32,000 bases of DNA, taken from NCBI RefSeq assembly GCF_009617975.1, contig NZ_CP040089.1, forward strand, positions 660,001 through 692,000, in the 5' to 3' direction. Position numbers and translations under genes: made by a program. The stretch comes from Candidatus Nanohalobium constans. Lineage in GTDB: Archaea > Nanohalarchaeota > Nanosalinia > Nanosalinales > Nanosalinaceae. The notes under the pieces are model-generated. The model ran no database searches, was not told where the DNA came from, and saw only the letters and a program-made list of their open reading frames with translations. Below, piece by piece: positions 1 through 32,000 of this stretch (position 1 is the first letter of the stretch; each line of letters starts with the position of its first letter).

Positions 1-747
1 CTTTTCACGAGTGGCAGAGGCGATGTTTACGGCTTTTTCCCTGAGATCATTCGCTATAGGAACTTTTCTAGTGAACTCTTGCAAACGGATCAGAGAAGAG
101 CGACTGATAACATTCTCAAGCTCTGGCTCAAAGTCCAGCTCAGAGGTAAACCGGTCTACGATTTTGTTCTCTTCCTCGAGGCTTGGATAATCTAGTTCAA
201 CCTTCATCATGAAACGGTCTCTCTGTGCTTCCGGCAATGGATATGTTCCTTCCTGTTCAATCGGGTTCTGCGTAGCCATAAGGAAGAACGGGTCATCCAG
301 GCTGTAAGAATTGTTGCCTACAGTTACCTGCTTCTCCTGCATCGCCTCAAGTAATGCGGACTGCGTTTTAGGAGTAGCACGGTTAATCTCATCCGCTAAA
401 ATCATGTTAGCGAAAATAGGTCCTTTTTGGAATACGAAGTCAGTTGTATCTGCCGATTCATCGACTATATGCGTACCTGTGATATCGGACGGCATCAGAT
501 CCGGCGTATTCTGTATACGGGAGAACTCCAGACCTAAAACTTTTGATATAGTGCTTATCATCTTTGTCTTACCCATTCCCGGGTTTGACTCGAGAAGTAT
601 GTTCCCATCGCAAAGTATGGATATCAGGACCTGCTCTATAACATCTTCCTGACCGACCATTACCTTTCCTACTTCTTCCTTGACCTGCGCAAGGCGTTCA
701 TTCGCTTTATCGTACTTGCCGGATTCATCCATACTGCTTACTTTCAT
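1..747 (-). CDS. moxR: MoxR-like AAA+ ATPase; the 3' end runs off the window and the N-terminal ~249 aa are visible
   Basis: My own translation of the minus strand from the ATG at 747 (alternative ATG at 732). It reads MKVSSMDESGKYD...VGQEDVIEQVLISILCDGNILLESNPGMGKTK (Walker A), ...MILADEINRATPKTQSALLEAMQE (Walker B), ...FFLMATQNPIEQEGTYPLPEAQRDRF. It is absent from the ORF track because there is no stop codon inside the window. Confidence 0.9.
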   Translation of the reverse strand, partial: MKVSSMDESGKYDKANERLAQVKEEVGKVMVGQEDVIEQVLISILCDGNILLESNPGMGKTKMISTISKVLGLEFSRIQNTPDLMPSDITGTHIVDESADTTDFVFQKGPIFANMILADEINRATPKTQSALLEAMQEKQVTVGNNSYSLDDPFFLMATQNPIEQEGTYPLPEAQRDRFMMKVELDYPSLEEENKIVDRFTSELDFEPELENVISRSSLIRLQEFTRKVPIANDLREKAVNIASATREK

Positions 748-766
748 AGAAAATTACTAGACCACG

Positions 767-784
767 ATAGAATTTAAATTCTAT
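767..784. promoter_or_regulatory. Perfect 18-bp palindrome ATAGAATTTAAATTCTAT with a TTTAAA core; candidate TATA box/operator for moxR
   Basis: The sequence is its own reverse complement. Its centre lies about 28 nt upstream of the ATG at 747, which fits an archaeal TATA box for a leaderless or short-leader mRNA. It sits in the 59-nt spacer after the stop of the 807..1550 gene. Confidence 0.45.
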
Positions 785-806
785 ACTACAACGCTGCAAC
801 TAAACT

Positions 807-1550
807 TTAACCCGAGTCCCTGATAGCCAGGCTATACCTTCTCGCCAACTCAACATCCTCCGGCATACTAGGATCAGAAGACCGGAAAACAAAATCCTCA
901 GAAGCCCCGGAACCACCAGAACCGTCAGAACCTCCACTAGCATCGCCAGTAACATTTATCTCAAGATCAGTAGCAGAGCCCTGAATATCCTTAGCCTCAC
1001 CATAAATCTCAGACCCATTCTTCAACTGCTCAGGCTCAGGATTAAGTATATCCTCAGGCTGCAACTGAGAGAAAACCTCCCTACTCTCCTGCACAGGCTG
1101 AAAATCAGTTAAACCAGACAAAGCAGTCAAAAAACTCAAAACACCTATCAAAACAATCTTCTTAATAATCTCGGCCCCCGGAATAATACTCTCAGAAGTA
1201 ACACTCCTCGCCCTCTGCATCAAATCATCAAACATCGCCTGAGAAACAACATTCTGACTATCCAAATTATCCCGCGCAGTCCTCAAAATCTCACGGAGCT
1301 GAGGATTCTCCTCCTCATAAATCTCCAACCTATACTTCCGAGAACGATAAACCCAATCAGCCAAGAGAAAGATGAAAGCTGAGGCTGCTAAGATCCGGTA
1401 ATGTAGAAAATCACTGACAAGAGTAATATTCAAAATAAACAGGACAAGGTTTACAGCTAGAAAGGCTGTTAACGAGTCCAGGAAAGCCTGGATAAGATTG
1501 ACCTTGATAAATTCTCTTCGAAGCCGCTTAAGCAGTTTCTCAACCCTCAT
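807..1550 (-). CDS. Membrane protein of unknown function, upstream of moxR in the same operon
   Basis: ATG-started ORF of 247 aa. It has hydrophobic segments (LTAFLAVNLVLFILNITLV, ILAASAFIFLLADWV, IVLIGVLSFLTALSGL) and an acidic, Gly/Ser-rich C-terminal tail. Its start overlaps the upstream gene by 11 nt. Confidence 0.7.
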   Translation of the reverse strand: MRVEKLLKRLRREFIKVNLIQAFLDSLTAFLAVNLVLFILNITLVSDFLHYRILAASAFIFLLADWVYRSRKYRLEIYEEENPQLREILRTARDNLDSQNVVSQAMFDDLMQRARSVTSESIIPGAEIIKKIVLIGVLSFLTALSGLTDFQPVQESREVFSQLQPEDILNPEPEQLKNGSEIYGEAKDIQGSATDLEINVTGDASGGSDGSGGSGASEDFVFRSSDPSMPEDVELARRYSLAIRDSG

Positions 1551-2010
1551 TGCTTGTTCCTACCTCATGACCCCATCGATTACAGTTATGCTCTGCTCCA
1601 GAACCTCCAGAGCTCTCCGCACATACAACACTCATAGAAGAGTTAATATCATTTAGAGTATCCTCTAAATCCCTGCTTTCCCGAGCATTCTCAACCTCAC
1701 TCTCCAACTCAGAAATCCTATCATTTTTCTCATCAACAGTATCACTCAAGTTCTGTTTCTCAGCCCTCAACTCACCTAAATCTCCCTCATACTCACGAAG
1801 CTTAACAGACATGTTGGAAACACGGGCATCCAACCGAGTTACTTCAGTATCCAAACTGTTTCTCTCTTCCTTGAGTTCGCTGATCCTGTTCTGTTTATCG
1901 CTGATTTGATCCTGAGATAAAACTGCAACACCCGCCAAAAGCGAAAGAGCAGCTACGGTAGAGATCAGGAGCAGCGGGTTCAGCCGTCGTTTCAAAAGTG
2001 GTTGAGCCAT
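1540..2010 (-). CDS. N-terminally membrane-anchored coiled-coil protein, unknown function
   Basis: ATG-started ORF of 156 aa. It has one N-terminal hydrophobic helix (LLLISTVAALSLLAGVAVL) followed by heptad-like charged sequence (ISELKEERNSLDTEVTRLDARVSNMSVKLREYEGDLGELRAEKQNLSD). It is the first gene of the operon that ends in moxR. Confidence 0.7.
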   Translation of the reverse strand: MAQPLLKRRLNPLLLISTVAALSLLAGVAVLSQDQISDKQNRISELKEERNSLDTEVTRLDARVSNMSVKLREYEGDLGELRAEKQNLSDTVDEKNDRISELESEVENARESRDLEDTLNDINSSMSVVCAESSGGSGAEHNCNRWGHEVGTSNEG

Positions 2011-2099
2011 TACTAAACAAAAAATTGTATTGCCAGGGTTTTAACCGTTTATGCAGAAGAGTCCCAATTTTAAGTAAAACCTAAACCAATCACTACTTG

Positions 2100-3764
2100 A
2101 TGAGCCACGGTGGCAAACCCGGAAAAACCTGCAAGTTCGGACATGTCTTCAAGGCTTGGGAAGAAGGTAGCAACGATGATCTGCAGAAGAAGATAGAGAA
2201 CGGCGAAGTTCAGCACTTGGACGATTTTGGCGAAGGCGAATCCCTGATGAGTATGCTGAACCGGTGGAAATACTTGAAGTTCCGTTCAAGCGATCAGGGA
2301 ACAGCTTACACAGGAATGTGGGTAGCCGTCGATGAACTAGACTCAAGCCTAGATTACGAAATAAACAAGATTTCCGAATCAATCCATATCTCCCCTCAGA
2401 GCCAGATGCACGCCCAGTTCATGGAGAGAAAACAACAGGCGGAAAACAATATTAAGCAGACGATGCAGAGCTACCAACAACTGGAGAAACAGAAGCACAT
2501 GCTTCAACACGATATCAGAAAACTGAGGTCTCGAGTAGAAGCCATCAATTCACATGACGAAGTACTTTTGAAAGGAGACTTCATCGAACTGGTCGATGGA
2601 GCAGGACAAAGTCCGCGGCAGGGCGGTGATCAGATGAGTTTGAAAGCTTACAGAGACCAGAACATCTATCCCTCCATAGTAGCAGACTTCAACGAGATGG
2701 AAGGCGTTGAGGACCTAGAAACTGCAGAGCAGCGAGCCAAAAGATACGATGACAAGGACGAAGACGATCTAGAGGATGGTCCCCTGGCGGACATACCTAC
2801 AAACGAGAAAGCCGTGCTGAAGAAGAAATGGAAGATGTACGAAAAATGGAAAGACCTCTACGGCTCCGAAGTCGAAAGAAAATTGAACGATCTGAAAGGA
2901 CAGATGAAGAACATTCAGCGATCCATCGAAGAAACAGAGGAATGGTTGGAGCCCTATGTACGGGACGCCGCGATGATAAACAGGATGGGCGACGACCAAG
3001 CCCAATTAACCTCAAATCTGAATATCCGCGGCAATTCCACAATGTTCCGAACCATAGACTGGATCGTCCACAAAGGAATGCGGCTGCACGAAGGAGAAAT
3101 GATGATAGCAGACGAACTAGACGAAGAACCAACGCACTACCGCGTAATGATGATTAAAACCATCCACGCCAACATCGCAGGATTCTCACAGCCACAAACA
3201 CCTGCAGAAGGACCATCAGCCGGAATAGTAATGTGGTACCCCTTCTTCACATGCAAACACGTCTTCGACAACTTCGTACAACCTAAGATCGATAAGCATG
3301 AAAAACTGGTTGAAGACATGATGGACGACTACACCGGCAAATTCGAAACTAAAGAAGGCGATAAACTGAAGGAAGCCAGAAACGACGAAGAAATGTCAGT
3401 CCGAGAACTGAGAGAAAAAGTAGGAGAAAAACTCGACGACGATGAAAAAGCACCAATACAGCTCTCATCAGACATCAGAAGAGTGGAAGACGGACTAGAA
3501 ACAGCCACAGAAGCAATAAACGACAAATACCTCAAAAAAATCGATGAGATACTAGATATAGAACTCCATCCAGACAATCAAGACAGCGACAACGATGATG
3601 ACATGTACGAAGGCTTCTCCAAAACCCTAAGAGAATTCACAGGCCAAACCGACGAATTCAAAATACCTTCCGGCTGTAAACCTCTCGACGACTTCACCAC
3701 AGAACTACGGTACAACTACTACTGGGGATTGAAACTAGACTTCGGAATGTACACAATGAAATAG
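2100..3764 (+). CDS. Large acidic protein with coiled-coil stretches; no family recognised
   Basis: Long ORF; the ATG at 2100 follows the TTG used by the ORF track. A TTTTAAGTAAAA TATA-like element lies about 25-30 nt upstream. Coiled-coil-like runs include QFMERKQQAENNIKQTMQSYQQLEKQKHMLQHDIRKLRSRVEAI and ERKLNDLKGQMKNIQRSIEETEEWLE. The C-terminus is aromatic (YNYYWGLKLDFGMYTMK). Codon usage resembles that of the atp genes. Confidence 0.75.
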   Translation: MSHGGKPGKTCKFGHVFKAWEEGSNDDLQKKIENGEVQHLDDFGEGESLMSMLNRWKYLKFRSSDQGTAYTGMWVAVDELDSSLDYEINKISESIHISPQSQMHAQFMERKQQAENNIKQTMQSYQQLEKQKHMLQHDIRKLRSRVEAINSHDEVLLKGDFIELVDGAGQSPRQGGDQMSLKAYRDQNIYPSIVADFNEMEGVEDLETAEQRAKRYDDKDEDDLEDGPLADIPTNEKAVLKKKWKMYEKWKDLYGSEVERKLNDLKGQMKNIQRSIEETEEWLEPYVRDAAMINRMGDDQAQLTSNLNIRGNSTMFRTIDWIVHKGMRLHEGEMMIADELDEEPTHYRVMMIKTIHANIAGFSQPQTPAEGPSAGIVMWYPFFTCKHVFDNFVQPKIDKHEKLVEDMMDDYTGKFETKEGDKLKEARNDEEMSVRELREKVGEKLDDDEKAPIQLSSDIRRVEDGLETATEAINDKYLKKIDEILDIELHPDNQDSDNDDDMYEGFSKTLREFTGQTDEFKIPSGCKPLDDFTTELRYNYYWGLKLDFGMYTMK

Positions 3765-3772
3765 GCGATAAA

Positions 3773-6490
3773 ATGGCAAACTTCATACTAGAACGGATGA
3801 AAGAGAAATTCGGCGGAGACGACGAAGAAGACAAAGAGAAAGGCTTCCCCGACATGAACTACCTGATCGGCAACTCTTCTGCGATGGATGTGGGAGAAGT
3901 ACCGACACCCATGGACCAGAGAATCGGCTACGCAGCACAAGTAGGCGGCAGCGTCATGGAACTCCAAATCACCAACCCCGCCACATTCACACTAGAAAGA
4001 GACTCCATGATCTCCACAATCCACCAACTAGGACTCGACATAACAACACACCCAGACATGAACGCAGGATTCTGCACAGCAGAAAAAAGCGCCCGAGGAG
4101 AAGAATACGGATACGACACAACCGAACAATACTTCACAAACTACCTCCAAGAACTAGCACAATTCAAAAAACACGTCGAAAAAATGGGCAAAGACGACGA
4201 ACCACTCTTCAACATCGGTCGAATGAACCCACACATCTCCACCTCACCTATGCCAGCACTCGAAGAAAGAATGGCCAACGACGTAGGACTAGACCCATTC
4301 GGATACGAAATAAACAAATACGACGAAGACAGCATCAAAAAAAGAAACTACAGAGGAGAAAACATCTACAAAAACCCTGAATTCCTCAGAAAATTATACC
4401 ACACGCTTTTTTTAGAAATATCTAACTATCCTTTCCAACAATATCAAAGCTTCTCTACATATTCAGATACATTCGATATCAAGTGGAGAAAATCTCAACA
4501 TGAGGCAGCAAAGCAACTTTTCCATGATGAAGCAGACGATATCTCTGACAAGTTGGGAACTATATTAACAGGAAGAAGACAGGATCAAGGAGTTGGAAGG
4601 AAGTGGCTAGAAATACTTGACCAAGAGATAGAGCTAGAAGTTGCATTTCCTATACTCGCTCCAGATATAGAAAGAGACGATCAAGGAAATCCAACAACTT
4701 ATAATGGAGTTATTCAGGAAGAAATTACCAGTTTGAAGCAACTACTCACTCAAAGATATGCGAGAGCGGAAGAAAGTCCCCCACCATTACAGAGAATGGA
4801 CAATGTACTTTATCAAATAGAAAGTCTATCGATAGATGATTTAGCGCCTTTTAATCAAATTCCAGAGGAATATAGAGAAAGGTTCAGACAAGATGTAGCC
4901 TCTAAGGTAGATATCAAGCAAGTCCGAGACTCAACATTAAATGCTATAGGAACCGCCTTCGATAAGCTATGGGATGGAAAGAGTCCGGATCCCGAAGATC
5001 AATACATGTCTCAAGATGCAAAATGGAGCGGTCTACAGAGCCATTTAGAAATCCAACAAATCAGATTATTAGAGAATGCTTACAAAATTGGAAAAAATGA
5101 ATACAATATTGAAGAAGAGGCTGCTACGGTCTTTGCGGGAAAAGACTTAAGCAAATTCGATGCAAGCGACCGGGAAGACATGGATGAGGAAGATATGCAC
5201 GAGGATCTCCTCGAGCGTATTTTACAGGGCCAACAGTTTCAGCGTGAGATGTGGAAGGAGTCGATTATTTTTTATTTGATTATTCCGGCTTGGATGTCTT
5301 CTTCAGATGAGGTTGAGAATGATGATCATGAGGGTTGGGATGCTCCTCGATTTATTTGGGAGAGTATTGTGGAGGAAAGATGGGGTGATAGGGATGATGT
5401 CAATTTAGATTTAGAAAATCCTCGTAACGGTGTTTATGAGGATAAAGACGATGATGATAAGGAGGATGTGTACCATTACTTGGATTTATTAGAGGATAAT
5501 CCTGAGTTCCAGCGTGATGTGGCTGCGGCTGTTGGTGCTTGTTATTGTTGGGCTCATTTTACTCAGAGGAAGGCTAAGTTTGATTTGAAGGGTCGTGACT
5601 TTGGTTTGAGTGATGATGAGGTTGAGGAAGTTCAGAATGAGGGTTGGACTTGGGTTGAGTGGATGAATCGTTTTGGTATTGGTGTGAATTTGGAGACTAT
5701 GGCTGGTAGTCCTCAGATGCGGTTTAAGGTGTGGCGTCCGAAGGATATTGCTGTTGCTGCTCATGCGATTAATTTGACTACTAGAAGGATGTTTGAGGAG
5801 AATGGTGAGTTGGGCGGTTTGGAGGAGTTGAATGATGAGATTGATGGGCGTCCTGCTAAGTTTACGATTGATATGGAGCATGTTGCTTCTCTGGGTGCTC
5901 CGCCTTTGGATGAGATGGAGAGATTTTTCGAGATGGAGGAGTACCTGGCTGATTCTGACTGGGCGCTGGATATTGACTCTGAGAAACCTGTAGCAAATAT
6001 TCTGCGGCAGATGCACTTGATGGATCCAGGTGTTGAAGGTCAGAGAGGTACGCACCACGGAGCTTTTGAAAGAGGCAATGAACTACTGTATAAATGGCTT
6101 TACAGGTTTGTGGACAACGGTTTTACCCGGAATGAGAACGAGCCGTCCACGATACTGTTTGAGCTAGCGGAGCATAAAGCAGAGTCCAGCTACATGATGC
6201 GGCTTACAATGAACCTAATTGAAATAGGTGTAACACCTGAAGAACTGGACCCAAGCAATGTAACACCAGGAGAAGAACCAGAAGACGAGAGAGAAGCTAT
6301 GATCGCCCGATTCTTCGGAATGGAGCAAGCCAACTACAGCCGCGAATGGGCAAAAATCGAGGAACACGCCTTCGACCCACTGAAAGGACTGTTAGAAGCC
6401 GAAGAATTCGATTACACTTTCTCAAGTAAGGCAGCTGTTGACCAAGGACAGAACAGACCTCAAGAATGGCAAGGCGAAGAATATCAGTAG
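3773..6490 (+). CDS. 905-aa hyper-acidic protein; putative xylose-isomerase-like/AP-endonuclease-2-type TIM barrel interrupted by a very large insertion
   Basis: The ORF starts 8 nt after the previous stop. N-terminal motifs are GGSVMELQI, LGLDITTHP and MNPHIS. C-terminal motifs are FTIDMEHV (D700/H703), QMHLMDP..THHGAFERG (H748/D751) and ILFELAEH (E797). Their order matches the metal-ligand strands of this TIM-barrel superfamily. The family call is from memory and was not searched. Confidence 0.6.
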   Translation: MANFILERMKEKFGGDDEEDKEKGFPDMNYLIGNSSAMDVGEVPTPMDQRIGYAAQVGGSVMELQITNPATFTLERDSMISTIHQLGLDITTHPDMNAGFCTAEKSARGEEYGYDTTEQYFTNYLQELAQFKKHVEKMGKDDEPLFNIGRMNPHISTSPMPALEERMANDVGLDPFGYEINKYDEDSIKKRNYRGENIYKNPEFLRKLYHTLFLEISNYPFQQYQSFSTYSDTFDIKWRKSQHEAAKQLFHDEADDISDKLGTILTGRRQDQGVGRKWLEILDQEIELEVAFPILAPDIERDDQGNPTTYNGVIQEEITSLKQLLTQRYARAEESPPPLQRMDNVLYQIESLSIDDLAPFNQIPEEYRERFRQDVASKVDIKQVRDSTLNAIGTAFDKLWDGKSPDPEDQYMSQDAKWSGLQSHLEIQQIRLLENAYKIGKNEYNIEEEAATVFAGKDLSKFDASDREDMDEEDMHEDLLERILQGQQFQREMWKESIIFYLIIPAWMSSSDEVENDDHEGWDAPRFIWESIVEERWGDRDDVNLDLENPRNGVYEDKDDDDKEDVYHYLDLLEDNPEFQRDVAAAVGACYCWAHFTQRKAKFDLKGRDFGLSDDEVEEVQNEGWTWVEWMNRFGIGVNLETMAGSPQMRFKVWRPKDIAVAAHAINLTTRRMFEENGELGGLEELNDEIDGRPAKFTIDMEHVASLGAPPLDEMERFFEMEEYLADSDWALDIDSEKPVANILRQMHLMDPGVEGQRGTHHGAFERGNELLYKWLYRFVDNGFTRNENEPSTILFELAEHKAESSYMMRLTMNLIEIGVTPEELDPSNVTPGEEPEDEREAMIARFFGMEQANYSREWAKIEEHAFDPLKGLLEAEEFDYTFSSKAAVDQGQNRPQEWQGEEYQ

Positions 6491-7021
6491 TCAGAACTTG
6501 GATTTTATGTATTTGAGAGCTTTCTTGCCTATTTTTTCAATCCTGTCTTCGCCGTTGTATCTTGGAGTAAATAGTCCATTTCTTGTCATCCTGGCTGCTT
6601 CTCCTAGCCGCATCTCCGGTTCGTCTCCATAGCCTAGAACGAGATAATTATTGTCATCTAGTTTTTGTGCTATTTGTTCAACTCCATCTACATGGTATTC
6701 ATTTGTAGCGTAAACTCTCTTAGCATTTGGATCATCCTCCAACATCTTGTGCATCTCCTGAGCGGTTGTTTCTGGATCTACGAAGTTAACTATATCTTTA
6801 TGCAGTACTTCAGATTCTTCTATCAAGTCTTCATGATATTCATGTGCGTAAATTTGAGGGTTGTGACCTGCAGAGTACATCAGGAAAGCTGTCTGTTCCG
6901 CCAGCTCTAATCTCTCACTGTTCTCGGCTTCACTCTTCCCTGCATGGAACATTAACTGATCAGCATCTTCAAAATCATCGAAAAAGTAACTGGCTGTATC
7001 TAGAGCATCTTGCCGCGACAT
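6491..7021 (-). CDS. Acidic hypothetical protein (~176 aa)
   Basis: This is the 3' part of track ORF 6491..7645. I trimmed it to the ATG at 7021 (MSRQDALDTASYFFDDFEDA...) because everything upstream of 7155 is occupied by the better-supported plus-strand gene. A TTTTATAC TATA-like box lies at about 7122-7129 on the minus strand. The start is uncertain; a GTG near 7063 is also possible. Confidence 0.55.
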   Translation of the reverse strand: MSRQDALDTASYFFDDFEDADQLMFHAGKSEAENSERLELAEQTAFLMYSAGHNPQIYAHEYHEDLIEESEVLHKDIVNFVDPETTAQEMHKMLEDDPNAKRVYATNEYHVDGVEQIAQKLDDNNYLVLGYGDEPEMRLGEAARMTRNGLFTPRYNGEDRIEKIGKKALKYIKSKF

Positions 7022-7154
7022 TTCTTCAGAATAAGGCTGAATACTTCTACCCAACTCCTCCTTCACCCAACCACGAAAATTATTGTTTACCACAAAGTAA
7101 CAAATATTTAGTAAAGTATAAAAGGATGCGGTCTTAACATGGAATTGTGATAGC

Positions 7155-8417
7155 ATGAGTTCTAAGGATAAAATGAAAGAAATGCGTGAAAAGTCCCAGG
7201 AAAGAAGGATGGATTCTGCACAAGAGTTCTCAGACAAACTACTAGATAAACTCGGCGACAAAGTGAAAGTAGTAGCCGTCTGGGGGAGCGTTGCCAAAGG
7301 AGAGCACGGACACGACTCAGATATCGATACACTTGTTGTTTTAGATGATACTAAATTACAGAAAGATGTTCCTGAAGATGCTAAAAAGAAGATTAGGAAA
7401 AAGGTTACAGACCTTGCTAAGGAAACAGATGATAGAATTACTATCCAGTACTTCCCGTTCCTTACCGAGTTCTGGGACTCACTTAGGAAAGGAGAACCTC
7501 TAGCTATCGAAGCCGTGCGTAACGGCAGCCCGGTATACGACACAGGGATCTTTATGCCAGCTAAAAGACTGCTGGAAAGAGGAAAGATCAGTGGAACACA
7601 GGAATCAGTCAAGAAAAGATTGAAACTTGGTGCAGCAGGATACAAGAAAGCAGAGAAAACGATGAAGTCTTCACTTCCTCACAAACTCGAACAGGCAATG
7701 GCTAACGCCGGTCAGGCACCAATCATGCTTTCAGGAGCAAATCCTCCTCCAAAGGAGAAAGTTCCAGAGAAGCTTGAGGAAATGTTTGTAGAGCAGGATA
7801 TGCTTGAGCAGGAGTATGTTGACATGGCTCAGGAAATCTACGACTTCGGTGACAAAGGTGAGAAAAATCCTGAGGAAGTGACTGGTGAAGAACTAGATGA
7901 GATGATGGAGAAGACAGACGACTATGTCCGAAGAATGCACAAGCTGGTCTCTCAGATGGGTGCAAAGAAGAAGGTCAGAGGACTGGTCGACGACTACAAG
8001 AAGTTCCTCAAGGCCAATGTCGCAGCACTCAGAGCACAAGATGTCGAACCACCGGAAGACAAGGACGACCTCCCACAGGTAGTAGAGCAGAACCTTGATG
8101 TCGACGAAGAACACCTGGAAATGTTCGACAGATGGGAGAAAGTAGTTGAAAAAGTCAAGGAGAAAGAGATGGACGACCTAGAAGACAAAGAAATCTACGA
8201 GCTCAAGAACGAAACCAGAGAATTCGTCAAGAAAGTAGGCAAAGAGTACCAAGAAATGAAGGAAGAGAAGACGGAGGAAGCAGAGAAGATGGCACCAGAC
8301 ATGGACACCACCTCAGTCGCCAAAGCAGCAGACACAGAGGAAATGGTTCCAAACCTTCAGGAAAAAGCTGAGAAAGAAGTAGAAAGTGAAGAAGACTCTG
8401 AGGAGGAAGAAAAGTAA
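7155..8417 (+). CDS. Pol-beta-superfamily (minimal/KNTase-like) nucleotidyltransferase with a long acidic C-terminal extension
   Basis: The N-terminus carries the classic motif VVAVWGSVAKGEHGHDSDIDTLVVLDD (GS...DxD). This is followed by a helical region and an E/K/D-rich tail of about 150 aa ending in ESEEDSEEEEK. Confidence 0.8.
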   Translation: MSSKDKMKEMREKSQERRMDSAQEFSDKLLDKLGDKVKVVAVWGSVAKGEHGHDSDIDTLVVLDDTKLQKDVPEDAKKKIRKKVTDLAKETDDRITIQYFPFLTEFWDSLRKGEPLAIEAVRNGSPVYDTGIFMPAKRLLERGKISGTQESVKKRLKLGAAGYKKAEKTMKSSLPHKLEQAMANAGQAPIMLSGANPPPKEKVPEKLEEMFVEQDMLEQEYVDMAQEIYDFGDKGEKNPEEVTGEELDEMMEKTDDYVRRMHKLVSQMGAKKKVRGLVDDYKKFLKANVAALRAQDVEPPEDKDDLPQVVEQNLDVDEEHLEMFDRWEKVVEKVKEKEMDDLEDKEIYELKNETREFVKKVGKEYQEMKEEKTEEAEKMAPDMDTTSVAKAADTEEMVPNLQEKAEKEVESEEDSEEEEK

Positions 8418-8855
8418 CTAGTCATCTGGGAAAAGATACTCATGGATATGTGAGTGTTTTAATTCCCACACTTTTTCTTTAATCTCTTCTTTATCGATGA
8501 ATTCAGGTTTTCCTTCCCAAGACCCATCTTTATCTCCTCTAACTACTTCTGCTTCAAAGAATATTTCCGGTCCTCCGCTTCCGTTCTGTTCAACATCCAG
8601 TAATTGTGTAATCTCTACTTCGAAACCGGTTTCCTCCTTAACTTCTCTTCTGGCTGCTTCTTTCAAATCCTCATCTTCGTCCATGAAGCCTCCTGGAAGA
8701 CGGTAACTTCCATCCAATTCTAAAGCAAGAACATCATCGTTTTCACCATGAGCCAGTACTGCAACAGTTGGTGGAGGCCAAAAAATCTTCGAAAACAGTT
8801 TCCCTAGATATTTCTCAGGGTAAGATTTGATGAAGGAACCGAAATTCATACACAT
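8418..8855 (-). CDS. NUDIX hydrolase
   Basis: Nudix box GGFMDEDEDLKEAARREVKEETGFEV (Gx5Ex7REUxEExGU pattern). The size, 145 aa, is typical. Its stop codon directly abuts the stop of the convergent gene. Confidence 0.85.
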   Translation of the reverse strand: MCMNFGSFIKSYPEKYLGKLFSKIFWPPPTVAVLAHGENDDVLALELDGSYRLPGGFMDEDEDLKEAARREVKEETGFEVEITQLLDVEQNGSGGPEIFFEAEVVRGDKDGSWEGKPEFIDKEEIKEKVWELKHSHIHEYLFPDD

Positions 8856-8905
8856 ATTGCTGAGGAAGGCTGAATTAAAAAAATGGATAGTGAGAAAAGT
8901 TTTGT

Positions 8906-9436
8906 TTAAATTTTGCAGGCGTCAGGGTTTCCTGTTCTTATTATGAGGGCTACAAGCAGTAAAACCCCTCCAAGCCTCAGACTGTTCCCCGCAAACGGCA
9001 TTGATGCTAGTACTCCGCCAAAACCGAGGAGCGAGAGTACCCCAACACCACAAGAAGCACATCCTCCTGCAAGAAATCCTGGAAGGGCGCCCAGAGAGCT
9101 TAGGTTGATTCTATTCATTCTGAGCTGAACGACCGTATTGGTCATCGTCACTCCTACAAGCATTGAAAACCCTGCTGTAAGTAGAAGACCTGTATAACCC
9201 GCATTCATTATCATACCAGTTAAGCGAGTTGTAAATGCTATACTCCAGTACTGCATACCTGAAGACAGCATCTGGAGCGAGTAACCAGGATTAGCAGAGA
9301 AAATAGTGAGGAGAAAGGTTGAGAGCGATACCGCTGCAGTACCTAGAGCCCTCTTCCTATTTGAAACAGAGCCCTTGAGACCCTGTGAAAGACCTCTCTT
9401 CCATGCCTGCGGATTCACTTTTACTTGGATTGCCAT
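8906..9436 (-). CDS. ~4-TM membrane protein with an intramembrane CxxC motif (GGCASCG); putative redox partner of the upstream DsbA-like protein
   Basis: I trimmed the track ORF to the ATG at 9436 (MAIQVKVNPQAWKRG...), which lies 1 nt after the DsbA-like TAA stop (TAAGATG). Hydrophobic segments are present, along with the motif LPGFLAGGCASCGVGVLSLLGFGG and a third Cys near the C-terminus (NPDACKI). Confidence 0.7.
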   Translation of the reverse strand: MAIQVKVNPQAWKRGLSQGLKGSVSNRKRALGTAAVSLSTFLLTIFSANPGYSLQMLSSGMQYWSIAFTTRLTGMIMNAGYTGLLLTAGFSMLVGVTMTNTVVQLRMNRINLSSLGALPGFLAGGCASCGVGVLSLLGFGGVLASMPFAGNSLRLGGVLLLVALIIRTGNPDACKI

Positions 9437-9437
9437 C

Positions 9438-10247
9438 TTATCCTGCCATCCATTGATCTCTTCTTTCAAAGAGTTCGTCATGGAAATCCCAATAACTATC
9501 CTGCTCATGCTCATATACACAGTTCGCTGCCTGGTGAGCCATAGGTCCGTTCGGATGTAATTGTGGGACAGGATAGTCCTTCGAGATGAACTCTACTTCG
9601 CCAGTGTCAATGTACTGGCTTTCAAGATTACTTGCGATGTTCATCTTGTCGATAGGAGTTCTGCCTGAGGCATCTATTCCCTGCCATTCAGCGCAGAACG
9701 GACAACCAAACTCGTTGTATTCTACGACTTTGATCGATGCGTTCTCATCGCCTTTGCTCGGCTCGCCTTCAAGCTCAATTCCATCTAAAGTTGTCAAATT
9801 TCCGGGACTATCGCTTCTGACTGTTTTGAATGCTTGTTCAAATCTTGAAAGCGGCTGTGCACCCGTAATCTTGACGAAACCTTTCTCCTGGTTCCCTACG
9901 AAGAATGTTGGAGTTCCAAAGCCGCCCAATTTTTGAGCTGCAGTATTTCTATCTTCCAAGGCTTCCTCGTTATCTGATTCCTGGTAACACTGCATCACCT
10001 TATCCGTATCGAGCTCTAGATCGTTGGAGATTTGACGGAATGTTTCCTCTGGAGTCTGACCGGTTGAAGCTTCTGCCTCATCACCAGGGTTAGGATCTAA
10101 GTTCTCAGTCCCAGTCTTATCTTGGTTAGGTGCCGCCATTGTTCCTGCAGCGAACCCTCCTAGACCGCCAACTACAAGACCTGCTGCGAGAGAGAAAATC
10201 GCAGCCTGCTTTGCAGTAAATTCAAGTGTTAAACCTTCTTCAGTCAT
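9438..10247 (-). CDS. Membrane-anchored DsbA-like thiol:disulfide oxidoreductase (thioredoxin fold)
   Basis: It has an N-terminal TM helix (AAIFSLAAGLVVGGLGGFAAG). The active site is VVEYNEFGCPFCAEW (CPFC). Downstream, HPNGPMAHQAANCVYEHEQDSYWDFHDELF is typical of DsbA/Thioredoxin_4-type domains. Confidence 0.8.
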   Translation of the reverse strand: MTEEGLTLEFTAKQAAIFSLAAGLVVGGLGGFAAGTMAAPNQDKTGTENLDPNPGDEAEASTGQTPEETFRQISNDLELDTDKVMQCYQESDNEEALEDRNTAAQKLGGFGTPTFFVGNQEKGFVKITGAQPLSRFEQAFKTVRSDSPGNLTTLDGIELEGEPSKGDENASIKVVEYNEFGCPFCAEWQGIDASGRTPIDKMNIASNLESQYIDTGEVEFISKDYPVPQLHPNGPMAHQAANCVYEHEQDSYWDFHDELFERRDQWMAG

Positions 10248-10399
10248 TCTGGACCCTCTCTAATTTTTGAGTATGCTGATTTACTATCTGAACTCATATT
10301 TTCTGACAAGAATTCTGGTTTCATATTGATACAAGGTTTACAAAGGATATTAAAGGGTCAAGTGGACTTAGTGATACATGGTTTCGAGGTCGATACGGC

Positions 10400-10774
10400 A
10401 TGTCTAAAAAACAGGGCAGTATCCCTGTCTGGTGTAAAAGTGAGGAGTGGTGTGCGTTGAAATCTACTTCAAAGATTCTCGGTCACAAGTGGGTTCCTGT
10501 CATCACATACCACATTCATGATAACGAAGAAATTCGCTTCTCAGAGATAAAGAAAGAAGTGGGTGGCATAACCAACAAGACCCTAAGCAACAACCTGGAC
10601 AGAATGGAGGAACAAGGCATAATCAACAGAAATGTAGAGGACGACAAGCCTGTGAAGATCACATATGACCTAACAGAGTTCGGAGAAAAACTGATCCCTC
10701 TCGTTGAAGAAATGATCTCCTGGGGACAAGACAACCTAAGAGAAGGAAATAAAGATGAAGCATGGGTGAAATAA
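10400..10774 (+). CDS. hxlR: HxlR-family winged-helix transcriptional regulator
   Basis: CALKSTSKILGHKWVPVITYHI...IRFSEIKKEVGGITNKTLSNNLDRMEEQGIINR...YDLTEFGEKLIPLV matches the HxlR pattern, including N-terminal Cys residues. Confidence 0.85.
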   Translation: MSKKQGSIPVWCKSEEWCALKSTSKILGHKWVPVITYHIHDNEEIRFSEIKKEVGGITNKTLSNNLDRMEEQGIINRNVEDDKPVKITYDLTEFGEKLIPLVEEMISWGQDNLREGNKDEAWVK

Positions 10775-10821
10775 AGACCAGCTATAAACCCCCGCATTTC
10801 AAAATTTTCTACTGTGATAAA

Positions 10822-11250
10822 ATGAAGTCCAAAGTACACGCAGAATCAAAGAACCAGACAAAGGTAGAAGTAAATGTCAGAGGATACAGTTTTGAGATAG
10901 ACGAACCAGAGGCAGAAGGTGGAACCGGTTCCGCTCCAAATCCTGTAGAGTATGAACTCGGAGCACTTACAGGCTGTCTCAACGTTGTAGCGCATCTGGT
11001 CGCAAAAGAGAAAGGGGTTGAACTTGAATCACTTGAGATAGATGCCTCCGGAGAACTCAATCCAGCAAAATTCCAGGGAAAGGAAACAGATGAAAGAGCA
11101 GGCTTCCAGGAAATCGAACTCAACATAAAGGCAGAAGCTGACACCGACGACGAAACACTGAGAGAAATCTTCGAAGAAGCAGAGAAAAGATGCCCTGTCA
11201 GAGACAACATCAACCACGAAACACCGGTAGAACTCAACATAAACACCTGA
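10822..11250 (+). CDS. osmC: OsmC/Ohr-family peroxiredoxin-like protein
   Basis: Motifs GGTGSAPNPVEYELGALTGCLNVV and EKRCPVRDNI (the two conserved Cys). I prefer the ATG at 10822, giving 142 aa, a typical size. The alternative ATG at 10762 would overlap hxlR by 13 nt. Confidence 0.85.
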   Translation: MKSKVHAESKNQTKVEVNVRGYSFEIDEPEAEGGTGSAPNPVEYELGALTGCLNVVAHLVAKEKGVELESLEIDASGELNPAKFQGKETDERAGFQEIELNIKAEADTDDETLREIFEEAEKRCPVRDNINHETPVELNINT

Positions 11251-11292
11251 AACCCCGACAGATATTTACGTAAAGAACCCATAACCAGTAAT

Positions 11293-11517
11293 ATGGAAGA
11301 AAACGTGGGAGACACTGACAGCATCGTCCGCATCACACTAGGAGCAGTAGCAGGGCTACTATCGCTTGGAATACTGGCTGATGTACTGCCTTCCAGTCTG
11401 ACACTACCCGAGATTGCATCACCAATCCTGGGAGTTGTAGCGATCGCACTGCTGGCAACAGGATTCACAAGCAAATGTGGACTCTACTCCGTATTAGGCA
11501 TGGACACTAGAGAATAA
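11293..11517 (+). CDS. DUF2892 (YgaP-like) small membrane protein
   Basis: 74 aa with two hydrophobic helices and the C-terminal motif TGFTSKCGLYSVLGMDT, characteristic of DUF2892. Confidence 0.7.
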   Translation: MEENVGDTDSIVRITLGAVAGLLSLGILADVLPSSLTLPEIASPILGVVAIALLATGFTSKCGLYSVLGMDTRE

Positions 11518-11520
11518 AAT

Positions 11521-11540
11521 TTTCTCACTTTTTCTTTTCT
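11521..11540 (+). terminator. Oligo-T tract; candidate archaeal terminator
   Basis: TTTCTCACTTTTTCTTTTCT lies immediately after the stop at 11517, in a convergent spacer. Confidence 0.35.
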
Positions 11541-11616
11541 AAAATTTCTGAGTAGCGTGTCCCAAGCGATTAAGTGCTAATTGTATCTTTTAGCAAGCTG
11601 AGGATTTGGGATTTTC

Positions 11617-11638
11617 AAAAAAGAGGGAAAAAGAAAAT
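11617..11638 (-). terminator. Oligo-T tracts on the minus strand; candidate terminator for the hydrolase gene
   Basis: The minus strand reads CTATTTTCTTTTTCCCTCTTTTTTG just after the stop at 11647. Confidence 0.35.
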
Positions 11639-11646
11639 AGAATTTA

Positions 11647-12720
11647 TTAACTCTGAACTTCACTCATAACCTTCTCTGCTATCTCCTGATTGTTTTCTCC
11701 CTGCATCAACAGGTGTGAGTTGCCTTCTATGCCCATGTCTGGTAGTGAGATCATCTCTGCTTCTCCACCGTTCTCGTTGATGAGGTCGATGGTTGTTTCA
11801 CATGCCTGTTTTCTACCTGTCTGTCCTCTTTCTTGGACGTAGTCGCCGTAGACTGCGACGAACTCCGTGCCGCTGAACACCTGGCTTTCTGTTTCAGGAC
11901 ATCCAACAGGTTCAACAGCGACTAAGGTCTCAATAAGCTCAGGCCTCTGCCTTGCTACCTCGAAACCTGTGGCTCCTTCCGCCGAGTGAACGATTACTGT
12001 TGCAGGACCGGTTCTTTCAAGTAGATCGATCAGTGCTTCTGTGGAGGCCTCCGAGCCGAAGCTCATGCCTCCCTGAGCTGAACCTTGACTGCTTCTTCCT
12101 GACTGTTGACTCTGTCCTGAGAGGTTTCCATCGAACTGCCCACCTTGACCTTCAGTTCTACTAGACTGACCTGAAGCTCCTCCCTGTCCTGAACGGGTCG
12201 ATGTGTACTGCGGGAAGTTATCCTCAAGTTCCTGAATCTGGCTGACAGGATACTTGCTGTCGTCGTAAGCTTCTCCCTGTTGTGGTCCGAAGCCCCACTT
12301 GCTCCACGCACGACCAAGACTCCACTGAGATGTACTTACTGAATCATCCACTGTCTCATTCGAGTCGACGATGTTCGGCGGATTGTAAACATAAGAAGTG
12401 TACCCTTTCTCATCGAATATCTGAGCCCAGCCATCTCTATCATCCGGAGTATCCGTGTAAATATACTCGTCAAGGCCTAGACCCGGAACCATCACGACAG
12501 GATCGCCGCCTTCCGAATCACTGAACTTATACACTTCCGCACGCTCCTGAGGGCCTTCACCACCGACAAAAAACACCTCTTCAACGCTACTCTCCGTCGA
12601 ACCATCACCTGAGGCCTGTAAAGCCATCAAAGCCGCGACCGACACAATAGACAGGAAAAAGACCGTTAACACGATTTTAGTAGACTCGTCCTTCAACTTA
12701 TTGAAATAGTTCTCTTTCAT
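11647..12720 (-). CDS. Membrane-anchored alpha/beta-hydrolase-like protein with an internal Q/G/S-rich low-complexity insert
   Basis: I trimmed it to the ATG at 12720 (MKENYFNKLKDESTKIVLTVFFLSIVSVAALMAL, a signal/anchor sequence). A GGTTTAAATCC TATA-like box lies about 25 nt upstream. It contains DPVVMVPGLG and a nucleophile-elbow-like VIVHSAEGATG. The fold call is tentative. Confidence 0.55.
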   Translation of the reverse strand: MKENYFNKLKDESTKIVLTVFFLSIVSVAALMALQASGDGSTESSVEEVFFVGGEGPQERAEVYKFSDSEGGDPVVMVPGLGLDEYIYTDTPDDRDGWAQIFDEKGYTSYVYNPPNIVDSNETVDDSVSTSQWSLGRAWSKWGFGPQQGEAYDDSKYPVSQIQELEDNFPQYTSTRSGQGGASGQSSRTEGQGGQFDGNLSGQSQQSGRSSQGSAQGGMSFGSEASTEALIDLLERTGPATVIVHSAEGATGFEVARQRPELIETLVAVEPVGCPETESQVFSGTEFVAVYGDYVQERGQTGRKQACETTIDLINENGGEAEMISLPDMGIEGNSHLLMQGENNQEIAEKVMSEVQS

Positions 12721-12757
12721 ACCCAGAAACAGTTCACAGGGATTTAAACCCTCCTCT

Positions 12758-12778
12758 CCCAACTAACACCCAAATTCA
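12758..12778. repeat. Copy 1 of a 21-bp direct repeat, CCCAACTAACACCCAAATTCA
   Basis: It matches 14020..14040 at 20 of 21 positions, with 15 consecutive identities (TAACACCCAAATTCA). On the minus strand it contains two ATTTGGG/AGTTGGG half-sites 11 nt apart, directly upstream of the TTTAAA box of the hydrolase gene. Confidence 0.6.
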
Positions 12779-13189
12779 ATCAGAGCTTAAAGTTTTCTTT
12801 AAATGTTTAAATAACTCTTTAAACGGATCTATCAAAGATTCGAATGCAATACTTATTCCGGTGATATTAAAGTTCTGAATAAGGGAAAAAGTACTTTTCT
12901 TATTTTTACCATCTAACTTTAAGATGTATTCATCTCCTTCCGGTTCAGGTTTAATTAAGCCTCTTTCTAAGTCATATTGATCTAAATTTCTAAGTTTGGT
13001 TTCATCGACATCCGTTATGAATGTGGTTCTTCGCGACACATCATCATTTTTGATTTCTGCGTCAATATAGCCAGCTCTGTCAAGTTCTTTGAGTTCTTCT
13101 ATATGTTCGTATGGGTCAAAGTGTTCATGATTTACTATTTTCCTCAGTAATTTTTCTTTCTCTTCATACATGTGAATAGATTTTCCCAT
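12776..13189 (-). CDS. Hypothetical protein (137 aa); AT-richer than its neighbours by eye
   Basis: ATG-started ORF with plausible protein-like composition (MGKSIHMYEEKEKLLRKIVNHEHFDPYEHIEELKELDRAGYIDAEI...). I recognise no motif. Confidence 0.55.
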   Translation of the reverse strand: MGKSIHMYEEKEKLLRKIVNHEHFDPYEHIEELKELDRAGYIDAEIKNDDVSRRTTFITDVDETKLRNLDQYDLERGLIKPEPEGDEYILKLDGKNKKSTFSLIQNFNITGISIAFESLIDPFKELFKHLKKTLSSD

Positions 13190-13201
13190 CTTAATTCAAA
13201 A

Positions 13202-13227
13202 GTACACCGTCTTTTTAGATGGTGTAC
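13202..13227 (-). terminator. Stem-loop followed by U4 on the minus-strand transcript (terminator-like)
   Basis: GTACACC...GGTGTAC forms a 7-bp perfect stem. On the minus strand it is followed by TTTTGAATT. It sits between the membrane gene stop (13231) and the start of the 137-aa gene (13189). Confidence 0.4.
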
Positions 13228-13230
13228 GGT

Positions 13231-13629
13231 TTACTGATAGGTTTCGTAGAGAATAACACCAGAGGCCACTGTCACAAACATGTCTGGTAGGTAGGCGAAT
13301 ACTCCGAGTCCGAGGCCTCCTTTGATGCCGAAGAGTGTCTGTACCAGCGGGCTGGATGCTGTGGCATACATCAGGAGTGCAAGGCTGAAGATTGTGAGGC
13401 TTCTGCCCATGTCTGTTCCCATCTGTTTGTAGAGTTTGTAGTAGTTGATGGAGAGTGCTGACAGGAGGACGATGTTTGCTGATGTGAAGAAGACTTTGGC
13501 GAGTATGATGTTTTCGAATATTCTTCTGTGGCCGAAGAAAGTCATCAGGTTGTTGGCAAGTATTGCTGTGGCTGCTCCAAATATTAGGCTTCCGACGATT
13601 ATTGTTTTTAGCTCGTTTTCTGGCTTCAT
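13231..13629 (-). CDS. 4-TM membrane protein paired with the upstream wHTH regulator
   Basis: 132 aa and hydrophobic throughout (IIVGSLIFGAATAILANNL, VFFTSANIVLLSALSINYY, LTIFSLALLMYATASS, GLGVFAYLPDMFVTVASGVIL). It has a 4-nt ATGA overlap with the upstream gene. Confidence 0.7.
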   Translation of the reverse strand: MKPENELKTIIVGSLIFGAATAILANNLMTFFGHRRIFENIILAKVFFTSANIVLLSALSINYYKLYKQMGTDMGRSLTIFSLALLMYATASSPLVQTLFGIKGGLGLGVFAYLPDMFVTVASGVILYETYQ

Positions 13630-13919
13630 TTCTCTACACCTGATTGTTCTGCGATTCTTTCTATTTCATCCATGTATTTCTGCGTTTTATCTGTCAAAAA
13701 ATAGTTTTTACCGTAGCCTTCTCTCATCGTCTCTATAACCTCGCTGTCCTGAAGCTTCTCCAAATGATGCTCTACCGTCTTGTAATCAAGATCAAGCACT
13801 TCTGAAAGCTGGTTGGCATTACTCGGGCTATCCCGGAGAAACATTATAATCCTCAACCTGTTATCTCCTCCTCTACTCCCTGCGATAAGCCACCAAAGTG
13901 CTTTCTTGAAATTATCCAT
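13626..13919 (-). CDS. ArsR-like winged-helix transcriptional regulator
   Basis: GGDNRLRIIMFLRDSPSNANQLSEVLDLDYKTVEHHLEKLQDSEVIE is a typical archaeal ArsR/wHTH pattern. The protein is 97 aa. Confidence 0.8.
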   Translation of the reverse strand: MDNFKKALWWLIAGSRGGDNRLRIIMFLRDSPSNANQLSEVLDLDYKTVEHHLEKLQDSEVIETMREGYGKNYFLTDKTQKYMDEIERIAEQSGVEK

Positions 13920-14019
13920 TTTCCAACCGCTATCATCAAAACTACAATAATCCCATTTAACTTCTCAGATTTTGGAAAACCCAAAAAGGAATTGCCGAAG
14001 ATCTCTTATAACACAACAA

Positions 14020-14040
14020 CCCAAATAACACCCAAATTCA
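14020..14040. repeat. Copy 2 of the 21-bp direct repeat, CCCAAATAACACCCAAATTCA
   Basis: See copy 1. On the minus strand it reads ATTTGGGTGTTATTTGGG and is followed 8 nt later by a TTATAA box. It lies in the 188-nt spacer upstream of the wHTH gene. Confidence 0.6.
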
Positions 14041-14107
14041 GCATCCACCCTGATCCACTAATAATTTCAATTAAGAAAGGGAAAAACAGCAGATAAAAAT
14101 CAGTGAT

Positions 14108-14362
14108 TTAATTTATCTCCAGATCTTCTCCCTGACTTTCTTCAGACCATTCTACTTCCATCTCGATCGACAGATCGCCATCTTTTTCTTCCTCGACTTC
14201 GATCTCGAACTCTACCTGGTCGGACGGTGTTAACTCTATGCTGTCCTGTCCAGCCTTGAGCTCAACCTTGCCGTCTCCAATTTTATCAGCCAGATCATGA
14301 AGTTTCTGGGCTGCATCCTCTCTGCTCATCATACTTTCCGTGCGTAGAAGTTTTCGTGACAT
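14108..14362 (-). CDS. Amphi-Trp domain protein (~84 aa)
   Basis: MSRKLLRTESMMSREDAAQKLHDLADKIGDGKVELKAGQDSIELTPSDQVEFEIEVEEEKDGDLSIEMEVEW matches my memory of the amphi-Trp domain. The track ORF extends to the ATG at 14461, which forms an ATGA overlap with the upstream gene, so the start is ambiguous. Confidence 0.6.
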   Translation of the reverse strand: MSRKLLRTESMMSREDAAQKLHDLADKIGDGKVELKAGQDSIELTPSDQVEFEIEVEEEKDGDLSIEMEVEWSEESQGEDLEIN

Positions 14363-14457
14363 AGTAGATAATGGAGCCTGAAATGTATTATCTCTTTCGT
14401 TTGAAGATATCAACTTTCTGAATAAGAAAGAAGAAAAAGATTCTATTAAGAGAGATT

Positions 14458-14643
14458 TCATCCTGAAAGAAATCTGTCATAGAATTTCTCCGGCGGGCAG
14501 AACCCTGTGAAAGAACTTTGCAGAAGATTCAGACCTGCGAACAGGGTTACCAGGTAGAAGTACTCGTGGATAAACCATCCTGCCAGGAAAGCTGCTGTTA
14601 TCACGGATCCCGCAAACCTGCGCACAAACTGTTTTTTCTTCAC
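14458..14643 (-). CDS. DUF2892 (YgaP-like) small membrane protein, second copy in the window
   Basis: GTG start preceded by GGAGGTGATTTCGA. It is 61 aa with two hydrophobic helices and the motif SSFTGFCPPEKFY. Confidence 0.65.
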   Translation of the reverse strand: MKKKQFVRRFAGSVITAAFLAGWFIHEYFYLVTLFAGLNLLQSSFTGFCPPEKFYDRFLSG

Positions 14644-14645
14644 TC

Positions 14646-14666
14646 GAAATCACCTCCGGAGATTTC
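14646..14666 (-). other. Inverted repeat GAAATC-N9-GATTTC overlapping the Shine-Dalgarno site of the DUF2892 gene
   Basis: The minus-strand RNA reads GAAAUC UCCGGAGGU GAUUUC GA GUG. The 3' arm overlaps the end of the GGAGGUGAU site. Confidence 0.3.
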
Positions 14667-14695
14667 TGCGAAGTGAAAGCAAAGTGCATTCACTG

Positions 14696-15988
14696 TTAAT
14701 CACCTCCTTCCACTGATTTCTGAGATCTTCCGGATCTGTAACGGTAAACTATAGCAGCCAGTACAAGAAAAGCAGCTGCGACACCGATGTAGATAAGTGG
14801 AGACTGTGTTCTCCCCGTCAGCTCTATTCCAGTCTGTTCTGTAAAGGTGTAGACTGATTGATCACCTTCCTCGCTGTCTCCGTTTGCCCGGAACTGAACT
14901 TTAAGCTGATGCCTCTTCAGCGATGCGCTCCTATCAGCAGAGATCTTCATGACTGCCTCTGAAGTTTCACCTGATTCGATCTCACCGATATAATTAGATC
15001 GGTCCTCTAAGCCGAATGGTTGGCTTCTCTCAGCTATCACTCTTGCCGTAACTGACTCAGCATCCTGCTCACCGGTGTTCCTGACATTGACTCTGAGCTG
15101 AGATGTATCTCCTGCCTTCATCTCCATACTGGAGTTGACAATCTCCAGGTCCGGCCTCCCCTCGACTCTGAGTGGAATATTAAGTCCTTCGCTGTAGCTG
15201 TTGCCTGATTCGTCTTCATAGGTCGCTGATAGATCAACTGTATGCAGACCTGGCTCAAGATCTTCGTCAAGGTTGAAGGATATTGTTTTCTCCGCTGAGT
15301 CGCCCTCCATTAACTTGTTGATGTAGAATTTTTCGTCACTGGAGTAAGAGGGCTGTATTCCTTCAGGAGTTGAAGGCCTGAGATCAATCTCCTCTACAGG
15401 CTTGTTGCCGGTGTTCGTGAATCTTACCTGCGCCTCAACGTAGTTATCTCCCCGCCTCGGTACTGAAGGCTGTGTCGAGACGACGTTACTGGATAGATCC
15501 ACTCCTTCATTATCTACAGGCATCGAAAAATCCCGGATAACCGTAAAGTTGTAATCCCCGTCTTCTGTCTGAATCTCTATTGGTTCGCCGTTTTCCAGAT
15601 ACTGTATATGTAATTCGAAGTCATACATTCCTGTTGGAGCACCTGAATCGACTTTAACCTGGTAGCGCTGATTCCAGACACCGTTTGGATAAAGGAAACC
15701 TATAGATTCATCTCTGTCATCCTCTATAGTGATGTATTCACGAGTTAAACGATTATCTGGTTTTAGAACTACTTTGAGGTGTTTATCCTCGTCCCAGTTC
15801 TTGTCAGGATAATCTGTCTCATGCATGTTGGCTGAGATGTTAACTCTGTCTCCGGCTGTTATGAATCCTGGGTCGAAGCTTACTGCGTCAAGTTTTGGAG
15901 CTGATGAAGCTGCCCCGATTGAAACTGTAATAATTGAAAGTGTTAATGCAATTTTGAGAGCTGTTGAGTGTGTGTTGTTTCGTTTCAT
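14696..15988 (-). CDS. Secreted, C-terminally anchored surface protein of the S-layer-domain type (COG1361-like)
   Basis: It has an N-terminal signal sequence (ALKIALTLSIITVSIGAASS), beta-rich repetitive domains and a C-terminal TM anchor (LIYIGVAAAFLVLAAIVY) followed by basic residues. Its position directly after RND-type exporter genes mirrors the known COG1033/COG1361 pairing in archaea. Confidence 0.7.
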   Translation of the reverse strand: MKRNNTHSTALKIALTLSIITVSIGAASSAPKLDAVSFDPGFITAGDRVNISANMHETDYPDKNWDEDKHLKVVLKPDNRLTREYITIEDDRDESIGFLYPNGVWNQRYQVKVDSGAPTGMYDFELHIQYLENGEPIEIQTEDGDYNFTVIRDFSMPVDNEGVDLSSNVVSTQPSVPRRGDNYVEAQVRFTNTGNKPVEEIDLRPSTPEGIQPSYSSDEKFYINKLMEGDSAEKTISFNLDEDLEPGLHTVDLSATYEDESGNSYSEGLNIPLRVEGRPDLEIVNSSMEMKAGDTSQLRVNVRNTGEQDAESVTARVIAERSQPFGLEDRSNYIGEIESGETSEAVMKISADRSASLKRHQLKVQFRANGDSEEGDQSVYTFTEQTGIELTGRTQSPLIYIGVAAAFLVLAAIVYRYRSGRSQKSVEGGD

Positions 15989-15999
15989 AGTATCAATTT

Positions 16000-17043
16000 T
16001 TACGAGACTGTTTGTTTGCCGTCTATCATGATTATCAGGGTTGGAAGTAGGAAAACAGCTCCTATGTAGGCTGAGATGATTCCTGTGAAGAGGAAGATTC
16101 CGAGTGCGTGCATACCTGTAAGGTTTGCTGCTAGTAATGCAAGGAATCCTACTCCTGTGGTTGTGGATCCTCCTAGCAGTCCTCTTGAAAGTTCCACCAT
16201 TGTCTTGCTTAATCCTTCTGCCCCTCTCTCCGTATTGAAGTATTTCTTGGTGACGTGGATGCCGAAGTCGATACCGAGCCCCATTATCATCGCTGCTGAA
16301 ACCATTGAGATTATAGTCAGGTTGGCGCCGAGATAACCTCCAAGTCCGAGCATCCAGATCAAACCAAACATGACGGGTACAATCGGGAACATCATCCTCT
16401 TAACGTCGCGGAAAACGCCGAATAAAACAAGTAGGACGGCTGCGAACGAGACCCCTGTTATCATCATGAAATCAGATATAATGACCTGGAAAGTTGCCAA
16501 GTCAATCATATTATAACCGGTTAAATAGTAGTCCTCAGTGGTCTCCGACTGTACCGCTGTATGGATGTCGTCGTAGAGTTTCTGTATCTCACCAGAATTC
16601 GCCTGAGTATCAGTCCTAACAGCCACAATTCCGGTTCTGTAGTTTTCTGAGATCATGCTCCGGTAATCAAACCTGTCTAATCTATCCTTGTCCTCAGGTA
16701 TTTGACCATACTTCTGGACGAGCATTGAGGCAGGTGACTCGGTTGAATGAACATTTTCACTCCGTTGAATCCGGTTCTCAATCCTGTTCATCTCCTCCAG
16801 CAGCTCGGTATTCCTGATGTCCTGATCTGATTCGAATACGATGTATGTGGTGTCACCTGAGAACTTTGCACGCAGAGTATCCAGAGATTCAACGGTCGGA
16901 TCATCTTCAGGCAGAATCGCCTCTGTACTTGGCTTGACCTCCAAGTTCAATGCTCCAGGAATAACAAGTAAAGTGAGAACTCCCATCAATACTAGAACTT
17001 TCTTGGGCTGTTCTATCTGGTATTCTACCAGTCTTGAAGCCAT
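16000..17043 (-). CDS. RND/MMPL-superfamily exporter, second half-protein
   Basis: The layout is one TM helix, a soluble loop of ~170 aa, then 5 TM helices (FMMITGVSFAAVLLVLFGVF, FPIVPVMFGLIWMLGLGGYLG, MIMGLGIDFGIHV, GVGFLALLAANL, LFTGIISAYIGAVFLLPTLI). I prefer the ATG at 17043, which has a GGTGAT site 10 nt upstream; the track uses the GTG at 17058. Confidence 0.8.
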   Translation of the reverse strand: MASRLVEYQIEQPKKVLVLMGVLTLLVIPGALNLEVKPSTEAILPEDDPTVESLDTLRAKFSGDTTYIVFESDQDIRNTELLEEMNRIENRIQRSENVHSTESPASMLVQKYGQIPEDKDRLDRFDYRSMISENYRTGIVAVRTDTQANSGEIQKLYDDIHTAVQSETTEDYYLTGYNMIDLATFQVIISDFMMITGVSFAAVLLVLFGVFRDVKRMMFPIVPVMFGLIWMLGLGGYLGANLTIISMVSAAMIMGLGIDFGIHVTKKYFNTERGAEGLSKTMVELSRGLLGGSTTTGVGFLALLAANLTGMHALGIFLFTGIISAYIGAVFLLPTLIIMIDGKQTVS

Positions 17044-17116
17044 TTCCTCTATTATCACCGGAAAAGTTCACCTCTTGAGAGGTTTTCCTGCGTCTCAGAA
17101 AACTTGTTTTCGGCCA

Positions 17117-18184
17117 CTAGAAGTCGTGCCTCCAGTCGATTGATTCATGGATTTTCTTCATGATTTTCTCCTCAAGCACGAAAACACTTGGAAGGAGGAA
17201 GAAACTGAACAAGAGAGCATAACCGATTCCTATCGACATTATTAAACCGAAACGATGCATCTCAGGCATCGCACCTGACAAAAATGCCATGAAAGCACTG
17301 ATTGTGGTTATAGATGTTGCGACGATTGCTACTCCGGTTTCACCGACTGCTTCAGAGAGTGCTTCGCCGATAGTGTTGTCTCTCCTGTGGAACCTGTAAG
17401 TATTGAGTATATGAACCGAGTAGTCGATTCCTATCCCTATTACGAGCGCTGCAACTGATCCAGCAAGCGTTGAAAGCGGAATTCCCAAGTAGCCCATTGT
17501 TCCGTAGAGCCAGATGACTGAAAGTGCGACAACTATTATAGGCATTAATGCGGAAGAGAAACTACCCTGAAAAAGACCTAGAGTGATCAAGAATACTAAG
17601 CCAAGTGAAATCATCGTAGTAACATTTTTATCGCGTTCAACCATGCTGGATAATCTCTGCTGTACTGCTGGAACACCTGAAATCTCAGTTTCGACACCTT
17701 CAGGCATCTTATACTCAGCCTCATTTTCGATATCCTTGAATATTCTGTCCATCTCATTTCCAGAATCTCCCACATAGGTATAAGCTGTTATTACGGCGTT
17801 CTGATCTCTCTCATCTACTAATCCTTCCCTCTGTAACGGTGACATCACCTGAGTAACTCCGTGGATATCTCTGATATCATTGGAAAGATCTTCGATATAG
17901 ACCGCTGTACTGTTTTCGTGGATACTCTGAACTCCATCCTCTTTGTTTCCTGTCGATATCTTTACTGCGATAGAGTCTTTACCAATGCCTTCCGCTCTCA
18001 AGTTATTGACTCCCTCAACCGGTGTTGAACTGGCTGGCATCATGTTTTCCAGTGCAACAATTGTCTCAACTCTCGCCATTCCAGGAATCATAGCCATTGA
18101 AAGGAAAATGAAAAACAAGACTACCTCTAGGGCGTGGTTCTCCTGGAACTCTGTGAGTTTTTCCAACCATTTTTTCTGTTGCAT
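17117..18184 (-). CDS. RND/MMPL-superfamily exporter, first half-protein
   Basis: Same layout as its partner: one TM helix, a loop, then 5 TM helices (e.g. IGIGIDYSVHILNTY, TSITTISAFMAFLSG, LIMSIGIGYALLFSFFLLPSVFVL). It has an ATG start and ends 58 nt before the second half. Confidence 0.8.
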   Translation of the reverse strand: MQQKKWLEKLTEFQENHALEVVLFFIFLSMAMIPGMARVETIVALENMMPASSTPVEGVNNLRAEGIGKDSIAVKISTGNKEDGVQSIHENSTAVYIEDLSNDIRDIHGVTQVMSPLQREGLVDERDQNAVITAYTYVGDSGNEMDRIFKDIENEAEYKMPEGVETEISGVPAVQQRLSSMVERDKNVTTMISLGLVFLITLGLFQGSFSSALMPIIVVALSVIWLYGTMGYLGIPLSTLAGSVAALVIGIGIDYSVHILNTYRFHRRDNTIGEALSEAVGETGVAIVATSITTISAFMAFLSGAMPEMHRFGLIMSIGIGYALLFSFFLLPSVFVLEEKIMKKIHESIDWRHDF

Positions 18185-18247
18185 TTAGTTCAACTTTATT
18201 ACACAAACTTTTTATGAGGGTTGTAGAGAAGAATTTTACATCTTGCT

Positions 18248-18592
18248 ATGAAACAAGATAGTATGGAGTGCCCTACTGAAATCAAGGAACTGCTAAAAGT
18301 CCTATACAACCTTTCTACTTCCGAGACAGAGGTTATGTATTATCTTTGCGAAAAGGAGGCTCGTGCATCCGAGATTGCAGAAGATCTGAATAAAGACAGA
18401 TCTACTGTACAGAGATACCTTTCTAAGCTGCGAGCTACCGGACTAGTTGAGCGAGAAAGCATTGTTGAGGAAGGGAGAAAGGGCAGGCACTATGTATACT
18501 CTGTTTCAGACAAGGAGGAAATGAAGGAGAAGGTAAGAAAGAGGATGAAAGAATGGGAAGAAGAAAAACTCAGCGTTCTTGACAAAATATAG
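18248..18592 (+). CDS. TrmB/MarR-like winged-helix transcriptional regulator, divergent from the exporter operon
   Basis: LSTSETEVMYYLCEKEARASEIAEDLNKDRSTVQRYLSKLRATGLVERE is a typical TrmB-type HTH. The protein is 114 aa. Confidence 0.8.
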   Translation: MKQDSMECPTEIKELLKVLYNLSTSETEVMYYLCEKEARASEIAEDLNKDRSTVQRYLSKLRATGLVERESIVEEGRKGRHYVYSVSDKEEMKEKVRKRMKEWEEEKLSVLDKI

Positions 18593-18629
18593 AAAAGATG
18601 TATAAAAGTTCAACTCTCTCGCACAAACT

Positions 18630-18878
18630 ATGTCGGAAGAAATTGAAGTCTTCACAACACCAACCTGCCCATACTGCACAAAAATTAAAAAATGGCTCGA
18701 CGAGAACAACCACAGCTACAAGGAACATAATGTAGGCGAGGACAAGGAACAAGCCAAAAGAATGATACAGAGAACTGGTCAGAGAGGAGTGCCTCAAACA
18801 TTTATAGGAGATGAAACCGTTTTAGGGTTCCAACCAGATAAAATAGAAAAAGCAATACAAAAAGAGATAGAAAGCTAA
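18630..18878 (+). CDS. Glutaredoxin/NrdH-like small redoxin
   Basis: VFTTPTCPYCTKIKKWLDE contains the CPYC active site, and GVPQTFIGDE is present. The protein is 82 aa. Confidence 0.85.
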   Translation: MSEEIEVFTTPTCPYCTKIKKWLDENNHSYKEHNVGEDKEQAKRMIQRTGQRGVPQTFIGDETVLGFQPDKIEKAIQKEIES

Positions 18879-18891
18879 AAGAGAGAGAAAA

Positions 18892-19518
18892 TTACTGTTC
18901 CTGCATCTCCTTAATCTTCTTCATACGGAAAGTCTCTTCACGAGCCCGTTCCTCGAGCACCTGTGAAACAGTATCTAGCCCTTCCTGCATCTCTGGAATA
19001 ATCTTGTGTTCCAGTGCGTTAACTCTTCTCTTCGTCTTCTCAATCTCATTCAAAAGTTTGAGGATTTTGGTCTGAGTTTCTGCAGCATCGACAATCTTCT
19101 CCAGCAGTTCTTCGTATTTGTCAGCTGTTGAGTCAACTCTTGAAGAGGTTGAGCTGATTCCATACTCTCTGTCGAATACTCCTCTCTGAATACTTCCTGA
19201 TTCAATCTCAGGGACGACTACTCCCATTATGTTCTGTGCTTCTGTCTCTAGCTCAGGATCATTCTGTTCTGCCATTGCGTTAGCCTTGATGGAGTCTTCT
19301 CCATCGTAGATCTTAGCCAGCATCATCTTCAAACGGGCTTGAGAGTAGAGATCAGCCAGTTCCTGGTTTACTTCTTTGGCATCGTCGATTACCTCCATGA
19401 ACTCGTGGATAAGACCGTCTCTCTTCTTCTCAAGAATTTCGTGGCCGTTCTCAGCCAGTTCAATCCTTTCCTTCAGCCTTAGTTCTTCGCTACGGGTTGG
19501 TTTTACATCTTGTGACAT
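18892..19518 (-). CDS. atpD: A-type ATP synthase subunit D
   Basis: PTRSEELRLKERIELAENGHEILEKKRDGLIHEF is a typical subunit D N-terminus. It is the last gene of the operon, and an AGGTGAT site precedes the ATG. Confidence 0.9.
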   Translation of the reverse strand: MSQDVKPTRSEELRLKERIELAENGHEILEKKRDGLIHEFMEVIDDAKEVNQELADLYSQARLKMMLAKIYDGEDSIKANAMAEQNDPELETEAQNIMGVVVPEIESGSIQRGVFDREYGISSTSSRVDSTADKYEELLEKIVDAAETQTKILKLLNEIEKTKRRVNALEHKIIPEMQEGLDTVSQVLEERAREETFRMKKIKEMQEQ

Positions 19519-19537
19519 TGAAAATCACCTGAGGAGG

Positions 19538-20926
19538 TTATTCCTCCTCTTCGCTTTCTGTGTTTAGGTACTTCTCTCTAAGCTCTGGGTCAACTCTGGT
19601 TAGTTCTCCTTCTGGGATTACTTCAAGCAGACTCCACGCCTTGTCCAGGCTTTCTTCGATTGAACGGTTTTCATTCCATCCCTGGTCGATGAACTCGCTT
19701 TCGAAGTTTCTCGCGAACTCCAGAACCTTCTCATCCCTGTCTGAAAGGGCGTCTTCTCCGACGATGGATACTAGGTCTCTCAGGTCATTTCCTTCTGCGT
19801 ACATCGCATACAGCTGGTCGGAAAGATCTCCGTGGTCTTCACGCGTGAATCCTTCACCTATTCCGTTGTCTTCCAGTCTTGAAAGGCTTGGAAGTACATC
19901 TACAGGCGGTTTGTAGCCCTGGTTGTCCAGGTCTCTGTCAACTACGATCTGTCCCTCAGTGATGTATCCTGTAAGGTCAGGGATTGGGTGAGTGATGTCG
20001 TCTCCAACCATCGTCAGGATCGGGATCTGTGTTACTGATCCTTCCTTTCCTTCGATGATTCCTGCTCTCTCGTAGAGGTTTGCCAGGTCTGTATACATGT
20101 ATCCTGGATATCCTCTTCTTCCTGGTACTTCTTCTCTAGCTGCTGAGACTTCTCTCAGTGCGTTGCAGTAGTTTGTCATGTCTGTCATGACTACGAGTAC
20201 TTCCATTCCTTCTTCGTATGCCAGGTATTCTGCTGTTGTCAATGCCATTCGCGGTGTGATAATTCTTTCCGGTGCAGGGTCACTAGCCTTGTTCAGGAAT
20301 ACTACTGATCGTTCTAGTGCTCCTGTCTCTTCTAGTTCTTCGATGAATTCCTGGCTCTCTTCCTCTGTGATTCCCATTCCCGCGAATACTACTGCGAAGT
20401 CTGTGTCTTCTCCTTTGACATCTGCCTGACGGGCGATCTGCATAGCAAGATCGTTGTGTGGCAGTCCAGAGCCTGAGAAGATAGGAAGCTTCTGTCCTCT
20501 AACCAGTGTGTTCATGACATCTATGCTGGAAACTCCCGTCTGGATAAAGTCTTCCGGAAGCTCTCTTGAGTATGGGTTGATTGCTTCCCCAATAATGTCT
20601 CTTTCTTCTTCCGGAATGATTTCCGGTCCATCGTCCATTGGTTCCCCTGTTCCGTCAAGTACTCTGCCTAGGAGATCCTTGGTTACAGGCATCTTGACAT
20701 TTTCGTCCATGAACCGGACTCTGCCATCTCTACCGACTCCCTGTGTATCTTCGTAAAGCTGTACGACTACTACATCTTTGGAAGTTTCTAGGACTTCTCC
20801 TGTCTTGACTTCTCCGTCTGGTGTCTCTACTTCTACGATGTCTCCGTATGCTACATTCTCGGTTTTCTCCACAAATACAAGTGGATCCTTAATCTCGCTG
20901 ATCGTCTGGTATTCTTGTTGTGTCAT
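19538..20926 (-). CDS. atpB: A-type ATP synthase subunit B
   Basis: 462 aa. Motifs [15 protein letters not shown] and [15 protein letters not shown] are typical of the non-catalytic B subunit. Confidence 0.95.
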
Positions 20927-20960
20927 TAGTTGAAAACACCTCTATGTTTTCGGCTATCCT

Positions 20961-20977
20961 GAAAATCTCTGATTTTC
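20961..20977 (-). other. Stem-loop GAAAATC-TCT-GATTTTC in the atpA-atpB spacer
   Basis: Perfect 7-bp inverted repeat with a 3-nt loop, inside the 65-nt spacer. Confidence 0.4.
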
Positions 20978-20991
20978 ATTCTTGATCACCT

Positions 20992-22740
20992 CTACTCCTC
21001 AACTACCTCTTCAAATTCGTCTTGCATCTGCTTTTGAAGCTCTTGTTTGAGCTCGAGGTATTCCTCTGATGTCTGCATCTCTGAGATACGGTTCTTGCTG
21101 CTTAGCGTCACTATATCCTGCACGACTGCTCCGTCTTCAAGTGCCTCGTAAGCACTGTCACCCCATTCCAGAATCAAGTCTAGGATATGATATGTCTTCT
21201 CTGGACTTGAGTACTGGTCTACAGGGTGGAAAGCGTTCTGCTGCAGGAAGAACTCCTTGACCATCGTAGCGATTTCCAGTGTAAGTCTTTCCCTATCTGG
21301 AAGCGCATCCTTTCCTACAAGCTGCACTGTTTCCTGAAGATCTCCGTCTTTCTGAAGCAAGTCTCTTGCTCTCTGGATCTTCTGCGGCCAATCATCTTCT
21401 ACTTCCTCCTGGAAGTATTCGGCTAGTTTGTCGCTGTATCCCGAGTAAGAATCGTCCCAGTTGATGGATGGGAAGTGCCTCTTCTCTGCTAGATCTGAGT
21501 CAAGCGCCCAGAAGTTCTTGACAACTCTCAAAGTGTTCTGTGTTACCGGTTCTGAGAAGTCTCCTCCAGGAGGTGAAACAGCTCCAACAATTGATACTGA
21601 TCCTGGGTCTTGGTTGGATAGTGGTTCTACTCTTCCTGCTCTCTCGTAGAATTCTGCGAGTCTTGATGCTAGGTATGCCGGGTATCCTCTTTCACCAGGC
21701 ATCTCTTCGAGTCTTGCCGATACTTCACGCATTGCCTCTGCCCATCTAGAAGTACTGTCTGCCATCAGTGCAACATCCAGCCCCATGTCTCTGAAGTACT
21801 CTGCGATCGTTACTCCTGTGTAAATTGATGCTTCTCTTGCTGCTACAGGCATGTTTGATGTGTTCGCGATAAGTACTGTTCGATTGATTATTTTGTCGCC
21901 TGTCTGTGGGTCCTCTAGTTCTGGGAATTCTTCGAGGACTTCTGTCATCTCGTTTCCTCTTTCCCCACATCCGATGTAGACGATAATGTCTGCGTCTGAG
22001 AACTTAGCAAGGCTCTGCTGTGTTACCGTTTTCCCTGATCCGAATGGTCCTGGGATTGCTGCTGTTCCTCCTTTGGCGATTGGGAACATTCCATCAAGTA
22101 CCCTCTGTCCTGTGATAAGCGGTACTTCTGGCCGTTTTTCTTCTGCTGCTGGTCTTGCTTCTCTGATTGGCCATTCTTGTCTCATCTGAATTTCTTCGCC
22201 GTTTTCTAGTGTGACTACTGTTTCTGTTACTGTGTGGTTTCCTGAGTTTACTTCTGCGACTTCTCCTTCTTCGACATTTGGAGGTACGAGGACTTTGTGT
22301 GTTCCGTAGTCGACTTCGACTTTTCCGATTACATCTCCTTGGCTTACTTCGTCTCCTTCTTCTACTGTTGGTTTGAAGTCGTGTTCTTCGTCTAGGTCGA
22401 TTCCTGGTGCTTCTTCTCCTCTTGCGATGAAGCTACCAGACTGCTCTTCCAGTTGTGGTAGCGGTCTTTGTAGCCCATCGTAGATGCTGCCTAGGAGTCC
22501 TGGCCCTAGTTCTACGGATAGCGGTTGTTCTGTGTTTTTGACTGGTTCACCCGGTTTGACTCCGGTCGTGTCTTCGTAGACTTGGATGTAGCTTTTTTCG
22601 CCTTCGATTTGGATTACTTCTCCCATCAGTTCTTCTTTTCCGACGCTTACTACGTCGTACATCTGTGGGTTCATGTCGGTTGCGATTACAACCGGTCCTG
22701 TTACTTTGTAGATCTCTCCTTGAGATTCGTTGTTTGTCAT
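20992..22740 (-). CDS. atpA: A-type ATP synthase catalytic subunit A
   Basis: 582 aa. The Walker A motif is [19 protein letters not shown] and [22 protein letters not shown] are also present. There is no intein-sized insertion. Confidence 0.95.
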
Positions 22741-22773
22741 GTTTAATTTGTCACCTATAGTATCAATTTTAGA

Positions 22774-23082
22774 CTATGTGATGTCTGCTCCAATCGCTTT
22801 CTTGATTTTTTCCTGCATTCTTTCGCTTTCAGCAGTTTCACTGAGCGTTACGACTACTGGTTCGACTGAGCTCTCTACCTGACCTCTTACACGCTTTGGA
22901 AGCTCTTCCATGTCCCCTTGTTCTGTGACGAGGATTCCAAGGTCATCTCTCTTGACGAGTTCCTGGATTTTATCCGCGTAGTTTTCCGGGTTGTATGTTT
23001 TGCTTATTCCTGCGAGTTCGAATCCGAGTGTGAATTCTTGGCTGCCGATTACTGCTATTTTCTTTTTCTTTTCTTGGTTCAT
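22774..23082 (-). CDS. atpF: A-type ATP synthase subunit F
   Basis: 102 aa with KIAVIGSQEFTLGFELAGI. It lies between atpC and atpA, and an AGGTGA site precedes the ATG. Confidence 0.85.
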   Translation of the reverse strand: MNQEKKKKIAVIGSQEFTLGFELAGISKTYNPENYADKIQELVKRDDLGILVTEQGDMEELPKRVRGQVESSVEPVVVTLSETAESERMQEKIKKAIGADIT

Positions 23083-23097
23083 TTCTCTTCACCTTTT

Positions 23098-24087
23098 TTA
23101 TCTGGCTAGGACTAGTTGTCTCTGAATGGTTTCCTGGTTTTGGATTCCTGTTTCTTTTGCTCTGAGAAGCATTCTTAGGTTCTTGACTTCTGTAATCTTT
23201 GCGACGATGTATCCTAGGATGCTTGATAGTCCGAGTGGCTGTGTGTGAAGCATTTTGATTGCGTTGTCTAGTCTGTGGACTTCGAGTGCGTGTTCTACTT
23301 TCTCTATTTCTGGGTTGACCTGTAGGTTCATTTCTCTGATAAGGTGGTTCATTCCTTCTTCAAAGTCTTTTTTGATTACTTTTTCGACGATTCTGCCGTT
23401 TTCTGTTTTCAGCAGTCTGTCCCGGATTTCCTCGTTTTCTACGCCGTATTTTTTCATTCTCAGGACCATCTTCAGGTTTTCGTATTCTACTTCTTCCTGT
23501 ATGAAGTCCTTTAGTTGCTGGTTCTTTGCCTTGTTGGCTAGGTTCATTATGTCGTCGTAGTATGCCTGGTCTAGTCCAGACTCGATCTGTGAGAGATTGT
23601 CTGCGGCTTGAATTCTCCGTTGATAATCTATCTCTGAGTCTTCAAAGCTGATTGATGCTTTGATTTCTTCAAAGGTTTTGTCCTTCATTTCTTGGATTTC
23701 TTCAGAGCTGAGGCCGGATATCGGTGTAAGGTAGTCTTGAAAGTCTTCCCCTGTCTTCTTGGCTCTGAGTATTCTTTTGATTGTAAGAATGTCGTACTTT
23801 CTGAGGTAGGTCTTGATTACTTCCTGAAGATTTCCATCAGCCATCTCCACCAGTTCACTCATTTCCCTAGTCATGTTTTTGGCTAGAGCTAGCTCCGCTA
23901 GTTGAACACCTGAGTATGTTGATCCAAGCTGGTCAATATCCTCTTTGTACTCTCCCTCACCTAGCTTACGGGTTATCTCGTTCGGACCCATCTTCACAAG
24001 GTTCTGGTAGTCGCTCTGGTCGAACAGCTTCGCTCTCTTTGCCGATACACGAGCATACATGTACGGGTAGTCTTTGTTCAGCCTCAT
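23098..24087 (-). CDS. atpC: A-type ATP synthase subunit C
   Basis: 329 aa with YPYMYARVSAKRAKLF at the N-terminus. It has an ATGA overlap with atpE. Confidence 0.85.
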   Translation of the reverse strand: MRLNKDYPYMYARVSAKRAKLFDQSDYQNLVKMGPNEITRKLGEGEYKEDIDQLGSTYSGVQLAELALAKNMTREMSELVEMADGNLQEVIKTYLRKYDILTIKRILRAKKTGEDFQDYLTPISGLSSEEIQEMKDKTFEEIKASISFEDSEIDYQRRIQAADNLSQIESGLDQAYYDDIMNLANKAKNQQLKDFIQEEVEYENLKMVLRMKKYGVENEEIRDRLLKTENGRIVEKVIKKDFEEGMNHLIREMNLQVNPEIEKVEHALEVHRLDNAIKMLHTQPLGLSSILGYIVAKITEVKNLRMLLRAKETGIQNQETIQRQLVLAR

Positions 24088-24638
24088 GATTCGTCCTCGA
24101 ACAGTTTTTCAGCGACTTTTTGACGATATTTATCCTCGTAAGAATCTACAATTTTGGAAACTGAGAAGTTTTTTCTTCTCTCACCGTTTTCCGATACAAT
24201 TACAAAACCGTCAAGACTTTCTATTTCTTCTAAGTCATACTTTCTGCCATCAATGGCATTGGCAAAGTCTTCTGAGGCTTCTATCTTTGAAACCTCGAAT
24301 TCAGCATCTTCAATTGACTTCTCAACAAACTCTGACCTCTCATCCTCGTCCAGGTCTCTAAGCTCTTCTTCAAATGTTTCAAACACTTCCTGTAGTTTGT
24401 CCTGCTTTGCCTCGAGTTTTTTCTCTCTTGCTTCCATTCTAGCGCTTGAGACAGTTTTCTGTCGTTCAGCTTCTTTTTCTTCCTCTACCTGTTTTTCAGC
24501 TTCTTTTTTGATTTCTTCTGCCTTGTTTTCTGCTTCTTTTAAGATCTTATCTGCTTCTTCCTCTGCCTCTTCTTCCAGCTGTGAAGCCTGGTTTCTTGCT
24601 TCCTGCAAAATGTCGTTTTTTACGTCTTGAAGTCCCAT
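24084..24638 (-). CDS. atpE: A-type ATP synthase subunit E
   Basis: 184 aa. The N-terminal half is a charged helix (ILQEARNQASQLEEEAEEEADKILKEAENKAEEIKKEAEKQ). The C-terminus is globular and contains GFVIVSENG. Confidence 0.85.
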   Translation of the reverse strand: MGLQDVKNDILQEARNQASQLEEEAEEEADKILKEAENKAEEIKKEAEKQVEEEKEAERQKTVSSARMEAREKKLEAKQDKLQEVFETFEEELRDLDEDERSEFVEKSIEDAEFEVSKIEASEDFANAIDGRKYDLEEIESLDGFVIVSENGERRKNFSVSKIVDSYEDKYRQKVAEKLFEDES

Positions 24639-24688
24639 AGTATTCTTTTTCTCCTGTACTTGTTTTTTTGTTTAAGATTGTATGTGGA

Positions 24689-24706
24689 GAGGCCGTTGCC
24701 GGCCTC
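24689..24706 (-). other. GC-rich stem-loop GAGGCCG-TTGC-CGGCCTC immediately downstream of atpK
   Basis: Perfect 7-bp G/C-rich stem with a 4-nt loop, 16 nt after the atpK stop. It is the most GC-rich local structure I noticed in this AT-leaning window. Confidence 0.5.
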
Positions 24707-24721
24707 CTTGGAAATTGTTTT

Positions 24722-24940
24722 TTAAATGAATCCTGCTACAACCAGTGAGACTACTAGTCCGAAGATTACGATTGTCTCCGGGATGGCTGTAAGGATCAGG
24801 ACTGAACCGAATAGGTCGTCGTCTTCTGCGAGAGCTCCGATTCCTGCTGATCCGATTTTAGCCTGTGCGTATGCAGTAGCGATTGCTGATACTGCGATTG
24901 CGATTGCTGCACTGATTGCTGGGAAACTTCCTATTGCCAT
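24722..24940 (-). CDS. atpK: A-type ATP synthase proteolipid subunit K (c subunit, single hairpin)
   Basis: 72 aa with two hydrophobic helices. The ion-binding carboxylate context is LTAIPETIVIFGLVV. A GAGGTGA site lies upstream. Confidence 0.9.
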   Translation of the reverse strand: MAIGSFPAISAAIAIAVSAIATAYAQAKIGSAGIGALAEDDDLFGSVLILTAIPETIVIFGLVVSLVVAGFI

Positions 24941-24970
24941 TGTTGTGATTTCACCTCAAAATATTGTTTT

Positions 24971-24993
24971 GAAAATCCATCGAAGGGATTTTC
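24971..24993 (-). other. Stem-loop GAAAATCC-N7-GGATTTTC in the atpI-atpK spacer
   Basis: Perfect 8-bp inverted repeat with a 7-nt loop, inside the 67-nt spacer. Confidence 0.45.
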
Positions 24994-25007
24994 TGCTAAC
25001 TGGAACC

Positions 25008-26822
25008 TTACGGTTCCTGTGCTCCGAATGGAGCGTATTTTTTTCCGCCTCCTTCATAGAATTTTCCAAACATCTCCACGTAGTGTAGACGGATGCCTTG
25101 AAGGAAGCCTTCCATGATTTTAATGAACGTGTTGAAGATGTGTCCACCGACTAGGATTAGTGTTCCAAGTACTATTCCTACTAGTCCGCCTGCACCATAA
25201 GCTGTACTGGCGATGCTGTTTACTACAGCGGCTAATGCGACTGCTGCGACCGATACTCCGAAGATTCTGAGGTAGGATAGGATGTTGGCTAGTAGTGATG
25301 GGATTTCGACCATTCCCTCTACGCCTTCTCCTAGGAAGATAAGCAGGAATCCTAAGATCATTACTGGGAGACCTGCTGTCGGGCTGACTAGGAATGCGAG
25401 TGCTGCTCCTGCCTGTAGTACATACCAGCTGCCTTTTTCTAGGAATGCTTCTTTCAATCCGTGTTTAATGTATTCGTTGTAAAATCCGATGCCGTATCCT
25501 AGGTTGACGTGGACTAGTCCGATTAATGCTGAGATTGTGAATACCTGTCCTAGGTGTTCTGCTCTGTGCCATAGGATCGGTATTTGTTCGAAAAGCTGGA
25601 TGCCTGTAGCAGCGGCTAGTTCACTGTGGTGACCGAATATGACATAGCCGAATGCATCACCGAACGCCAGACCGAATATGATTGTGGCGACTGATGCATA
25701 CATTAGGGAGTGGAAAATCTCTTTTCCCTTCGGGAACATCTTGGCTCCTGCGTAGAAAACAGCTAGTGTAGTTAGACCGTATCCTGCGTCACCTATCATA
25801 AATCCGAAGAACAATGGAAATGTCAACAATAGAACTACGGACGGATCAAGTTCATTGTACCTTGGTACCGAGACTAGGTCTGTCAGTGATTCAAATGGTT
25901 GTACTGCACGATTGTTTTCGTGTTTGACCGGCGGTTCTTCGTCTTCTTCTAGTTCCTCTCGCTGTACATGTATTTTTCCTTCTGATGCTTCTGCCAGTCT
26001 TTCCTCAAGTATCTCGAACTTTTCTTCTGGGATCCATCCCCATGCCATGAATGTTCTGTCTGTTGTAGCAAAATTAATCGGTGCTTCCGCCTTCTCAATC
26101 TTCTGTGTGAGGAAGTCCTCGATATAGTTTAGTTTGCCACTCCATTTTTCCGCTAGTTCCCGTTTCTGACTCTCAACAGATTCAATCTGAGTCTCAAGCT
26201 GATCTCTTTTCTGTTCAAGGTTGTTATAGATGTTTTCACATGTTCCGTGAAGTTCTGTGTCTGGAACTGTGAACTGTTTTTTGCTGTTGTTCTGTATTGC
26301 TTGCTCTGTCTGTTCAGCGTATTTTTCGGAGTAGATTACTGCTGTGGCTGAGTCTCCTTCAAATATTTCGAACCTATCGTTTCTTATTTCTTTTAGGAAT
26401 GAGTCTTTGTCGAGTCTTCCTGTGAATACATTTAGTGTTTCTGATTCTTTCAGGTCTTCTGCTGTAAGTCCTGATCCACGCAATTTTTTGAAGAATTTTT
26501 TCTGTTCCTTGATTCCTTCAATCTGCCGTTTTAACTGTTCTTCTTGGGCTTCGTGGCCGTCAAGTTCGTCTGTTATTTCAGGCAGGTTTTCCTGAATTGC
26601 CTGGATTGTCGTAGTTTCTTTTTCGGGTTCTGTCTCCGGTAGCTTAGATAGAACGCTTCTTATGTCGACGAGAAGTTCTGAGAGTTTTTCTGCTTCTTCA
26701 TTTGGTTCTCCCGTATCAAACTCTCCTTCGTACTGATCGATGTCCATCAGTTCCAGGTCGTGGAGTTCATCGATGACTCTGTCCAGGTATTTCTTGGATC
26801 CTGTTACTGATATCTTGGTCAT
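25008..26822 (-). CDS. atpI: A-type ATP synthase subunit I (a-subunit homologue)
   Basis: 604 aa. It has an N-terminal cytosolic coiled region (MTKISVTGSKKYLDRVIDELHDLELMDI) and a C-terminal multi-TM domain that includes SYLRIFGVSVAAVALA (the conserved Arg region). Confidence 0.9.
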   Translation of the reverse strand: MTKISVTGSKKYLDRVIDELHDLELMDIDQYEGEFDTGEPNEEAEKLSELLVDIRSVLSKLPETEPEKETTTIQAIQENLPEITDELDGHEAQEEQLKRQIEGIKEQKKFFKKLRGSGLTAEDLKESETLNVFTGRLDKDSFLKEIRNDRFEIFEGDSATAVIYSEKYAEQTEQAIQNNSKKQFTVPDTELHGTCENIYNNLEQKRDQLETQIESVESQKRELAEKWSGKLNYIEDFLTQKIEKAEAPINFATTDRTFMAWGWIPEEKFEILEERLAEASEGKIHVQREELEEDEEPPVKHENNRAVQPFESLTDLVSVPRYNELDPSVVLLLTFPLFFGFMIGDAGYGLTTLAVFYAGAKMFPKGKEIFHSLMYASVATIIFGLAFGDAFGYVIFGHHSELAAATGIQLFEQIPILWHRAEHLGQVFTISALIGLVHVNLGYGIGFYNEYIKHGLKEAFLEKGSWYVLQAGAALAFLVSPTAGLPVMILGFLLIFLGEGVEGMVEIPSLLANILSYLRIFGVSVAAVALAAVVNSIASTAYGAGGLVGIVLGTLILVGGHIFNTFIKIMEGFLQGIRLHYVEMFGKFYEGGGKKYAPFGAQEP

Positions 26823-26844
26823 TTCTGCAGGTCTGATTTCTGGT

Positions 26845-27165
26845 TCACCTTAGGAATTCTTCTGTAAATGTTCCTAGCAAAAAGTTTTCTGCTTCCGACA
26901 TGTTCTGTGATGCGGATTCTCTGACTTCGTGAGATTCTTCCTCAGCGTCAGAGATGATTTTTTCTTTTTCATCTTCTAGGTTGTCTCTGAATTTTTTCAT
27001 CCGTGACTTTTTGAGTTGTTCAGCGTTTTCCTTGGCCTCTTCTACTACTTCTTCGGCTTTGTCTTCTGCATCACTGATTCTCTGCTTTTTCTCTTCTTCG
27101 GCCTGTTCAATTATCTTGTCAGCCTTTTCCTCTGCCTGCTTAACTTCTTCTACAACTTGAGCCAC
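26845..27165 (-). CDS. atpH: A-type ATP synthase subunit H
   Basis: 106 aa with a GTG start. It is a charged helical protein (VVEEVKQAEEKADKIIEQAEEEKKQRISDAEDKAEE) and the first gene of the operon. Confidence 0.8.
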   Translation of the reverse strand: MAQVVEEVKQAEEKADKIIEQAEEEKKQRISDAEDKAEEVVEEAKENAEQLKKSRMKKFRDNLEDEKEKIISDAEEESHEVRESASQNMSEAENFLLGTFTEEFLR

Positions 27166-27202
27166 TAGTATTACACCGCATCAAACACACACCCCTAAAA
27201 AG

Positions 27203-27212
27203 TTTATAAAAA
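27203..27212. promoter_or_regulatory. TTTATAAAAA TATA box; candidate atp operon promoter. Its core TTTATAAA is palindromic.
   Basis: It lies about 40 nt upstream of the atpH GTG, in a 108-nt divergent spacer. A second box, TTTAAAAA, at 27239-27246 lies about 30 nt upstream of the trm1 ATG. Confidence 0.4.
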
Positions 27213-27273
27213 CGATTGAACCGATCTCTCCGGACTTGTTTAAAAAGGTTTTGTCGACCACCTGTTTTACTGT

Positions 27274-28368
27274 ATGGAAAAAGGAGAGGAAAGAGGGGTA
27301 AAATTCTACTCCAGCAAGGAAGCAGAGATGGACACAGAAGTCTTCTTCAACAAAGAAATGCGTACAAACAGAGATCTCTCCGCAATCGCAGCAAAAGTAT
27401 ACTCAAGAAAGATAGATGAAGAAATGCGGATCTGCGACGCACTCGCCGCCTCCGGAATAAGAGGAATGAGATACACCGACTCAGGAAAGGTCTGGATGAA
27501 CGATGCCAACCCCTCAGCAATAGAAGCAATGAAGAAAGGGCTTGAAGAAAACGATTTAGACGCCGAAGTTTCAGAACAGGACACCAATGTCTTCCTAAGC
27601 CAGAGCAAGAACTTCTACCACTTCGTCGACATCGATCCTTATGGCAGCTTCGTAAACTTCCTGGACTCCGCAGCACGAGCAACACACCACAACGGATTCG
27701 CAGGTTTCAGCGCTACAGACAACGCAGCACCAGCAGGAAGCTACCCAACAGTATGTCAGCGGCGCTATGGCAGCAAACCTTTGAAGAACAGCTTCATGCA
27801 CGAAACCGGACTGCGAATCTATCTGAAAGAAGTATTTGAAAACTATGCTAGATACGACAAAGCATTTGACCCGAAGATCTGCTGGCATGAAAGACACTAC
27901 ACACGAATCATGGGGCGAGTAACAGAATCCAAACAACGCTGCAACAACAGCCTGGAAAACATCGGCTATATAAGCCACTGCAGCAACTGTGGATGGAGAA
28001 AACTAGAGAGAATAGATGAATGTCCTAGATGCGAAACCGAAACACAGAAAGCAGGACCATTGTGGATCGGAAAAATAGCAGACCGCAGATTTACCCAGGA
28101 AATGCTGAAAGAAATACCAGAAGAATGGGAAGACTCTGTAGAACTCCTGGAAAAAGTTCATGGAGAAGCAGAAATAGTAACCCCTTACTACGACATACAC
28201 GAACTATGTTCTAAACATAAGTTACAGGTTCCAAAGCTGGAAGAAGTTATAGAGAGCTTGGAACAAACCGGTTATCCTGTATCCCCCACACATTTCTGCC
28301 CAACCGGAATCAGAACAGACGCACCGCTAGATGATGTTTTAGATATTATTAAAATTCAATCCGAATAG
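27274..28368 (+). CDS. trm1: tRNA (guanine26-N2)-dimethyltransferase Trm1
   Basis: VFFNKEMRTNRDLS and DALAASGIRGMRY (SAM-binding region) are present. FVDIDPYGS follows. A C-terminal Cys cluster reads CSNCGWRKLERIDECPRCE. Confidence 0.9.
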   Translation: MEKGEERGVKFYSSKEAEMDTEVFFNKEMRTNRDLSAIAAKVYSRKIDEEMRICDALAASGIRGMRYTDSGKVWMNDANPSAIEAMKKGLEENDLDAEVSEQDTNVFLSQSKNFYHFVDIDPYGSFVNFLDSAARATHHNGFAGFSATDNAAPAGSYPTVCQRRYGSKPLKNSFMHETGLRIYLKEVFENYARYDKAFDPKICWHERHYTRIMGRVTESKQRCNNSLENIGYISHCSNCGWRKLERIDECPRCETETQKAGPLWIGKIADRRFTQEMLKEIPEEWEDSVELLEKVHGEAEIVTPYYDIHELCSKHKLQVPKLEEVIESLEQTGYPVSPTHFCPTGIRTDAPLDDVLDIIKIQSE

Positions 28369-28375
28369 GCATATT

Positions 28376-28486
28376 ATGGTTAAAAGAATCAGTAAAAAGT
28401 CAATAGGGCTCGTAGAATGTGGAGAATGTCACGAAAGATTTGATGAAACTAAGCCAGTATGTCCTAACTGTGGTAATGACTATTAA
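28376..28486 (+). CDS. 36-aa zinc-ribbon protein; too short to appear in the ORF track
   Basis: My own translation is MVKRISKKSIGLVECGECHERFDETKPVCPNCGNDY*. It has two CxxC knuckles 13 residues apart. The TAA stop shares its last A with the next ATG (TAATG). Confidence 0.55.
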   Translation: MVKRISKKSIGLVECGECHERFDETKPVCPNCGNDY

Positions 28487-29022
28487 TGGCAGACATACTC
28501 GTCTCCGTGGCATCAACTCTTCTTAGCAGCCCCTTAACGGCATTTTCAATGCTGTTAGTGTATATCGGATTTGAAATATATACTCTCTTACGAAATCCTC
28601 CGCACTTCCAAGATTGTCCCCCTAAAAAGAATGAAAGACAGAAGACACAAAGGAAAAGCAGAGAAATCAGAACCAATGCACTTACTACCCTAGGATTAGC
28701 TTTTCCAGGCTTCTCAATCCTCATAACCAAAGAAGAATCTATTAAATCAGGCATATTTGTCTTTTTCATTTGGGCTGTCATACTACTTTTCCTATCAATC
28801 CAAGCAAGCACTTATGCACAAATTAGAAAAACTGCGCTTATCCTACAGGATAAAATGTTAGAATGGAGCATGATAAGCATTTATCTAGGTCTAATCCTTA
28901 TACTCACTAAATTCTCAGCTGCAGCAACATTAATAGGCCTTATCGGCTTCTTAGCTATTTTATCTCTTAGAGACAAAATTGAGAAAGAATTTCTAAGAAT
29001 AACAAGAAATAAAGATAAATGA
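28486..29022 (+). CDS. Multi-TM membrane protein, unknown function
   Basis: 178 aa with several hydrophobic helices (ILVSVASTLLSSPLTAFSMLLVYIGF, IFVFFIWAVILLFLSI, MISIYLGLILILT, LIGLIGFLAILSL). I prefer it over the overlapping minus-strand ORF because of its coupling to the upstream small ORF. Confidence 0.6.
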   Translation: MADILVSVASTLLSSPLTAFSMLLVYIGFEIYTLLRNPPHFQDCPPKKNERQKTQRKSREIRTNALTTLGLAFPGFSILITKEESIKSGIFVFFIWAVILLFLSIQASTYAQIRKTALILQDKMLEWSMISIYLGLILILTKFSAAATLIGLIGFLAILSLRDKIEKEFLRITRNKDK

Positions 29023-29034
29023 AAAACTGAAGGG

Positions 29035-30132
29035 CTAGTTACTTTTCTCTTCTAGCTCGTCTTCAAGTCCGAGTTTTTCTGCTAGTTCTTTGTAACGGTT
29101 TCTGATTGTTACTTCTGTTACTCCGACTACATCTGCTACTTCTCTCTGAGTTCTCTTCTCGCCTTCAAGCACTGCTGCTATATAAAGTGCTGCTGCTGCA
29201 ATTCCTGTAGGCCCTTTACCGGAGAGGAGGTCTCTTTCGCTTGCTTCTTTGATTACTTTTCTTGCTCTTGCCTGGACTTCTCCCGATAGCTGGAGTTTTC
29301 CTGCGAATCTTGGTACATAGTCCTGTGGTTTTGCTGGTAGGATTCTGAGGCCGAGTTCTCTTGCGACGTATCTGTATGCGCGTCCGATCTCTCTCTTCTC
29401 GATTCCTGATGCGTCGCTGATTTCGTCGAGTGTTCTCGGTGTACCCTGTTTACGGGCTACTATGTATATGATGGCCGAAATAATGCTCTCCATTGATCGT
29501 CCTCTGACGAGTCCCTGGTCAACTGCCTTTTCATATAGTCTTGCTGTCTCCTCGTGTACGCTTTCTGGCAGGTTGAGGTTTGAGATCATTGAGTTGAGCT
29601 CTGAAAGTGCGAACCCTAGGTTACGGTCTTTAGACTTCGTCAACCTTTTGTGCCATTTTCTTAGTCTGTAGTACTGGGCACGTTTGTTTCCTGAGACTTT
29701 GTAGAGTTCTCCTGAGCCTTTTCCTATTTCTGTTGAGACTCCCATGTCGTGTTTGGTATATGTTAGTGGTTGTCCTGCTCTTGCTTTCTTCTCTTTTTCT
29801 TCCGCGTTGAATGCTCTCCATTCTGCGGATTCATCGATTCTATCTTCGTCGATAACCATTCCACAGTCTACACAGATGAGTTCTCCTTTTGCGGAGTCTT
29901 CTTCGAAGCGTTGAGAGTCACATTCTGGACATGTTAGTACTGTGTCTCCTTCCTCTGCTTCTTCCTGGACTACTTCGTATCCTTCGTCTCCTTCTTCCGG
30001 AGCTGCTTCCTCATCGTCTGGAAACTCTCCTTCTGGAGTTTCATCTTGCTCTTCTTCGTCTTCTTCCCATTCTTCCGGTACTTCGTAGTCGTCAATCTGT
30101 CTTCGTGGAATATTTTGTGGAGCTTCTGACAT
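29035..30132 (-). CDS. tfb: Transcription initiation factor TFB, with a ~65-aa acidic N-terminal extension
   Basis: I trimmed it to the ATG at 30132 (MSEAPQNIPRRQ...). The Zn ribbon is CPECDS...LICVDCGMVI. Two cyclin-like repeats follow, and the C-terminal HTH is TQREVADVVGVTEVTIRNRYKEL. Confidence 0.9.
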   Translation of the reverse strand: MSEAPQNIPRRQIDDYEVPEEWEEDEEEQDETPEGEFPDDEEAAPEEGDEGYEVVQEEAEEGDTVLTCPECDSQRFEEDSAKGELICVDCGMVIDEDRIDESAEWRAFNAEEKEKKARAGQPLTYTKHDMGVSTEIGKGSGELYKVSGNKRAQYYRLRKWHKRLTKSKDRNLGFALSELNSMISNLNLPESVHEETARLYEKAVDQGLVRGRSMESIISAIIYIVARKQGTPRTLDEISDASGIEKREIGRAYRYVARELGLRILPAKPQDYVPRFAGKLQLSGEVQARARKVIKEASERDLLSGKGPTGIAAAALYIAAVLEGEKRTQREVADVVGVTEVTIRNRYKELAEKLGLEDELEEKSN

Positions 30133-30153
30133 ATTTTTTAGAACACCTAGTAA

Positions 30154-30162
30154 GATATAAAA
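30154..30162 (-). promoter_or_regulatory. TTTTATATC TATA box for tfb (leaderless-type spacing)
   Basis: The minus strand reads GGGTTTTATATCTTACTAGGTGTTCTAAAAAATATG. The box lies about 22-30 nt upstream of the ATG at 30132. Confidence 0.45.
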
Positions 30163-30285
30163 CCCGCCGCAAGTTTTAAATACCTTTTCACGATAAAGAC
30201 TACTCTGCGGTGACAAAACAACTGTTTCGGTTTTTGTCGAATTGGAGCGAAGAAAATTTAATGTATTGGCAGACACCTAGTTATT

Positions 30286-31350
30286 ATGGATGAAGGTTTG
30301 AGAGCAAAGAGGGAAACTCTTCTCGTTGTAAGCATACTAATACTAGGAAGCATGTTGATCGTATTTCCATTCCTTGATGCGATATTAATTGGTGCCGCTG
30401 TCTCCTATATACTTTCCCAGGTGCATGACAAACTTAATCCTCATATTCAGAACGAATTTCTTTCCTCTACAATAATAATTTTCTCAGTGTTCGCTTTTGT
30501 AGCCATAGGCTTGTACTTCTTCATCAACAACTTCTTCGAGATACTAGCACAGCTAAACCTATTCACAGGATCTCTAGAAGATAAAATCATAAGTGCTCTA
30601 GAACCCCTTGATCTTCCTGAAACCTTCATTGAAAACATCAGACAGTATATCAATAATTTTTCACAGTCCATAAGTAGCATACTGATCGATTTATTTGCTT
30701 CACTGCCTGCAATAATTATTGACCTAGGTATTTTCCTGGTAACCTCTACTTACCTGTACAAGGATAGAAGAAGGATATCAAGAGAGTTGGATAGGTTGCT
30801 GAAGAGCCTTCCACCTACCGAGAAAAGAATTATCCAAAACCTGGTTAACTCGACAGAAAATATTTTTAAAGGAGTCTTCCTAACCCAGGCAATCGTAGCA
30901 GTTATACTCGGAGCTATAATGGGGCTAGGTCTATGGCTTATATCAGCACTGACTACGCCAATACCTTTGATACCTTTATGGGCAATCCTGGTGGGAGTAG
31001 CATCATTACTCCCTCTTGTAGCTAACTTCATGATTTATGTTCCTCTCGGAGGATACTTCATGACAAGTGCCGGAGAACCTATCAAAGGAATGCTGGTCAT
31101 TACCTTTGGACTAATCTTCCTTCAGATTATGCCAGAAATATTTTTGCGTCCCTACATTGGTTCGAAGAGGCTTGATGAGCATCCTCTGATTGTTTTCCTG
31201 GGATTCTTGGCAGGACCGCTTGTTCTAGGATTTAAAGGGCTAATCCTTGGACCTGTTGTCCTGATCCTAACTAAAGAATTTGCTCTCAGCTTTTCGGATA
31301 TGATTTCCGATGTAGAGAGCGATGTCCACAGCGAGGACACGGAGGAGTAG
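30286..31350 (+). CDS. AI-2E family (PerM/UPF0118-like) membrane transporter
   Basis: 354 aa with ~8 TM segments. The overall pattern (LIGAAVSYIL..., LFASLPAIIIDLGIFLVTSTYLYKD, GLILGPVVLILTKEF) is typical of this family. The C-terminal tail is acidic. Confidence 0.75.
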   Translation: MDEGLRAKRETLLVVSILILGSMLIVFPFLDAILIGAAVSYILSQVHDKLNPHIQNEFLSSTIIIFSVFAFVAIGLYFFINNFFEILAQLNLFTGSLEDKIISALEPLDLPETFIENIRQYINNFSQSISSILIDLFASLPAIIIDLGIFLVTSTYLYKDRRRISRELDRLLKSLPPTEKRIIQNLVNSTENIFKGVFLTQAIVAVILGAIMGLGLWLISALTTPIPLIPLWAILVGVASLLPLVANFMIYVPLGGYFMTSAGEPIKGMLVITFGLIFLQIMPEIFLRPYIGSKRLDEHPLIVFLGFLAGPLVLGFKGLILGPVVLILTKEFALSFSDMISDVESDVHSEDTEE

Positions 31351-31762
31351 AAATCTCGGCACCACAGTTACCGCATACACTCTTCCATTTCCTCTTCTCA
31401 TCTACTTTCTCAGTATTGAACGAATCAAACTCAGCCCCTAAATGCAGAGCCAGGTTTTGAAGAGCTTTATCATCCGTGATTAAGGGAACTTGATTATCTA
31501 TAGCTAATGCCAAGGCTTCCTCATCCTGTTCACTGGTCGGAGAGTTAATCTCATCAGATTTATCCCTTACAGAATCTAGAGAAGAATCAGAGGGATCCAT
31601 TACAGTTAGATCTAGTTTCTGCATCTTCATCTGAGCCATGTTTGACTTAACCTCGTGCTCTACACTAGGAGGGATCAAGGCAGAGTTGAAAGAGAACTGT
31701 CCTCTGCTATGGATAAGTACATTGGCATCTACGACTGCTTTCTTGAGGTTGGATGCGTTCAT
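31286..31762 (-). CDS. nob1: Nob1-like PIN-domain endonuclease with a C-terminal zinc ribbon (16S rRNA 3'-end maturation)
   Basis: AVVDANVLIHSRG and LITDDKALQNLALHLG carry the PIN acidic residues. The Zn ribbon is CGNCGAEISTPPCPRCG. The protein is 158 aa. Confidence 0.8.
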   Translation of the reverse strand: MNASNLKKAVVDANVLIHSRGQFSFNSALIPPSVEHEVKSNMAQMKMQKLDLTVMDPSDSSLDSVRDKSDEINSPTSEQDEEALALAIDNQVPLITDDKALQNLALHLGAEFDSFNTEKVDEKRKWKSVCGNCGAEISTPPCPRCGHRSLHRKSYPKS

Positions 31763-31802
31763 ATTTTAAAGTGTTAACCGATGTTTTAATTTTGTGATCA
31801 AA

Positions 31803-32000
31803 ATGAGCTTACCAAACGCACCTGTAGAACGGATTCTAAGAAACGCTGGAGCAGAAAGAGTATCAAAAGACGCAGTAGAAGAACTAAGAAACGCACTTGA
31901 AGACCTCGGAGAAGAAATCAGCCGAGACGCAATCCAGATGGCAGACCACGCAGAAAGAAACACAGTCAAAAAAGAAGACATCGACATGGCCACACAATAA
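31803..32000 (+). CDS. Archaeal histone (HMf-like histone fold)
   Basis: MSLPNAPVERILRNAGAERVSKDAVEELRNALEDLGEEISRDAIQMADHAERNTVKKEDIDMA aligns by eye with the HMfB pattern (LPIAPIGRIIK.AGAERVS...A.HAGRKT.K.EDI). I use the ATG at 31803; the track starts at the GTG at 31794. The TAA stop is at the window end. Confidence 0.9.
   Translation: MSLPNAPVERILRNAGAERVSKDAVEELRNALEDLGEEISRDAIQMADHAERNTVKKEDIDMATQ

Follow-up and report, generated by a model that had tools for sequence, protein, structure and literature searches.

What two long, adjacent open reading frames of 554 and 905 codons (here A and B) encode was the question raised by this locus in the window, that is, the whole 32,000-nucleotide stretch of Candidatus Nanohalobium constans DNA analysed. 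An earlier note, made from the letters alone, had described them as a pair of hyper-acidic orphans 8 nt apart, divergent from an operon ending in moxR, and had likened B to a metal-dependent TIM barrel split by a large insertion. The ORF list bore out the layout, with a spacer of 8 nt (3765–3772) between A and B, and genes for MoxR, a DUF7502 protein and a coiled-coil/TM protein on the minus strand (Table 1). A TATA-like A/T-rich element, AATTTTAAGTAAAA, lies approximately 25–35 nt 5′ of the start codon of A and is a putative promoter element of that gene. Judged by their homologues, A and B are genuine genes and not chance ORFs, because B has 61 full-length homologues (36–65% identity) and A has more than 190. 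Both proteins are indeed acidic (pI 4.83 and 4.44; D+E 20–21%), but no more so than the proteome of the window (median pI 4.77 over 20 ORFs), so their acidity is nothing special. Protein acidity is a usual trait of salt-adapted halophiles.

Table 1. Features of the locus, in coordinates of the window
Feature	Position	Strand	Basis or remark
MoxR AAA+ ATPase gene	1–753	-	Cut by window start; part of divergent operon
DUF7502 gene	807–1550	-	Part of divergent operon
156-aa coiled-coil/TM gene	1540–2010	-	Part of divergent operon
Divergent intergenic region, 89 nt, MoxR-side operon/ORF A	2011–2099	.	Sequence read directly
ORF A (554 aa)	2100–3764	+	ORF list; ATG at 2100, frame also listed from 2097
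ORF B (905 aa)	3773–6490	+	ORF list; predicted split xylose-isomerase-like/Endo IV-like TIM barrel
B N-terminal half-barrel, residues 24–184	3842–4324	+	AlphaFold strands, conservation, PF01261 profile match in distant members
Codon of H93 (β3)	4049–4051	+	B N-terminal half
Codon of H154	4232–4234	+	B N-terminal half
B insertion between β4 and β5, residues ~185–635	4325–5677	+	AlphaFold, conservation
B C-terminal half-barrel, residues 636–856	5678–6340	+	AlphaFold, conservation, PF01261 match in distant members
Codon of E641	5693–5695		B C-terminal half
Codon of D700	5870–5872		B C-terminal half
Codon of H703	5879–5881		B C-terminal half
Codon of H748	6014–6016		B C-terminal half
Codon of H762 (loop after β7)	6056–6058		B C-terminal half
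Codon of E797	6161–6163		B C-terminal half
B C-terminal tail, residues 857–905	6341–6487	+	Low-confidence structure, strongly conserved sequence
ORF C (420 aa), third conserved module member	7155–8417	+	PF01909 match, orthology across both phyla, synteny

B itself matched no sequence in Pfam, NCBIfam, or the PDB, even when its insertion was removed, so its assignment to a superfamily rests on transitive profile links and predicted structure. A profile of the nanohaloarchaeal B proteins, searched against 1.84 billion representatives, retrieved approximately 70 distant proteins (E 1e-15 to 5e-4), including proteins of Aenigmatarchaeota, and the distant members examined were split in the same way as B and carried its C-terminal tail. 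PF01261 was matched by 21 of the 47 family members, and six of the 10 members tested exceeded the Pfam gathering score of 31.1, with 34.3–55.6 bits. In the distant members, positions 7–89 of this profile corresponded to the N-terminal halves and positions ~108–248 to the C-terminal halves, the latter scoring above the gathering score in six of them. The AlphaFold model of B (pLDDT 85, pTM 0.81) contains eight barrel strands, four on each side of the insertion, and the top matches of B in a Foldseek search against the PDB were all TIM barrels, led by L-ribulose, D-allulose, and D-tagatose 3-epimerases and YcjR, with weak E-values (best 0.017) covering only ~145 columns. By these links, B very probably belongs, as a far-diverged member, to the TIM-barrel superfamily of xylose-isomerase-like proteins (AP endonuclease 2, PF01261); the metal-dependent barrel with an oversized insertion that had been proposed for it is upheld by the AlphaFold model and the distant PF01261 members.

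The motifs on which that proposal was founded occur where they had been placed (VMELQ, 61–65; DITTH, 89–93; NPH, 152–154; FTIDMEH, 697–703; QMHLMD, 746–751; THHG, 760–763; ILFE, 794–797). They mark β2 (61–65), β3 (89–93), β4 (148–151, followed by H154), β6 (695–700), β7 (744–748), and β8 (792–796) of the model, whereas β1 (30–35) and β5 (638–641) had been overlooked. The insertion, previously placed at residues 200–690 and considered unassignable acidic sequence, exists but has other limits (Table 1), and it is confidently folded (pLDDT ~90), being mainly helical with one long β-hairpin (287–320). It is partly conserved, with a variable core (~240–390) and conserved blocks at 480–540 and 571–600, the latter including H595 (45/47). 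Because every one of the 47 family members carries 190–487 inserted residues, the insertion is, by this distribution, ancestral to the B family, and it is largest in Nanohaloarchaeota. The end of the C-terminal tail (862–905) was modelled with pLDDT <50 and retains a conserved E-H-A-F-D-P-L-K-G motif (H865, 45/47; P869, 47/47), and the family terminates in a conserved E-E-[Y/L/F]-[R/K/Q].

Across the same 47 members, H93, H154, E641, D700, and E797 are invariant, and H762 (46/47), H748 and E702 (both 45/47), and H703 (41/47) are nearly so. Of the six metal ligands suggested in the earlier note, D700, H703, H748, and E797 were therefore well chosen, whereas position 63 is E or Q (in 21 and 20 of the 47) and D751 is not conserved; the list was also incomplete, lacking H93, H154, E641, and H762. 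When the insertion was removed and the family profile was aligned with hhalign, it matched Escherichia coli Nfo (the Nfo/Apn1 family of endonuclease IV, within PF01261; PDB 1QTW) end to end over 250 columns (E 8.4e-5). Eight of the nine metal ligands of this enzyme were paired with the B family, namely H69, H109, E145, D179, H182, H216, H231, and E261 with H93, H154, E641, D700, H703, H748, H762, and E797, respectively; the ligand identities were checked against PMC13113976 and confirmed on the actual Nfo sequence. The insert-less profile scored 37.9 with Nfo, the highest of the four superfamily members tested (UlaE, 29.9; Hyi, 22.4; YcjR, 22.0), compared with 13.8–19.3 for unrelated proteins and 13.0 ± 1.6 for shuffled Nfo.

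Endonuclease IV and B thus have in common not only the (β/α)8 barrel but also the order of the ligands (His on β3, His on β4, Glu on β5, Asp-x-x-His on β6, His on β7, a loop His, and Glu on β8) and the local motifs ID(M/T)(E/C)H, MHL(M/N)D, and HH...G(N/D). However, the ninth ligand, D229, has no conserved counterpart in the B family (the column is His in 23/47 and Thr in B), and the residues Y72 and L73, which wedge into DNA, show no visible conservation in the alignment of Nfo with B. Nfo is also a compact, single-domain protein of 285 amino acids with no obligate partner genes, in contrast to B with its family insertion and conserved 50-residue tail, and B matched neither an Nfo-specific NCBIfam model nor any PDB sequence. 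On balance, an active site of the endonuclease IV type with multi-metal hydrolase chemistry appears probable, and the likeliest identity of B is a phosphodiesterase that uses several metal ions; because sugar epimerases also use the E-D-H-E subset of these ligands, the chemistry of B is putative only.

The AF2 model of A (pLDDT 74, pTM 0.56) comprises two very long helices (102–150 and 234–294) and a β-sheet domain, and a comparison of its fold yielded no significant match, in agreement with the description of A as a coiled-coil partner of no recognisable family; its supposed aromatic C-terminal strand (528–547) was instead predicted as a helix. An L-x-H-D-x-R-K motif (L135, H137, D138, R140, and K141) is invariant in A across phyla. 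The unit is not of two genes, as had been thought, but of three, because B is followed by C, which by sequence is a nucleotidyltransferase of the Pol-β superfamily: it matches PF01909 (E 3e-10), with the NTP_transf_2 domain at residues 26–102 followed by a helical, acidic C-terminal part; its best PDB sequence match is the N-terminal domain of kanamycin nucleotidyltransferase (6e-5); and its orthologues occur in both phyla (1e-45 to 1e-54). Like the minimal and kanamycin-type enzymes, C has an N-terminal G-S...D-x-D core, but the C proteins, at 400–490 amino acids, extend C-terminally into a long acidic, helical region and form a separate orthologous group tied to A and B.

A, B, and C constitute an uncharacterised co-directional module that is shared by tiny symbiotic archaea of two DPANN phyla. 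Among the assessable nanohaloarchaeal loci, A is upstream of B in 39 of 40 and C lies downstream in 41 of 42; in the distant branch, each holds its position in five of six loci. The order A-B-C, with A homologues upstream of B, recurs in Aenigmatarchaeota, so the A–B pair is not a lineage orphan. One full copy of the module is present per locus in 44 species-representative genomes, and the module spans the two phyla. No signal peptide or TM segment was found in A, B, or C, and their maximum Kyte–Doolittle values (0.72–0.83 vs 2.1–2.5 for membrane-protein controls) are those expected if all three are soluble proteins, as we conclude. It is fairly likely that they act in one pathway or complex, and we infer from gene order alone that they may interact physically.

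The reading that we favour, with somewhat better than even confidence, is that of a divergent endonuclease IV-type split barrel working within the A-B-C module. A site rich in His, Asp, and Glu would bind two or three metal ions where the barrel strands reach their C-terminal ends, and B would cleave a phosphodiester bond by means of a metal-activated water, as endonuclease IV does. The insertion may lie across the catalytic face, where it would select the substrate admitted, probably with the help of A, and C could add or transfer a nucleotide in the same pathway. Nucleotidyl phosphodiesters are the likeliest class of substrate, be it the 3′ end of a nucleic acid, a lesion in one, or a molecule that has been nucleotidylylated; that the substrate is nucleic acid can be proposed only tentatively. 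CbiR (NF041277) was the only NCBIfam barrel family matched, weakly (best E 1.2e-3) and in three of the 47 members, B not being among them. It is a PF01261-superfamily phosphodiesterase of cobamide remodelling that needs conserved His/Asp/Glu metal ligands (PMC7733943), and because it cleaves a non-DNA phosphodiester, it shows that the superfamily fold supports such chemistry on small-molecule nucleotide-like substrates. It differs from the B family in being a bacterial protein without a large insertion that is encoded in cobamide-biosynthesis loci.

Most members of PF01261 are sugar or sugar-phosphate isomerases or epimerases, and B could be another, holding a single Mn, Co, or Zn ion on E641, D700, H748, and E797, with the insertion and A serving regulation or oligomerisation. 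The Foldseek ranking, the label "sugar phosphate isomerase/epimerase" given by JGI to two distant members, the full-length alignment of UlaE with the insert-less profile (E 1.4e-3), and the invariance or near-invariance of this tetrad, which these enzymes and B carry alike on β5 to β8, are all consistent with such an activity. We nevertheless consider it unlikely, given that the four additional histidines H93, H154, H703, and H762 are likewise invariant or nearly so and pair with the endonuclease IV ligands that complete metal sites one and three, that the insert-less profile places Nfo above UlaE, Hyi, and YcjR, and that the conserved partner is a nucleotidyltransferase rather than a sugar kinase, transporter, or dehydrogenase. 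The neighbours of the distant loci (ribosomal proteins, Trm1, and TFIIB) are information-processing genes, and we know of no PF01261 sugar epimerase or isomerase with a comparable insertion or nucleotidyltransferase partner.

By combining a nucleotidyltransferase with a nuclease-like barrel and a coiled-coil partner, the module also resembles several defence architectures. Read as an anti-virus or conflict system, it would have C producing a signal or modifying a target, B acting as the nuclease effector, and A as the sensor. The nucleotidyltransferase domain of C matches candidate-defence models of PADLOC (PDC-S09, E 2e-11) and, weakly, its "oligonucleotide-cyclase" model (2.7e-5), but these matches are limited to the generic minimal core, and A and B match no PADLOC model. 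Patchiness and mobility are usual in defence islands, whereas the neighbourhood of this module is chromosomal and stable in the genomes of both phyla, its inheritance appears uniformly vertical, and no mobile-element genes were found near it, all of which makes a defensive role very improbable. Still more improbable is the structural, surface, or host-interaction role first suggested, with A and B as non-enzymatic proteins possibly serviced by the MoxR operon: the proteins are large, A has long helices, and both are conserved in host-dependent lineages, but they lack export signals and hydrophobic segments, the residues that stay invariant across both phyla are exactly those that serve catalysis and metal binding in a known superfamily of enzymes, and the MoxR operon, a link that had been flagged as speculation, is divergently adjacent in only 19 of 37 nanohaloarchaeal loci, being absent from locus L001 and from all aenigmatarchaeal loci examined.

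For the divergent endonuclease IV-type barrel that we prefer, an insertion exceeding the barrel in size is not unprecedented in principle. Phosphoinositide phospholipase C is a metal-dependent phosphodiesterase whose TIM barrel is split into X and Y boxes, and in PLC-γ a multi-domain array is inserted between them; the likeness is one of architecture only, since the eukaryotic enzyme has other (Ca2+) catalytic residues and comes from a TIM-barrel superfamily unrelated to that of B.

A separate feature of the B gene is a block of 273 codons (5237–6055, plus strand; residues 489–761) in which synonymous codon usage is inverted, the third-position G/T fraction being 0.88 there and 0.32 in the remaining gene.

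The two long adjoining ORFs reported in the earlier note, here called A and B, were both found on the plus strand with a gap of 8 nt. Both are real genes, with full-length homologues numbering 61 for B and >190 for A. Among the non-redundant nanohaloarchaeal loci (44 of them from GTDB species representatives), A was located upstream of B on the same strand in 39 of the 40 that were assessable, and a nucleotidyltransferase (NTase) gene, C, was located downstream of B on the same strand in 41 of 42. The sole exception in both counts was a locus containing a partial second B copy (L053). In the distant branch, which consists of remote relatives of B, A and C were each present in 5/6 loci, and C was orthologous across both phyla (Nanohaloarchaeota and Aenigmatarchaeota). 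Thus, the proposed pairing of A and B held in both groups, but the pair alone is incomplete, with C also belonging to the module. The acidity attributed to A and B was confirmed (pI 4.4-4.8) but is nothing special, because the median pI of the window is 4.77, indicating that it reflects the proteome background.

Coordinates of A, B, C, and the associated features in the window
Feature	Position (nt)	Strand	Description
A	2100-3764	+	554 aa
B	3773-6490	+	905 aa
B C-terminal tail, residues 857-905	6341-6487	+	low-confidence model
Inverted synonymous codon block, B codons 489-761	5237-6055	+	
C	7155-8417	+	NTP_transf_2 nucleotidyltransferase
Divergent operon: MoxR (truncated), DUF7502, and 156-aa TM/coiled-coil genes	1-2010	-	

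The minus-strand genes 5' of A begin with the 156-aa gene, followed by the DUF7502 gene and the MoxR ATPase gene, which is cut by the window edge; in the relatives L002-L004, this operon extends with DUF58 and metallophosphoesterase genes. The functional link with MoxR on which the earlier note had speculated was rejected, because MoxR adjoined the module in only 19 of 37 nanohaloarchaeal loci. Between B and C, a small ORF at 6491-~7100 on the minus strand is convergent with B, the stop codons of both abutting, and had no Pfam match. With the TTG start listed for it, at 7645, this ORF would run into C, so its real start must lie further inward. A similar minus-strand gene, of 268 aa, lies between B and C in L003 and L004, and the B-to-C gap was 0.5-0.9 kb in many loci.

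An AlphaFold2 model of B, with 33 homologues as the input (pLDDT 85, pTM 0.81), contained two sets of four strands, at residues 30-35, 61-65, 89-93, and 148-151 and at residues 638-641, 695-700, 744-748, and 792-796. A (beta/alpha)8 barrel divided by a large insertion, as the earlier note had proposed, is therefore predicted. Mainly helices and a long beta-hairpin were modelled between the two sets, and truly variable residues were confined to ~240-390 and 541-570. The top PDB matches in Foldseek were all TIM barrels, led by ketose 3-epimerases and YcjR, which both belong to the xylose-isomerase-like superfamily; these matches were weak (best E 0.017, ~145 columns), as expected when a local aligner meets a split domain. 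The span from H154 to E641 was 190-487 residues in 47/47 members of the aligned B family, the window protein being at the upper end (487), so the insertion is ancestral to the family and was enlarged in the Nanohaloarchaeota. In the nanohaloarchaeal members, the insertion between beta4 and beta5 is larger than the barrel itself, an unusual architecture for the endonuclease IV (Endo IV) type, and B is not a compact single-domain barrel (~285 aa) like that of Nfo, the Endo IV of E. coli. The C-terminal tail was among the best-conserved parts of the family (H865 in 45, D868 in 41, P869 in 47, and G872 in 41 of 47 members) and always ended in acidic-acidic-(Y/L/F)-(R/K/Q). It looks like a docking peptide or one that completes the active site.

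The window protein B had no matches in Pfam, NCBIfam, PHROGs, or the PDB sequences. PF01261 was not matched by full-length B at E values up to 1, nor by eight insert-less nanohaloarchaeal B sequences at E values up to 10, and the nanohaloarchaeal B profile detected nothing among the PDB sequences but a spurious phage baseplate match (E 1.2). An exhaustive hmmsearch of 1.84 billion representative proteins with this profile identified 111 proteins. Some 70 of these were distant relatives of 500-750 aa whose alignment was limited to the C-terminal third of the profile (E 1e-15 to 5e-4). The relatives examined from this distant group were non-acidic, shared a layout of half-barrel, helical insertion, half-barrel, and tail, and ended in ...EHA(F/L)DPLKG...PEEWKKEE(L/Y/F)(R/K). 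The phyletic range of this branch was defined by source names: all members with an organism name were from Candidatus Aenigmatarchaeota, and many were nameless. PF01261 was matched by 21 of the 47 family members (E up to 0.05), and the Pfam gathering score (31.1 bits) was exceeded by six of ten members tested (P0241, P0243, P0246, P0259, P0262, and P0287; 34.3-55.6 bits), all six having been found with the nanohaloarchaeal profile at E 9e-8 to 5e-4. The N-terminal halves corresponded to PF01261 positions 7-89 and the C-terminal halves to positions ~108-248, which means that the insertion point lies between beta4 and beta5. These transitive profile links show B as a predicted member of the PF01261 superfamily. 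The superfamily suggested previously was thus recovered through the distant relatives, but not for the window protein itself, which remained below the Pfam threshold.

In one distant protein, P0259 (L010 6001-7854, Candidatus Aenigmatarchaeota), a glutaredoxin domain (PF00462, E 3e-10) precedes the split barrel as an N-terminal fusion, which explains why NCBI names the protein 'glutaredoxin'. This arrangement hints that the enzyme may be under redox control. Sensitivity to oxygen and a requirement for DTT have been reported for CbiR, which belongs to the same superfamily (PMC7733943).

Within the family, H93, H154, E641, D700, and E797 were conserved in 47/47 members, H762 in 46, H748 and E702 in 45, and H703 in 41. 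The list of putative ligands drawn up in the earlier note held up for D700, H703, H748, and E797, but not for E63 (Glu in 21 and Gln in 20 of 47) or for D751, which was not conserved. The Glu/Asp/His/Glu metal ligands of the superfamily, located at the C-terminal ends of beta5-beta8, are present as E641, D700, H748, and E797. The canonical Endo IV pattern consists of nine ligands (PMC13113976). In Nfo, with the numbering checked on the retrieved E. coli nfo gene sequence, the trinuclear metal site is formed by H69, H109, E145, D179, H182, H216, D229, H231, and E261. The hhalign comparison of full-length B with Nfo was not significant (E 0.18), because the insertion breaks the alignment; when the insertion columns were deleted and the family was widened, the family profile and Nfo aligned end-to-end over 250 columns (E 8.4e-5). 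The pairs were H93-H69, H154-H109, E641-E145, D700-D179, H703-H182, H748-H216, H762-H231, and E797-E261, so that eight of the nine Nfo metal ligands coincided with invariant or near-invariant B columns. The position of the ninth, D229, is occupied instead by His in 23 of 47 members (in an HxH motif) and by Thr in the window protein. The DNA-intercalating/flipping residues of Nfo are R37, Y72, and L73; Y72 and L73 fell on M96 and N97 of B, column 97 being variable, in a loop whose alignment is unreliable at such a distance.

The insert-less B profile scored 37.9 against Nfo, 29.9 against UlaE, 22.4 against Hyi, and 22.0 against YcjR, compared with 13.8-19.3 for unrelated proteins and 13.0 +/- 1.6 for shuffled Nfo. 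Recognition specific to Nfo was absent: the window protein matched no NCBIfam model, none of the 47 members matched an Nfo model, and the PDB Nfo chains were missed by both phmmer and the B-family profile. The only NCBIfam barrel match in the family was a weak one to CbiR, which is a phosphodiesterase (PMC7733943). Given the ligand pairing, the hhalign controls, and the missing Nfo-model matches, B is best described as a putative Endo IV-like, multi-metal member of PF01261 outside the Nfo family proper.

As such an enzyme, B would use two or three metal ions to hydrolyse a phosphodiester linkage. Nucleic-acid ends or lesions are a tentative candidate for the substrate, to which we assign somewhat less than an even chance, and the main alternative is a nucleotidylylated protein or metabolite. 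A nucleic-acid substrate could imply a lineage-specific repair or RNA-processing route, and a nucleotidylylated substrate a new activity for the PF01261 superfamily. It is unlikely that B is a sugar epimerase or isomerase. The leading place of epimerases among the structural matches favours that reading, and the highest profile score, that of Nfo, speaks against it. Neither Pfam nor NCBIfam contains the family, whose members are annotated 'hypothetical', apart from occasional automatic labels ('HTH', 'transcriptional regulator', or 'sugar phosphate isomerase/epimerase'). Our literature search found no paper on the B family and none useful on Endo IV or DNA repair in Nanohaloarchaeota or Aenigmatarchaeota. 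The catalytic fold and site are already known; what is new is the architecture and the set of obligate neighbours, including one whose fold is not recognised.

That neighbour, A, belongs to no recognised family, and direct searches of Pfam, NCBIfam, PHROGs, PADLOC, and the PDB sequences were unproductive. Its model (pLDDT 74) contained helices of 49 and 61 residues and a beta-sheet domain, and a fold search of the PDB and a viral library returned no significant neighbour, only generic coiled-coil or tail-fibre-like matches with TM-scores below 0.2. In the distant loci, homologues of A were located directly upstream of B (hhalign E 8e-54, 9e-9, 2e-13, 8e-22, and 1.5e-9), and the cross-phylum invariants include L135, H137, D138, R140, K141, D166, P191, D196, F197, K243, W250, and P285. 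A large protein search with the cross-phylum profile was saturated with nanohaloarchaeal orthologues and yielded no annotated remote relative. Full-length A matched no HTH profile in Pfam or NCBIfam. When segment 418-482 of 21 members was searched, weak matches were obtained to HTH_19 (3/21, best 0.0097), HTH_31 (3/21), and HTH_3 (1/21), and the best PDB match was an XRE-type regulator at only E 0.21; this segment is confined to the Nanohaloarchaeota and lies outside the region common to the Aenigmatarchaeota homologues. The NCBI 'HTH' label on A (XRE/MBF1-type) probably derives from the weak XRE-like segment at 430-466.

For C, identity with the canonical archaeal CCA-adding enzyme was rejected, CCA-enzyme structures being unmatched. 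In the distant branch, the module neighbourhood is one of information processing, with a gene for a Trm1-type tRNA methyltransferase near the module in L008 and L010, a TFIIB gene downstream in L008, L010, and L011, and ribosomal protein genes in L006, L007, and L009.

The models and alignments together show a predicted barrel fold, transitive superfamily membership, a conserved Endo IV-like ligand set, and a conserved three-gene order. In the mechanism that we propose, the insertion and A would govern substrate access to B, and C would act in the same pathway by supplying or extending a nucleotidyl group. We offer as a speculation, and a doubtful one, that A-B-C constitutes a housekeeping pathway not recognised before and confined to Nanohaloarchaeota and Aenigmatarchaeota. 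In this pathway, C and B, the latter as an Endo IV-like phosphodiesterase, would work either against each other or one after the other on one substrate, selected on a platform formed by the giant insertion and the new fold of A. One possible form is a writer/eraser switch, in which C adds a nucleotide (e.g., AMP) to a target, possibly A, and B removes it; another is an end-healing/tailing machine, in which blocked 3' ends of RNA or DNA are first cleaned by B and then extended by C. A defence system is very improbable, because neither A nor B, whether from the window or from the distant loci, had a match in PADLOC-DB v2, in which C matched only generic minimal-NTase models. The structural or surface role suggested in the earlier note is scarcely credible, because A, B, and C all lack hydrophobic segments.

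The genomes of DPANN archaea are very small, and a large part of their conserved genes lacks an assigned function. The three-gene module takes 5.6 kb of a 0.97-Mb genome and has been kept across two phyla, and no protein of it has been characterised. Two 'hypothetical proteins' can now be replaced with a testable prediction, that of a multi-metal phosphodiesterase with eight named ligands, accompanied by an NTase and a partner of unknown fold. The aenigmatarchaeal orthologues are non-halophilic, and their expression should be easier than that of the halophilic proteins.

Synonymous codon usage is inverted in one block of B, in which the third-position G/T fraction was 0.88, compared with 0.32 in the remainder of the gene. 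All codon families switch within the block (e.g., Ile 13/13 ATT, Gln 7/7 CAG, Gly 16/18 GGT, and Glu 29/33 GAG), and the first and second positions are unaltered. The same coding-strand bias was observed in three minus-strand genes: throughout the DUF7502 gene (807-1550; 0.84), in the 156-aa gene (1540-2010; 0.70), and in the 5' part of the gene at 11647-12762; the value for the ATP synthase A/B genes was 0.29-0.33. The B orthologues of the Nanohalobium clade (L012, L015, and L016) carry the block at the corresponding position (0.71-0.77 inside vs 0.33-0.41 outside), and it was absent from the B orthologues of more distant genomes. The block may be a stretch of non-preferred codons that slows translation ahead of barrel closure, or it may result from a strand-specific mutation bias acting locally. 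An antisense ORF of 189 aa within B (5489-6058, minus strand), the one strongly basic ORF (pI 10.5) amid an acidic proteome, is very unlikely to be a gene and was rejected as a by-product of the block, because the antisense codons start almost solely with A or C and stops are therefore absent. Its product consists of nearly nothing but I, M, T, N, K, S, R, L, P, H, and Q.

Several loci were irregular. In Candidatus Nanosalinarum sp. J07AB56 (GL982567.1), L051 contains the full module with A split into two ORFs, and ~30 kb away on the same scaffold, the partial B copy (L053 5430-7131; residues ~519-899), with no A or C alongside, may be a paralogue or pseudogene, or else an artefact of the assembly. 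A frameshift or a sequencing error divides B into two adjoining ORFs in L041 (5989-8433). In L049 (5995-7788; Nanosalina J07AB43), the match to B is shorter by ~900 nt, and C is 3.6 kb downstream. A complete nanohaloarchaeal MoxR/A-B-C arrangement was also found on a 48-kb contig (L038, JBLGBK010000006.1) deposited as a 'Colwellia polaris' MAG, and another locus (L044) is labelled 'uncultured euryarchaeote'; both public labels look like binning or labelling errors.
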